This document shows positions 1 to 64,000 of a DNA stretch of 64,000 nucleotides, in pieces. The translations under genes were made by a program, and so were the position numbers. Source of the DNA: an uncultured Azospirillaceae bacterium (GTDB lineage Bacteria > Pseudomonadota > Alphaproteobacteria > Rickettsiales > UBA3002); assembly GCA_964564675.1 (NCBI GenBank), contig CAZMBI010000010.1:7-64006 (forward strand). Direction: 5' to 3'. The notes below the pieces were generated by a model. It made no database searches. It saw only the letters and a program-made list of their open reading frames with translations, and was not told where the DNA came from. How positions within the stretch are numbered: the stretch's first letter is position 1; every line of letters starts with the position of its first letter.

Positions 1-1099
1 TGCGAAGCGAGTCTCTGTGTTTGACCAGCGCATTAAAATACAAGAAGAAGCTCTGGCGCTTCCTTTATTGCCGACCACCACCATCGGTTCTTTCCCACAG
101 ACGCAGGAAATCCGGGAAATGCGCGCCAAATTCAAAAAGGGTGACATTTCGCAGGAGGACTATGACGCCTTTCTGTCCAGAAGCACAGAGGAGTTAATCG
201 CATGGCAAGATGAGATCGGTATTGATGTGCCGGTGCATGGCGAATATGAGCGTAATGATATGGTGGAATATTTCGGTGAGCAGCTCGAAGGCTATGCGTT
301 CACTCACAATGGCTGGGTGCAAAGCTATGGCTCTCGCTGCGTGAAGCCGCCGATCATTTACGGTGACGTTTCTCGGCCCGAACCCATGACGGTGCGCTGG
401 TCGGCCTACGCGCAAAGCCTAACGAAAAAACCTGTCAAAGGCATGCTTACCGGACCGGTGACGATGCTGCAATGGGCGTTTGTGCGTGACGATCAGCCGC
501 GCTCAGAAACCTGCAAGCAAATTGCACTGGCCATCCGCGATGAGGTAAAAGACTTAGAGAGCGCAGGTATTCATGTTGTTCAGATTGACGAGCCAGCCTT
601 CCGTGAAGGTTTACCGCTTCGTCTATCTGATCGCTCTGATTATCTTGCGTGGGCGGTTGAGTCCTTCCGTATTGCATCATCAGGCATTGAAGATACCACT
701 CAAATTCACACCCATATGTGCTACTCAGAATTCAACGATATCATCGATTCGATTGCTGATCTGGATGCGGATGTCATTTCGATTGAAACCTCCCGCTCAG
801 CGATGGAGCTGCTCGATGCATTCGTGGAGTTCAAATATCCGAACGAAATTGGGCCAGGCGTGTATGACATTCATAGCCCGCGTATTCCAAAAACGCAGGA
901 GATGGAGAAGCTCATGCATAAGGCATTGAAAGTGCTGGATGAGAAGCAGGTCTGGGTCAATCCGGATTGCGGCCTGAAAACCCGTAATTGGAATGAGGTA
1001 AAGCCCGCGCTATCTAATATGGTTCAAGCTGCCCGTAATATTCGCGCTGAAATTGAACTTCGTAAACATAATGTGAAAACGGAGGCTGCCAGTGCATAA
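1..1099 (+). CDS. metE: Cobalamin-independent methionine synthase, C-terminal part (5' end outside window)
   Basis: [28 protein letters not shown], Zn ligand motifs HTHMCYSEF and [11 protein letters not shown]; frame is open to the window edge. Confidence 0.97.
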
Positions 1100-2306
1100 T
1101 CGTCTACCTGTAACCGTATTATCTGGATTTTTGGGTGCGGGTAAGACCACGCTTCTCAATAATGTATTGAACAACCGTGAAGGCAAACGTGTCGCCGTCA
1201 TTGTCAACGACATGAGTGAGGTGAATATCGATGCAACGCTTTTGCGCGATGGCAGCGCGAATTTAAGTCGTACTGAAGAAAAGCTAGTGGAAATGACCAA
1301 TGGCTGTATCTGCTGCACGTTGCGGGAAGATTTGCTCAAGGAGGTGCGAACACTTGCCGAAGATGGTCGGTTTGATTATCTGCTGATAGAATCCACCGGC
1401 ATTTCCGAACCGATGCCAGTGGCGGCCACGTTTGATTTCCGCGATGAAAATGACGAAAGCCTATCTGACGTAGCCGAGTTGGATACCATGGTGACCGTAG
1501 TGGATGCCGCCAACCTGCTGACTGATTACAGTTCGGTGGATTTTCTCAAAGATCGTGGTGAGTCTCTTGGTGATGATGATCAACGCACGCTTGTTGATCT
1601 GTTGGTCGAGCAGATGGAATTTGCCAATGTGATCGTCATCAATAAATGCGATTTGGTAACAAAAGACCAATTGGATATTGTCACCGCGATCGTCAAGGCG
1701 CAGAATCCAGAAGCACGCATCATCTATACCGATCATGGAAAAGTGGCTTTAAGCGACATTATGGGCACTGGCCTGTTTGACTTTGCCAAAGCAGAAACCA
1801 TGGCCGGATGGTATAAAGAACTGATGGGTGAGCATACGCCGGAAACAGAAGAGTATGGTATCAGCAGTTTTGTGTACCGTTCGAACAAACCATTTCACCC
1901 ACAGCGCTTCTATGCGTTTACGCAAAAATCACATCCCGGCGTGATTCGTGCCAAAGGCTTTTTCTGGCTGGCCAGCCGTATGCACTGGGTGGGGGAGCTT
2001 GCAATTGCTGGTGCATTATTACGCCATCAAGCGGCTGGGCGCTGGTGGGCAAACGTCCCGAAAGACCGTTGGCCGCAGGATGAGGTCTGGCGCAAGATGC
2101 TGGATGAAATCTGGAGCGAACCGTTCGGTGACCGCAGACAGGAAATGGTTTTTATTGGCGCGGGTATGGATAAGTCTGCGATTCGTCAGCAACTGGATGC
2201 CTGTCTGCTAACAGATGCAGAGATGCAGCAAGAATGGAAAAGCTGGGAGAAACTACCCGACCCATTCCCTGAGTGGAACATGGAACAGTTACAGAAGGCA
2301 GGCTAG
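1092..2306 (+). CDS. zigA: COG0523 (ZigA/YciC/CobW-type) metal-chaperone GTPase
   Basis: [37 protein letters not shown]-terminal [11 protein letters not shown]; overlaps metE stop. Confidence 0.92.
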
Positions 2307-2597
2307 CCTATATAAAGCTGTGCGTCTGCCTCACGTCGTCTTATCAACCCCTTCAGCCTTCGGCCACCAACTCGGACCCAGCGCAGCAACTGTTCTGGCG
2401 CTTCATCATGTTTTTCGCGGTTCACTTTTCGCCAGAGGGTAGAGCGCTGGAGTGCGCCGCTGCCAAGCTTGAAGGTGAATGATACCAGCGCATTAAACTG
2501 GCCATCAGTGCCCGGCACATCAATCAGGCGCAATACGGCACGTTCTGCAACCTGCACATTCTTGATCAACAATGCCTCGCCAGATTCTTCATTGTTA
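2303..2597 (-). pseudogene. C-terminal half of a phage-type GH24 lysozyme/endolysin
   Basis: AERAVLRLIDVP.TDGQFNALVSFTF.LGSGALQRSTL.RKVN...RWV..GGRRLKGLIRRREA; the N-terminal catalytic E/D/T region is absent. Confidence 0.8.
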
Positions 2598-2708
2598 AAT
2601 AAAGATATATATTTACTGTTATATAGCCTACCTTCTTAAAATAGAGAAGGAATTATGAATTATTGTAATTTTTGCTGCTTCGGCTGAAACTATTTGACCT
2701 AAATGCCA

Positions 2709-2724
2709 GTTAATGATAAATTAA
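2709..2724. promoter_or_regulatory. CtrA-box-like motif
   Basis: GTTAA-TGATAAA-TTAA, which reads TTAA-N7-TTAAC on the minus strand, ending 3 nt before ATG 2728; AT-rich context. Confidence 0.45.
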
Positions 2725-2727
2725 TAT

Positions 2728-3744
2728 ATGGTATCTAATAATCATACAGACGCATCTGAATCCGCCGTCAGCGAGCAGGATCGCGAGGCATACTGCGAGT
2801 CTCAAGCGGCTTCAAAAGCACAAGAGGTGGAGCGGCGAGCACTTCGGGTCATGCGTGATCGGCGCCTGGGGCGTCATGAAGAAGATCAGGCATTTTTATC
2901 AGCGCCTGATGGCAAGGGGTATAAAGACCCGGATGTTGGCCAGTTAGAAAGAAGTGTTGTCGGCCCCACTTACTTTGCTTGGACAGACCTCACCCGCAAC
3001 GACACGATCACCAGACAAACCGAACAACAGCTATATGCCAAGTGTCTAGACGATGCGACGCAGGGTGAGATAGCCAGATGGCAAAGAAAGCTTGATCAGC
3101 CGGACACGCTTGACAGTCAGAAGCAACAGGTAGCAGTTGGTCCCGTTGACATATATAATTTAACAACCCCATGGTGGCGCGCATCTCCCGGCGCGTCCGA
3201 ACCACCGTCTCAAGATAAACCGGCAGAACCGATAGAAGCTCCGAAGCAAATAGCACAGCAAACCGGGACAAGGCCATTACCGGCTTTGGAATTGATGGAG
3301 CCGCCTGCCCCTGATAAAGGCACGCAAATGGCACAGCGAGCGGCATTACCGGATTTAGAGCCGATCATCGATGATGAAGGTAATCCGATCTCAACTGAAA
3401 GCGGCCCCGAAAGCGGTCAACAAACCCGCACAGCCGCGGCAGCCGCCCCCGATGAACGGCAATTACAAGCAGGTCAAATCATACGGGAGGGGGTGAATGT
3501 TCCAGACCCCGTCAGGGAGTATGCACGCGAAGCAGGTTTAAGGATTCGCCCGTATCAGGTTTATGAGACCGGAAAACGTGACATTTCATTTAACGGCACG
3601 AGGCGCACCTATCCAATTGGTGAGGAAGGTACGAAAGGGTGGTGCGTGAATGACATTAGGTCAAAGTGGAGTAGCAAAGAGATTGTTCCCTGCGTTCCAG
3701 CGCAAAACTCACGGGTGGCATCAAGCGGCAGCCGCGCCAGGTAA
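2728..3744 (+). CDS. Hypothetical protein (338 aa, hydrophilic, Pro/Gln/Glu-rich centre)
   Basis: Long ORF following an AT-rich intergenic region; no recognisable family. Confidence 0.7.
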   Translation: MVSNNHTDASESAVSEQDREAYCESQAASKAQEVERRALRVMRDRRLGRHEEDQAFLSAPDGKGYKDPDVGQLERSVVGPTYFAWTDLTRNDTITRQTEQQLYAKCLDDATQGEIARWQRKLDQPDTLDSQKQQVAVGPVDIYNLTTPWWRASPGASEPPSQDKPAEPIEAPKQIAQQTGTRPLPALELMEPPAPDKGTQMAQRAALPDLEPIIDDEGNPISTESGPESGQQTRTAAAAAPDERQLQAGQIIREGVNVPDPVREYAREAGLRIRPYQVYETGKRDISFNGTRRTYPIGEEGTKGWCVNDIRSKWSSKEIVPCVPAQNSRVASSGSRAR

Positions 3745-3809
3745 GGCCTGTGATTTTATAACCGCTTGCATGTTTGGCCCGCATTGATCCAGGGCCTGTT
3801 ACGCGCCCG

Positions 3810-4535
3810 TTACATATCCGCTTTGCCGTTGAGCAACGCCTCAACTTCTTCGGGTGAGAGGCCTTCCTGCACTGGCCGGGCTGCTGGCTGCGGCGCGTCC
3901 TGCACCGGAGGCGGCGCTTCCGGCGATGCCTGCGGAGCCGGCTCAGGCGGGGGCGCCATTGGTTCCTCCCGGGCTTCCGGTTTGGCTTCCGGTTTAGCTT
4001 CGGCTTTTGGTTCCGATTTGGGTTCTGGCTTGGTTTGGGCTTTTGGCGGCTGCGCAGGCCGCGGTGCTGGTGCCGGCTGCTGCAACGCCACTTCGGATTT
4101 TGATTCCGCCTGCAAATCGGTAATCATGATTTCTTCAAACGGCACCTCATGCGACTCGCCCTCGCCGGATTCGTCCAGAGCTGCAAACAGCAGGGTTTTC
4201 ATCTCTTCTTCATCGGGCAGTTCTGGATCGGTCTGTACGGCGTCGCTGCCGCCGTCTTCCAGTTGGTCGGGCTTCAATACCAGGTAACGGTAAAACGTCT
4301 CTTGCTCGATTTTAAAGGGCCGGGCGACATCAGCGTTCTGATAGGCTTCATACGCCGAATCCGCTTCCACCAGTTTGAAGTGATCCGGCGAGCTATACAC
4401 GCGATAAAGCGGCTTGTCGCTGAAGGCGAAGCGTTTGTGATGGATGGTCAACGCCGAAAGCGGCGCGTGTTCATCCTGGTGATGCCCGTTCACTCCGTTC
4501 AACTCGTTCAGATTTATGCCGTTGCGTTCTGTCAT
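3810..4535 (-). CDS. Hypothetical protein with acidic/Pro-rich linker and C-terminal LSPEEVEALL helix
   Basis: 241 aa ORF 10 nt downstream of the PAS gene; KPEPKSEPKAEAKPEAKPEA repeats. Confidence 0.75.
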   Translation of the reverse strand: MTERNGINLNELNGVNGHHQDEHAPLSALTIHHKRFAFSDKPLYRVYSSPDHFKLVEADSAYEAYQNADVARPFKIEQETFYRYLVLKPDQLEDGGSDAVQTDPELPDEEEMKTLLFAALDESGEGESHEVPFEEIMITDLQAESKSEVALQQPAPAPRPAQPPKAQTKPEPKSEPKAEAKPEAKPEAREEPMAPPPEPAPQASPEAPPPVQDAPQPAARPVQEGLSPEEVEALLNGKADM

Positions 4536-4545
4536 CGTCGACTCG

Positions 4546-5004
4546 TTAAAAGGCTTTCCATTTCATGCCACCGATAATGAACCCGATATGGTGTTCATCG
4601 CGCCCCAGCGGCATCATGCAGGAGCGAAATTTAATCAGCATATTGTTAATATTAGTAAATTCAGATTCTTCCGTTTCCGGCTGACTTGTTTTAACGATTT
4701 CCTTAAATCGCTTAATCAGCGGCAGGTTGCTCGGATAAACCAGCTTTTCCAGCACCTGCTTGTTGACCAGATCATCGCCATACGCATCAATCAGCGACTG
4801 CCCGAGATAAGTATACTTGAATTCGGAGCCGATGTCATCGACATGATCATCGTCGACGCGGACCAGAAAACAGTTCGGCCATAATTCGGTAATCTCATCG
4901 GGATCAATGTCCGCTTCCAGCGGAAACAAGCGTCCGTTGCGCTTTTGCTCCCAATACTGCATCAATCGCTGGTTGATGCGCTTTTCTTCAGATCGTCCCA
5001 CCAC
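4546..5004 (-). CDS. Stand-alone PAS-like domain protein (PAS_5/DUF1457 type)
   Basis: LMQYWEQKRNGRLFP..ADIDP..I..LWP..FLV; FKYTYLG; MMPLG. Confidence 0.75.
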   Translation of the reverse strand: MVGRSEEKRINQRLMQYWEQKRNGRLFPLEADIDPDEITELWPNCFLVRVDDDHVDDIGSEFKYTYLGQSLIDAYGDDLVNKQVLEKLVYPSNLPLIKRFKEIVKTSQPETEESEFTNINNMLIKFRSCMMPLGRDEHHIGFIIGGMKWKAF

Positions 5005-5040
5005 GGTTTCTCCCTTGTGATGCGCCCTATTATGGTGCGT

Positions 5041-6297
5041 TTATACCTCCGAGGCAAGCACCCGGCCCGCCAGATACAACGATCCGCCGATAAGAATCGT
5101 CCGCGCGCCGGCCGTTGCGGCCGCCTCAACCACCGACAGCAGGGATGCGCATGGCCGCACAGTGATGCCTGCCGCCGAGGCAGCTGCCACCAGCCGGTCC
5201 ACCGGCATAGCCTCAGGCTCGGCCTCAATAGGGACCGCATAAAGCAACCGGCTGACCTCGGCAAGCGGTTTTAAAAAAGCGGCAGCATCTTTGTGCTTGG
5301 TCATACCGCAAATGACGGCCGGTGCGGGCTGCCCGCCCAGCCAGTCGGCCAGCGCCTCGCCGGCGGCCGGATTGTGCCCGCCGTCAAGCCACACGCTCAC
5401 ATGTGCGGGCAGCGCATCGCGCAGCGGCCCTCTGGTGATAGGCTGCAAACGCGCCGGCCAGCGGGCGCTGGCCAGGGCCTGCTGCCAGTTTTCATCGGCA
5501 GCCGTGCTATCCGTGGCCTTAGCCAGCAACTCCCACGCCTTCACGGCGGCGGCGGCATTTACCCACTGATGCGCACCCGGCAGCGACAACTGCGACACTG
5601 TCGCTTGTAATGCCTTAACATCCGCTTCGCTAACCGGATACAGCGGCGTGCCGGTTTCAGCCGCCACGCGCGCGATCACCGCCATCGCCTCCGGGGCTTG
5701 CGGCGCGATCACGGCCGGCACGCCGGGTTTTAAAATCCCTGCTTTTTCATAGGCGATTTTAGCGATGGTATCACCGAGATATTCCGCATGGTCCATCGAA
5801 ACCGGCGTGATGATACTCACCGCCGGCCGATTAATCACGTTGGTCGCGTCAAAGCGACCGCCCATCCCCACTTCGAGCAGGGTGACATCCGCCGGATACG
5901 CCGCAAAGGCGGCAAACGCCGCCGCCGTATTGGCCTCAAAGAAAGTGAGCGGATAGGCTGCCTGACGCGCGATAATTGCCTCGACCAGCGGAATCAGCGC
6001 TTCATCACTGATTTCATCGCCGTCTACGATAATCCGCTCGTTAAACCGTATCAAGTGCGGCGAGGTAAAGATGTGGCAACGCTGACCCTGCGCCTCGCAC
6101 AAGGCGCGCAAAAAGGCGATGGTGGAGCCTTTACCATTGGTACCCGCCACATGCACTACCGGCGGGATGTGCGCCTGCGGCGTGCCCGCCGCCTCAAGAT
6201 AGCGGGCAATGCGCCCGAGCGACAGATCGATGTCCGCCGGGTCGGAATGGGGCAGTTGGGACAGAACAGCGGTTAACGCAGCGCTTTGCTTCATCAC
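5041..6297 (-). CDS. folC: Dihydrofolate/folylpolyglutamate synthase
   Basis: HVAGTNGKGST, FTSPHL, LEVGMGGRFDATN, LDGGHNP, GSLYLAG. Confidence 0.96.
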   Translation of the reverse strand: MMKQSAALTAVLSQLPHSDPADIDLSLGRIARYLEAAGTPQAHIPPVVHVAGTNGKGSTIAFLRALCEAQGQRCHIFTSPHLIRFNERIIVDGDEISDEALIPLVEAIIARQAAYPLTFFEANTAAAFAAFAAYPADVTLLEVGMGGRFDATNVINRPAVSIITPVSMDHAEYLGDTIAKIAYEKAGILKPGVPAVIAPQAPEAMAVIARVAAETGTPLYPVSEADVKALQATVSQLSLPGAHQWVNAAAAVKAWELLAKATDSTAADENWQQALASARWPARLQPITRGPLRDALPAHVSVWLDGGHNPAAGEALADWLGGQPAPAVICGMTKHKDAAAFLKPLAEVSRLLYAVPIEAEPEAMPVDRLVAAASAAGITVRPCASLLSVVEAAATAGARTILIGGSLYLAGRVLASEV

Positions 6298-7073
6298 TCA
6301 AGCCTGTTCAACAGAAGCCGGTGGCGCACCACGTTATGCACGCGCAACCACGGGATATGCCGTTGCGCCAGCAGGCCGGAAACGGCCAGCGTCAACTCAT
6401 CGCGCGCCGCGGCAGGTTTATCCGTAAACAATGACAAAAAGGACTTGCGCGAATGCCCGATCAGCAACGGCAACGGGGCCAGTTCATCAAGCCGGGCCAG
6501 CAGCGCGAGCGATTGCACGGCGCTTTTGCCGAACCCGATACCCGGATCATACACTAAGCGCTCGGGCGCGACGCCATATTCCGCCAGGCGCGCCTGCTGG
6601 CTGCGGAAGAAGGCATCAACCGCCGCCACCGGATCGTCGGTCTCAGGCAGCGTGTCGTTGGGATCGGCCGGTATGGCGCGCGCATGCATGAGCACCAGCT
6701 GACAGGTGCTCTCGGCGACCACGCGGATCATCGCCTCGTCGCGAAACCCGCTGACGTCGTTGATCCAGTCCACACCCAGCGCGAGCGCCCGGGCGGCGCT
6801 TTCGGCGTGGCGCGTATCAAGGCTGACCAGCACGCCCGCCTCCTGGCAACGTGCGACTGCGCGTGCCAGCACCGGCTCCAGCCGGGCCCATTCCTGCTCC
6901 GGCGACAGCGGCGTTGCCCCCGGCCGGGTAGATTCCGCCCCGATATCCACGCCGTCAGCCCCGGCGTCGATCAGCCGTTCCAGCCGTTCAAGCGCCTGTT
7001 CTGGCACGTCTGCCTGCCCGCCATCCGAAAACGAGTCAGGCGTGAGGTTGAGGATACCCAGCAGTTTCGTCAT
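6294..7073 (-). CDS. folP: Dihydropteroate synthase
   Basis: GILNLTPDSFSDGG, DIGAESTRPG, DPGIGFGK, GHSRKSF, RVHNV; start moved to ATG 7073. Confidence 0.95.
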   Translation of the reverse strand: MTKLLGILNLTPDSFSDGGQADVPEQALERLERLIDAGADGVDIGAESTRPGATPLSPEQEWARLEPVLARAVARCQEAGVLVSLDTRHAESAARALALGVDWINDVSGFRDEAMIRVVAESTCQLVLMHARAIPADPNDTLPETDDPVAAVDAFFRSQQARLAEYGVAPERLVYDPGIGFGKSAVQSLALLARLDELAPLPLLIGHSRKSFLSLFTDKPAAARDELTLAVSGLLAQRHIPWLRVHNVVRHRLLLNRLE

Positions 7074-7584
7074 CGTCAGGCCGTCTGATCGCGGTGGTGG
7101 ACTCAAGCGCATCGCATAGCTGCGCGATGGTTTTGCCCTGCGCCGGGCCCGGCGCAGGGTAGCGCCACTCCGGGGCGATATCACGCCAGGGCAAAAGAAC
7201 AAAATCACGCGCCGGCACGCCCGGATGCGGCAATGTCAAAGCGTCGCTGTCCAATACGTGATCGTCATAAGCGAGTATGTCCAGATCAATCGGACGTGGG
7301 GACCAATCGCCTTTGCGCTGGCGGCCGAGGCCATATTCAATCTCGCACGATATGTCCAGCAGGCTGTGTGGCAGCAAACCGGTATGCAGCGCCGCCACCG
7401 CATTTAAAAACGGTTTATCCCATTCGGGCGGGTCGCCTGCGCGCAGCAGGGCCGGGCTTTCATACAGCGGCGACAATGCCACCACCTTCACATCCGGCAA
7501 CGCGCGCAGATGCAAGAGCGCCTGGCCGATCAGCTCCTCACTGTCACCCTGATTGCTGCCCAACCCGATAAATACCACCGCCAT
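7036..7584 (-). CDS. folK: 6-hydroxymethyl-7,8-dihydropterin pyrophosphokinase
   Basis: IGLGSNQGD, FLNAV, WSPRPIDLDIL, LTLPHP, RDFVLLP. Confidence 0.95.
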   Translation of the reverse strand: MAVVFIGLGSNQGDSEELIGQALLHLRALPDVKVVALSPLYESPALLRAGDPPEWDKPFLNAVAALHTGLLPHSLLDISCEIEYGLGRQRKGDWSPRPIDLDILAYDDHVLDSDALTLPHPGVPARDFVLLPWRDIAPEWRYPAPGPAQGKTIAQLCDALESTTAIRRPDDDETAGYPQPHA

Positions 7585-7589
7585 AATGC

Positions 7590-8003
7590 CTACCCATTCT
7601 CCGCTTGCGGCAGGTCGGAATAGATGAACGACGCGCCGCCCGATAAAGCAGGCACCGGCGAGGCGATTTTATGCAGGCGCACGCGAATTTTAATGGCCTG
7701 CGCACGGTCTGCGTCAAAACACTCCGCCAGATACTCGCGCGTCTGAATATAAAGCTGATGCGTGAGATATTCGATCAAATGAAACGATTTGCCTTTAACA
7801 AAACGGATGAGCGCGTCGCTTAACGTCCCATAGCAGATATACTGCTCGCTGTGATCATTTTCGACGCATTCAGGCAGTGCGGGCAGGAAAAAATGGATAT
7901 CCACCTCCACCGTCTGCGGTTGCGCGCTTTCATCTTCGGGAACGCCCAGATGCACGCACAGGCGTAACCGATTTAGTTGCAATGTGGCCGGATAATACGT
8001 CAT
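7590..8003 (-). CDS. folB: Dihydroneopterin aldolase
   Basis: VHLGV..DE...PQTVEVDI, Y.TL, HLIEYL, RLHK; first gene of the fol operon. Confidence 0.8.
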   Translation of the reverse strand: MTYYPATLQLNRLRLCVHLGVPEDESAQPQTVEVDIHFFLPALPECVENDHSEQYICYGTLSDALIRFVKGKSFHLIEYLTHQLYIQTREYLAECFDADRAQAIKIRVRLHKIASPVPALSGGASFIYSDLPQAENG

Positions 8004-8056
8004 GATCTGAATTTCCTAGTGGTTTGGGGCATCTCGGCTTATAAAGCAAGTCAATT

Positions 8057-8890
8057 ATGTCTGATACGGTTTATGTCAACGGCGAATGGGTGCCAGCCGG
8101 CGAGGCGACAGTCCCTGTGGCCGATCGCGGGTTTCGTTTCGGTGACGGCGTGTTCGAGACCATCGCCGTGCATCACGGCCGCCTCTATCAGGGCGCGTGG
8201 CACCTTGCCCGTCTGCGCGAGGGCCTGCAGGCGCTTGCCATCGACCCGCCGGAGGTGGCGTGGGACAGGCTGTTGCAGGAACTCATCACCCGCAATGATC
8301 TGTCAGAGGGGTTTATCCGGCTGGCCGTCAGCCGCGGCGTGGGCAGCCGGGGTTATCTGCCGGCGGCAGGTATCCGGGCGAGCCTCATCATCGAGCCGCT
8401 GCCGGCGGTCCCGCCGCCTTGCGCACCGGCCACCCTGTGGCTGGGCACCTATCGCCGCCCCTCGCCGGCGGCCTTTCCCACCCATGTCAAATCGAGCCAG
8501 GGGCTGACCAGCACGCTGGGCTTGCTGGAAGCACACGCCAGGCAATGCGATGAGGGACTGCTGCTTGATGACGCCGGTCATCTCTGTGAGGCCACCAGCG
8601 CCAACCTGTTCTGGCTGGCCGATGCCACCATTTATACCCCGGGCCTGTCCACCGGCTGCGTTATGGGCAGCACCCGCGCGGCGATTATGCGGCTGGCGCC
8701 GGTGCGCGAAGTACAGGCGCCGCTTGCGGCCCTGCAGGCCGCGGAATGTGTCTGGCTGAGCAATTGCCGGGTGGGCCTGTGGCCGGTGCAGGCGCTGCAA
8801 CCGCAGGGGTGGCGCTGGCCGCCCACACACCCACGTCTGCAGGCCCTGCAGGCGCATTATGCCGATGATATCGCCCGGGAGTGCGCATGA
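8057..8890 (+). CDS. pabC: Class IV aminotransferase, probably 4-amino-4-deoxychorismate lyase
   Basis: DRGFRFGDGVFET, HLARL, EATSANLF, TR; ATGA overlap with pabB. Confidence 0.8.
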   Translation: MSDTVYVNGEWVPAGEATVPVADRGFRFGDGVFETIAVHHGRLYQGAWHLARLREGLQALAIDPPEVAWDRLLQELITRNDLSEGFIRLAVSRGVGSRGYLPAAGIRASLIIEPLPAVPPPCAPATLWLGTYRRPSPAAFPTHVKSSQGLTSTLGLLEAHARQCDEGLLLDDAGHLCEATSANLFWLADATIYTPGLSTGCVMGSTRAAIMRLAPVREVQAPLAALQAAECVWLSNCRVGLWPVQALQPQGWRWPPTHPRLQALQAHYADDIARECA

Positions 8891-10134
8891 GCGCACTGCC
8901 CTGGCAGGACCCGCTTGCCCTCGCCCGCCCGGTGGCCCGGCGCGGCGAACCGATGGTGTTGCTATATTCCGGCCTGCACACCCCCGATTCGGGGCGCTAT
9001 TCCTATCTGGCCACCAACCCGGAACAGATTGTTCAGGGTGCGATGTTTCAGCTGCCTGCCGCCCGGCCGGTGCTTGGCTGGCTGGGTTATGGGCTGCGCC
9101 ATACGCTGGAATCCTTGCCGCCTGATGCGCCCGGACCGCTCACGCTGCCCGATAGCTGGTGGATGCAGCCGCGATCGGTGCTGCGTTTTGACCATGAGCA
9201 GCAGCGCATCGACTGTGAGCATGGTGACCGGCCGGCTTTACCCACGGCGCGCCCTGCCCCGCTTGAGCCCGCCCCGGCAATCGCCGAACTGCACTCCAAT
9301 TTCAGTAAAGCCGCGTATTTACGTATGATCGAGCGCACGCTGGAGCAGATTCGCGCCGGGAATTTCTATCAGGCTAACATGACCCGCAAATTTTATGGCC
9401 GCTTCGCCGAGTCGCCCGATCCGTTCGCGCTGTTCGCCCGGCTGTGCGAACGTAGCCCGGCACCCTACAGCGCTTACATACAATACAAGGACACGGCGGT
9501 CATCTCCTCAAGCCCGGAACGGTTTATCCGGATGGATGCCTCCGGCCATGTGACGGCGCAGCCGATCAAGGGCTCGGCCCCGCGCGGCGCAACCCCTGCC
9601 GCGGATGACGCCCTGCGCGATGCACTGTATGAAAGCGCCAAGGACCGTGCGGAAAACCTGATGATCGTGGATCTGATGCGCAATGATCTGGCGCGCGCCT
9701 GCGAGCCCGGCTCGATCCGGGTGGATGAATTATACGGCATCCGCCGCTACGCCACGATACACCAGATGGTCTCCACCATCAGCGGCCGACGGCGCGCCGA
9801 TGCCGACACACTTAATGTGGTGCGCGCCTGCTTTCCACCGGGCTCCATGACCGGTGCACCGAAAATCCGCGCCATGCAGTGGTGCGCCGAGCAGGAGCGC
9901 ATGGCGCGCGGGGTCTATAGCGGGGCCATCGGCTGGTTTGACGCGCAGGGCGGATGCGATCTGTCGGTGGTGATTCGCACCCTCATCATTCAGGGCGATC
10001 GCTTTGAATTTCAGGTCGGCGGCGGCATCGTCGCCGATTCCGACCCGCATCAGGAATGGGAGGAGACACTGGTTAAAGCGCGTGCCATCGCCGACGCACT
10101 CAACCTGCCGATCGCGCGCTTACGCGCTTTATAG
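8887..10134 (+). CDS. pabB: Aminodeoxychorismate synthase component I
   Basis: PAPYSAY, SSSPERF, PIKGS, AENLMIVDLMRNDL, PPGSMTGAPK; folate context. Confidence 0.88.
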   Translation: MSALPWQDPLALARPVARRGEPMVLLYSGLHTPDSGRYSYLATNPEQIVQGAMFQLPAARPVLGWLGYGLRHTLESLPPDAPGPLTLPDSWWMQPRSVLRFDHEQQRIDCEHGDRPALPTARPAPLEPAPAIAELHSNFSKAAYLRMIERTLEQIRAGNFYQANMTRKFYGRFAESPDPFALFARLCERSPAPYSAYIQYKDTAVISSSPERFIRMDASGHVTAQPIKGSAPRGATPAADDALRDALYESAKDRAENLMIVDLMRNDLARACEPGSIRVDELYGIRRYATIHQMVSTISGRRRADADTLNVVRACFPPGSMTGAPKIRAMQWCAEQERMARGVYSGAIGWFDAQGGCDLSVVIRTLIIQGDRFEFQVGGGIVADSDPHQEWEETLVKARAIADALNLPIARLRAL

Positions 10135-10138
10135 CCCT

Positions 10139-10579
10139 TTAAGGTGAGGTTGTGGTATTTTCCCGCACCACCAGCACCGAGCGGTCCGAATGGCGCACCA
10201 CGCGCGCGGCGTTAGGGCCCAGCAGATAGTCTTTTAAATCAGGCCGGTGCGCGCCCATGATAATCAGGTCACAATTGATTTTTTGCGCGGTGTCGATAAT
10301 CACTTCATAAACCGTGCCCTGGGCCACGATATGCTGCACCCTGATGCCTTCGGGAATATGTTTCTGCGTAAACTGATGCAGGGCTTCCTTGGCGCCGGCG
10401 ATGATTTTATCATCGGCATTACTGGGGAAATACTGCGAAATGATGCTCATGCCGAAATCCGGCACGACAGTCATCACGTGTAATTGCGCGCCGAATTGCT
10501 TGGCATATTCAATCGCCACCGGCAGCGTCATCTGTTTTTTCTCATTCAGGTCAACCGGCAATAAAATATGGTGATACAT
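10139..10579 (-). CDS. Universal stress protein (TeaD/UspG-like, TRAP-associated)
   Basis: ILLPVD, DLIIMGAH, LLGPNAARVVRHS..SVLVVR. Confidence 0.92.
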   Translation of the reverse strand: MYHHILLPVDLNEKKQMTLPVAIEYAKQFGAQLHVMTVVPDFGMSIISQYFPSNADDKIIAGAKEALHQFTQKHIPEGIRVQHIVAQGTVYEVIIDTAQKINCDLIIMGAHRPDLKDYLLGPNAARVVRHSDRSVLVVRENTTTSP

Positions 10580-10587
10580 AACCCCTC

Positions 10588-13209
10588 CTACGTTCCGTTT
10601 AACACAAAGACGCGTTCCCGCATCCGCCGCCGCTGCATCAGAGCCACGATGGCCAGCAGGGCCAGCGACGGCAGATAAAGCAAGCGACGGCTGGGCTGTT
10701 CCTGACGGCGCATCACGGTGGTGATCTCGTCATCAAAGAACACGCCCTTGACATCCGCCTCGCTGGCAAAGACCACATCGTCCACAAATACGCGGTCGGT
10801 TTTCTTGCGCGGTTCGATGCGTAATACCAGCCCCATTTCCTCCAGCCGCTCCTCGCTGGTTTCGCCTTCTTTAACGGTCAGGCGCATATAGCGCGATTCC
10901 ATCTCGCCGAAGGCGTTCTCACCATACAGCCTGATACGAATCGCCTCACCGGGCGGGGTGTCCATCACTGCCTGTTCAATCGCCTTGCCCGGCATTTCCT
11001 GGAAGGGTGGAAAGAACTGGTCCCAGACGATGCGCGGCAGAAACAGGCTGACGGCAACCGCAAACAAAATGAGCGTTTCATACCAGCGGCTGCGGGTGAG
11101 AAAATAACCCTGCAACGCCGCCGAGAACACCAGAATCGCCACCGTGGCGTAGGCGAAGACAAACAACCCGTGACCAATCGTATCGACGCCGATCATCAAA
11201 AGCTCGGTGTTGAAAATGAAGAAAAATGGCAAAATAGCGGTACGCGTGCTATACACGAAGCCTTGCATACCGGTGCGAATGGGATCGCCCTTGGAAATCG
11301 CCGACGAGGCAAACGAGGCAAGCCCCACCGGCGGGGTCACGTCGGCCATGATGCCGAAATAAAAGACAAACAGATGAATGGCGATCGCCGGCACCAGCAA
11401 ACCGTGTTGTTGCCCTAGTTCCTCCACCACCATCACCATGATGCTTGAGACCACGATATAATTGGCGGTGGTAGGCAAGCCCATACCTAATATTAGGCTG
11501 ATGATGGCGGTAAAGATAAGCACCAGCACGAGCGAACCGCCGGACAGCGCCTCCACCACTTCCGTCATGATCTGGCCGATACCGGTCAGTGACACCGTTC
11601 CAACAATAATCCCGGCGGCAGCCGTGGCCACGCCGATGCCAATCATATTGCGCGCGCCGGCTATCAGCCCCTGCATCAGATCGATCACGCCGTTTTTACA
11701 GGCTTGCCTGAAGGCTTTTTCCTTGCGGAACAGACACAGCAGCGGCCGCTGCGTCAACAGGATGAAAATCATCGCCGCACACGCCCAAAACGCCGACAGG
11801 CCCGGCGACAGCCGTTCCACCATCAGGCTCCAGATCAAAATCACCACCGGCAGCAGGAAATGCAGCCCGGTTTTCACGGTCGAGCCGGTTTCGGGCATAC
11901 TAACCACTTCGGAGTCCGGATTATCCGGCTCCAGATCCGGGTAACGCGCGGCATAGCGCACCAGTAGGATATAAGCGGCAAGCAGCCCGCCGCCGATTAC
12001 ATAGGCTGCGCTTTCGCCCAGCGCCTCTTTCAGAAACCGAATGCCGTAAAACGCCAGCGAGGCGAAAATCACCAGGCTGGTGATGATGATACCCCAGGCC
12101 AGCAATTTATGTTTCAGCGTAGTGGTAATCGGTTTTTCCAGCACCTGCATATTGTTTTTCAGCGCCTCGAGATGCACGATATACAGCAGGGCGATATAGG
12201 AAATCACCGCAGGAAGGAAGGCGTGCTTGATGACATCCTGATAGGGAATGCCGACATATTCGACCATCAAAAACGCCGCCGCTCCCATCACCGGCGGCAT
12301 GATCTGACCGTTGATGGAGCCCGACACTTCCACCGCACCCGCTTTTTCCGGGCTGAAACCGACCCGCTTCATCAGCGGAATGGTGAAGGTGCCGGTGGTG
12401 ACCACATTGGCAATGGAGGAGCCGGAAATAAACCCGGTCAGACCGGAGGCCAGCACCGCCGCCTTCGCCGGGCCGCCGCGCAGGTGACCGAGCAGCGAAA
12501 ACGCCACTTTGATGAAATAATTCCCCGCCCCAGCCTTGTCGAGCAAGGCGCCGAACAGCACGAATAAAAAGACGAAACTGGCTGAGACTCCCAGCGCAAT
12601 ACCGAACACGCCCTCGGTTGACAGCCACTGATGCGAGGCGACTTTTTCCAGCGACTGCCCTTTGTGCTGAATCAGGCTTGGCATCCAGTCCGCCGAGCCG
12701 AAAAACGTATAAACCAGAAACACAATGCCGACGATCAGAAGCGGCAGGCCCAGAGAGCGGCGCGCGGCTTCCAGCAGCAGGACAATCCCCACGCAGGAGA
12801 CGATGATATCCGTCTGGGTGGGCATGCCGGGCCGGTCGGCCAGTTCGAGATAGAAGATGTATAAATACGCGGCGGTAAAGCTGGCCACCAGCGCTAGAAT
12901 CCAGTCCTGGATCGGAATATAATGCCGCGGCGAGCTGATAAAGGTCGGATAGGCCGTATACGCCAGAAACAGGGCAAACGCCAGATGAATGGAACGCGCC
13001 TCGGTATCGTTGAAAATCCAGAAGCCGAATTCAAACGGCAGCGGCGAGGCAATCCACAACTGAAACAGCGACCAAGCCAGCGCGGTCAGTGTCAAAACCA
13101 GCCCGGCGAGACCGCGCGGCTGCCGCGCCCCCGAATCTCGCTCGATTACCAGGTCCTGGATGTCTTTATCAACCTGGCCGTTTTGGCGGTCCGTCTTCTC
13201 ATCCGACAC
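10588..13209 (-). CDS. TRAP transporter fused 4TM/12TM permease (TAXI type)
   Basis: GGPAKAAV, SGSSIANVVTTGTFTIPLMK, GQIMPPVMGAAAF, GMGLPTTANY, ADVTPPV. Confidence 0.94.
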   Translation of the reverse strand: MSDEKTDRQNGQVDKDIQDLVIERDSGARQPRGLAGLVLTLTALAWSLFQLWIASPLPFEFGFWIFNDTEARSIHLAFALFLAYTAYPTFISSPRHYIPIQDWILALVASFTAAYLYIFYLELADRPGMPTQTDIIVSCVGIVLLLEAARRSLGLPLLIVGIVFLVYTFFGSADWMPSLIQHKGQSLEKVASHQWLSTEGVFGIALGVSASFVFLFVLFGALLDKAGAGNYFIKVAFSLLGHLRGGPAKAAVLASGLTGFISGSSIANVVTTGTFTIPLMKRVGFSPEKAGAVEVSGSINGQIMPPVMGAAAFLMVEYVGIPYQDVIKHAFLPAVISYIALLYIVHLEALKNNMQVLEKPITTTLKHKLLAWGIIITSLVIFASLAFYGIRFLKEALGESAAYVIGGGLLAAYILLVRYAARYPDLEPDNPDSEVVSMPETGSTVKTGLHFLLPVVILIWSLMVERLSPGLSAFWACAAMIFILLTQRPLLCLFRKEKAFRQACKNGVIDLMQGLIAGARNMIGIGVATAAAGIIVGTVSLTGIGQIMTEVVEALSGGSLVLVLIFTAIISLILGMGLPTTANYIVVSSIMVMVVEELGQQHGLLVPAIAIHLFVFYFGIMADVTPPVGLASFASSAISKGDPIRTGMQGFVYSTRTAILPFFFIFNTELLMIGVDTIGHGLFVFAYATVAILVFSAALQGYFLTRSRWYETLILFAVAVSLFLPRIVWDQFFPPFQEMPGKAIEQAVMDTPPGEAIRIRLYGENAFGEMESRYMRLTVKEGETSEERLEEMGLVLRIEPRKKTDRVFVDDVVFASEADVKGVFFDDEITTVMRRQEQPSRRLLYLPSLALLAIVALMQRRRMRERVFVLNGT

Positions 13210-13350
13210 GGTCTACCCATGCGTTGTTTGCAAAAATCGGAAAGCGAAGCTAGCAAGGTTTCGCGCCAGTGGCAACTGCTAATCCCTTGTGCAGCGCACA
13301 GTTTGTCAGGCTTCTCCGAACCTTATTCCGAACCTTATATTGATCATATT

Positions 13351-13615
13351 ATGACCATTCCTTCCTACACGCCGGATCAGGAAACCGCCGCCCGGCTCGA
13401 AGCGCTGGCCGAAGCTACGGGCAGGCCTGCTCATCAGCTGATTATTAGAGCGGTTGACAGTTCCTCATAAGTCAGGATGCTCATTTGGCTGAGAAAAAGA
13501 AGATATGGAGCGTTATGAACAGTTTCGGCAACTCAAAGACGGCGCCTACCACGCAGCTGTTGCCAAATGGCTGCATAGTATCGGCAGCGATGATGAACTG
13601 CCATGCCCCAAGTAA
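13351..13615 (+). pseudogene. Frameshifted ribbon-helix-helix antitoxin
   Basis: RLEALAEATGRPAHQLIIRAV / QFLISQDAHLAEKK / EDMERYEQF...AKWLHSIGSDDELPCPK* lie in three different frames; overlaps toxin start. Confidence 0.75.
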
Positions 13616-13908
13616 TCTGGACGCGTCCCGCCTTGGGCGATCTTGAGCGCCTGATTCATTTTTTGAAACATAAACACCCCTTTGCTGCCGGCCGCGCCGC
13701 CAGCGCTATTATTGACGCTGGCAATCACACGGCCCAGACACCACATATCGGGTGGCAGATGCACGATGATACGCACACGATGACACGCAGCGGCGGGAAT
13801 TATTGGTTCCGTTTGGGAAACATGCTATATTTACGCCGTGTCATCGATGAAGGCAACAATGTGGTGGTTTTACGCGTGTGGCACTCGCGTGAAAACCGCC
13901 GTGACTAA
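13603..13908 (+). pseudogene. ParE/RelE family toxin, internally scrambled by compensating indels
   Basis: VIWTRPALGDLERL..FL...P.AA.RA; VVVLRVWHSRE; conserved RELLVPFGK segment sits in a shifted frame. Confidence 0.75.
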
Positions 13909-13977
13909 TAGATAATACATACTGATTGATCTTTACCGTCCCCCTTTTTAAGCTGGTGACAAATTATCAGGCCCCGC

Positions 13978-15855
13978 ATGTTCAACATCAACACCAAACC
14001 TTCCTTGTATCGTGACTTCGCGCTGCTGTCGGCGTTGATTATCTTCATGCTGTTTCTGGTTTCCATCTGGGTATCGTATAAAACCTATCAGGAGCATAGT
14101 GCCGATATCCTCAAACAGCTTGAAAACGAGGCGGTTCGCATCGACCGCGCCTTAATCATCGAGATTGAGCGCGCCTCCTATTTGCTGGAATCCATCGCCC
14201 GTCAGATCAGCAGCGACGGCACCGATGACCGCCAGAGCATACGCCAGCTGTTCGATTCGTTTGATAAATCAAGCTATCCCCGTAACAGTGAGTTTTTCTG
14301 GATTGATGCGGAGCAAAATATCCAGATCAGTTCGCAGGAAGGCTTATTGGACAAGCCGGTGGACGTCTCCGACCGCGATTACATGAAGCGCGCCATCACC
14401 ACGCCGTGGGAGATTCATATCGGCCAGCCGATCGAAGGCCGGATCTCAGAAAAATGGGTGATGCCGATCGCCATCGGTATCAGCGATAATCAGGATAATT
14501 TTAAGGGCGTGGTGTTAGTCAGTATTGATATTAACTCATTCAGCCGCGCCATTCATAAAGTCATTCAACAGGACGGAATCAATTTCGCCATCACCAACTC
14601 AGCGTTCACCCTGCTGACCGAAATTTCGGAGAAACCACATTTTTTTGATAAACATTTCGAGTTACAAGAGCTCGCCAACATCAATTTTGAAGAGAACCCA
14701 AGCGGTGTATATTCCCGCGCCAGCTTTTGGGATAAAGATAACATCTTCGGCTATTATGAAAAATCCAGGCAATATCCGTATATTATTTTCGTCGGGTATG
14801 ATGCCAATGCCAGTCGCGCCATGGTACAAGACATTCTGCTGCCCCGCCTGGCGCAGATCGGCATTATCACGATCTTTCTGGTGTCAATTTTGTGGACGGT
14901 GCGCAAGCGAATTATCCAGCCGGTGATTGCCTTGACGGATCGCACCGCTGAGATTGTACGTGGCCGCTCCTTTGACTATGAAACCGATAAGGGACCGCTT
15001 GAAATCGAGATGCTGGCGGACGAAATCCGTCGGATTCATGACTATATCGACGAGCGGCGGCGGATCGAGCGCGAACTAACCGCCAAAAACATCGAACTGC
15101 TCAAGATTCGTGAATCCGCGGAAATGACCAACCAGATCAAAGCGCAGTTTTTCGAGCAGGTGGGCACCGCCCTGATGCAGCCAGCCACCGCCATCAGCGA
15201 ATATGCCGAGTCTTTTCATAACGAGCTGTTCGGCGCGCTGGGCAACCAGAAATATACCGATGTCGCCGAAAAACTGCATTGGCAGGCCGCCACCATCATT
15301 GACCTGCTGCAGGACGTGTTGAACATCTCGCGGGCGGAATCCGGTCTGCTCGTGCTGCAGGAAAATGAGCTGGAACTGCCGCTGGTTATCAAGAAGTGCA
15401 TCCGCCTCCTGCATGAGCGCAGCCGCTTCCAGTCCATCGAAGTGGTGCAGGATTACGATGAAAACCTGCCGCAATTATGGGGCGATGAGCTGCGCATCAA
15501 GCAATTGCTGCTCAACCTGATGAGCGGCGCGGCGGCGCAACTGAAAGCGGGCGATACCATCCGTATCCGCACCGTTATGCAGCGTGACGGCATGGCGATC
15601 CGGATGGAATACACCATTCCCGAGCATTATTATCACGAAGAAGCGCCGCCACCGGTGCTTGAAGCCAGTCCCAGCTTTTATATGGGCCAGTCGCCGGCCG
15701 AACGTTCGGAGCCTTCCGTCGGGCTGGGATTTGCGCTCAGCCAGCTGATCATCTCCATGCACGGCGGCGGCCTGACGGTTCATACCGGCAGCGACCGCAA
15801 GGTGCAGGCCACCGTGCTGTTCCCCCTGAACCGGGTGATCCGCAAAGCGTCGTAA
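13978..15855 (+). CDS. Membrane sensor (2 TM, Cache-like, HAMP-like) with degenerate PleC/DivJ-type histidine kinase core
   Basis: DVSDRDY Cache motif; ELFGALGNQKY; DELRIKQLLLNL; GLGFALSQLIISMHGG; no H-box His. Confidence 0.8.
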   Translation: MFNINTKPSLYRDFALLSALIIFMLFLVSIWVSYKTYQEHSADILKQLENEAVRIDRALIIEIERASYLLESIARQISSDGTDDRQSIRQLFDSFDKSSYPRNSEFFWIDAEQNIQISSQEGLLDKPVDVSDRDYMKRAITTPWEIHIGQPIEGRISEKWVMPIAIGISDNQDNFKGVVLVSIDINSFSRAIHKVIQQDGINFAITNSAFTLLTEISEKPHFFDKHFELQELANINFEENPSGVYSRASFWDKDNIFGYYEKSRQYPYIIFVGYDANASRAMVQDILLPRLAQIGIITIFLVSILWTVRKRIIQPVIALTDRTAEIVRGRSFDYETDKGPLEIEMLADEIRRIHDYIDERRRIERELTAKNIELLKIRESAEMTNQIKAQFFEQVGTALMQPATAISEYAESFHNELFGALGNQKYTDVAEKLHWQAATIIDLLQDVLNISRAESGLLVLQENELELPLVIKKCIRLLHERSRFQSIEVVQDYDENLPQLWGDELRIKQLLLNLMSGAAAQLKAGDTIRIRTVMQRDGMAIRMEYTIPEHYYHEEAPPPVLEASPSFYMGQSPAERSEPSVGLGFALSQLIISMHGGGLTVHTGSDRKVQATVLFPLNRVIRKAS

Positions 15856-15920
15856 TATCTTCTTTCATCCGGCGCCGTACGCATGCTATGCTGTATTGCA
15901 AAAAAAAAGGGAGCTGGTGC

Positions 15921-17492
15921 TTGGACAAGCTGCTGAAATTTATCAATACGCCGCAACAACACCCGGACATTAGCACGCCCGAGGCACGCAAACGGCATTT
16001 TGAAGAAATTTACGCCCCGTTTGACCCAAACCGCGCCGCCACGCAGGCGGGGCGGTGCTCCCAGTGCGGCATCCCCTTCTGCCAGATCCACTGCCCACTG
16101 CAGAATAATATCCCCGACTGGCTGATGCTAACCGCCGAAGGCCGCTTGCAGGAAGCATATACCATCGCCAGCGCAACCAACAATTTCCCGGAAATCTGCG
16201 GGCGCATCTGCCCGCAGGATAAGCTTTGCGAGGGTAATTGCGTCATCGAACACGGGTTTGAATCGGTCACCATCGGCCAGGTGGAAAAACACATCACCGA
16301 AACCGCGTTTGAACAAGGCTGGGTGCAGCCCATTCGTGTCGATCAGGAAAATAGCTTTTCCGTTGCTATCATCGGTGCCGGACCGGCCGGCATGGCCGCC
16401 GCCGAGGAGTTGCGCAAACTGGGTTATGCCGTACATATCTACGATCGCTATGACCGGGTCGGCGGGCTGATGATCTATGGGATTCCCAATTTCAAGCTTG
16501 ATAAACACGTGGTGGCCCGGCGCGAACAGCTAATGCGCAAAAGTGGCATTCAATTCCATCTGGAATGCGCCATCGGCGAGCATATCGCGCTGGCTGAGTT
16601 ACGCGCGCGCCACGATGCGGTGCTGATCGCCACCGGCGTATATCAGGCGCGGCCGCTAAGCGTGCCCAACGCGGCGCATGAGCAGATCATCCCCGCTCTC
16701 ACCTATCTCACTGCCAGCAACCGTAAAGGACTGGGCCTTTCCACTCCCCTTCCCGTTTATGGCGGAGGCCTGGGCTTGGGGCAGGAAACCGCCGCCCTCT
16801 CCTCCCGCCGGCAGACAGAGGAAAATGCCTGGGACCATCTGAACGCCCACGGTAAAAAAGTCGTGGTCATCGGCGGCGGCGACACGGCGATGGACTGTGT
16901 GCGCACCGCTGTGCGTCAGGGCGCTACCTCTATCACCTGCCTGTATCGCCGCGACCGCGCCAATATGCCCGGCAGCGCCCGCGAGGTAAGACATGCCGAA
17001 GAAGAAAGCGTGCGCTTTGAGTGGCTCTCCTCGCCCAAAGCCATTTCATGTGCTCCCCTGCCCGCTGGCAGTGGAGGGAAAGTAGCCGTCAAAGTCGAAA
17101 AAATGAAGCTCGGCTCCCCGGATGCTTCCGGCCGCCTCAAACCCATTCCGCTGCCCGACAGTGTCTACACGCTGGAAGCGGATATGGTCATCGCCGCGCT
17201 GGGGTTTGAGGCCGACGACTTGCCCGCCCTGTTTGGCGAACCCGACTTACAACGCAATAAATGGGGTAATCTCGCCATCGACGCCCACATGATGACTTCG
17301 CTGCCCGGCGTCTTCGCCGCTGGCGATATCGTCCGCGGCGCCTCGCTGGTGGTCTGGGCAATCAAAGATGGCCGGGAAGCCGCCGCAGCGATCGATCATT
17401 ATGTAATGTCATCCTGCGAAGCGCGAAGCGTGCGCGCAGGATCTCAAGCGGTGCCGTGCAGCGGTTTTGACGCGCGTCGCATGACGGAATAA
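15921..17492 (+). CDS. gltD: Glutamate synthase small subunit, with repeat-derived insertions
   Basis: RCSQCGIPFC..HCP, GRICPQD.LCEGNC, IIGAGPAG, GGGDTAMDC, AGDIVRGASLVVWAI; TTG start inferred after GGGAG. Confidence 0.96.
   Translation: MDKLLKFINTPQQHPDISTPEARKRHFEEIYAPFDPNRAATQAGRCSQCGIPFCQIHCPLQNNIPDWLMLTAEGRLQEAYTIASATNNFPEICGRICPQDKLCEGNCVIEHGFESVTIGQVEKHITETAFEQGWVQPIRVDQENSFSVAIIGAGPAGMAAAEELRKLGYAVHIYDRYDRVGGLMIYGIPNFKLDKHVVARREQLMRKSGIQFHLECAIGEHIALAELRARHDAVLIATGVYQARPLSVPNAAHEQIIPALTYLTASNRKGLGLSTPLPVYGGGLGLGQETAALSSRRQTEENAWDHLNAHGKKVVVIGGGDTAMDCVRTAVRQGATSITCLYRRDRANMPGSAREVRHAEEESVRFEWLSSPKAISCAPLPAGSGGKVAVKVEKMKLGSPDASGRLKPIPLPDSVYTLEADMVIAALGFEADDLPALFGEPDLQRNKWGNLAIDAHMMTSLPGVFAAGDIVRGASLVVWAIKDGREAAAAIDHYVMSSCEARSVRAGSQAVPCSGFDARRMTE
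16745..16822. repeat. Degenerate REP-like palindrome in frame within gltD
   Basis: CCCTTCCCGTTTATGGCGGAGGCCTGGG resembles the 19438 and 19510 hairpins; translated PLPVYGGGLGLG. Confidence 0.7.
17053..17078. repeat. Short degenerate REP-like hairpin within gltD
   Basis: CTCCCCTGCCCGCTGGCAGTGGAGGG (APLPAGSGG). Confidence 0.45.
17408..17487. repeat. GTCAT...ATGAC palindromic element forming the GltD C-terminus
   Basis: GTCATCCTGCG-AAGCGCGAAGCGTGCG-CGCAGGAT ... CGCATGAC. Confidence 0.7.
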
Positions 17493-17496
17493 ACCG

Positions 17497-20400
17497 ATGA
17501 ACCGTAATCAGCTTGCTTCCTATCTTACCGAACACGGCTTTTACGATCCCGCACACGAGCATGATGCCTGCGGTGTCGGGCTGGTCGCGGCGATCGACGG
17601 CACGCCGCGCCGCGAGATCGTGACGCTGGCCTGTGATGCGCTCAAGGCCGTCTGGCACCGTGGTGCGGTCGATGCGGATGGCAAAACCGGCGACGGCGCG
17701 GGCATCCATCTGCAGATACCGCCCCGCTTTTTCCGCGACCTGGCGAAACAGATGAAACGCCCGGTGCCCGCAGACGCGCCGCTGGCTGTCGGCATGCTGT
17801 TTTTACCGAAAAAGGATCTGCGTGCGCAAGAACAATGCCGCGCGCTGATTGAAAGCGAAATCCAGCGGCTGGGGCATCGTATCATCGGCTGGCGACAAGT
17901 GCCGATTGACCCCGGTGTCATCGGGGAGATCGCCAACGACACCCGCCCGGAAATTGAGCAGATATTAGTGGCAGCTTCGCCGGTGCAAAGCATACCTCTC
18001 CCAATGGAAGAGGTCGAAGTCGCGTCAGCAGCTTCAGGAGCGGGTAAAATTAATGTCTGTGACACCTTCGAGCGGGATCTTTACGTCATCCGCCGGCGGA
18101 TCGAGAAAGCGTTTGCCGAGGCTGGCATCACCCAGGCCTATATCACCTCGCTGTCCTGCCGGCATATTGTCTATAAGGGGCTGTTCAAAGCCGAACAACT
18201 GACCGCCTTTTACCCCGACCTGCTCGATAGCCGTTTTACCTCCGGCTATGCCATTTTTCACCAGCGCTTTTCGACCAATACCGATCCCAGCTGGGCGCTG
18301 GCACAGCCATTCCGCACCCTAGCCCATAACGGCGAAATCAATACGCTTAAAGGCAATATCAATGTCATGCGCAGCCATGAAGCGACCATGCACTGCGAGT
18401 TGTTGGACAAGTATCTGGATGATATCCGCCCGATTATTCCCAACCACGCCTCCGACACCGCCGCCTTAGATGCCGTGATGGAGCTGTTGGTTCGCGCCGG
18501 ACACGACGCACCGCTGGCCAAGCAGATTCTTATCCCGCCGGCCTGGAGCATGGCCGCCCATATCCCGCCGGCGCATCAGGATATGTTCAACTGCCTCAAT
18601 ACGATCTGCGAACCGTGGGACGGCCCGGCGGCGATTGCCGCCACCGACGGTCGCTGGGTCATCGCCGGGATGGACCGCGGCGGCTTGCGCCCCATGCGCT
18701 ATGCCCTGACTGAAGACGGCCTTCTGCTGATGGGCTCGGAAACCGGGATGGTGCCGATGGAAGAATCGCAGGTCATGGAAAAAGGCAAGCTCGGGCCGGG
18801 GGAATGTATCGGCATCGATTTGCTGCGCGGTGCGCTGTACAAAGACCGCGAACTCAAGGACCATCTCGCCGCCCAGCACCCCTATAGCGACTGGGTGAAG
18901 CAGATTAAGGTGATGAACTATAATCACCCTCTGCCCACCCGTCTCCCTAGAGGGAGAGGGAGCCCCTTAGCGGATGGGAATATGCGTCCCCTCCCCCTTC
19001 AGGGGGAGGGACAGGGAGGGGGCAACTCCCCGGAGTGGTTACGCGCCCACCAGCTTGCCGTCGGCCTCACCTTCGAAGACATCGAGACCATCCTCCACCC
19101 GATGGCGGCCGAAGGCAAGGAAGCCGTCGGTTCGATGGGTGACGACACGCCGCTGGCCATGCTTTCGGACAAACCGCGCGGGTTTCATCATTTCTTCCGC
19201 CAGAATTTTTCGCAGGTTACCAATCCGCCGCTCGATTCGCTGCGTGAGCGCCGGGTGATGAGCCTTAATACGCGCTTTGGCAATGACGGTAACTTCCTGT
19301 CACTGAGCAATTCCTATCAAGATTCCATCCTGCTGGAATCACCGGTGCTGCTGCGCCATGAAATGGAGGCGCTGCAGCGTCGTTTTGCCGATAAGATCAC
19401 CGTGATTAATACCTTGTTCGATGTGCCTCAAAACAACCTCCCCCCGTTTACGGGGGGAGACAGGAGGGGGGCAGCCAAACACTCTGAGCCAGAATCCACC
19501 CCCACCCTGCCCTCCCCCATAAATGGGGGAGGGTTGGGGGCATATGAATCGGAAAAAATAAACGCCCTGCGCCGCGGGCTGGACCGTATCATCGCCGAAG
19601 CCGAGGCCGCGGTTGAGGCCGAACGGCCCTATCTGCTGCTCACCGATAGCGGGCGCAGCCGCGAGTGTGCGGCGATCCCGATGATTCTGGCTACCGCCGC
19701 CATTAATACACATCTGGTGAAGCGGAAAATGCGCAAGCGCGCCTCGTTGTTGGTGTGTTCGTCGGAATGCTGCGACGTGCATTATCTGGCGGTGCTGATC
19801 GGGGTGGGCGCCACAGTGGTGCAGCCCTGGCTGGCTGAAGCGACCATCCGTGAGCGCTACGATCAGGGATTGTGCAGTCCCTCCGTCCTCCCACTCAAAG
19901 GCGCAGACCGAAAAGACTCAGGCGAGCGGGCGGGGGTTGATGAGACGCTACTCGCCCTAAAAACCGCCATGGAGCAGGGCCTGCTCAAAATCATGTCCAA
20001 AATGGGCATCTCGGTGGTCAGTTCCTATCGCAACGGCTATAATTTCGAGGCCATCGGCCTGTCGCGCGCGCTGGTTTCGGAATTTTTCCCCGATCTGCCC
20101 TCCCGCTTGTCGGGCATCGGCATGGCCGGCATCGAGCGCCGGGTGCTGGCATTACATAGCAAAGCGTATGGGGCGACCTCCACCGCTCGCCCCGCATCGC
20201 TGACGCCGCTGCCCATCGGCGGATTCTATAAATACCGCACGAGCGGCGAGCGCCACGCTTTCGGCGGCGAACCGGTTCACCTCCTGCAAAGCGCCGTCGG
20301 CGAGGATTCTTATGAACTCTACCGGAAATATGCGGCGATGGTCAACGAGCAGCCGCCGGTGGCATTGCGCCAGCTGCTTGACTTCGCCTCCGACCGCGCG

Positions 20401-22374
20401 CCCATCGATCGCTCGCAGGTGGAATCGATTACCGATATCCGTAAGCGTTTCGTGGCGCCCGCCATGTCACTGGGCGCGCTCAGTCCGGAGGCGCATGAAA
20501 CGCTTGCCATAGCCATGAACCGCATGGGCGGCATGAGTAATTCCGGTGAGGGCGGCGAAGGGCCGGAGCGCTTCACGCCGAGGACAGGCGGCGATAACGC
20601 CAATTCCGTTGTCAAACAGGTGGCCTCGGCGCGCTTCGGCGTCACCGCCTCCTACCTGAACCATGCCGAGGAGCTGCAGATCAAAATCGCGCAAGGCGCC
20701 AAGCCCGGGGAAGGCGGTCAGCTGCCGGGCTTCAAGGTGACCGCTGAAATCGCCCGCCTGCGCCATGCCACCCCCGGTGTCACGCTGATTTCCCCGCCGC
20801 CGCATCACGACATCTACTCCATCGAGGATCTCGCCCAGCTGATCTATGATTTAAAACAAATCAACCCGCACGCGCGGGTTTCGGTGAAGCTCGTCTCGCA
20901 GGCCGGTATCGGCACGATCGCCAGCGGCGTGGCCAAGGCCATGGCCGACAAGATCGTCATCGCCGGACACTCCGGCGGCACAGGGGCCAGCCCCTATTCG
21001 AGCATTAAATTCGCCGGCAGCCCGTGGGAGATGGGCCTGGCCGAGGCCAATCAGGTGCTCACGCTCAACCGCCTGCGCCATCGCGTGCGCCTGCAGACCG
21101 ATGGCGGCCTGAAGACCGGTCGCGATATCGTGATGGCCGCCATGCTCGGCGCCGAGGAATATGCCATTGGCACGGCCTCGCTGGTGGCGATGGGGTGCAT
21201 TCTGGTGCGTCAGTGCCATTCCAACACCTGCCCCGTAGGCATCTGCACCCAGGATGAAACGCTGCGCGCCAAGTTTGAAGGCACGGTGGAAAAAGTGGTG
21301 AATCTGTTCAGCTTTATCGCCGAGGATATTCGCGAGATTCTGGCGCGGCTCGGTTACACCCGGCTGGATGACGTGATCGGCCGCACCGATTTGCTCACTC
21401 AGATTGATCATGGCGGGCCGGATCTGGTGGATCTCGATTTGAATCCCCTGCTGGCGCGCGCCGATAACGGGTTTCAGCCCCGGATCTGTCAATTATCCAC
21501 CTCCCCTGTGAAGGCAGAGGATTTGGCATGGCGCAACGCGGTCGCCCCGTCGCTGGATGAACAGATGCTGGCCGATGCCCGGGAGAGTATTCTGGCAGGC
21601 AAAAAGGTCCAGCTGGCCTACAGCGTGCGCAATACGCACCGTTCGATCGGCGCGCGCTTAAGCTCGCTGCTGGTCCGCCATCTGGACACGCAACCTCTCG
21701 CCGACGGGCATATCACCATCCGCCTGCGCGGCTCGGCCGGTCAGTCGCTGGGCTGTTTTCTGGCGCGCGGCATCACTCTTGAGGTGCTGGGCGATGCCAA
21801 TGATTATGTTGGCAAGGGCTTATCCGGCGGCATCATCACGCTGCGCCCGCGCCCTTCCTCCCGCCTGGTGCCGCATGACAACAGCATCATCGGCAACACC
21901 GTGCTGTATGGCGCTACCGAAGGGGAGCTATTCGCCGCAGGACGCGCCGGCGAACGCTTTGCCGTGCGCAATTCCGGCGCTGAGGCGGTGGTCGAAGGCT
22001 GCGGCGCGCACGGTTGCGAGTATATGACCGGCGGCACGGCGGTGATTCTGGGGCCTGTGGGGGATAATTTTGCTGCAGGTATGACCGGCGGCATGGCCTT
22101 CGTCTATGATGAACAGGCCGCCTTTCAGGCCTGTTTGAACGGGGATTGCGTGATCGCCGAGCGCATCCGCTCGCCTCACTGGGAAGCGGTGCTGCACGCG
22201 CTGATCCGACGCCACGCCGCTGTGACGGAATCGCCACGCGCGCGGGAAATTCTGAATAACTGGGAGCATGCGCGCCCCCTGTTCTGGCAGGTGGTGCCCA
22301 AAGAAATGATTGCGAGGCTCGCGCATCCTTTGGTAGAAGACAGAGATCAGGCAGCAGGCATCGGGCATCAGTAA
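17497..22374 (+). CDS. gltB: Glutamate synthase large subunit, with repeat-derived insertions
   Basis: HDA|CGVG, HQRFSTNT, AHNGEINT, EPWDGPA, QGAKPGEGGQL, C..RQCHSNTCPVG, GXGXG domain. Confidence 0.98.
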   Translation: MNRNQLASYLTEHGFYDPAHEHDACGVGLVAAIDGTPRREIVTLACDALKAVWHRGAVDADGKTGDGAGIHLQIPPRFFRDLAKQMKRPVPADAPLAVGMLFLPKKDLRAQEQCRALIESEIQRLGHRIIGWRQVPIDPGVIGEIANDTRPEIEQILVAASPVQSIPLPMEEVEVASAASGAGKINVCDTFERDLYVIRRRIEKAFAEAGITQAYITSLSCRHIVYKGLFKAEQLTAFYPDLLDSRFTSGYAIFHQRFSTNTDPSWALAQPFRTLAHNGEINTLKGNINVMRSHEATMHCELLDKYLDDIRPIIPNHASDTAALDAVMELLVRAGHDAPLAKQILIPPAWSMAAHIPPAHQDMFNCLNTICEPWDGPAAIAATDGRWVIAGMDRGGLRPMRYALTEDGLLLMGSETGMVPMEESQVMEKGKLGPGECIGIDLLRGALYKDRELKDHLAAQHPYSDWVKQIKVMNYNHPLPTRLPRGRGSPLADGNMRPLPLQGEGQGGGNSPEWLRAHQLAVGLTFEDIETILHPMAAEGKEAVGSMGDDTPLAMLSDKPRGFHHFFRQNFSQVTNPPLDSLRERRVMSLNTRFGNDGNFLSLSNSYQDSILLESPVLLRHEMEALQRRFADKITVINTLFDVPQNNLPPFTGGDRRGAAKHSEPESTPTLPSPINGGGLGAYESEKINALRRGLDRIIAEAEAAVEAERPYLLLTDSGRSRECAAIPMILATAAINTHLVKRKMRKRASLLVCSSECCDVHYLAVLIGVGATVVQPWLAEATIRERYDQGLCSPSVLPLKGADRKDSGERAGVDETLLALKTAMEQGLLKIMSKMGISVVSSYRNGYNFEAIGLSRALVSEFFPDLPSRLSGIGMAGIERRVLALHSKAYGATSTARPASLTPLPIGGFYKYRTSGERHAFGGEPVHLLQSAVGEDSYELYRKYAAMVNEQPPVALRQLLDFASDRAPIDRSQVESITDIRKRFVAPAMSLGALSPEAHETLAIAMNRMGGMSNSGEGGEGPERFTPRTGGDNANSVVKQVASARFGVTASYLNHAEELQIKIAQGAKPGEGGQLPGFKVTAEIARLRHATPGVTLISPPPHHDIYSIEDLAQLIYDLKQINPHARVSVKLVSQAGIGTIASGVAKAMADKIVIAGHSGGTGASPYSSIKFAGSPWEMGLAEANQVLTLNRLRHRVRLQTDGGLKTGRDIVMAAMLGAEEYAIGTASLVAMGCILVRQCHSNTCPVGICTQDETLRAKFEGTVEKVVNLFSFIAEDIREILARLGYTRLDDVIGRTDLLTQIDHGGPDLVDLDLNPLLARADNGFQPRICQLSTSPVKAEDLAWRNAVAPSLDEQMLADARESILAGKKVQLAYSVRNTHRSIGARLSSLLVRHLDTQPLADGHITIRLRGSAGQSLGCFLARGITLEVLGDANDYVGKGLSGGIITLRPRPSSRLVPHDNSIIGNTVLYGATEGELFAAGRAGERFAVRNSGAEAVVEGCGAHGCEYMTGGTAVILGPVGDNFAAGMTGGMAFVYDEQAAFQACLNGDCVIAERIRSPHWEAVLHALIRRHAAVTESPRAREILNNWEHARPLFWQVVPKEMIARLAHPLVEDRDQAAGIGHQ
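17995..18045. repeat. REP-like palindrome in frame within gltB (copy 1)
   Basis: CCTCTCCC-AAT-GGAAGAGG followed by a second imperfect hairpin GAAGT..AGCTTC and GAGCGGGT. Confidence 0.65.
18925..19023. repeat. Paired REP-like hairpins in frame within gltB (copy 2)
   Basis: TCTCCCT-AG-AGGGAGA (18942-18957) and CCCTCCCCCT-TC-AGGGGGAGGG (18989-19010). Confidence 0.85.
19438..19540. repeat. Inverted pair of REP-like hairpins in frame within gltB (copy 3)
   Basis: CTCCCCCCGT-TT-ACGGGGGGAG (19438-19459) and CCCTCCCCCAT-AA-ATGGGGGAGGG (19510-19533). Confidence 0.88.
19878..19938. repeat. Highly degenerate REP-like insertion within gltB (copy 4)
   Basis: C-rich start and G-rich end; extra peptide SPSVLPLKGADRKDSGERAGV. 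Confidence 0.45.
21497..21522. repeat. Degenerate hairpin within gltB (copy 5)
   Basis: CCACCTCCCCTGTGAAGGCAGAGGAT (STSPVKAED). Confidence 0.45.
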
Positions 22375-22440
22375 CGTGCTTGCCTGCTGATGCCTGACAA
22401 CTGATGCCTGATGCCTGACAACTGATGCCTGATGCCTGAC
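22344..22440. repeat. Inverted heptamer tandem array
   Basis: About 4 GCATCAG-like units (22344-22371) facing about 8 CTGATGC/CTGACAA units (22387-22440). Confidence 0.9.
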
Positions 22441-23109
22441 ATGCTCACCCTCTACCATACGCCCTTGTCTCCCGCCTGCCGTAAAGTCCGCGTGATGCTG
22501 CGCGAAAAGGAAATTGACTTTAATCTCGTGGAAGAGCCCTTCTGGCAACGCAATATTGAATTTTTCAAACTCAACCCGGCCGGCGACGTGCCGGTGCTGA
22601 TCGCCGAAAAAGGGCTGGTGCTGTGCGGTGGCTATGCCATCAGCGAGTATCTGGAGGAAGCCTACCCGGAAGTACAGTTTTTCGGCAATTCACTCGAGGA
22701 AAAAGCCGAGGTGCGGCGGTTGGTTGAATGGTTCGACGCCAAGTTCGAGCACGAAGTTACCCACAATATTTTGTTTGAAAAAGTCTTTAAACGGCTGATG
22801 GGGTATGGCGAGCCCAGTTCCGAGGCCCTGCGCGCGGGCAAGAAAAACCTGGCCTATCATCTCGATTATATTGCTTTTTTGCTGCAGCAACGCAACTGGC
22901 TGGCGGGAGATTACCTCACCCTGGCCGATATCACCGCCGCGGCGCACCTGTCGAGCCTGGATTATCTCGGCGATGTCGCGTGGGAGCATCAGTCCGCCAC
23001 CCGCGAATGGTATGCGCTGATTAAATCGCGCCCCGCTTTCCGCGCCATTTTAGACGACCGTGTCACCGGCTTCCGCCCGCCCCCGCACTATGTGAATCCT
23101 GATTTTTAA
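22441..23109 (+). CDS. fzlA: GST-fold FtsZ-binding protein FzlA-like
   Basis: LYHTPLSPACRKVR, LNPAGDVPVL, ADITAAAHLSSLDY, KSRPAFR, C-terminal PPHYVNPDF tail. Confidence 0.75.
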   Translation: MLTLYHTPLSPACRKVRVMLREKEIDFNLVEEPFWQRNIEFFKLNPAGDVPVLIAEKGLVLCGGYAISEYLEEAYPEVQFFGNSLEEKAEVRRLVEWFDAKFEHEVTHNILFEKVFKRLMGYGEPSSEALRAGKKNLAYHLDYIAFLLQQRNWLAGDYLTLADITAAAHLSSLDYLGDVAWEHQSATREWYALIKSRPAFRAILDDRVTGFRPPPHYVNPDF

Positions 23110-24065
23110 GCCTGTGCTGCCCGCCGCAGGCGGTCATTGATCGCCACGCCCAGCCCCTCATGCGGGATCGGCATCACCGCAATCGCCTGACAATTGGATT
23201 GATCAAGCGCGCGCATGGCGGCAAACAGATTGGCCGCCGCCTCGCGCATATTGCCCGTTTCACTGAGATTGACCATATGGGCAGCCCCCGCGGGCGGGTG
23301 CGGCCCGAACGCCAGCAGGGCCTCGCCCGGCGCGACGCTTCGCGCCTCCAGGCGCAGCGGCAGCTGCGGCGCGTAATGCCTGAGCATCTGGCCCGGCGAA
23401 CGCGGCTGCGTTTCATCATGAACACCCCCACCAGGCGCCACACTGACGCCGGCAGCCCGCAGCGCGCCCACGGTTATGCTGCCGGGCCGCAAGATCACCG
23501 CCCGCTCGCCCGTGCAGTCAATCACGGTGGACTCGATCCCCTCTTCGGTTGGACCGCCGTCAAACACCGGCAGGTCAGGGAATTCCTCGCGCACATGCGC
23601 GGCGCAGGTCGGGCTGATCCGCCCTGAGCGATTGGCGCTGGGCGCGGACAACCCGCCGTCAAACGCCCGGATAATCGCTTGTGCGAGGGCGTGTCGTGGG
23701 GCGCGGATCGCTGCCGTATCCCCCCCGGCGGAAACCAGCAGCGACAGTGGCGAGTCGGCGCGCCTTGGCAGAACCAGTGTCAGCGGCCCCGGCCAGAAGG
23801 CAGCGGCCAGGCGCTCGGCCAAGATGTTCCATGCCACATAACGCTGCGCCATGGCAGCATCGGCGACATGGCTAATCAGCGGATTGAAGGCCGGGCGCTG
23901 CTTGCGCTCAAAAATCGCCGCCACCGCCCGATCATCGCTGGCATCCGCTGCCAGCCCATAGACGGTTTCGGTGGGCAACCCGATCAGCGCACCCGCCCGC
24001 AGATGCGCCACAGCTTCGGCGGACAAATGAGATGTGGATAGCGGACTGTTGCGATTTGACAACAT
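23106..24065 (-). CDS. tsaC: L-threonylcarbamoyladenylate synthase (Sua5 type)
   Basis: PTETVYGL, K.RP.FNPLISH, FWPGPLT, APSANRSG, SPGQMLRHYAP, AINDRLRRAA. Confidence 0.95.
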   Translation of the reverse strand: MLSNRNSPLSTSHLSAEAVAHLRAGALIGLPTETVYGLAADASDDRAVAAIFERKQRPAFNPLISHVADAAMAQRYVAWNILAERLAAAFWPGPLTLVLPRRADSPLSLLVSAGGDTAAIRAPRHALAQAIIRAFDGGLSAPSANRSGRISPTCAAHVREEFPDLPVFDGGPTEEGIESTVIDCTGERAVILRPGSITVGALRAAGVSVAPGGGVHDETQPRSPGQMLRHYAPQLPLRLEARSVAPGEALLAFGPHPPAGAAHMVNLSETGNMREAAANLFAAMRALDQSNCQAIAVMPIPHEGLGVAINDRLRRAAQA

Positions 24066-24119
24066 ATAGTGTGAAACGATATAAAATAATCAAAATCTAG
24101 TATTTACTGTGAGGATCAT

Positions 24120-24782
24120 ATGGTTGCACACGTTATCGCCATCGCGCAACAAAAAGGTGGCGCCGGCAAAACCACACTGGCTGCGCATCTGGGCGTGGTG
24201 ATGAGTGAATATGGCCTGAAGGTCGCCATGGTCGATGTCGATCCGCAAGGCAGTCTCAGCCACTGGCATGAGATTCGCCAACGCCTCAACAACCCCGATT
24301 TAACGCCGGTGACTTTTGTCACCACCACCGGCACGGAGCTTGAAGGCGAAGTCCGCCGTCTCAAACGCACGCACGATATCATCGTTGTTGACAGCCCGCC
24401 GCATGCCGATACCGAGGCGCGTAATGCCATCCGCCTATCCAATCTGGTGGTCATCCCCATGCAGCCCAGCCCGCTGGATTTGTGGGCGACTCAGGCCACG
24501 CTAAAAATGGCGCGGCAAGCCGGTGCGTCCGTTAAAATGGTGCTCAACCGCGTCAATACCCAAGCCAAACTCTCGCAGAAAATGCGCGAGGAAATGAAAG
24601 ACCTTTCCTTATGCCTGTTCGGCAACCGTGTAGCCTTTGCCAGCGCGCTGATGGCCGGCAAGGGAATCAGCGAAGTCGCCCATGGCAGCGCCGCCAGCAA
24701 GGAAATTGAAGCGCTGGCCGATGATATTCTCGATTATTTCGGTTTTGAAGTCGTCGAAGAAGCGGTTGGCGCGGTCGCCTGA
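24120..24782 (+). CDS. Short ParA-family ATPase without adjacent ParB
   Basis: QQKGGAGKTT, DVDPQGS, VVDSPP, IPMQPSPLD. Confidence 0.88.
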   Translation: MVAHVIAIAQQKGGAGKTTLAAHLGVVMSEYGLKVAMVDVDPQGSLSHWHEIRQRLNNPDLTPVTFVTTTGTELEGEVRRLKRTHDIIVVDSPPHADTEARNAIRLSNLVVIPMQPSPLDLWATQATLKMARQAGASVKMVLNRVNTQAKLSQKMREEMKDLSLCLFGNRVAFASALMAGKGISEVAHGSAASKEIEALADDILDYFGFEVVEEAVGAVA

Positions 24783-24861
24783 GCACCGCCTGCGCATTGC
24801 CACCGACTTATGCTTGCATTTTGCCCGGAGATTCGCTAACCAATCCACCTGTTCAGGCCAA

Positions 24862-24936
24862 TCCCCGGTAGCTCAGCGGTAGAGCAATCGGCTGTTAACC
24901 GATCGGTCGCTGGTTCGAATCCGGCCCGGGGAGCCA
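24862..24936 (+). tRNA. tRNA-Asn(GTT)
   Basis: TCCCCGG/CCGGGGA acceptor stem, D-arm TAGCTCAGCGGTAGAGC, anticodon loop CTGTTAA, GGTTCGAATCC, encoded CCA. Confidence 0.97.
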
Positions 24937-24989
24937 TTCTTTTCAGATTATGCTTAGCAGCAAATGCGCACCTATTGCGTAGCCACGCA

Positions 24990-26378
24990 TCAGGCGTCTT
25001 CCGCCAGGCGAAGGGCTTTCACATCCCCTGCTTCGGCATCAGAGACGGGCTCGCCGCCATCATCATCGGCTTCCAACTGCAATAATTCATCGTGGCGGTA
25101 GACATCATAGACGCGGATGGCTTTGGGCAAGGCGCGGTTGGAATCGGACTGCACGCCGAGCTGTTCGAGCTTGCGCAATTTGGGCAGCACGCGCGTATTC
25201 AGCGACTTGCCGAAATCGCGGAATTTCTCAGCCGATTGCTGAATCCCCTTGCCCACCGCGTCTACATGACCGAGCGTGGTGGCCAGCGAGCCCATCAGCC
25301 TGCTAACCTCAGCGATGATACGCTCCTGATTCTCATCCTGCTTGGCCTCGGCAATCTGCTGGCGCGACAGCGAGAGAATCGCCGCCAGGCTCGCCGGTCC
25401 CGATAAAATAATGTCGGCGCGCTCGCATTTGGTGCGAATCGACGGGTCGGCACGGTGCAGCCGTTCAATCATCGCCTCGGAAGGCACATACATCACCATC
25501 AACCGCCGCCCGAGCGTGCGGTTGTTTTCCTTAAGCGCCTTAGCCACTGCATCGCGATAGGCTTTCTGCGACAGCTTATCGATATGCTGATGGGCGCTGG
25601 CCACCAGTTTCTTAAGCACCGCCTCTTCCGATTCGCTGCCTTCGGCTTCGACCAGTTCCATCAAAAATTTCGAGGCCTTGGCATCGATCACCACAACCAT
25701 ATCCTGCGACAGGAAAATCACCGCATCCGGGCGCAGATTACCCTCACCCTCACGCGCGATGTGATATTGCAGCATATAATCGCGGCCCGGCTCCAGCCCG
25801 AGCTGTTTCAGCGCATTTTCCAGGCCCGCCTCGGCCATCTGCCCCGCCCCGCCGGGATGGGTCAGCGCGCGCATCACCGTTTCCATCTGTTTGCTGTTAT
25901 CACTCGCTCTGGATTGAATCGCCGCCACCGACTGGCTGAGCTGCTCTACGTGTTTGAGCACTTCCTTGGTAGTTTTTTGCGCCATCTGCTCGTGCTGCTC
26001 GCGCGCCACCTTGGTTTCGCGCTGATGATCCTCCAGCAGTTTGGATGAGACCGTATGGCCAATTTCCATCACCGAGGAAACGGCTGCTTTCTTAAACTCT
26101 TCGGCATCGCGGATACGCTGGTCCATATCGGCCAGTCGCTGCTGGGCGATGGTGGCTTCCTTGTCGGCGGTCTGGCGTTTTTCCGTTTCCACCTCCAGCG
26201 CCGTGCGCAGGCGATCAAGCTCTTCGCGGCGGTGGGCGTCCACCACGCGCTCCTGCTCGAGCTGAGCGACGCGGGCGCGCGCTTTGGCGGCAGCGCGCCA
26301 CTGCCACCAGGCAATCAGCATAAAAACAAGCGCCGCGGCGGCGGTCAGAATGAACAAGTTGTCAGTATTTGGTTGCAT
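24990..26378 (-). CDS. rmuC: RmuC family protein
   Basis: N-terminal TM, coiled coil, G..AE..LE, LRPDAVI, IDAKA, HI..LS.K.Y, MYVPSE. Confidence 0.88.
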   Translation of the reverse strand: MQPNTDNLFILTAAAALVFMLIAWWQWRAAAKARARVAQLEQERVVDAHRREELDRLRTALEVETEKRQTADKEATIAQQRLADMDQRIRDAEEFKKAAVSSVMEIGHTVSSKLLEDHQRETKVAREQHEQMAQKTTKEVLKHVEQLSQSVAAIQSRASDNSKQMETVMRALTHPGGAGQMAEAGLENALKQLGLEPGRDYMLQYHIAREGEGNLRPDAVIFLSQDMVVVIDAKASKFLMELVEAEGSESEEAVLKKLVASAHQHIDKLSQKAYRDAVAKALKENNRTLGRRLMVMYVPSEAMIERLHRADPSIRTKCERADIILSGPASLAAILSLSRQQIAEAKQDENQERIIAEVSRLMGSLATTLGHVDAVGKGIQQSAEKFRDFGKSLNTRVLPKLRKLEQLGVQSDSNRALPKAIRVYDVYRHDELLQLEADDDGGEPVSDAEAGDVKALRLAEDA

Positions 26379-26513
26379 AAGCCGTTCACTAATGGCTAAT
26401 CAATAGCCGATGATTAAAAAAACGCGTGCCGGCAGGCATCGGCAAGGATGCGTCGGATTATCGCCGGTGTCATCATAGCATTAACCGCGCAATAGTGAAT
26501 ACCGAATACTGAT

Positions 26514-27860
26514 ATGGAAAGCAACGCCACCGCCGCCATCATCCTCGCCGCCGGCAAAGGCACGCGCATGCGCTCCTCAACCCCGAAGATCCTGCATGAG
26601 ATCGCCCGCCGGCCGATGCTGGGCCATGTCATGCGCGCCGCCCGGGCGGCCGGGTGTTCCCCGCTGGCGGTGGTCACCGGCGCCGATATGCCGGCGGTCG
26701 GCGATTATGCCCGCAGCGTGCAGCCGGGCTGTCTGCTCGCACAGCAAACACAACCGCTGGGCACGGCGCACGCCGTGCTGGCCGCACGCGAGGCGCTGCG
26801 CGATCATAGCGGCAATCTGGTCGTGCTGTTCGGCGACAGCCCGCTGATTCAACCGGATACCATTGCCCGGCTAATGAGCACGCTAAGCAAAGACCCGCAC
26901 TGTGCGGCGGCCGTTTTAGGGTTTGAAGCCGCCGCGCCCGGCGGTTATGGGCGGCTGGTGATGACAGACGGCGTGTTGCAGCGTATTGTCGAGGCCAAAG
27001 ACGCCACCGACGCTGAGCGTGCCATCACCACCTGCAATGCCGGCATCATGGCGCTGCGCGGCAATCTGGTCTGGGAGATGCTCGAGCAGATCGCCCCGCA
27101 TAATACACAGGGGGAATATTACCTGACCGATATCATCGCCCCCGCGAAGGCCTTGGGCTATCAGTGCCGCGTGGTGATGGGCGATGCCGGCGAGGCCCTC
27201 GGCGTCAATTCACGCGCGCAGCTGGCCGAGGTGGAAGCGGTCTGCCAACAACGCCTGCGCGAACAGGCCATGGCCGCCGGCGTCACCCTGATAGCGCCGG
27301 AGACGGTCTATCTTGCCGCCGATACCGAACTGGGCGAAGACGTTACCATCGAGCCGCATGTCATATTCGGGCCGCGGGTGGCAGTGGCCGATGGCGCGGT
27401 GATCCGCTCTTTTTCTCATATCGAGGGCGCGGTGATCGGCCATCGCGCTGTTATAGGCCCGTTTGCCCGGCTGCGCCCCGGTTCCAATATTGGTGACGAC
27501 AGTAAAATCGGCAATTTTGTGGAGATTAAAAAGGCGCAGATTGAAGCCGATGTCAAAATTTCGCACCTGTCTTATATCGGCGACGCCCATGTCGGCGAGG
27601 GCAGCAATATCGGCGCGGGCACTATTACCTGCAATTATGACGGCTATCAGAAATACCATACGGAAATCGGCGCGGAGGTGTTTATCGGCTCCAATACGGC
27701 GCTGGTAGCCCCCGTGGTGGTAGGCGCCGGCGCTTATGTCGGGGCCGGCAGCGTGGTTACCGATGACGTGGCGCCCGATGCGCTGGCCATCGCCCGCTCG
27801 CGGCAGTCTTACAAGGCCGAATGGGCCAAAAATTTCCGAGGCCGTATGGAACAGGAATAA
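26514..27860 (+). CDS. glmU: Bifunctional GlmU
   Basis: ILAAGKGTRMRS..PK, GEYYLTD, GPFARLRPG, HLSYIGDA, GAGTITCNYDG. Confidence 0.97.
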   Translation: MESNATAAIILAAGKGTRMRSSTPKILHEIARRPMLGHVMRAARAAGCSPLAVVTGADMPAVGDYARSVQPGCLLAQQTQPLGTAHAVLAAREALRDHSGNLVVLFGDSPLIQPDTIARLMSTLSKDPHCAAAVLGFEAAAPGGYGRLVMTDGVLQRIVEAKDATDAERAITTCNAGIMALRGNLVWEMLEQIAPHNTQGEYYLTDIIAPAKALGYQCRVVMGDAGEALGVNSRAQLAEVEAVCQQRLREQAMAAGVTLIAPETVYLAADTELGEDVTIEPHVIFGPRVAVADGAVIRSFSHIEGAVIGHRAVIGPFARLRPGSNIGDDSKIGNFVEIKKAQIEADVKISHLSYIGDAHVGEGSNIGAGTITCNYDGYQKYHTEIGAEVFIGSNTALVAPVVVGAGAYVGAGSVVTDDVAPDALAIARSRQSYKAEWAKNFRGRMEQE

Positions 27861-27902
27861 AATTAAGCGAAATGCCTCTCAATAGGCGATGTCGTTGGGT
27901 AT

Positions 27903-27924
27903 TCCCTCCCTTTGAGGGACAGGG
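27903..27924. repeat. Intergenic REP-like hairpin between convergent glmU and cinA
   Basis: TCCCTCCCT-TTG-AGGGACAGGG, same type as the gltB hairpins. Confidence 0.5.
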
Positions 27925-27949
27925 CACGGTAGGCGCTGCCACCCTTCAT

Positions 27950-28450
27950 TTAATTGTCTGGTGTCCCCAGCGCCGCTTCCAGCATGATGAGCGCCTCAGC
28001 GACGGCAGCCAGCCGGATCATCTCTCGATCGCCATCAAAATGACAGAGTTGATGGACGGTCTCGCCCTGCCGGCGCGCGGTAGCCAGATGCACCAGCCCG
28101 ACGGGCTTGTCCTGTGATCCACCGCCCGGGCCGGCCACACCGGTGACGGCAATACTGACATCCGCCTGTGAGTACCAGATCGCGCCCTCCGCCATCGCCC
28201 GCGCCACCGGCTCGCTGACCGCACCGTAACGTTCTACAAGCGCTTCCGCCACATGGAGCAATTCGATTTTGGCGTGGTTGCTATAGGTCACAAAGCCGCG
28301 CTCCAGCACAGCCGAAGAGCCGGGGACCGCGGTCAGCAGGGCGGCAATCAGTCCACCCGTGCAGGATTCGGCGGTGGCCACCGTCTTGCGATGTGCCTGC
28401 GCCCGCTCAAGCAATTGGTTCGCCGCCAGGGTCAATTGGGTGTTGAACAT
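27950..28450 (-). CDS. CinA C-terminal/PncC-like NMN amidohydrolase
   Basis: ATAESCTGG, GFVTYSN.AK, GAVS, TGVAGPGGG, KPVGLV. Confidence 0.92.
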   Translation of the reverse strand: MFNTQLTLAANQLLERAQAHRKTVATAESCTGGLIAALLTAVPGSSAVLERGFVTYSNHAKIELLHVAEALVERYGAVSEPVARAMAEGAIWYSQADVSIAVTGVAGPGGGSQDKPVGLVHLATARRQGETVHQLCHFDGDREMIRLAAVAEALIMLEAALGTPDN

Positions 28451-28507
28451 GCTTTACCTATGCATTCACTCGGAGTAATTATAACGTAAGATATAAGCAG
28501 GGTATAT

Positions 28508-29296
28508 ATGCCGCTGATTGCCACCTGGAATATCAACTCGATTAAGGCGCGAATCGGGCATTTGCGCCACTGGTTGTGGGAAACGCAACCCGATATCGCA
28601 TTGTTGCAGGAAACCAAATGCGACGATAATGCCTTTCCGCGTATGGAAATTGAGGATCTTGGCTATAATCTCGCCCTGAATGGACAGAAAACCTATAACG
28701 GCGTGGCAATTTTAAGCAAATATCCGCTGGATGATGTCCGCAAAGGCCTTGATGGTGAGCCTGATGACGCGCAGGCGCGTTATATTGAAGCCGTCGCCAG
28801 CGTCGAGGGCACAGTCATTCGCGTTGCCTCAGTGTATGTGCCCAACGGGCAGGCAGTCGGCTCCGATAAATTTGCGTACAAGTTGCGTTTTTTTGAACGG
28901 CTGCGATCGCGTTTATCGCAACTTTTGCCCTACGAAGAAGTCTGTGTCATCGGTGGCGACTATAACGCTGCCCCCTACCCAATCGATGTGTATAACCCGG
29001 AGAAACTGGACGGCACGGTCTGTTATCACCCGGAAGAGCGGCGGCAGCTGCGCGCGCTGCTGCATCTGGGTTATTACGATGCGTTCCGTACGGTCAACCC
29101 ACATGCCGAACAATTTTCCTGGTGGGATTATCGCGGTAACGCCTATCCCAACAATCACGGCCTGCGCATCGACCATTTGCTCTTATCGCCACAGGCAACC
29201 GACTGGCTGCATGAAAGCCGCATTGACGAAACCGCTCGCAGTTGGGAAAAGCCCTCCGATCACGCGCCGGTGCTGTGCGAATTAGCTATCCCCTAG
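28508..29296 (+). CDS. xth: Exodeoxyribonuclease III
   Basis: ATWNINS, LQETK, YVPNG, GDYN, SWWDYR, GLRIDH, SDHAPV. Confidence 0.96.
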   Translation: MPLIATWNINSIKARIGHLRHWLWETQPDIALLQETKCDDNAFPRMEIEDLGYNLALNGQKTYNGVAILSKYPLDDVRKGLDGEPDDAQARYIEAVASVEGTVIRVASVYVPNGQAVGSDKFAYKLRFFERLRSRLSQLLPYEEVCVIGGDYNAAPYPIDVYNPEKLDGTVCYHPEERRQLRALLHLGYYDAFRTVNPHAEQFSWWDYRGNAYPNNHGLRIDHLLLSPQATDWLHESRIDETARSWEKPSDHAPVLCELAIP

Positions 29297-29305
29297 ACCT
29301 ATCCA

Positions 29306-31174
29306 CTAGAAAGTGCCGGGCGGCTCATCGTCAATCGGGGACGCGGCGGACACGTCGTGCTCAACGACCTTTTGCTTCTTATCCTTTTTCAGCTCCGTGA
29401 GTGCCGCTTTCTGATCTTCGCTCAGCCCCACCCGGTTGGCGCCCTGCCCGGCGGCGCTGACCTCATTGGCCTTGGTATGCAGTTGCGGGTCGAAATCATA
29501 ATGGCCGTTAGCCGGTCGCTCCGCCGGCGGGTCTGGTGCGAATGCTGTATTCGGGTCATCGCCGCCGTGACCCGTCTGAACCGATTGTAGCGGCTCTTGC
29601 GCTGCGGGCGGTGCCGGCGATGCCGATTCCGGAGCGGGCGGCGTAACAGGCATCGCCTGTGCCTGAGAAGGCGCTGGCTCTTGCGCTGAGGGCGGCGGTG
29701 GTGCCGGCTCCGGAGCGGGCGTCTCGGCAGGGTTTGGCGCGGCTTGAACCGGATCGTCCGCCGGTTGTGAATCACCGTGTTGAAGGCTTTGTTGTACGCC
29801 TATTTCAAGCGAGCTGGGACAGATTTGATTGCGCCCGCCATGCTTGGCTTCATACAGCGCATTATCCGCCCGTTTGAGCAACTGTTCTGCGGTATCCCCT
29901 TCCAGATTCAAACTGGCCAGGCCGATACTGATCGTCTTATTCAGCTCACCTACTTCGTGGCTGACTTTAAACGGCGTGTATTCAACCATTTTACGTATCC
30001 GGTCGGCAACATCATACGCATTCTTAAACGGCGTCTCCGGCATGAGCACGACAAATTCTTCGCCACCGAAGCGCGCCACCAGATCCGAGCTGCGGGTTTC
30101 GTTGATTATAACCTGTGACAACTGCCTGAGAATCTCGTCCCCCACATCGTGACCATAGGTGTCGTTAACGGGCTTGAAATAGTCCATGTCCATGATAATC
30201 AAGGACATGTGCTTATGTTTTTCCAGTGAAGAACTCACCATGTTTTTAAGGTGCGTATCGAGATAATGGCGATTATACAGGCCCGTCAGGCCATCCGTAA
30301 TCGCCATTGACACGCTTTCCTGATAATTTAATTTTAAGGCATCCTGATATTTCTTACGCCGGATCTGGGTTTTCGCCCGCGCCAGCATTTCGTTGAAATC
30401 CACCGGTACGATCAAATAATCGTTGACGCCCAGCTCCAGGGCTTTGAGCATCAGGTTGGTTTCCTGCTCATCGACCAGCATAACCACCGGCACATGGCGC
30501 ATCCGCTCAACCGCCTTGAGTTGCGTTGCCAGACGCAACCCGTCGATTTCGGTCAGCATTGAGCTGATAATAACCAAATCCACATCTTCCGTTCTGGCTC
30601 GCTCGATTGCATCTCTATGGTCTTCAAACATCTCCACTTTATAGAACTCATCGAGCTTTTCCTTCATATAGCGCGACTGCACCACATCATCGTCAACCAG
30701 CCAAACCTTCGAGCCGGTGGGATCAAAATTGACGGGCACCAGATCGTTCATCACGCCCATTTGCGAACCGGACTGGTCGCGCAGGCGCAATTCATCGATT
30801 AAGACCTTAATACGGATGAGGGATTTCACACGCGCAAATAACGCTGTGTCATTAATCGGTTTGGTAACGAAATCATCCGCCCCAGATTCCAGTCCCTGGA
30901 CGCGATCCGATGGCTCCGACAACGCGGTTACCATAACCACGGGGATATGGGAAAGCTCGGGATCACTCTTCAGACGTGAACAGGTCTCAAATCCATCCAT
31001 GCCGGGCATCATCACATCCAGCAAAATCAGATCTGGCTTATGTTCCTTTGCTTGCTTAAGCGCCTCATAGCCATCTTTGGCGGTGAGGACATCGTAATAT
31101 TCATTACTTAGTTTCGCCTCTAGCAGCTTCACATTAGCCGAGACGTCATCGACAACCAGGATCACCCCTGTCAT
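29306..31174 (-). CDS. pleD: PleD REC-REC-GGDEF diguanylate cyclase with long Pro/Ala tail
   Basis: Two receiver domains, TDGLTGLYNR, RSSD I-site, RFGGEEF; follows divK. Confidence 0.94.
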   Translation of the reverse strand: MTGVILVVDDVSANVKLLEAKLSNEYYDVLTAKDGYEALKQAKEHKPDLILLDVMMPGMDGFETCSRLKSDPELSHIPVVMVTALSEPSDRVQGLESGADDFVTKPINDTALFARVKSLIRIKVLIDELRLRDQSGSQMGVMNDLVPVNFDPTGSKVWLVDDDVVQSRYMKEKLDEFYKVEMFEDHRDAIERARTEDVDLVIISSMLTEIDGLRLATQLKAVERMRHVPVVMLVDEQETNLMLKALELGVNDYLIVPVDFNEMLARAKTQIRRKKYQDALKLNYQESVSMAITDGLTGLYNRHYLDTHLKNMVSSSLEKHKHMSLIIMDMDYFKPVNDTYGHDVGDEILRQLSQVIINETRSSDLVARFGGEEFVVLMPETPFKNAYDVADRIRKMVEYTPFKVSHEVGELNKTISIGLASLNLEGDTAEQLLKRADNALYEAKHGGRNQICPSSLEIGVQQSLQHGDSQPADDPVQAAPNPAETPAPEPAPPPPSAQEPAPSQAQAMPVTPPAPESASPAPPAAQEPLQSVQTGHGGDDPNTAFAPDPPAERPANGHYDFDPQLHTKANEVSAAGQGANRVGLSEDQKAALTELKKDKKQKVVEHDVSAASPIDDEPPGTF

Positions 31175-31177
31175 CGG

Positions 31178-31558
31178 CTATACCTCCACGGGATCGTTCA
31201 AAAACTTGCGTAATGTTGCCAGAAAGTGATCGATGGAAATGGGTTTGGAGATATAGGCTTCACAGCCTGCACGAAGAATTTTTTCCTCATCATCCTTCAT
31301 GGCAAAAGCGGTCACCGCAACTACGGGTATATGCCGGATTTCCTCGTCAGACTTGATCTTTTTAGTCACATCCAGACCGGAAATCTCTGGCAACTGAATA
31401 TCCATTAAAATCAGATCCGGACGAATGTTGCGGGTCAAACTGATTGCTTCCAACCCTTCCTTGGTTTCAATGGTCTCATACCCGTTAGCCTCTAATAGAT
31501 CACGAAAGAGCTTCAGGTTCAGATCATTATCTTCAACGATCAGAATTTTTTTGGTCAT
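31178..31558 (-). CDS. divK: Single-domain response regulator DivK
   Basis: [44 protein letters not shown]. Confidence 0.93.
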
Positions 31559-31780
31559 ATGCGAGTCCCTTTACGCACCTGGCTGTTATATTGTTATTTT
31601 TCGTAATATCCTTGTTGTAACACAGAATTTGTTAAAATTGTATTACTGCAAAACACTTAGACTGGCAGCATGCCAGAATCGACAAAATTGGTCTATTGAA
31701 ATCCCTGCATTCTGTCTAAACCAAGCACGAACATACAACCAGATAGGTAAAATGGTAACAAAAAACCGGCCACTAACTGG

Positions 31781-33004
31781 TTATAATTTAGGCAGTTTGA
31801 CGCCGAGGCATTTGGCCAGATTCTCCTGCTCTCCGTAATAGGCGGCGCGGCGCAGAAAGCGTGGCATGATGCCGGACCATTGAAAGTTGCCTTTGAGTTT
31901 GCCGTCGCTGCCCTCACCCTGCGATTGAAACTGAAACAAATCCTGCATGGTGATGACATCGCCTTCCATCCCGACAAGCTCGGTGACGAATGTAATCCGC
32001 CGGTGCCCGTCTCGCATGCGACTGACCTGGACAATAATATTAATAGCCGAGGAGATCTGTTGGCGAATGGCGGTCACAGGTAAATTCAAATTAGCCATAT
32101 TGATCATATTTTCCAGTCTGGAAAGCGCATCACGGGGGTGGTTGGCGTGAATGGTGGTTAACGAACCTTCATGGCCGGTATTCATGGCCTGCATCATGTC
32201 AAACGCCTCCGCGCCGCGCACCTCACCAACGATGATGCGGTCCGGGCGCATGCGCAGGGCATTTTTTACCAGATCGCGGATAGAAACTTCCTCTTCTCGT
32301 CGGCTGTCGAATGTCACCGGCTTGGTTTCAAGGCGGACCAGATTACTTAATTGCAGTTTCAACTCGGCGGCATCCTCAATGGTGACCACGCGTTCGATAT
32401 CATCGATGTGTTGCGACATGGCATTCATCATCGTTGTTTTACCAGAGCCCGTTCCTCCCGAAATCATCACATTCAGGCGGCATTTGGCGATAATGCGGAG
32501 AAATTCCGCCAAAGCAGGCGACATATTGTTTTGTTCACGCATCATATCCAGCGTGATGGTTTTTTTGGCGAATTTCCGGATTGAGATCGCCGTGCCGTCC
32601 ACCGACAAGGGGGGGGCGATAATATTGACCCGGCTGCCATCCAGCAAACGTGCGTCCACCAGTGGCCGTGAGGGATTTAGTCGGCGGCCGACTGCGCCGA
32701 CCACCTTTTCAGCAATATCGATAACGGCCGCGTCGCTGGGGAAAGTAACATCCGTCAGTTCCAACTTGCCGTGACGTTCAACGAATATTTTGTCATGGCG
32801 ATTAATCAGAATATCGTTAACCGTATCATCTTCCAGCAGAGGCTGAATCGGTCCCAGATTCTGAATTTCTTCAACCAGCCGGGCCGTTAGGTTCTGAATT
32901 TTTTCTTCCTCGTGGTCAAGCCCGTAAGCCGCCTGAATCGTGCGGGTGAGGGACTCAAGCTGCCCCTCAAGGTGAGCGATGCGGGTGTCACTGTCTTGTG
33001 GCAT
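31781..33004 (-). CDS. cpaF: Tad pilus ATPase CpaF/TadA (copy 2)
   Basis: VDARLLDGSRVN, GGTGSGKTT, TIEDAAEL, LRMRPDRIIVGEVRG, MNTGHEG; start set at MPQDS. Confidence 0.9.
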   Translation of the reverse strand: MPQDSDTRIAHLEGQLESLTRTIQAAYGLDHEEEKIQNLTARLVEEIQNLGPIQPLLEDDTVNDILINRHDKIFVERHGKLELTDVTFPSDAAVIDIAEKVVGAVGRRLNPSRPLVDARLLDGSRVNIIAPPLSVDGTAISIRKFAKKTITLDMMREQNNMSPALAEFLRIIAKCRLNVMISGGTGSGKTTMMNAMSQHIDDIERVVTIEDAAELKLQLSNLVRLETKPVTFDSRREEEVSIRDLVKNALRMRPDRIIVGEVRGAEAFDMMQAMNTGHEGSLTTIHANHPRDALSRLENMINMANLNLPVTAIRQQISSAINIIVQVSRMRDGHRRITFVTELVGMEGDVITMQDLFQFQSQGEGSDGKLKGNFQWSGIMPRFLRRAAYYGEQENLAKCLGVKLPKL

Positions 33005-33064
33005 AAGCGCTTTCTTCTGTTTTGATTTAAAGTGTATCAAAGCATTGGATAAAAGCAAATAGCT

Positions 33065-34387
33065 TTACTTGAATACGCCTGTTTTACGTAGCATATTTGC
33101 GAGATCCTTGTTGCGCGGGAGAACCCCCAGCCATTGGAATTGGCCCGTGATGCGGCCATTTTCATCTTCACCGCGAGGCTGAAACGTAAAGAGATCTTGC
33201 ATAACGACTGTATCGTTCTCAAGACCCACCACTTCCGTGATATTGGTGAGGCGGCGTGACCCGTCTTTAAAGCGGTTCACTTGTAAAATAATGCTCAACG
33301 CCGAAACGATTTGCTGCCGGATAAATTTCTGGCTTAAATGCATCTCACCCATATCCACCATGTTTTCCAGTCGCATAATCGCATCGCGCGGGCTGTTGGC
33401 ATGCATGGTGGCCAGCGATCCCTCGTGCCCGCAATTCATGGCTTGCAGCATATCAAACGCCTCCGCGCCGCGCACCTCACCGAGGATAATGCGGTCAGGC
33501 CGCATGCGCAGCGCGTTACGCGTCAAGTCCCGAATATTCACTTCTTCGGTACGGTCGCCAAGGCTTGTAGGCTCTTTGGTTTCCAGACGCACCACGTGCG
33601 GTTGCTGCAGTTGCAGTTCGGCCGAATCTTCAATGGTGACAATACGCTCACTGCGGTTAATATATTGCGACAGCGCGTTAAGCATGGTGGTCTTGCCGGC
33701 GCCGGTCCCGCCGCTGATCACCATATTCAGTTTGGTTTGCGCGCAGGCTTTCAGAAAATTTGCCACCTGTTCAGTCAGCACGTGGGTTTGCACCATGCTG
33801 TCCAGCGTAATCTGATGCGCCGGGAATTTGCGAATGGAAATGTGCGCCCCGTCAACGGCCATGGGCGGCAGAATGATATTGACGCGGCTGCCGTCCTCCA
33901 GGCGGGTATCGATCATCGGGCGCTTGGGGTCTATCTCTCGCTCAACCGACTTCAGAAGTTCCTGAGCAAAGGCGAGTACTTCCTCCGTTGTCTGAAAGGT
34001 TAAATTTGTTGCTTCCAGGATACCGGCGCGCTCAACATAAACCGGTCCGGCGCCGTTAATCAGGATGTCGTTGATCGAATCATCCTGCATCAGCTGATTA
34101 ATATGCGGGATATTGGACGGCTCCTGCCTGCGAGTGGCCATAGGCTCGGCTTGCATCGGCACCGACTCGGCCATCTCCGCCTCATCGCTTGCCGGTATGA
34201 CCGGTTCGGCAGGTTGCGCCATTTGCTCCGCAACGGCCAGCTCAATCGGGCTGGGTTCCGCCTCGGACCGCGTTGTTTGACCATGCGTTTCTGCATTATA
34301 ATGAGAAAACGGCTCAGGCGATTCCATGGGAGTAGTTAGAGACTCTAAGCGCTTTTCCTGAAACTCCGTCTTACGACTGGAAAACAT
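33065..34387 (-). CDS. cpaF: Tad pilus ATPase CpaF/TadA (copy 1) with low-complexity N-terminus
   Basis: DTRLEDGSRVN, GGTGAGKTT, TIEDSAEL, RPDRIILGEVRG, MNCGHEG. Confidence 0.9.
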   Translation of the reverse strand: MFSSRKTEFQEKRLESLTTPMESPEPFSHYNAETHGQTTRSEAEPSPIELAVAEQMAQPAEPVIPASDEAEMAESVPMQAEPMATRRQEPSNIPHINQLMQDDSINDILINGAGPVYVERAGILEATNLTFQTTEEVLAFAQELLKSVEREIDPKRPMIDTRLEDGSRVNIILPPMAVDGAHISIRKFPAHQITLDSMVQTHVLTEQVANFLKACAQTKLNMVISGGTGAGKTTMLNALSQYINRSERIVTIEDSAELQLQQPHVVRLETKEPTSLGDRTEEVNIRDLTRNALRMRPDRIILGEVRGAEAFDMLQAMNCGHEGSLATMHANSPRDAIMRLENMVDMGEMHLSQKFIRQQIVSALSIILQVNRFKDGSRRLTNITEVVGLENDTVVMQDLFTFQPRGEDENGRITGQFQWLGVLPRNKDLANMLRKTGVFK

Positions 34388-34476
34388 AGTTGCCTACCTT
34401 AATCACGTATTATTTTTTGGGACGTGATTCACGTCATATACATAAAGAGTATATCAACTATTTTATTTCGAATCGC

Positions 34477-34502
34477 TTAACGAAGTGTTACAGTTTGGTT
34501 AA
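34477..34502. promoter_or_regulatory. Tandem CtrA-like half-sites upstream of cpaF pair
   Basis: TTAA-N7-TTAC-N7-TTAA; a further TTAA-N7-TTAT at 34399-34413. Confidence 0.5.
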
Positions 34503-34508
34503 GATTTG

Positions 34509-35972
34509 CTAATTTTTTGATTTTTGCCGGCGGCGGATCACAGAGGAAGGGATATGCATGGCCTCGCGGTATTTAGCGACGGTCCGGCGGGCAATATCAA
34601 TGTTTTTATTTCTCAGCATATTAACAATCGCATCATCGGACAGCACCCGCTCCGGCGCCTCGCCGTCGATCAGCTCCTTGATATAAAACATGACGGTTTT
34701 GCTGGAGACGTCATCCGCGCCGCTGGAAGAGGATACGGAGGAGGTGAAGAAATACTTCAACTCAAAGATACCACGCGGCGTAGAAATAAACTTATTGGTT
34801 GTAACGCGGCTGACCGTGCTTTCATGCAGATCCACCTGCAGCGAGATGTCTTTCAGCGTCAGCGGCCGCAAAAACTGAATACCATACAGTAGAAACTGTT
34901 CCTGTTGACGGATAATCTCGGTGGAAACCTTCAAAATGCTCTGTGCCCGCTGGTCGATCGCGCGGATCAGCCAATTGGCCTGGGCCAGCTGCTCCGAAAT
35001 ATACTTCTTGTCGTCGCGCGCCTGCACCCGCGTGTCGAGTTGCTGGCAATACGGTTGATCCACCAGCACTTTCGGCAACACATCATGGTTCAACTCCACA
35101 AACCAGGTGCCGTCCTTGCCCTGACGCACAAACACATCGGGCACAACCGGCTGCGCCAGATCGTTGATAAACCGGCGCGCCGGGAACGGATCGAGCAGGC
35201 GGATTTGGCTGAGCATATCGGCGAAATCCTCATCGCTTGCCTGACAGGCAGCCTGCAAAGCGCCGAGCTCACCGCACTCCAGCAGCTGGATATGTTCCAG
35301 AAAGCACGCCATCATCGGGTCATACCAGTTGCGCTCGCGCAATTGCAGCGCCAGGCATTCCTGCAGTTCATGCGCGAACACGCCGGCCGGGTCAAAGCCT
35401 TTCAGCTGTGCCAGCGTCGCCTCCACCAACTCGGTATCAACCTGTAATTGCTGCGCCAGCTCGGCCGGGCTTTCCCGCAAATAGCCGCCGTCATCAAGCA
35501 TTTCAATCAGTTGCTGACCGATCATCCGCAAAACAGGGTCATCGATATCGACATGTAATTGCTCGTTGAGATGTTCGCGCAGTGTCACCTCACTGGAAAC
35601 CGTCTGCTCCAGCGTGCGCTCATCATCTTCAAACCCACGGGCCCCGCCAATGCCCTGATAGCTGCGGCCCATCTCATGATATGCCGACATATCCTGCGCG
35701 TCGTGCTGCCAGCCATCGCCGTAATTACTATCCAGCGCCTCGGCACGGTTCTGCCCTCCTTCTGGCTGCTGAGCCTGCTCCGCGTCACCGGACGCACCCT
35801 CCGCCGCCTCGCCATCCTCACGGGTGAGCAAGGGGTTACGCTCCAGTTCCTCTTCCACGAAAGCATTGAGTTCGGCGGCGGAAAACTGCAGCAGCTTGAT
35901 CGACTGCTGCAACTGCGCGGTCATCACCAGCGACTGACTTTGGCGTAATTCGAGTTTTTGCGTGGGTTTCAT
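34509..35972 (-). CDS. rpoN: RNA polymerase sigma-54
   Basis: QLQQSIKLLQ, LHESTVSR, ELKYFF, RpoN box ARRTVAKYRE. Confidence 0.98.
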   Translation of the reverse strand: MKPTQKLELRQSQSLVMTAQLQQSIKLLQFSAAELNAFVEEELERNPLLTREDGEAAEGASGDAEQAQQPEGGQNRAEALDSNYGDGWQHDAQDMSAYHEMGRSYQGIGGARGFEDDERTLEQTVSSEVTLREHLNEQLHVDIDDPVLRMIGQQLIEMLDDGGYLRESPAELAQQLQVDTELVEATLAQLKGFDPAGVFAHELQECLALQLRERNWYDPMMACFLEHIQLLECGELGALQAACQASDEDFADMLSQIRLLDPFPARRFINDLAQPVVPDVFVRQGKDGTWFVELNHDVLPKVLVDQPYCQQLDTRVQARDDKKYISEQLAQANWLIRAIDQRAQSILKVSTEIIRQQEQFLLYGIQFLRPLTLKDISLQVDLHESTVSRVTTNKFISTPRGIFELKYFFTSSVSSSSGADDVSSKTVMFYIKELIDGEAPERVLSDDAIVNMLRNKNIDIARRTVAKYREAMHIPSSVIRRRQKSKN

Positions 35973-35974
35973 CG

Positions 35975-36787
35975 CTAAACGCTGAAGGACTCGCCGAGAT
36001 AGACCCGACGCACTTCTTTATTCTCCACGATTTCGGACGGACTGCCTTCCATCAGCACCATGCCGTCATGAATAATATAGGCGCGGTCGATAATATCGAG
36101 TGTCTCGCGCACATTATGATCCGTAATCAGCACCCCGATGCCGCGGTTTTTCAAGGTCGAGACAATCTCGCGCACATCGGAAATGGCAATCGGATCAATC
36201 CCGGCCAGCGGCTCATCAAGCAGGATGAACGAGGGGCGCGAAGCCAGCGCACGGGCGATTTCCACCCGCCGCCGCTCGCCGCCGGAAAGCGCCACAGCGG
36301 GCGATTGACGCAGATGGGTGATCGAAAATTCGGCCAGTAAATCATCCAGCAGCACGTGGCGCCGTTGCGGTTCGGGTTCGGTCACCTCCAGCACCGCCAT
36401 AATATTTTGTTCCACCGTCAGCCCGCGAAAAATCGAGGCTTCCTGTGGCAGATAGCCGATACCCAGGCGCGCCCGGCGGTACATCGGCAGGTTGGTAATA
36501 TCCGTGCCATCCAGCGTGATTGTGCCGTAATCCGGGTTCACCAAGCCGGTAATCATATAAAAACACGTGGTTTTACCGGCGCCGTTGGGGCCAAGCAGGC
36601 CGACCGCTTCGCCGCGCGCCACTTCCAGGCTGACATTGCGCACCACCGGCCGCTTGGCAAACTGCTTACCAATGTGATGCACGCCCAGCCCGTCATTGCT
36701 GGCAACTAGGCTCGGCCCGTCCTGCGCACTCATCTCAGCCGGCGCGCGCGGGCCTTTCTCACGGGATTTAGCAAATAATAATACCAT
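35975..36787 (-). CDS. lptB: LPS export ABC ATPase (start may be 36733)
   Basis: GPNGAGKTTCFY, YLPQEASIFR, LSGGERRRVEIAR, ITDHNVRETL. Confidence 0.96.
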   Translation of the reverse strand: MVLLFAKSREKGPRAPAEMSAQDGPSLVASNDGLGVHHIGKQFAKRPVVRNVSLEVARGEAVGLLGPNGAGKTTCFYMITGLVNPDYGTITLDGTDITNLPMYRRARLGIGYLPQEASIFRGLTVEQNIMAVLEVTEPEPQRRHVLLDDLLAEFSITHLRQSPAVALSGGERRRVEIARALASRPSFILLDEPLAGIDPIAISDVREIVSTLKNRGIGVLITDHNVRETLDIIDRAYIIHDGMVLMEGSPSEIVENKEVRRVYLGESFSV

Positions 36788-36799
36788 ACGGCCCTGATA

Positions 36800-37363
36800 C
36801 TACTGGTTTTCCTCGGGAATGAACAGCCCTTTTACACGTCCGGAGCCGCTGCCGCCGCCCGGCGCGTTGAGGATACTCTTGCCGGTGGCAAGATTATATA
36901 CCAGATCATTGCCTGTTAACACGTTCTGTCCGCGCGTGAGTACCACGTTTTGCGTCATGGTGATGGTGCCGCCATCAACGTCATAATTGGCTCTTGCTGA
37001 CTGCGCGGTTTCTTCCGGGCTGGTGAACAGCACCTCACCCTCGGCGATGATGCGCGAGATCCCGCGCGCGGCCATGGCACCGCCGGCGCTGCCGCCGGTT
37101 TCATTGCTGCCGCCCTTGTAAAACACCGTCATGCGCTGGGATTTCATGTTGATATCACCCTGCCGCGCCATCACGTTGCCTGTAAAAATCGCCTGCTGTT
37201 CGTTTTGCCGCACCTCCAGCGTGTCGGCAGTGATTTCAATCGGCTGGTTCGTGTTATGTGCCGGGCTCGGGGCTTGCGCCATGCCCGGCGCACTGCTCAG
37301 CAACCCGGCCAGCAGTCCTATGATCGCCACCGCCAGTCCCATACGCTGCACCCTATTCACCAT
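36800..37363 (-). CDS. lptA: LPS transport periplasmic protein
   Basis: Signal peptide, PIEITADTLE, FTGNV..RQG, GRVKGLF; synteny. Confidence 0.88.
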   Translation of the reverse strand: MVNRVQRMGLAVAIIGLLAGLLSSAPGMAQAPSPAHNTNQPIEITADTLEVRQNEQQAIFTGNVMARQGDINMKSQRMTVFYKGGSNETGGSAGGAMAARGISRIIAEGEVLFTSPEETAQSARANYDVDGGTITMTQNVVLTRGQNVLTGNDLVYNLATGKSILNAPGGGSGSGRVKGLFIPEENQ

Positions 37364-38015
37364 TCGTCCTCACTTTCAGCACCACGCCGTTAATAAACTG
37401 CAATGTCCCGTCACCGTGGCGCAGGATGAAGCCATTTGCCTCCAGTTCGCCGGTCGGGCCGAAGCCGGTAACTTTGTCCTCGCCACGGGCAACCCGCGTG
37501 TTCATATCGATATCCACCGTTTGCGTCTGAAACTCATAACCGTCCTGATGGAACAGGCGCACATTATCGCGCAGCTGCATGGTTTTCGCCTCGTTATCAA
37601 TAGTGCCTTTATCGGCTTTTACGCTCAGCCACGTATTATCCTGCGTTAACAAGTCGGCCTGTACATTCTTCAGGACAATCGTCTGATCATCCTGCTGTAG
37701 GGCGGAGTCGGCGGTCACCAGATAGGGCTGATTTTTATCGTCCACTCCCTGAAAAGACGGGTTGGTCATCACCGGCATGGTCTGGGTGTTATCATTGACG
37801 GTGGAAAAGGCGATACGCAGGCCTTCTTCGTCGGCATTGATCACCGGCAGTACGATAATAGCCAGAATGAGCAGCGCCGACAGCGCGCCCAAGAACATCT
37901 TGCTGAACAGGACAAACCGCGTATAGCGCGTGATGGACCCAAGCAGATATTCCGCGTCGCGCCGGCCTAGCCGGTGCTTAGGTTTGCCCAGGATGGGTTT
38001 TTCAATACTTGCCAT
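37353..38015 (-). CDS. lptC: LPS export protein LptC
   Basis: Single TM, MTNPSFQGVD...PY.VTA..A; between kdsD and lptA. Confidence 0.85.
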   Translation of the reverse strand: MASIEKPILGKPKHRLGRRDAEYLLGSITRYTRFVLFSKMFLGALSALLILAIIVLPVINADEEGLRIAFSTVNDNTQTMPVMTNPSFQGVDDKNQPYLVTADSALQQDDQTIVLKNVQADLLTQDNTWLSVKADKGTIDNEAKTMQLRDNVRLFHQDGYEFQTQTVDIDMNTRVARGEDKVTGFGPTGELEANGFILRHGDGTLQFINGVVLKVRTNGE

Positions 38016-38038
38016 GACTGCCTCATACCTCAGTATGC

Positions 38039-39025
38039 TTACACAATACCGGCACGCAGACAATCGTGAATATGCAGGATACCAACTGGCTGACGCGCGT
38101 CATTGACGACGAATAAGCAGGTGATCGCCTTGCGATTCATGATGCCAAGCGCCTCGGCGGCCAGCATACGCGGGTGGGCGGTCACCGGGTGTTCGGTCAT
38201 CACCTCGCCCGCCGTTTTGTTCAGCAGGTTGCCGGCCATGTGACGGCGCAAATCGCCGTCGGTGATAATCCCCTGCAGCGCCTTGTCCTTAACCACGCCG
38301 ACACAGCCGAAACGCTTGGCCGTCATCTCCAGCAGCACCGCATCCATCGTCTGCTCGGGCCCGGTCAGCGGCAATTCGTCCGCGCCGTGCATCAGGCCTT
38401 CCACATGCAAAAAGGCCTGACCAAGCTTGCCGCCGGGATGATAAATTCCGAATTCCTCACGGGTGAAGCCGCGCCGCTCCAGCAGCGCCATGGCCAGCGC
38501 GTCGCCATAGGCCAACATCATGATGGTCGAGGTGGTCGGCGCGCCGGTGGGCGAAGCCTCCGGCACTTCCGGCAGAACAATGGCAATATCGGCAGCCTCC
38601 ACCAGCATCGATCCACTGCGGCGCACCAACGCAATCAGCGGGATGGAAAAGCGCCGGGTGTAAGTGATGATATCATGCAGCTCGGCGGTTTCCCCGGAGT
38701 TGGACAGTAGCAACACCGCGTCATCGCCGGTAATCATGCCCAGATCGCCGTGACTGGCCTCGCTGGGATGAACAAAATGCGCCGGTGTGCCGGTGGAGGC
38801 AAATGTCGCCGCCATTTTGCGCGCGATATGGCCGCTTTTGCCCATGCCGCTGACGATCAGCCGCCCATTCAGCCCGGCAACGGTGTGCAGGGTCTCGATA
38901 AAGCGGCCGTCAAGCGCATCGGAGACCGCCTGCAGGCCCTGCATCTCCTGCGCAATGACGGCGCGGGCACTGGCCAGCAGATTATCATCTGCGGGAGAGA
39001 CTGGTTGGAAGTTGGCTAGCATCAT
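38039..39025 (-). CDS. kdsD: Arabinose-5-phosphate isomerase
   Basis: GMGKSGH, STGTPA, EASHGDLG, APTTST, HPGGKLG, CBS pair. Confidence 0.95.
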   Translation of the reverse strand: MMLANFQPVSPADDNLLASARAVIAQEMQGLQAVSDALDGRFIETLHTVAGLNGRLIVSGMGKSGHIARKMAATFASTGTPAHFVHPSEASHGDLGMITGDDAVLLLSNSGETAELHDIITYTRRFSIPLIALVRRSGSMLVEAADIAIVLPEVPEASPTGAPTTSTIMMLAYGDALAMALLERRGFTREEFGIYHPGGKLGQAFLHVEGLMHGADELPLTGPEQTMDAVLLEMTAKRFGCVGVVKDKALQGIITDGDLRRHMAGNLLNKTAGEVMTEHPVTAHPRMLAAEALGIMNRKAITCLFVVNDARQPVGILHIHDCLRAGIV

Positions 39026-39640
39026 CTATACATGCGCAAAAATATCCACATCGCCCCATCCGGCCAGATCCAGCTCGGCGCGGGCCGGTAGGCAGGCAAA
39101 CAGCTTATGCGCCAGCTCCGTTCTATCCTCGCGCGCCAGGCGCTCATTGAAGGCATCCCGCAACGCGTGCAGGTAGAGCACATCAGCGGCGGCATAATCG
39201 ATCTGCTCGCGGCTCAGGCTCGGCGCGCCCCAGTCGGAGGATTGCTGTTGTTTGGAAATCTCCTGACCGAGCAATTCCTTGCACACATCCTTAAAGCCGT
39301 GCTTGTCGGTGTAGGTGCGCACCAGCCGCGAGGCGATTTTCGTACAATAGACCGGCGCGCACCACACACCGAGATAATGGCGGATAATAGCCAGATCGAA
39401 GCGCGCGAAATGAAACAGCTTGGTGCGCCCGGCATCACCCAACAGGGCGGTGAGATTGGGCGCGTCATATACGCCGGGAGCAAACTGCACGAGGTGGGCG
39501 TCACCGTTGCCGTCGGAAAGCTGCACCACGCACAGCCGGTCACGCCCCGGCTGTAGCCCCATGGCCTCGCTGTCTACTGCAACATCGCCTTTCAGCTGCA
39601 CATCGCCCGGCAAATCGCCGTGATGAAGGTAATTGGTCAT
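39026..39640 (-). CDS. rnd: Short RNase D-like 3'-5' exonuclease
   Basis: AVDSEAMGL..RDRLC, FHFARFD, SKQQQSSDWG, YAAADV, DIFAH. Confidence 0.88.
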   Translation of the reverse strand: MTNYLHHGDLPGDVQLKGDVAVDSEAMGLQPGRDRLCVVQLSDGNGDAHLVQFAPGVYDAPNLTALLGDAGRTKLFHFARFDLAIIRHYLGVWCAPVYCTKIASRLVRTYTDKHGFKDVCKELLGQEISKQQQSSDWGAPSLSREQIDYAAADVLYLHALRDAFNERLAREDRTELAHKLFACLPARAELDLAGWGDVDIFAHV

Positions 39641-39707
39641 ATCGTTTCCTTTTTCTTAAACCCCATAGCCGTGCCGAACGCTATTGTCAAAGCGGCAATG
39701 CTCGCGC

Positions 39708-40598
39708 TTAAGCAAAATCCTCCAGCGTAAAGCGGTAGGCCTGGTTGCAAAACTGGCAGCGGGCCTCGATGGTGCCGTCTTCGGCCATCTCCTCGCGGCT
39801 GGGCGGCGGCATGCTTTGCAGCGTCTCGGCAATCTTGGCGCGCGAGCAGCGACACGCGGCGTTGAGTTCCACCGGATCATAGACCCACACGCCGTCTTCA
39901 TGAAACAGCCGGTACAATACATCATGCAGCGGCAACTGGCTGTCGAGCAATTCGGCGTCGCTGAGCGTATTCAGCAGGGCCTGCACGCGCATCCAGGCAT
40001 CGCCCGGCTGCTCGCCGATATCCTCCGGCATCCGCTCAATATAGATGCCCGAGGCGATCCACTGCGGACGCTCTTTGCCGGGTTCCTCGCGCGTACCGAT
40101 GGCTACATGAAAACGTGCCTGCAGCTGCTGCGACTGCGTGAAATAATGCTGCACGGTCTCGGTGATGGAGCCGCCTTCCAGCGGCACCACCCCCTGATAA
40201 CGCTGCCCGCCCTCGCCCGGATCGAGCGTGATGGCTAAACAGCCGTCTTCGAAGAGTCGGGGTAACGGCTGTCTGGGCTCATCGCTCAGCCGCTCGGCAT
40301 CGAATCCCGCATAGCCGCGCAGATTGCCGCCATGGGCTGCATCCACCACCAGCAACCTTACCGGGCCCTTGCTTTGCATCTGAATGGTGAGCACGCCCTC
40401 GGTTTTGAGATTGGATGCCAGCATGGCGGCAACGACCAGTGTTTCGGCCAGCAACTCACCAACCACCGGCGGGTAGCGGTGACGCGCCACAATGGTATCA
40501 ACCGCATCTTCCAGCCGCACGATGCGCCCGCGCACCGGCGCGTCGTGAATCATGAACGGAACGAGTTGATTTTGTGGGGAATGCGCTGTATCTGCCAT
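39708..40598 (-). CDS. hslO: Hsp33 redox-regulated chaperone
   Basis: VRGRIVRL, RYQGVVPL, YFTQSQQ, CRCS...CQFC. Confidence 0.93.
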   Translation of the reverse strand: MADTAHSPQNQLVPFMIHDAPVRGRIVRLEDAVDTIVARHRYPPVVGELLAETLVVAAMLASNLKTEGVLTIQMQSKGPVRLLVVDAAHGGNLRGYAGFDAERLSDEPRQPLPRLFEDGCLAITLDPGEGGQRYQGVVPLEGGSITETVQHYFTQSQQLQARFHVAIGTREEPGKERPQWIASGIYIERMPEDIGEQPGDAWMRVQALLNTLSDAELLDSQLPLHDVLYRLFHEDGVWVYDPVELNAACRCSRAKIAETLQSMPPPSREEMAEDGTIEARCQFCNQAYRFTLEDFA

Positions 40599-40645
40599 GG
40601 CGCTTAGGCATAGCGGCCATAGTGCGGCTGTCAACCATTCAGGCG

Positions 40646-41206
40646 CTAAAAGCGTGGCATCAACACCGCCGGATTGCGCCCACGGGCAAGGGCGGCGGCA
40701 CTGGTATCCCCGCGACCGGGCGCAATCACCCGGCTGCCGCTTTCCCCCTCTGCCTGATAGGCGGTATTGGGCAGCACTTTCACCGACTGCTCGACCGTGC
40801 CGTCGTCTTTGACATAGGGCGCTTCATTGACGAAAAACGGAGTGACTTGACCGCTCTCAAAGGCGCGCGGAGTCGCCGGCTTCACCGGCACCGCCTCAAA
40901 GGTCGTGTGGGTGACCGGGCGCATTGGAGCATGAAGGGGCGGCTCGCCCTGATAGCCGACCAGACGGTTGGTGATACCCGGCTGCGGGCGGTCATAGCAG
41001 ATAATATCGCTGAGTGCGTGGTAGCAATAGCCCTCCTGCGGCAGTTGCGGCGTGTCCGGTGGCGGGTTATAACGTGTATATTCCTGTACTTTTTCCGCTG
41101 AGTTATAAATCCCGCTGCGGACATAATGCGAGGCGCGCTCGGTATTCTCCACGATGGGGGTGCACGCGCTTACTGCCAGCACTACGATAATCCAGCCATA
41201 ATTCAT
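40646..41206 (-). CDS. Hypothetical lipoprotein
   Basis: Lipobox VSAC, YCYHALSDIICY motif. Confidence 0.7.
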   Translation of the reverse strand: MNYGWIIVVLAVSACTPIVENTERASHYVRSGIYNSAEKVQEYTRYNPPPDTPQLPQEGYCYHALSDIICYDRPQPGITNRLVGYQGEPPLHAPMRPVTHTTFEAVPVKPATPRAFESGQVTPFFVNEAPYVKDDGTVEQSVKVLPNTAYQAEGESGSRVIAPGRGDTSAAALARGRNPAVLMPRF

Positions 41207-42075
41207 TGTCTGCTCCCTTGTTCCTCGGTAAGTAATGCCGTCAGCCCGTCTTTATAGGTCGGATATGCAAGTTTCATACCTAAATCGGCTTTGAGCTTAT
41301 CGTTGCGCACGCGGCGGTTGGCGGCATAAAAACTACGCATCATGGGCGACATGTCGGCCGTGGCGAACGGCTCCGGCGGCGGAGGCGGCACGCCAAGCAA
41401 TTCACAGGCATAGCTTATTACCGCCTCCGCTTCGGCGGGCAGATCATCGCAGACATTGACAATCTGATCACCCTGCCCGCTGGCCATGGCATGCAAAACG
41501 GCGGTGGCGATATCGGCCACATGTACGCGGGAAAACTGCACCCCTGAGCCGACAATCCGGCGCGCGCGGCCATCCAGCACCTGGCGGAGAGCGTTGCGCC
41601 CCGGCCCGTAAATCCCGGCCAGCCGGAAAATATGAAGCGGCACGCGCCGCCGCCCGGCCAGAAACTGCCAGTCCCGTTCCGCATCGCGGCGCGCCTGTGT
41701 GCGTGCATCATGCGGGTTGGCCGGCGTGGTTTCATCAACCCACGCACCGCCGCAATCGCCGTAAACCCCGGTGGAAGATAAATAGCCGATCCATTGCAGA
41801 TTGGGCAGCGGCCAGTCGGCAATGCGCCGCAGGGCGTTCGCCTGACCGTCGCCGGGCGGCACGGAAATCAACAGATGGGTAGCCGGCTCGGCCCATACCG
41901 CCGCCGCCTGATCGGTCTGCTTCATGCGGATATCCTGCGCTTCATAGCGGGCGATCGTATCCGCATTGCGGCTCAGGCCGCTGATCTGCCAGCCTGCCGC
42001 CTGCAGCCGCGCGGCACAATAACCGGCGCTGTAGCCCATACCGTAGATGAGGCAATGCCGTGATTGATTCTGCAT
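41203..42075 (-). CDS. NAD-dependent epimerase/atypical SDR
   Basis: GMGYSA, YLSSTGVYGD, RLAGIYGPGR, SRVHVADIA, YPTY. Confidence 0.88.
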   Translation of the reverse strand: MQNQSRHCLIYGMGYSAGYCAARLQAAGWQISGLSRNADTIARYEAQDIRMKQTDQAAAVWAEPATHLLISVPPGDGQANALRRIADWPLPNLQWIGYLSSTGVYGDCGGAWVDETTPANPHDARTQARRDAERDWQFLAGRRRVPLHIFRLAGIYGPGRNALRQVLDGRARRIVGSGVQFSRVHVADIATAVLHAMASGQGDQIVNVCDDLPAEAEAVISYACELLGVPPPPPEPFATADMSPMMRSFYAANRRVRNDKLKADLGMKLAYPTYKDGLTALLTEEQGSRQ

Positions 42076-42098
42076 GCGCGCCACGATACATAAGAGCG

Positions 42099-42773
42099 AT
42101 GGCGCGAACAATCTCAATCATGCGGGTATGTTGGCTGTGCCTCGGGCTCGCCTTGCTTCCGCTTTCCCCGAGCCAGGCGATTTCTACCTCCAAAACCTAT
42201 CGTGAATGCGCCGAAAAGGTGCGCAGCGATCCCCAAGCCGCGTTTGCTCAGTCGGAACAATGGGCGCGTGAAGCCAATACGCCCTCCGCGCAGCATTGCT
42301 ATGCCATGGCGTTGTTCGCCCTCAAGCGTTACGGCGATGCCGCCCGACAACTGGAGAAGCTGAGCCTGATGATGGCTGACGGCAACCTGACGCTGTGGGC
42401 CAATATCCTGCGGCAGGCGGGCCGCGCGTGGGAACTGGGCGGCGACAACAAACGCGCCATCACGGTGCTTACCAAAGCCATCGCCCGCACCGCCGAGCGC
42501 GGCATCTCCGACCCGGTGATGGGACGCGTCGCCGCTGATTTGCTCACGGCGCGCGGTCGCCTGCACGGCAAAGGCGGTCGCGATTTATATGCCATTCAGG
42601 ATCTGGATCATGCCCTCACCCTGCGCCCCGGTCATGAAGAGGCGCTGCTGACGCGGGCGGCCATCTTTATCGCGCGGCGCGATACGCCGCTGGCACGCGC
42701 CGATCTCAACCGGTTGCTGCAGGACACGCCCAACCACCCCGAGGCCACGCGCCTGCTGAAAAAACTCCGTTGA
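42099..42773 (+). CDS. Exported TPR-repeat protein
   Basis: Signal-like N-terminus, AQHCYAMAL, QAGRAW, TPR-like helices. Confidence 0.72.
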   Translation: MARTISIMRVCWLCLGLALLPLSPSQAISTSKTYRECAEKVRSDPQAAFAQSEQWAREANTPSAQHCYAMALFALKRYGDAARQLEKLSLMMADGNLTLWANILRQAGRAWELGGDNKRAITVLTKAIARTAERGISDPVMGRVAADLLTARGRLHGKGGRDLYAIQDLDHALTLRPGHEEALLTRAAIFIARRDTPLARADLNRLLQDTPNHPEATRLLKKLR

Positions 42774-42796
42774 GTGCAAGGTCAGTACAAACGGAC

Positions 42797-43699
42797 CTAT
42801 GCCAGAGCCTGTGCCAGACGGGTCGGCATCACCCACCAGTCGGGATGGGTCTGCTCAAAGCCGTAGGCCGCCCGGGCGCAGGCATCCGCGTCATCGAACA
42901 GGCCGAAACAGGCCGAACCGCTGCCGCACAGCCGCGCCAACCCGCAGCCGAACTGCGTTTCCATCTCCAGCAAAACCTGCATAACCTCAGCGCAACAGCT
43001 AATGGCGGCGCGTTGCAGATCGTTGCGGGTGCCGCTCAGGCTTTCGATAAACGCCTCTTCGGATGTCAAATCCAGAGCCAGTTCCGGCGTCGGCCGCGCC
43101 TCGTGGCGATAGGCGGCATAGACATCGGCGGTGGCCAGGGATTGCGGCGGCTTCACCAGCAACACCGGACACGCCGGCAGCGTTACATCCAGCGCGCTGA
43201 TTTCTTCGCCAACACCCGCCATCATCGCCGGTTTGCCGACCCAGCAGACCGGCAGGTCGGCCCCCAGCGGCAACAACAGCTCAATCGCCCGCGGAATGGG
43301 CAGCATCACGCCCCATTGCGCGCACAACAAGCGCAATACGGTGGCGGCATCGCTGGAACCGCCGCCCAAACCGGCACCGACGGGAATCTGTTTATCCAGC
43401 GTAATGGCGGCGCCTGCGTCGGTGCCGGCATATGTCTGCAAAATCCGGGCGGCGCGCATGATCAGGTTGTCCTCGCCTGCCGGCACCTCATGTGCGAACG
43501 GGCCGTCAACGGTAAGCGACAGTTCGTCCGCCGGCGTCACCGTGAGCGCATCGCCGAAATCCGTAAACGCCACCAGGCTGTCCAGCAGGTGATAGCCGTC
43601 GTCGCGGGTGCCGGTGATATGCAAGGTCAGATTGAGTTTGGCCGGGGCGGTTGCGGTGAGCATGCCGTAAGGCATAGCCTCTTCTGCCGTCTCAGACAA
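42797..43699 (-). CDS. ispE: 4-diphosphocytidyl-2-C-methyl-D-erythritol kinase (start may be slightly downstream)
   Basis: APAKLNLTLH, GYH.L, IPVGAGLGGGSSDAA, LGADLP, GSGS. Confidence 0.95.
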   Translation of the reverse strand: MSETAEEAMPYGMLTATAPAKLNLTLHITGTRDDGYHLLDSLVAFTDFGDALTVTPADELSLTVDGPFAHEVPAGEDNLIMRAARILQTYAGTDAGAAITLDKQIPVGAGLGGGSSDAATVLRLLCAQWGVMLPIPRAIELLLPLGADLPVCWVGKPAMMAGVGEEISALDVTLPACPVLLVKPPQSLATADVYAAYRHEARPTPELALDLTSEEAFIESLSGTRNDLQRAAISCCAEVMQVLLEMETQFGCGLARLCGSGSACFGLFDDADACARAAYGFEQTHPDWWVMPTRLAQALA

Positions 43700-43764
43700 G
43701 CAAATGCCAGTACGCCGCCGATGTTTTCCGCGACGACCTCCGCCGAACGTGCCGGTGCGGCGGA

Positions 43765-45621
43765 TTAATCGGTCTTCACATTCGACTGATTGAGGGAGTG
43801 GGCAGCGGCCACCGGCGCGGTCTTCGGTCCGTCCGCCTGTTTCACCAGCGCTTCAAACGGTGGCAGGCCCTGCTCCAGCTTAGCGCGGACCGCCGCTTCA
43901 TCATCGGGCTCAAACTGCAGGGCACGACGCCACTGGAATTTAGCCTCGATCTGTCGGCCCACGCGCCAATAGGCATCACCGAGATGATCGTTAATGGTGG
44001 GATCCTGCGGGCTCAGTTCGGCGGCTTCTTCCAGATAGCCCACCGCTTCGTCAAACTCACCCATCACATAATGCGTCCAGCCCATTGAGTCGATGATATG
44101 CGCATCCACCGGTCGCTGCTCATAGGCCTGCTCGATGTAATCGCGCGCCTGAGACAGATGCTCGCCGCGCACCAGCCAACTATAACCTAGATAGTTCAGC
44201 ACGTCCGGCTGGCCCGGCTCCAGTTCCAACGCCTGTTTAAAATCCTGCTCGGCGCGCTCCCACTGGTCGCTGCGCTCGTAACAAATCGCCCGCAAATACC
44301 ACAAGCCCCAATGATACGCCTGCACCGTATCCAGCCGGTCAATGGCACGGCTGTAAGCCTCGATAGCCGGCTCAAACTGTTTATTCGAACGGTAAATATC
44401 ACCCAGTGTAATCAGCGCCTGGGTATCGTCGGCATCCGTTTCTGCCTGTTTTTTGAGCAGGTGAATTGCTTTGGCTTTCTGACCGAGCGCCTCATAATTC
44501 AACGCCTGACGTACCAGCCCGCGCCGATAAAAGACCGTACCCGGCTTGATGGACCGATACACTGCCAGCGCACCCTCATAATTTTCCATCTGCTCAAGCA
44601 CATTGGCCAGCATCAGCTGCGCCGGAGGCAGATCGTCCCGCAGATAAAGCGCCAGGCGCAGATAAATCAGCGATTCACGCGTCACGTCCTCGCCGAACAA
44701 CAGGCTGGCCGTGGTAAACAGCAGTTCGGCCACGCCCTGTTTGGGCGTTTCTACAACCGGGGTAATCGCCATCGGCTCGCGGTTAATATCCGGCACCTGC
44801 TTCGGCACCAGTTGCGAGGTGGGGTTGTGCTCGGCATACTGAGCATACACAGCTTTGGCTTTTTCCCGATTACCGGCGCGGAGGTGATGATTACTCAGCG
44901 CCTGCACCAGCCGATAGGGCATGGTCAGCGGATCGTCCACGGCCTTCTGATAATGCGCCAGCGCCACGTCGCGCTCACCGACCATGTCATTCATCAGCGC
45001 CACCTGATAGTGCATGAAATTCGCCATAAAGCCGGCATGGGTGGTGTTATCCCCCAACGTTACCGTTTCGCCGCCATAGGGCGCGCGGCCAAGCGCCAGC
45101 CATTTGTCCATGGCCGGGCCGATAATCTCCAGCATGCCGGGCGTGCCGGCGGCTTTGTCCAGCAAGGCGGCGGCCTTTTCATAACCTCCCTGCTTGACGG
45201 CATGGGTGATGGACACCATCAACGCCAGCGAGTCGCTGCGTTCGCTTTGCATCACGCGTTCGGCCACCTCGGCGGCTTTTTCTGTACGTCCGGCGGCAAC
45301 CAGCGTGCGCAACGCATGCCGCAGCAGCAGAATATCATCGGGTGCGCGCTCAAGCAACGCAATCATATGCTCGGCAGAAACATCAAAGGCATTTTGGGAT
45401 TCCGCAAAGCGGCTGGCCAGGTAATATCCGGTTGTGCTGGAGCCGCGATAACCGCTGTAATCGACCTCACCGGTCACCGCCGAAATCAGGCGCGGCTTCA
45501 TGTCCTGCCCGTGCCCGTCTAACGAAAGGGAGACCCCAAGCCATGCCCCGGCCCCGAAACCGGCCACCGCCAGCGCCAGCACGAGACGCCAGGTACGCAA
45601 AGAATAACATGTTAGATTCAT
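43765..45621 (-). CDS. Exported TPR-repeat protein upstream of ispE
   Basis: LNYLGYSW, IIDSMGW, INDHLGDAYW..GR..EAKFQW. Confidence 0.88.
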   Translation of the reverse strand: MNLTCYSLRTWRLVLALAVAGFGAGAWLGVSLSLDGHGQDMKPRLISAVTGEVDYSGYRGSSTTGYYLASRFAESQNAFDVSAEHMIALLERAPDDILLLRHALRTLVAAGRTEKAAEVAERVMQSERSDSLALMVSITHAVKQGGYEKAAALLDKAAGTPGMLEIIGPAMDKWLALGRAPYGGETVTLGDNTTHAGFMANFMHYQVALMNDMVGERDVALAHYQKAVDDPLTMPYRLVQALSNHHLRAGNREKAKAVYAQYAEHNPTSQLVPKQVPDINREPMAITPVVETPKQGVAELLFTTASLLFGEDVTRESLIYLRLALYLRDDLPPAQLMLANVLEQMENYEGALAVYRSIKPGTVFYRRGLVRQALNYEALGQKAKAIHLLKKQAETDADDTQALITLGDIYRSNKQFEPAIEAYSRAIDRLDTVQAYHWGLWYLRAICYERSDQWERAEQDFKQALELEPGQPDVLNYLGYSWLVRGEHLSQARDYIEQAYEQRPVDAHIIDSMGWTHYVMGEFDEAVGYLEEAAELSPQDPTINDHLGDAYWRVGRQIEAKFQWRRALQFEPDDEAAVRAKLEQGLPPFEALVKQADGPKTAPVAAAHSLNQSNVKTD

Positions 45622-45712
45622 CGAAATAATGCTTGCCTCCTAGCATAATTTAACTAATATCCCGATGTTTTCCAACCACTATTGTGTCGTTTTTTAAACG
45701 TATGAGGATGCA

Positions 45713-45898
45713 ATGAGCAGTAAGAATAATCCCGAAATGCGCGGCAAGCTAACGGAATTGCGTAAATTTAATGGCAAAGTCGTGAAACCGGTGCTGTATA
45801 TCAATGGCAGCAAACGCTACATGGCCGGCATGTTTGAGGACGGGGAATTCGCCATTGACCCGCGGTCGGGCTTTCCGGTACCTTACAAACAAATTTAG
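45713..45898 (+). CDS. Small hypothetical protein (61 aa)
   Basis: GAGGA SD before ATG; GK.VKPVLY, YMAG, P.PYKQI; protein-like composition. Confidence 0.65.
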   Translation: MSSKNNPEMRGKLTELRKFNGKVVKPVLYINGSKRYMAGMFEDGEFAIDPRSGFPVPYKQI

Positions 45899-46116
45899 TG
45901 GATTTTGATTTTAAACGATTTATTGCCATTTTTCTGGCCATATCGCTGCTTTCCACCTGTCACGGGAAACCGCGCCCCGAAGGCCGGTGGGAACGCGTGT
46001 GGACGAAGTTCGATCATTATACCGACGACGACTCGCAAGAAAAAGAACCGGGCCTGCCGCTGGAGCCGGGCAGGCCTTGTGTCAGTTCCGAAGTGGGCGA
46101 ACCCGGTTGTGATTAA
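45898..46116 (+). CDS. Small exported or lipoprotein-like hypothetical protein
   Basis: TAGTG coupling with the previous ORF; hydrophobic N-terminus ending LLSTC. Confidence 0.5.
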   Translation: MDFDFKRFIAIFLAISLLSTCHGKPRPEGRWERVWTKFDHYTDDDSQEKEPGLPLEPGRPCVSSEVGEPGCD

Positions 46117-46202
46117 TCCTGTTTACCAGCGGGCCAGGCGCGCCTGTTAAAGACACGGCGCACGTTCCGGCTGTGTTGACCTGTCCCCAGCCCGCCGATC
46201 GA

Positions 46203-46230
46203 TTGACGACACACCCCGAAACAGCTATGT
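46203..46230 (+). promoter_or_regulatory. Putative sigma-70 promoter of gltA
   Basis: TTGACG ... GCTATGT, resembling the alphaproteobacterial consensus; GGGAG SD at 46263. Confidence 0.45.
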
Positions 46231-46272
46231 TGCTATGCATCTAAAATAATAACATCTTGTCTGGGAGTACTT

Positions 46273-47697
46273 ATGGCTAAAACATCCTCGACGTCCTCGT
46301 CATCCACGCAGAAAACCCATGCCACGGACGCCAGCGGTCTGAAAAAAATACCCAAGCCGATGATCATGGTGCGCGATAACACCGTACGCGAGAAAACGCC
46401 CGGCGACCCCGACAAGGCCACCCTGTCGATCGGCGCGGACACTACAGTCGACCTGCCGATTTACCAGGGTGTTGAAGGCCCGTCGGTGATCGACGTCACC
46501 GGCCTGTATAAGAATACCGGTTATTTCACCTACGACCCCGGTTTTTTATCCACCGCCTCCTGCGATTCGGAAATCACCTATATCGACGGCGACAAGGGTA
46601 TCCTGCGCTATCGCGGGTATGATATCGACGAACTGGCCAAGAAAAGCGATTTTCTCGAAGTCTGCTTTTTGCTGCTGCATGGCGATTTGCCCAACAAGGC
46701 GCAGAAGGAGTGGTTTGAATACCGCATGCATCACCGCACCATGGTGCACGAGCAGATTAATTTCATGTTCCGTGGCTTTCCGCGGCGTTCGCACCCGATG
46801 GCCATCATGGTCGGCGCGGTTGCCTCGCTATCGGCCTTCTACCACGACAGTTTAGATATGCACAACCCAGAAGAAAGGGAGCTGGCGGCATTCCGCATGA
46901 TTGCTAAAATGCCAACACTGGCGGCGATGTGCTATAAATACTCCATCGGCCAGCCCTTCATTTATCCCGATAATGATTTAAGCTTCGCCGAGAATTTTTT
47001 ATATATGTGTTTCGCCACGCCGTGCGAAAGCTACGAAATCAACCCGGTGCTAGCCGATGCCATGGATAAGATTTTCATCCTCCATGCCGATCATGAGCAA
47101 AATGCCTCGACCTCAACCATACGGCTAGCCGGTTCATCCGGCGCCAATCCGTTCGCCTGTATCGGCGCGGGCATCGCCTCGCTGTGGGGCCCGGCGCATG
47201 GCGGCGCCAACGAAGCGGTAATCAACATGCTGCAGGAAATCGGCGACGTCAAAAATATCCCGGAATTTATCCGCCGCGCCAAAGACAAGGACGATCCGTT
47301 CCGCCTCATGGGTTTTGGTCACCGCGTGTATAAAAATTATGACCCGCGCGCGGCGGTGCTGCGTGAATCCTGCCACGACGTGCTGGCCGAGCTCGGTCAG
47401 GAAGATGAGCCGCTGTTGAAAATCGCCCTGGAGCTGGAGCGCATCGCCCTTGAAGATGACTATTTCATCAAGCGCAAGCTGTATCCCAATGTCGATTTTT
47501 ATTCGGGCATTATCTACCGGGCGATGGGCATTCCCAACTCGTTGTTCACCGTGCTGTTCGCCGTGGCCCGCACCGCCGGCTGGGTGGCGCAGTGGAAGGA
47601 GATGATCGAAGACCCCGACATGAAGATCGGTCGCCCGCGCCAGCTTTTCATCGGGCCGACGCCGCGCAAATATGTCCCCATGTCGAAACGGAAATAG
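46273..47697 (+). CDS. gltA: Type II citrate synthase with N-terminal extension
   Basis: [55 protein letters not shown]. Confidence 0.98.
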
Positions 47698-47702
47698 TCG
47701 TC

Positions 47703-48002
47703 ATGCTCAACCCGTTTATCGAGCTCATCGCAAGCCTGCTACAGCTGTATAATCTTGCGATTTTTATCTGGATCATCCTTGGGCTTTTAATCCATTTCGA
47801 CGTGGTGAACCGCTATAACCGCTTTATCCAAATCGTTAAAGACACGCTGGATAAAATCATCGAGCCGGCCTTAATGCCGATCCGCCGGCTATTACACCGC
47901 CTGTTCGGGCCGATGGGCGGGCTCGATCTGTCGCCGATTATTCTGATTTTGCTGATTCAGTTTGTGCAAAACGCGCTGTACAGCTGGTTCTGGAATTTAT
48001 AG
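47703..48002 (+). CDS. YggT family membrane protein
   Basis: EPALMPIRR, GGLDLSPII; start ATG 47703. Confidence 0.9.
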   Translation: MLNPFIELIASLLQLYNLAIFIWIILGLLIHFDVVNRYNRFIQIVKDTLDKIIEPALMPIRRLLHRLFGPMGGLDLSPIILILLIQFVQNALYSWFWNL

Positions 48003-48119
48003 CACAACCAGGCAGGCGCATAGTGTCACCGCGCCGGTCAGCCACATGGTCAACCGGGTAACACGTTGCCGTTTTTGGGAAATAGTGAGCGACTTGGGGC
48101 CTTGCTTGCGATTGGTCAT
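47997..48119 (-). CDS. Possible 40-aa single-pass membrane peptide
   Basis: AAGGA SD; basic N-terminus then LTMWLTGAVTLCACLVVL. Confidence 0.4.
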   Translation of the reverse strand: MTNRKQGPKSLTISQKRQRVTRLTMWLTGAVTLCACLVVL

Positions 48120-48209
48120 GGTATCTATCCTTTTTTTCCTACTATAAGGATAAACAGTTACGGTTTTATTAATCTCAAGAGTGGGCATGCCACACGCCAT
48201 GTATCCCGC

Positions 48210-48869
48210 TCATCGCACCATCCCGTTTTCGATGTAATAGCGCCGGTCCATCTTGCCGGCGAGCTCCTGATTATGCGTGGCAATCAGGGCCGCCGCACCA
48301 TGCGCTTTGACGGTGCCCACAATCAGGTCAAACACTTCCTGCGCCAGTTCGGCATCAAGATTACCGGTGGGCTCGTCCGCCAGCAGCAGCACGGGATCGT
48401 TGATTAAGGCGCGTGCCACCGCCACGCGCTGCTGTTCGCCACCGGAAAGCTCCGCCGGACGATGCGCCAACCGGTGCGCCAGGCCAACCTGTTCCAGCAG
48501 CGCCCTAGCTTTTTCCCGCTGCGGCTTACCCGCCAGCCATTGCGGCATCATCACATTGTCGAGCACAGTAAATTCCGGCAGCAGATGGTGAAACTGATAA
48601 ACAAACCCCAGCTTCCGGTTACGCAGGGCGGTGCGCGTGCGGTCGCTGAGCCCGGCGGCCGCGATATCCTCTAAATAGACCTCGCCGCTATCCGGCAGAT
48701 CAAGCAGCCCGGCGATATGCAGCAGCGTCGATTTGCCCGAACCGCTGGGGCCGACCAGCGCGCCGGTTTCACCCGCCAGCAAACTCAGCGAGGCGCCCTT
48801 AAGCACCTCCACATTAAGCCCGCCCTGGCGGTAGGTTTTGGTGATACCGGATAGAAACAGAATGGTCAT
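48210..48869 (-). CDS. lolD: Lipoprotein-releasing ABC ATPase
   Basis: [39 protein letters not shown]. Confidence 0.93.
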
Positions 48870-48925
48870 ATATTCCCTTATTTCCTGCTACTGCGAGCCC
48901 TTTGCCCGCCGTTAACGGCTAACGG

Positions 48926-50179
48926 CTATTCATACCGCAGCGCCTCCGACGGGTTGAGACTGGCCGCCCGCCAGGCTGGATAGAGCGTCGCCAGAAACGA
49001 CAAGCCGATCGCCAGCATCACAATCACCGCCACTTCCGCCGGATCGGTCTGCGTCGGCAGGGTGGAGAGGAAATAAATATCCTCGACCAGCACTTCCTGA
49101 CCGGTGACGGCCTCAACTGCCTGCCTGACACGCTCCAGATTAGCCGCCGCCAGCAACCCCAGCACCAGCCCCAGCGCGGTGCCGATCAGCCCGATCCATG
49201 TCCCGCTTAAACAAAATACCGTCATAATGGTTTTGCGGGTAGCGCCCAGCGTGCGCAGAATCGCGATATCGGCGCCTTTGTCCTGCACCAGCATAATCAG
49301 ACTGGAAATAATATTAAACGCCGCCACCAGTACGATCAGCGCTAAAATCACCACCATAACGTTGCGCTGAATGGTTAGCGCCTGAAACAGGCTGGCATTT
49401 TTGCGCTGCCAGTTTTCCACCGCCAGATCGCCCCCGAGTTGGCGTTGCAGTTGCTGCGTCACGGCGGCGGTCTGCCTGTCTTCGGTCAGCATCACATCCA
49501 GCCGCTGAAAGGCGTTATCATACCGGAAAAATACCTGCGCCTGCTCATATGGCATGAGCACCAGGCTGCTGTCATACAGATGCATCCCCAGCGACAGCGT
49601 GCCGACCACGGGATAGGCTTTCACCCGCGGCACCATGCCGGCAATCGTCGCCCGTCCCTGAGGAGAAATCAGAGTGATGGCCTCGCCCTGCTCCAGCCGC
49701 AGGCTTTCCGCCAGCCGATCACCCAGGATGACGCCTTCGCCGGCGGTCAACGACGTCAGCTGCGATGTCTTCAGCGCCTGCGTAATATCCGGCATATCGC
49801 CGCGCCTGAGCGCATCGGCGGGTATCGCCATCACCTGCGCGCCCTGCCCCGCGCCTTCATGAGTGGCCATCACCTGCCCGGTGATTTTCGGCACCGCGGC
49901 CTTGACGCCTTCGACGGCCCGCACCGTCTGCAGCACCGGATCATCCCCGGCGATACGCCCATCGCGGTGATAGACCGAAATATGCCCGCCCAGCCCGATA
50001 AAGCGGGCCGTCATCTCCCCGCGGATGCCGTTCATCAATGACGTCACCAGAATCAGCGTCGCCACGCCGAGCATGATACCGATTACGGAAAATGCCGTAA
50101 CCACCGAGACAAAGCCTTCACGGCGCACCGGCCGCAGATACGCCCAGGCCAGCTTGCGTTCGATGGTGGTAATGGCCAT
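48926..50179 (-). CDS. lolC: Lipoprotein-releasing permease LolC/E
   Basis: GIMLGVATLI..SLMNG, VAAFNIISSL, IAILRTLGA, ATLYPAWRAA. Confidence 0.92.
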   Translation of the reverse strand: MAITTIERKLAWAYLRPVRREGFVSVVTAFSVIGIMLGVATLILVTSLMNGIRGEMTARFIGLGGHISVYHRDGRIAGDDPVLQTVRAVEGVKAAVPKITGQVMATHEGAGQGAQVMAIPADALRRGDMPDITQALKTSQLTSLTAGEGVILGDRLAESLRLEQGEAITLISPQGRATIAGMVPRVKAYPVVGTLSLGMHLYDSSLVLMPYEQAQVFFRYDNAFQRLDVMLTEDRQTAAVTQQLQRQLGGDLAVENWQRKNASLFQALTIQRNVMVVILALIVLVAAFNIISSLIMLVQDKGADIAILRTLGATRKTIMTVFCLSGTWIGLIGTALGLVLGLLAAANLERVRQAVEAVTGQEVLVEDIYFLSTLPTQTDPAEVAVIVMLAIGLSFLATLYPAWRAASLNPSEALRYE

Positions 50180-50184
50180 GCCGG

Positions 50185-51474
50185 CTATTCCGTCAAGCGA
50201 TTGAGTACATCAGTAAAGGACAGCGCTTCCTTGTGGCCACTTAAGCGCGATTTCAGCTCGACCTTGCCTTCGGCCGCACCCTTGGGCCCCACCGTCACCT
50301 GCCAGGGAAGGCCGATCAGGTCCATCCCGGCGAATTTGGCACCGCCGCGCTGATCGGTGTCATCATACAGCACCTCCACCCCGGCAGCCATCAGCGCCGC
50401 ATACAAATCATTCGCCATACGCGCGCAGACATCGTCATCGGTGCGCAAATTCAGCAGCCCGACCTTAAACGGCGCCACCGCCTCCGGCCAGACAATGCCG
50501 TATTCGTCGTGATAGGCCTCGATAATGGCGCCCACGAGTCGCGACACGCCGATGCCATAGGTGCCCATTTCCACGCGCACATTCTCGCCCTGGACATCAT
50601 TGACCGCCACTTGCATGGGATCGGTATATTTACGCCCGAGCAGGAAAATATGCCCCACTTCAATGCCGCGCGCAGTGCACAGCCGCTCCGGCGGCACGGG
50701 GCAGGTCTCGGAGTCGTGCCATTCATCGGCAGCAGCATACAGCGCGCGCATTTCCGCGCTGTCCATGCTGATAAGGCCGCGGCGGATATCGTCAAATGCC
50801 TGATCGTAATAGACCTGGCTTTCGCCGGTGTCAGCGAGTACCTGAAATTCATGGCTCAGGCTGCCGCCGATCGCCCCGCTGTCGGCAGAGACCGCGATCG
50901 CCGTCAGGCCCAGCCGTTTAAAGATGGCGTGATAGCAATCATACATCTTAGCATATTCGGCTTTGGCGTCTTCCGGCGACAGGTGAAACGAATAGCCATC
51001 TTTCATAAAAAATTCGCGGGCGCGCATGACCCCGAAACGCGGGCGCACCTCGTCGCGGAACTTCCATTGCATCTGATACAGGTTCAGCGGCAGCGATTTA
51101 TAGCTTTTCACGAAGCGGCGGAACAGATCGATCACCATCTCTTCGCAGGTCGGGCTATACAGCAACTCCCGTTCGGCGCGATCGTGAAAACGCAACAGTT
51201 CTTCGCCCATCGTGTCGTAGCGGCCGGATTCCTTCCAGCGCTCGGCCGGCTGCAGAGTTGGCATCAGCAGACGGACGCAGCCGACTTTGTCAAGCTCGTC
51301 GGCGACAATCGCTTCGATCTTGTCAAGCACGCGCAGCCCTAGCGGCAGCCAGCTATAAATCCCGGCGGCCTCCTGCGCGATCATCCCGGCGCGCAGCATC
51401 AACCGGTGCGAGACGATCTGCGCCTCGGCGGGCGTTTCTTTAAGTAGCGGCAAAAAATAACGGGACAGGCGCAT
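50185..51474 (-). CDS. proS: Prolyl-tRNA synthetase (short alphaproteobacterial form)
   Basis: [47 protein letters not shown]. Confidence 0.97.
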
Positions 51475-51574
51475 ATTATTTGATAATTGCGGAATTGACG
51501 CAATTACAACTAAAGAAGTTATGCGACTTTAGCAAACGTTTTCGTTAGCTGCGCCGCTGGCTGAGTCTGATATC

Positions 51575-51967
51575 TCAGCGGCATTCGGGACGCACCGGCA
51601 AGTGATTCCGGTTAAGACGTGCACCGTTTAATATGGTTTCCCCGTCCTGGCGCACGGTGATGCTGCCCAGCGCGATGTCGCTGCGCGAATCGTCGTAATT
51701 ATAGGTATCATCCGCCAGATAATTCCCCACCGGTATATCCAGTCCGATAGTGACGTTGCTGAAATCCTTGGCGGTCAGCGGCGGCGGGGTGAGATCGGCC
51801 GGAGCCACTGCCCAGCCCGCGCTATCCACACCCGGCTCGTATGCCACACCCGTGGGTTGCTCGTAGGTGACAACCTGCGCGCATTCACCGTCAGACTGGG
51901 TGCTGTAGGTTGCGGCCTGCGCAATCGCGGCGCATAACAAAATCATTAAAAACAACGCCTGCTTCAT
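51575..51967 (-). CDS. Exported hypothetical protein
   Basis: Signal peptide; VAYEPGVD..G.AVAPADL motif; coupled to the upstream gene. Confidence 0.7.
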   Translation of the reverse strand: MKQALFLMILLCAAIAQAATYSTQSDGECAQVVTYEQPTGVAYEPGVDSAGWAVAPADLTPPPLTAKDFSNVTIGLDIPVGNYLADDTYNYDDSRSDIALGSITVRQDGETILNGARLNRNHLPVRPECR

Positions 51968-52188
51968 GGCATCAGTATCCCGGATTTAATAAGCCATGAT
52001 ACCATAATAGTCAGGGGAAACGCCAGCACGGTGGCGCCCAGCAATTTATAGGGCAAATAAGTACGTTTAGGCGCGGCGTGATAGCCCACGCCTTCTTCTG
52101 TTTGCGGCTGCGAGCCGATCGGCAGCAGTATAAACAGCACCACCCACCAGCCCATGATATAGATCATAATATATTCAAATGTCGTCAT
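51964..52188 (-). CDS. DUF1467 family membrane protein
   Basis: IY...WWVVLFILLPIG, AP, K...AT; usual neighbour of proS. Confidence 0.8.
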   Translation of the reverse strand: MTTFEYIMIYIMGWWVVLFILLPIGSQPQTEEGVGYHAAPKRTYLPYKLLGATVLAFPLTIMVSWLIKSGILMP

Positions 52189-52392
52189 AATACTGTTTTT
52201 CCACGGCGTTGATTCAGAGCCGGCACGCTGCCCCCTCCTGCGCAGCGCTCAATCCGGCCAGCGGGTGGCAGCGGGTAGCAATCGGCACCCTACGCATCAC
52301 TCATGACAATAGGCCATCGCCCGCCTGTTGTCACATAACTTTAACACACGCCGCCCCGCCCGTTTGGTACGCTGAAACTGGAGGAAACTCAG

Positions 52393-52881
52393 ATGAATAT
52401 ACGGCACGCATGGTCCAAAGGGGTGGATTTTGGCGGGATTGTCGGCATCGCATTGGCCGGGCTGGGCTTGCTGGTAGGCTTCGGCCCAGAAAGCAGCACC
52501 CTTGTTTTCAAGATTGCCAAGCCCGGCTTCCTCGCGATTATCCCCGAAATCGTCGCTGGTACATTAGGCGGCGCCCTGGCATTCGGCAGCCTGTTCGCCG
52601 TCAGCCATGCGGTGGTGCATAGCGTGCCCGGCCTGCGCACCCTCATGGGTGAGCCAAAAAGCCCCGGCCAGCCGGCGCCCCACAGTTTTGCCGCCGAAGT
52701 CGGCCGCGGCAAAAGCGTCGCTGAACGGATTGAACCCAAAGACATTCGCCTGGCCTCAAGCCAGCAGGTGCCCACACCGACTGGCACGCGCGAAGAGACC
52801 AATCGCCAGACCCGGCATGTGGAGAATCTGCACAATCAGCGGGAATTCATTGAAGCGCAGATGGACCAGATCAACCGTTAA
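52393..52881 (+). CDS. Hypothetical protein with two hydrophobic helices and a polar tail
   Basis: Strong GGAGG SD at 52380; 162 aa. Confidence 0.65.
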   Translation: MNIRHAWSKGVDFGGIVGIALAGLGLLVGFGPESSTLVFKIAKPGFLAIIPEIVAGTLGGALAFGSLFAVSHAVVHSVPGLRTLMGEPKSPGQPAPHSFAAEVGRGKSVAERIEPKDIRLASSQQVPTPTGTREETNRQTRHVENLHNQREFIEAQMDQINR

Positions 52882-53008
52882 AGCGCGTAATCCCGAACAT
52901 CAATCCAACTTGGAATAGTTTTTGGCGCCCAACGTAACCAGGTGCGCGAGCGGTCGATCTTGTCGAGTCACCGGGCACATAAAACAAACACGCCCTTATA
53001 CACGGGGG

Positions 53009-54673
53009 TTATTTCCCCCGGTGTATATGAATATCAAGCACCGGCTTCTTGCTGACTTCATCGCGGATAATGCGGCGGATAATCGAGCGGATACGCTCTT
53101 CCAGCACCCGCTCCTTGGCGTTTTTGCCGGTTTTTTCGGCCTCTTCCATCACCGCCTGCTGAATGGCGGCGATGATTTCCTTATCCTCCCCCGGATCCAG
53201 TACGCCGGGGCCAGCCACTTGCGGCACGCCGATCACTTTGCCGTTTTTATCCAGCACCACCGACAGCACAATACAGCCATCATCGCGCAGCTTGCGGCGG
53301 GTGCGGATCACCGGCGAGTCGGCGGAAATCAGCGACGTGCCATCAAGCGCCAGATACCCCCAGTCGACCGTGCCGACAATGCTGGCGCTGTCGGCTTTCA
53401 GCTCAATCACCGCGCCGTTGGTGGCTTCCACCGCTTCGGGCACCTGCAGTTCGCGCGCCAGCTTGGCATGTTCATGAATATGCCGCTTTTCCCCGTGTAC
53501 CGGCACCGAAATCTTCGGCCGCACCAGTTGATACATGCGCTCCAGTTCGGCGCGGCAAGGGTGCCCGGAGACATGAATCAGCGCGTCATGATCGCCGATG
53601 ACCTCAATCCCCTGTTCGGTCAGTTTATTCTGCAGCCAGTTGATTTTGGTTTCATTACCCGGAATCACCCGCGAGGAAAACACCGCCGTATCACCCGGCG
53701 CCAGTCGGATGGCGGGATGTTCGCCACGGGCGATCTTGGTCAGCGCCGAGCGGCTTTCCCCCTGACAGCCGGTACATAGGATCAGGCATTTATTGCGCGG
53801 CAAATCCATCGCCTCGCGGTCGGTCAGAAAGCTCGGCACCTCCTGCAGATAGCCGCTTTCACGCGCCGCCGCTGTAATCCGCCACAGGGACTGCCCGGCC
53901 AGCGCAACCGAACGCCCGGCCGCAAGCCCCGCCTGAATAATCGATTCCAGCCGCGTGATGTTGGACGCAAACGTCGTCACCGCCACTCGCTTTTCGCAAC
54001 CGGCAATGACATCCCTCAGATGCTGGCGCACATGTGATTCAGAACCCGATTCGCCTTCGACCATCACATTGGTTGAATCGCAAACCATGGCCAGCACGCC
54101 CTCATCACCATAGCGTTGCATCGTTTCTTCGTCGGACGTAGGCCCGACCAGCGGCTCGTGATCGAGCTTCCAGTCACCGGTATGCATCACCACGCCGGCG
54201 CGGGTGCGAATGGCGATGGCGTGCATTTCCGGGATCGAATGGGTCAGCGCCACCATCTCCAGCTGAAACGGGCCGATATCCCACGTCTTGTTATCCCTAA
54301 TCTCGTGCACCTTGACCAGATGCGAGATCCCCTCTTCTTTCAGCTTGGGCTTTAGCACAGCGGCGGTAAACGGCGTGGTGTAGACGGGGCATTCCAGATC
54401 CTGCCACAAATACCCCACCGCGCCCAGATGGTCTTCATGGGCGTGAGTGAGCACCAGCCCCAGCAAATCCTCCTTATGCTCGGCGATAAAATCGATATTG
54501 GGCAGGACAATATCCACGCCCGGCAGGTAATCGTCGGCAAAGCCGATACCGCAATCGATCATCAGCCATTTACCCTGATGGTAATACAGGTTCAGATTCA
54601 TGCCAATTTCGTTGGAACCGCCAAGCGGTACGAACAGCACACTGTCATCATAATCGGAAAAATTGAGGGCCAT
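53009..54673 (-). CDS. rnj: Ribonuclease J
   Basis: PLGG..EIGMN, THAHEDHLGA, HSIPE, TGDWK, HVSGH, PVHGE. Confidence 0.96.
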   Translation of the reverse strand: MALNFSDYDDSVLFVPLGGSNEIGMNLNLYYHQGKWLMIDCGIGFADDYLPGVDIVLPNIDFIAEHKEDLLGLVLTHAHEDHLGAVGYLWQDLECPVYTTPFTAAVLKPKLKEEGISHLVKVHEIRDNKTWDIGPFQLEMVALTHSIPEMHAIAIRTRAGVVMHTGDWKLDHEPLVGPTSDEETMQRYGDEGVLAMVCDSTNVMVEGESGSESHVRQHLRDVIAGCEKRVAVTTFASNITRLESIIQAGLAAGRSVALAGQSLWRITAAARESGYLQEVPSFLTDREAMDLPRNKCLILCTGCQGESRSALTKIARGEHPAIRLAPGDTAVFSSRVIPGNETKINWLQNKLTEQGIEVIGDHDALIHVSGHPCRAELERMYQLVRPKISVPVHGEKRHIHEHAKLARELQVPEAVEATNGAVIELKADSASIVGTVDWGYLALDGTSLISADSPVIRTRRKLRDDGCIVLSVVLDKNGKVIGVPQVAGPGVLDPGEDKEIIAAIQQAVMEEAEKTGKNAKERVLEERIRSIIRRIIRDEVSKKPVLDIHIHRGK

Positions 54674-54804
54674 GCCTGTCCTTTATGGGATGGTCATTGC
54701 AATGAGCATGCGTCGCACCGACGAAACAATCCATGGGTAAACCGGCCGGGTTGCTTCGTCAAAGCGATCGCATCTCCTTGCAATAACGGATTAATAATGC
54801 ACTA

Positions 54805-55581
54805 CTAATCTGCGTTATAGCGCGCATACATACGTTGTAAGCCGCGCATCGTCAACTCAGGATCGACCTGGTCGATGGACTCGGTGCCGTGGCCGAAGAG
54901 CCCGGCCAAACCGCCAGTTGCAACCACCCGCATATCCGGACGCGCCATCTGCTGGCGGATACGGGCGATGATGCCTTCAATCATCGCCAGGTAACCATAA
55001 TAAATCCCCGATTGCATGGCGTGCGTGGTGCTGGTGCCGATGACCGTCGCCGGCCGATGGATCCGTACACCGTGCAGCTTGGCGGCGGCTTTTTTCAGCG
55101 CCTCCAGCGAGAGATTTACGCCCGGCGTGATCACGCCGCCGACATAGGCACCATGTTCATTGACGATATCGAACGTCGTCGCCGTGCCGAAATCAATCAC
55201 AATCAGCGGCTGCCCAAACTGCGCCCAGGCCGCATAGGCATTGACCAGCCGGTCTGCGCCCAGCTCCTCCGGCCGGTCAATCAGCACCTGCATGCCATCG
55301 GCCAGCTTATCCCTCCCGACAATCAGCGGTTCGCCGGTAAAATATCTGATGGCCAGATGCCGCAGCGGAAAAATCGTATCCGGCACCACTGAAGACAGAA
55401 TCACCGCTTGCACCGCCTCCGCCGTCAGGCCCTGCTGGCTCATCAGAAACAGCAGCGTGGCGGCGTATTCGTCTTCCGTGCGATGAGGATCGGTCGCCAC
55501 GCGCCACACCGCTTCCATCGCCTCGCCGCGAAAAAGCGCGAAGCTGCTTTGGGTATTACCGACATCGATCGCTAGTAACAT
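54805..55581 (-). CDS. coaX: Type III pantothenate kinase
   Basis: LAIDVGNT, LGADR, IDFGTATT, GGVITPG, ATGG. Confidence 0.95.
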   Translation of the reverse strand: MLLAIDVGNTQSSFALFRGEAMEAVWRVATDPHRTEDEYAATLLFLMSQQGLTAEAVQAVILSSVVPDTIFPLRHLAIRYFTGEPLIVGRDKLADGMQVLIDRPEELGADRLVNAYAAWAQFGQPLIVIDFGTATTFDIVNEHGAYVGGVITPGVNLSLEALKKAAAKLHGVRIHRPATVIGTSTTHAMQSGIYYGYLAMIEGIIARIRQQMARPDMRVVATGGLAGLFGHGTESIDQVDPELTMRGLQRMYARYNAD

Positions 55582-55621
55582 AAGAGCCGTTAGCAGTTAG
55601 CGGGTAGCCGCCAAAAACACC

Positions 55622-56410
55622 TTACCCATCCAGAAACCGCACATCGCCGGCGCTGACCTGTTTGACACTGCCGTCCTGCGTCTGCAACAGCAGGCGGCCA
55701 TAATGGTCAATGCCCTGAAACGTGCCGAACAGTTCCTGATTGCCCATCACCACTTCGGTGGGAAATCCCAGCCGGTAGGCGCTTTCCACCCAGCGCTCGC
55801 GGATCGGGTCAAAGCCTTCCACCACCCATTCGTCATAACCATGAATGAAATTATAGATATAACGCGACAGCACGATCTTAGCGCTGATAATCTCCACGCC
55901 GGTTGTACGCAGGCAGGTGGCGGGAAACAGAATCCCCTCTTTGGGCGCGGAGTCGATATTGATGCCGATACCCACGGCCACCCATTGTTTGTCCTGCCCG
56001 GTTTCATCCAGCGTGGTGAAGGATTCGAGCAGAATCCCGCCGAGCTTGCGCCCGTCATACAATACGTCGTTGGGCCATTTGCATTCGATCTCGCCGTCGC
56101 CAGGAATAATCGGCTGCAAGGTATCCGCCGCTGCGACCGCCGCCACGAACGACAATTGCGAACATTCCGGCAGTCCGCACGGCGGGTGCAGTAAAATCGA
56201 GACGTATAAATTGCCTTCGGGAGAAATCCACTCGCGGCCCATGCGGCCCCTTCCCGCCGTCTGGCGCTTGGCCCAGACCACCGCGCCGTGCGAGGCGCCG
56301 CCTCCGGCTAAGCGCTTGGCTTCCTCATTGGTACTGTCGAGCACGTCGTAAGACAGCAGGTGATAATCATCCAACAGGTTTTTGCGCTTGGCCTCCATAC
56401 CGTATCCCAT
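55622..56410 (-). CDS. birA: Biotin-protein ligase (no HTH domain)
   Basis: DSTN, QTAGRGRMGR.W.SP, KWPND, KLGGIL.E. Confidence 0.95.
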   Translation of the reverse strand: MGYGMEAKRKNLLDDYHLLSYDVLDSTNEEAKRLAGGGASHGAVVWAKRQTAGRGRMGREWISPEGNLYVSILLHPPCGLPECSQLSFVAAVAAADTLQPIIPGDGEIECKWPNDVLYDGRKLGGILLESFTTLDETGQDKQWVAVGIGINIDSAPKEGILFPATCLRTTGVEIISAKIVLSRYIYNFIHGYDEWVVEGFDPIRERWVESAYRLGFPTEVVMGNQELFGTFQGIDHYGRLLLQTQDGSVKQVSAGDVRFLDG

Positions 56411-56481
56411 AATTTATTATATTGCGGGCGATTCACCTATCCGCCGCAGGCGCAGGCCAGACGGGGGTGATGCTTAAACCG

Positions 56482-57939
56482 TCACATCGTCAACGCCCGT
56501 GCTGCAATAGCAGTAACAGAGATTAACGGCGTGGGCGAGAGGAAAAACAGGCCAACCACGATGGCACTAAGCCCCAGCACACAGCGGGTTGGGAAAGAGA
56601 GCACGGCATCAAACGGCGCCTTGGCCTCATCGAAATACATCACTTTGACAATCTTGATATAATAATAGGCCGCTACCACGCTGGACAGCAGGCCGATTGC
56701 CGCCAGCATATATAATTCCTGGTCAACCACCGCCATAAACACGTAAAACTTGCCGAAAAAGCCGGCCAAAGGCGGAATCCCGGCCATGGAAAACATCATC
56801 AGCGCCATAAACAGCGCCATCATGGGCGAATGTTTCGACAGCCCGCCAAGCTCGGCAATCGCTTCCACTGGCTGTTCGTGCCGCGCCATCAGCATGACGA
56901 AACCGAATGCCCCCACACTCATGAACAGATACAGCGTCAGATAAATCAACGTCGCCTGCATGCCTTGCGGTCCCACGGCCAGGCCCATCAGCGCATAGCC
57001 AACATGGCCGATGGAGCTGTATGCCAGCAGCCGCTTGAGATTACTCTGGCGCAGCGCACCAAACGCGCCGACCAGCATCGACAGTGCCGAGACGGCAATC
57101 ACGATCTGCTGCCACTGCGCAAACAGCCCCTCAAAAGGGCCCATCAGAAAGCGGGCGAATAACGCGATCGCCGCGATTTTGGGCGCGATGGCGAAAAACG
57201 CCACCACCGGCGTGGGCGCGCCTTCATAGACATCGGGCGTCCACATATGAAACGGCACGGCAGAAATTTTAAAACAAAACCCGACGATCACAAACACCAT
57301 ACCGACGATCAGGCCAGGGGACGGCATGCCATGCTCGCTTTCCGCCAGCAGCGCGCCGAGCACTTCAAAGTTAGTGCTGCCGCCGAAACCGTATACCAGT
57401 GACGCACCGAATAACATCATGCCCGAGGCCAGCGCTCCGAGGATGAAATATTTGAGCCCAGCTTCGGTGGAGCGCGCATTATCCCGCTCAAAGGATGCCA
57501 TCACATACATCGCCAGACTCGCCAGCTCCAACGCCATATACAGGCTCAGCAGATCGTTGGCGGAAATCAGCAGCATCAGCCCGGTTACCGCGAGCAGAAC
57601 CAGCACCGGATACTCAAAGCGCTTGCAGTCTTCACGCTTCAGCCACTCGAGCGATAAGAGCAGGGTCAGCAGTGCGCCCAGCAGAACCAGCCACTTGGCG
57701 TATAACGTCAGCCCGCTGAGCTGAATCATGTCATGAAACAACAATACCGCCGTTTCATCGCGCTGGGTGGTCAGATAAATCACCGCCACCAGGGTGGCGC
57801 AGGCTACCCAGGTCAGCGGCCCGGTCAGCGCATTGCCGCGGAATGCCCCCACCATCAGCAGCACAATAGCCATAGCGCACGCTGTCAGTTCAGGCAGGAT
57901 ATAGCCTAAATCCGCAATTAACTGGGCCGCTTCACTCAT
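56482..57939 (-). CDS. nuoN: NADH-quinone oxidoreductase subunit N
   Basis: EAGLKYF, FKISAVPFHMWTPDVYEGAP, KRLLAYSSIGH, AGIPPLAGF. Confidence 0.97.
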   Translation of the reverse strand: MSEAAQLIADLGYILPELTACAMAIVLLMVGAFRGNALTGPLTWVACATLVAVIYLTTQRDETAVLLFHDMIQLSGLTLYAKWLVLLGALLTLLLSLEWLKREDCKRFEYPVLVLLAVTGLMLLISANDLLSLYMALELASLAMYVMASFERDNARSTEAGLKYFILGALASGMMLFGASLVYGFGGSTNFEVLGALLAESEHGMPSPGLIVGMVFVIVGFCFKISAVPFHMWTPDVYEGAPTPVVAFFAIAPKIAAIALFARFLMGPFEGLFAQWQQIVIAVSALSMLVGAFGALRQSNLKRLLAYSSIGHVGYALMGLAVGPQGMQATLIYLTLYLFMSVGAFGFVMLMARHEQPVEAIAELGGLSKHSPMMALFMALMMFSMAGIPPLAGFFGKFYVFMAVVDQELYMLAAIGLLSSVVAAYYYIKIVKVMYFDEAKAPFDAVLSFPTRCVLGLSAIVVGLFFLSPTPLISVTAIAARALTM

Positions 57940-58000
57940 TTTTTCTTACGTCCTGTTCGTTTTATTGGGCAGGTCACCACGCAGGCGGTGGCCGGCCCGG

Positions 58001-59689
58001 TTATGGCGTATCGGCACCGGCCTGATTGGCCCTTTCTTCCCCGTACGTTTCAGCCGGCGCAGATTCCGACGCAGCCTCCGGCGTGGCTTCCACCCCCTTC
58101 TCGCCATCCGGCGGGGGTTGCGCACCGGCGGAAGGTGAGGCGCCGGGTAATTCATGAATGGCTTCAAGCGGCTTGGTGTCGGCCGTGGACGGGCCAAGCG
58201 TGATCGCCTCGCCGCGATGCATCTGCGCAATCAGATGCTCGACACTGGGATGCATCGCCTCCAGCACCGGCTTGGGATAAATTCCAAGCCACAATACCGC
58301 TGCCACCAACGGCGCAAAAATCAGTTTTTCACGCAGGCTCAGATCTGTCATTTTTTTCAGATCATTTTTCACCAGTTCGCCGAAACACACTCGCCGGTAC
58401 AGCCACAGCATGTATGCCGCGCCCAGAATCAGGCCGGTGGCCAGGAAAACCGCCGCCCACTGACTAGCCTGAAAGCCGCCGATCAGCACCAGCATCTCAC
58501 CGACAAAGCCCGACGTGCCCGGCAGGCCGACCGAGGCCATGGTGAAAATCATAAACACCACGGCATAAATCGGCATATTATTGACCAGCCCGCCATAGCG
58601 CGCGATCTCACGCGTATGCAGGCGGTCATAGACCACGCCAACGCACAGGAACAACGCACCGGAAACCAGCCCGTGACTGATCATCTGAAAAATCGCGCCC
58701 TCGATGCCCTGCTGATTGAAGGTGAAAATGCCGAGCGTGACAAAGCCCATATGCGCCACCGACGAATAGGCGATGAGCTTTTTCATATCCTCCTGCATCA
58801 GCGCCACCAGCGAGGTATATACTACGGCTATACAGCTGAGCACGAAGATAAAGGTCGAGAAATATTCCGAAGCACCCGGCAGCATGGGCAGCGAAAAGCG
58901 CAGGAATCCGTAAGCCCCCATTTTTAGTAGAATACCCGCCAGAATCACCGAGCCGGCGGTGGGCGCCTGCACGTGCGCGTCGGGCAGCCAGGTATGCACC
59001 GGCCACATCGGCACTTTCACCGCAAACGAGGCCAGCATCGCCAGCCACAGCCATTGTTGCACCGACAGGCTTAAGGTAGGCGCCTGCTTCATCAGCAGCG
59101 GAATATCGGTGGTGCCGAACTGTAAATACAGATAAATCAGCGCGATTAAAAACAGGATGGAGCCGGCCAGCGTATACAGGAAAAATTTATACGCGGCGTA
59201 GACCCGCCGGTCACCGCCCCACACGCCGATAATGAGATACATCGGGATCAGCATGCCTTCAAAGAAAAGATAAAACAGCAGCATATCGAGCGCGCAGAAC
59301 ACGCCGATGACAAACGTCTCCAGCAGCAAAAAGGCGATCATATATTCGCGCACGCGCCGGGTGATGGCGCGCCAGCTGCACAGGATACAAATCGGCATCA
59401 AAAACGTGGTCAGGATAATCAAAAACAGCGAGATGCCGTCAATGCCCAGGTGATAATGAATACCGTATCCCTCAAACCAGGGCATTTTCTCCACGAACTG
59501 GAAGGCGTGCGTGGTTGGATCGAAGCGGTTCCACAATACCAGCGAGGCGGCAAACGTGATAAGCGTCGTCCACAGCGCCGCCATACGCGCATTCGCCGCG
59601 CCGTTATCATCTTCCTTGGTGAAAAAGAAGATCACCGCCGCGCCCACAAGGGGTAAAAAGATGAGAATGGAAAGCAGATGATGTTCCAC
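58001..59689 (-). CDS. nuoM: NADH-quinone oxidoreductase subunit M with C-terminal extension
   Basis: [49 protein letters not shown]. Confidence 0.97.
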
Positions 59690-61651
<1,962 letters not shown>

Positions 61652-61664
61652 GCGCTCTTTGGTT

Positions 61665-61687
61665 TCTCCCCCCGTAAAGGGGAAAGG
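61665..61687. repeat. Intergenic REP-like hairpin between nuoK and nuoL
   Basis: CTCCCCCCGTAAAGGGGAAAGG, related to the GTTTAC/ATAAAT-loop hairpins in gltB. Confidence 0.55.
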
Positions 61688-61698
61688 CAGTCAGGGCG

Positions 61699-62028
61699 TC
61701 ACCCCTTCAACATCCGTATTTCTTCCACATCGATCGAGCCGCGATTGCGGTAATACACCACCAAAATCGCCAGTCCGATCGCCGCTTCCGCCGCCGCCAC
61801 TGTGAGTACCAGCATGGCGAAAATCTGCCCGGTCAGGTCATTCAGGTGCACCGAAAATGTCACCAGATTGATATTCACGGCGAGCAAAATGAGCTCGATC
61901 GACATGAGAATGGTGATAATATTTTTGCGGTTGAGGAAAATACCGCACACCCCAATGACAAATAGCAGCGTGGCCACCACCAGATAATCCAGCAGCGTAA
62001 TCGACCCGTATAGCACCGATGCGTCCAT
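61699..62028 (-). CDS. nuoK: NADH-quinone oxidoreductase subunit K
   Basis: [30 protein letters not shown]. Confidence 0.97.
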
Positions 62029-62651
62029 CAGGCCCCCTCTCCCGACTTAACCTTCACCAGTGTCACCGACTCCTCCCGCGTGCGTGAAATCTGTTTATCG
62101 ATTTGCTGGCGTTTCACTCCGGGACGATGTCGCAGGGTCAGCACAATGGCCCCGATCATCGCCACCAGCAAAATCACGCCCGCCATTTGAAACAGGACGA
62201 AATAGCGCGTGTATAGCAACTGGCCGATGGCGTGGGTATTACTCACCTGCTGCGCGTCAGGAATAGCGGTTGCCGCCGGCGCCACGGCCGCCGGTTGCAG
62301 CGCCGAGGCATAAAACAGCGCGCCCAGCTCAACAAACAGCACTACAGCCACCAGCAGGCCGATCGGCAGATATTTCAGAAACCCGGCGCGCAGGCTGGCG
62401 AAATTGACATTGAGCATCATCACCACAAACAAAAATAGCACTGCCACCGCGCCGACATAGACGATCACCAGCGTCATCGCCAGATATTCCGCCCCCAGCA
62501 GGACCAGCAATCCGGCCGCATTGAAAAAAGCAAAAATGAGGAAAAAAACCGAATACACCGAGTTGTGCACGCTCACAACCATCACCGCGCTGAAGCAGAC
62601 GATGGTGGCAAAAACATAAAACATCAGGCTGACGAAATCGAAGGATTCCAT
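62028..62651 (-). CDS. nuoJ: NADH-quinone oxidoreductase subunit J
   Basis: [28 protein letters not shown]. Confidence 0.97.
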
Positions 62652-62861
62652 GCGACAATAGGCCCTGTTGCTGTTATTGATTCCGCATGGTTGTAACAGC
62701 GCCGCCTGAGACAGGCAAGCACTATAGTCTTTTTATGTTTGATGTAATGCCTTCACCCACGAGCGCGGGAAATCATCAACCAACCCGTTATGCCGAACGC
62801 GTTTCGCATCTCCCGGCTTCGTGCTTTATGAGGCCATTCTATCCCTCGGCCCCTGCCCAAC

Positions 62862-62940
62862 TCCGTCATTCCAGCGAAAGCGGGAATCTAGGTTCAATCG
62901 CTCACCTGGATGCGATCCCCCCTTGCGCGGCAATGACGAG
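62862..62940. repeat. Intergenic GTCATT...AATGAC palindromic element
   Basis: CGTCATTCCAGCGAAAGCGGGAATCTAGGT ... ACCTGGAT...GCGCGGCAATGACG. Confidence 0.8.
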
Positions 62941-63028
62941 CTAAAAGCCAACTGATGCAATGGTCGATTTATAAGATACAAGAACCACTTTGGGATGACG
63001 CGATTTCAGCGATTGTCCGCTTATCGCC

Positions 63029-63511
63029 TCAGCGATATTCCGCATCGGCCTGCAGATTGGCAGCAATTTCCGCCTCCCAGCGGTCGCCGTTGGCCAGCAG
63101 CTTTTCCTTGTCATAAAATAATTCTTCGCGGGTTTCGGCTGCATATTCGAAATTCGGCCCCTCGACAATGGCATCCACCGGGCAGGCTTCCTCGCAATAG
63201 CCGCAATAGATGCATTTGGTCATATCGATATCGTAGCGCGTCGCACGGCGCGAGCCGTCCTCGCGTTCTTCCGCCTCAATGGTGATGGCCTGTGCCGGGC
63301 AGATCGCCTCGCAAAGCTTGCAGGCAATACAACGCTCCTCACCGTTGGGATAACGCCGCAGCGCGTGCTCGCCGCGAAAGCGCGGCGAGAGCGGGCCTTT
63401 CTCATACGGATAATTAATCGTAACTTTCGGCTTAAACGCATATTTGAGCGTCAGCCACATGCCGGAAAGCAGCTCTTTCAGCAGAAATTGTTTGGCGCCG
63501 AGTAATTTCAT
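63029..63511 (-). CDS. nuoI: NADH-quinone oxidoreductase subunit I
   Basis: [35 protein letters not shown]. Confidence 0.98.
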
Positions 63512-63734
63512 GGCAACTTTTTTATACTCCGTAACATCGTATTATGCTTTTATACGATACACTAATCCCCCGTCTTTTGTAAAGATATAGGACAGAGAGA
63601 AACAATCAGGTTCTGGTCGGACAGCGTGATTCCAGCGGCCGCCTTATCGAGCACTTTTTGCGGCATCCCCTCCAGATCCTGGCTGATCGAGGCAATAATA
63701 TCACGATATAGCATATAATACCCTGTGTGATAGG

Positions 63735-64000
63735 TTAAGAAACCGGTAATGCATCACTATACAGCAAATAACCAGAAATAAATACCACCCAGAACAGTGA
63801 AAAGGGTAAAAACACTTTCCAACCAAGACGCATCAACTGGTCGTATCGATAGCGCGGAAAGGTCGCCCGCACCCACACAAATACCAACAACAGCAGGGCC
63901 ACTTTCAGCGCAAACCAGATAACGCCGGGAATAAAATCCAGTGCCTCAACCGGCGGTTGCCAGCCGCCAAGGAATAAAATCACGGTCATGGCGCTCATCA
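63735..64000 (-). CDS. nuoH: NADH-quinone oxidoreductase subunit H, C-terminal part
   Basis: [29 protein letters not shown]. Confidence 0.95.

Follow-up and report, generated by a model that had tools for sequence, protein, structure and literature searches.

Why do the two genes of a single enzyme, glutamate synthase, carry a series of DNA hairpins that are translated as part of the protein? The locus (Table 1) lies in a 64,000-nucleotide stretch of the genome of an uncultured alphaproteobacterium, here called the window, and the original prediction was that a REP-like repeat family, belonging to an undescribed system, had repeatedly colonised this one enzyme while keeping the reading frame. 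Both ORFs are indeed uninterrupted; in gltD an ATG at 15888, upstream of the TTG, could also serve as the start. Their products score above the NCBIfam thresholds for the two glutamate synthase subunits, small and large, and retain the invariant residues of both, including the Fe-S cysteines and the nucleotide-binding motifs of GltD. Most relatives of GltB are about 1500 aa long, compared with 1625 aa in the window. The named ones are Rickettsiales or Alphaproteobacteria MAGs, and DNA matching the window occurs in microbial-mat metagenomes; no RNA data set was listed among the matches, which has no bearing on expression.

Table 1. Genes, insert sites and additional repeats of the glt locus (window positions; p refers to the hairpin score compared with coding-DNA controls).
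Feature	Position	Strand	Description	Net insert (aa)	p
gltD, glutamate synthase small subunit	15921..17492	+	intact ORF, 523 aa, TTG start		
gltB, glutamate synthase large subunit	17497..22374	+	intact ORF, 1625 aa		
Site A	16742..16825	+	eroded head-to-head TM pair in gltD	+24	0.002
Site A'	17049..17074	+	eroded single TM hairpin in gltD	+6	0.0027
Site B	17995..18052	+	eroded unit of the long-loop TM subfamily in gltB	+22	0.0013
Site C	18916..19041	+	126 nt in gltB, two units	+23	
Site D	19429..19560	+	132 nt in gltB, two units	+41	
Site E	19876..19930	+	strongly eroded, likely unit in gltB	+16	0.10
Site F	21495..21525	+	eroded single TM hairpin in gltB	+10	0.002
Second repeat family, GTCATCC...GGATC hairpin	17408..17443	+	GltD C-terminal tail, fold z -3.0		
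Third repeat family, inverted heptamer arrays	22341..22440	+	across the gltB stop		

To delimit the inserts, we aligned both proteins with the enzyme of Azospirillum and with homologues from the family and from metagenomes; 42-46 of these homologues span each insert site of GltB and 32-33 each site of GltD. At seven sites the window proteins are longer than these homologues, by in-frame inserts of 6-41 residues. An additional expansion of 6 aa in the vicinity of GltB 891-898 is not repeat-derived. The hairpin score goes beyond that of coding-DNA controls at six of the seven sites (p 0.0013-0.0027); site E (19878), although not significant alone, likely derives from the repeat as well, as it aligns with a long repeat subfamily flanking nuclease genes of the DUF559 family. 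The three perfect hairpins pointed out earlier in gltB (18989-19010, 19438-19459 and 19510-19533) are present, with stems of 10, 10 and 11 bp, respectively. The proposed number of about eight elements turned out to be too low: three of the sites (A, C and D) hold two units each, which makes about ten units at seven sites. Site A consists of a forward triplex-motif (TM) unit at 16747-16783 followed by a reverse unit and encodes the peptides PLPVYGGGLGLG...AALSSRRQTEEN, the same two-peptide arrangement as in the insert of trmFO. Apart from a single mismatch, the core of site B equals copies found in ileS and at other places. Site C combines a reverse unit (18926-18962) with a fresh forward one (18987-19024), and in site D a forward unit (19435-19471) and a reverse unit (19499-19536) are separated by a spacer. 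In the structure models (GltD, mean pLDDT 71; GltB residues 25-930, mean 61 with 358 residues below 50) sites A, A', B, C, D and E fall between secondary-structure elements, low confidence being widespread; site A' is predicted to sit in a beta-hairpin turn, and the modelled inserts may lie in loops, possibly at the surface.

Judged by its consensus, the repeat is a published one. A profile HMM built from 58 genomic seeds gives 52 matches in the genome at E<=0.01 and 94 at E<=1, compared with 0 and 7, respectively, in the reversed genome. Even at E up to 10 this profile misses the five eroded glt sites, and an orthologue-anchored score was therefore adopted. The unit is a C-run/G-run hairpin with a G-rich tail, and it agrees with the consensus CCCTCNCCC N3-6 GGGNGAGGG N3 GGGNGAGGG of the BoxC/PIT/TMECO repeats (Holder et al., 2015, PMC4666352). 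Seven genomic copies match this consensus exactly, 19 with at most one and 28 with at most two mismatches (reversed genome: 0, 0 and 1); both units of site C are among those within two mismatches. The TTA second loop and the inverted pairs of the published consensus are present too, the latter at sites A, C and D and also in trmFO, coaBC, folD, miaB and hpnE. Folding programs give hairpins for the TM units, the triplex being a property of the published motif. By sequence, the glt inserts are the BoxC/triplex-motif (TMECO) repeat and not a glt-specific system, so the repeat family is not the undescribed one that had been supposed. Two features set it apart from the E. coli repeats as Holder et al. 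describe them. In strain MG1655 those are always intergenic (PMC4666352), whereas here, of 68 merged TM units, 22 lie outside ORFs and 46 inside, in 26 ORFs (three of them in N-terminal extensions that are uncertain); location is a descriptive trait and does not define the repeat by sequence. Besides, that account links them to no mobile element, whereas here the repeat brackets DUF559.

The genome contains four DUF559 genes (PF04480, Vsr-fold, PD-(D/E)XK). Three of them are embedded in frame, two in valS and one in pgl, and the fourth stands free between two amidotransferase genes. All four are arranged as forward unit, DUF559, inverted unit, and sites A and D repeat this layout with a short spacer where the DUF559 gene would be. 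The proteins keep the conserved residues of the family and match PDB 3hrl. Considering their mutual identity of 55-59% and low GC content (43-46%, against 61% for gltB), the four copies look separately acquired. Among 25 DUF559 loci of relatives, a hairpin is found within 200 nt upstream in 24 and downstream in 22, compared with 0 of 47 control windows. In 41 genomes 24 of the 37 strong DUF559 matches lie in open frames longer than 300 aa; DUF559 occurs in 15 of the 16 TM-positive genomes and in 7 of the 25 others, kin not being independent in this count. There are exceptions to this association: one genome (G022) has a bracketed DUF559, yet no exact TM copy, and in another one (G019, 86% complete) TM copies are present and DUF559 was not found. 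A database search retrieved 446 longer proteins with DUF559; the hosts among the best 120 of them comprise tRNA synthetases, MetH, PriA, RecO, HrpA, Mfd and restriction specificity subunits, and no glutamate synthase domain occurs in these 120. Glutamate synthase is reached by the cassette in two of the genomes and contigs analysed: G006 has an in-frame DUF559 cassette ahead of the catalytic cysteine of GltB, and in L104 a TM-DUF559 begins in frame in GltB loop E, with no return to GltB seen before the contig ends. As for the mobilisers that the original prediction had listed, a repeat-flanked nuclease is thus present in the form of DUF559, and a RAYT was rejected, none being found in the genome (0 matches to the Y1 (HUH) transposase, PF01797, in the 99% complete assembly). 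In the literature searched (mostly open-access, without supplements) we found no report that connects DUF559 with these repeats, nor one that describes repeat inserts in glutamate synthase; gltB could be among the REP-carrying ORFs listed in Additional file 3 of PMC3733652.

Several host proteins of the cassette or the repeat have an unusual architecture. In the valyl-tRNA synthetase (G000:C6:11959-15690, L060; 1243 aa) two entire DUF559 cassettes are inserted in frame, along with other repeat inserts, and the length of 6-phosphogluconolactonase (G000:C21:7278-8582, L073) is nearly doubled by an in-frame cassette with duplicated repeat units. The isoleucyl-tRNA synthetase (G000:C20:19481-22924, L072) carries two TM inserts and an insert of about 190 aa resembling an acetyltransferase domain; a similar Pfam combination is seen in P0075 and P0091.

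We suppose, with a probability of roughly 60%, that the glt inserts are nuclease-less remnants and offspring of the BoxC/TM cassette bracketing DUF559, introduced and swapped by recombination with incoming DNA, and that glutamate synthase retains them as several of its loops tolerate extra residues. A different view would be that the repeats drive themselves, a hairpin or triplex stalling replication and giving rise to slippage and recombination, while DUF559 is a mismatch-repair-type passenger between them. Units duplicated locally in tandem, both in pgl and at the free cassette, are consistent with such instability, and so is the report that E. coli strains show more rearrangement at TM loci, with no tie to mobile elements found there (PMC4666352). 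Also, VsrA of Caulobacter, which has the same Pfam domain and on which SOS-linked DNA damage depends, was interpreted, in the one functional study of a DUF559 protein found, as a very-short-patch repair enzyme and proposed to act on T/G mismatches (PMC12907096); a repeat-flanked, in-frame-fused DUF559, on the other hand, is a feature of the system described here. A mere passenger would hardly be bracketed by inverted TMs almost invariably, nor be expected to accompany TM repeats from genome to genome, and a nuclease domain in frame in tRNA synthetases and many other hosts is hard to square with repair. The parallel SRM-ssnA-SRM system, moreover, is reported to cut at its own repeats (PMC11893778). 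We consider the self-driven origin rather unlikely.

The age of the copies bears on the recombination that our preferred reading, the cassette-derived one, invokes. A sister strain, about 99% identical, is represented by contigs of low depth in one other sample (three runs). These cover the eroded sites A', B, E and F gaplessly, so that these inserts are shared, while both fresh sites differ. Site C, 126 nt in the window, measures 60 nt in the sister strain, which is the typical loop length, with no hairpin in the 30 of 60 letters seen; instead of the 132 nt of site D the sister strain has 42 nt (30 of them seen), starting with a different hairpin (SPPLPHDGEE). Both length differences are multiples of 3. 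The 387 nt between C and D contain 11 substitutions, compared with 3.1 expected from the 37 in 4679 nt elsewhere (p 3e-4), and five of the six listed are synonymous. This near-identical pair of alleles, the only one obtained (with half or less of the site C letters seen), points to replacement at C and D, and together with the SNP-rich tract it is better explained by recombinational tract exchange than by clean insertion. A cluster look-up for strain variants found 6 of 10 proteins, each in a single-member cluster. With fresh and eroded copies side by side, the idea of repeated in-frame colonisation of glt over time is borne out.

Whether glt is a true hotspot was assessed with the orthologue-anchored score, the comparator being the main contig of G022 (2.35 of 2.7 Mb), which provides 1026 orthologue pairs out of 1673 genes called by a simple gene caller; eroded intergenic copies are outside the reach of this score. 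At 218 sites the proteins are longer here than in G022 (one comparator, which does not separate gain from loss); 45 of these sites, in 36 genes, are hairpin-like at p<=0.01, about two being expected falsely. They number four in gltB, three in valS and two in gltD. For gltB alone p equals 6.5e-5, or about 0.07 after correction for 1026 genes, and gltD and gltB pooled have 6 hairpin-like sites against 0.27 expected. Of 72 sites in the genome, with both flanks of one DUF559 cassette merged into one site, six are within the 6.5 kb of gltDB; placing the sites at random gave such a concentration in 3 of 20,000 simulations. Hence gltDB is the densest repeat locus of the genome, and the locus bias proposed originally is confirmed to this extent. 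A system specific to glutamate synthase is not, since 39 of the 45 repeat-like inserts fall in 34 other genes, the 120 best DUF559 fusions listed lack glutamate synthase domains, and a close relative rich in the repeat (G001: 21 exact motif copies, three of them inside genes) has a clean gltB, which speaks against targeting. Copies also cluster outside glt, 32 of 66 sites being within 5 kb of another one (18.1 expected, p 0.003). The statement that other coding sequences have no copies is correct for the window genes tested and wrong for the genome: valS, ileS, serS, argS, miaA, miaB, trmFO, trmJ, folD, coaBC, hemF, uvrD, xseA, ampG, serB and pgl are among the hosts. The copies at 27903 and 61665 are confirmed as intergenic, and weak. 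Per Mb the TM density is 79 outside genes and 28 inside. Genes 60-70% identical to G022 hold 29 of the 45 sites, compared with 2 in genes above 70%, and in the comparison with G022 no hairpin-like site was detected in the RpoB-, RpoC- and CarB-sized genes, named here from their N-termini. In G001 two adjacent genes (L356) have TM copies, and their orthologues here (G000:C31:2243-4660) contain inserts of 29 and 33 aa with no clear hairpin.

The loops themselves are the common factor in other bacteria. Among 96 non-redundant GltB homologues, expansions of at least 5 aa occur in 16 intervals between 733 conserved columns; these intervals include all five GltB loops B-F, and each of the five has a TM-type insert in another organism. 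The TM carriers, 8 of the 78 rows in a tree that omitted rows shorter than 750 aa (carrier L338 among them), require 8 separate changes. Loops C, D and E and the region 890-905 hold elsewhere SRM-like hairpins or heptamer repeats, and in GltB of L329 hairpins of the SRM type are found in loops that take TM inserts. As unrelated repeats thus use the same GltB loops, what they share is the loop and not a sequence target; the alignments indicate that these loops were filled independently in other lineages, in some of them by unrelated repeat families. For the GltD sites A and A' no recurrence was seen in the 32-33 homologues. The junction of gltD and gltB is occupied by an SRM-GIY-YIG-SRM unit in G033 and by GIY-YIG in L083. 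GltB of L296, L329 and L299 has three to six separate loop expansions with mixed repeat types, and in one clade (L090, L092-L095, L102, L104, L131 and L132) a conserved cysteine-containing ORF of about 190-250 aa, probably secreted, lies between gltD and gltB.

These data also bear on the explanation that the hotspot results from relaxed selection on a dispensable enzyme, more than from loop tolerance or local re-seeding. The genome does encode a large NAD-glutamate dehydrogenase as well, and near full-length similarity to GltB was found in only 12 of 24 genomes of the same family, several of which are incomplete. However, gltD and gltB are intact with their invariant residues kept, the differences in the C-D tract are mainly synonymous, genes of the essential type (valS, ileS, argS and serS) are colonised too, and other lineages fill the same GltB loops; we regard relaxed selection as improbable. 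That the hairpins were domesticated to control how the glt mRNA is translated or how stable it is, or that insertion is targeted to glutamate synthase, is very improbable. In favour of this view, gltDB is the densest locus and the fold of site D is far better than that of shuffled sequences (z -4.1). However, the old sites A (z +0.4) and E (z +1.7) fold no better than shuffles and the others are marginal, the fresh sites differ within the species, the units lie in both orientations and several frames, most copies reside in other genes, and TM elements of E. coli are reported to have neither promoter nor terminator activity (PMC4666352). Good folding of the fresh site D and its loss in the old sites A and E are signs of neutral decay and not of a conserved RNA structure, and the suggested control of nitrogen assimilation through mRNA structure is not upheld. 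The glt hotspot is statistically real, and what probably accounts for it is loop tolerance together with re-seeding in the neighbourhood, not a nitrogen-control system.

The origin of the inserts from the TM-DUF559-TM cassette may then be pictured as follows. By analogy with Ssn at its repeats, DUF559 would nick DNA at or near the hairpin, and the nick would promote repair or recombination in which the repeat is copied or replaced. The insertion mechanism need not keep the frame itself, as out-of-frame and core insertions would be removed by selection. A filled loop and its neighbourhood would be hit again more often because the resident repeat supplies homology as well as a site for cutting. 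Presumably, the additional peptides are translated and close to neutral. A bolder version, which we put forward tentatively and judge somewhat less probable than not, is that TM-DUF559-TM forms a selfish cassette which is autonomous and corresponds to Ssn/SRM, with a Vsr-fold nuclease instead. This nuclease would act on single-stranded DNA, incoming or exposed, by cutting at the hairpin or triplex, and would bring about homing-like replacement of alleles in conserved genes; the cassette would travel as an in-frame domain that is translated and not spliced out, and would leave repeat scars. Large enzymes such as GltB would serve as shared landing pads for at least three unrelated systems of a repeat plus a small gene, taking turns in the same loops, and here the turnover would be in progress within one species.

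Palindromes inside genes (RPEs and REPs) and a repeat-flanked nuclease (Ssn/GIY-YIG) are already known. Like Rickettsia palindromic elements, which are described as translated in frame in unrelated housekeeping genes of an alphaproteobacterium (PMC10969869, PMC3733652, PMC3184786), the TM inserts occupy in-frame positions in conserved genes. According to the same descriptions, however, RPEs measure about 105-150 bp and encode a conserved peptide, whereas TM units are 25-45 bp long and lie in both orientations and several frames, and unlike RPEs as described there TM units have a candidate partner nuclease; by length and peptide the glt inserts are not RPEs. The intragenic GTAG/CGTC REPs of Di Nocera et al. 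(2013, PMC3733652) resemble them in that dimers encode 20-30 aa in genes for tRNA synthetases and for repair, some of which carry two, but the GTAG/CGTC tag of those REPs is absent from TM units and, unlike in RAYT REPtrons, no Y1 transposase was found in the genome. The closest parallel is Ssn/SRM (NTS-ssnA-NTS; Chenal et al., 2025, PMC11893778), in which a small single-domain nuclease gene lies between oriented hairpin repeats that also exist as many lone copies. Ssn is reported to bind its hairpin repeats, to cut single-stranded DNA and to alter the integration of transforming DNA (PMC11893778). Its activity on incoming single-stranded DNA is established, while the DUF559 cassette is known here from sequence. 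Furthermore, Ssn belongs to the GIY-YIG family and its GTC-type repeats are described as rarely located in genes, in contrast to the DUF559 and the C-run/G-run repeat found here, and whole DUF559 cassettes are in frame in enzymes, unlike Ssn/SRM as reported in that paper.

Ever since BoxC/triplex repeats and in-gene palindromes were described, it has been an open question how they spread. The Vsr-fold nuclease that lies between BoxC/TM units is a directly testable candidate spreader, for which Ssn is a worked precedent, and the DUF559 proteins of the cassettes might find use as structure- or sequence-specific nucleases. In comparison with single-insert cases, gltDB adds an age series within one operon and a within-species pair of alleles pointing to recombinational replacement; its inserts form a natural map of insertion-tolerant loops of glutamate synthase and are no evidence for a new nitrogen-control mechanism.

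The other repeats of the locus deserve a separate mention. The strict SRM pattern has no match at any glt site; one strict SRM-pattern hairpin is present in the window, at 62864, and true SRM-GIY-YIG units are a separate matter, strict SRM copies bracketing a GIY-YIG gene on contig C16. The second family of Table 1 encodes part of an extended C-terminal tail of GltD and has about nine similar sites in the genome; as a strict SRM it was rejected, the pattern being unmatched, though it resembles Ssn-related/CGTC REPs. The heptamer arrays at the gltB stop lack 21 nt (three units) in the sister strain, and short-unit arrays like these flank a four-helix-bundle gene (PF05635) on C3. Finally, at G000:C2:161426-187750 a phage portal gene (Pfam) and capsid-like and tail-like genes (recognised by eye) are scattered among host genes, with a TM pair that lies either in the portal gene or a short way upstream; the region resembles a dispersed gene transfer agent and may represent a route for incoming DNA.
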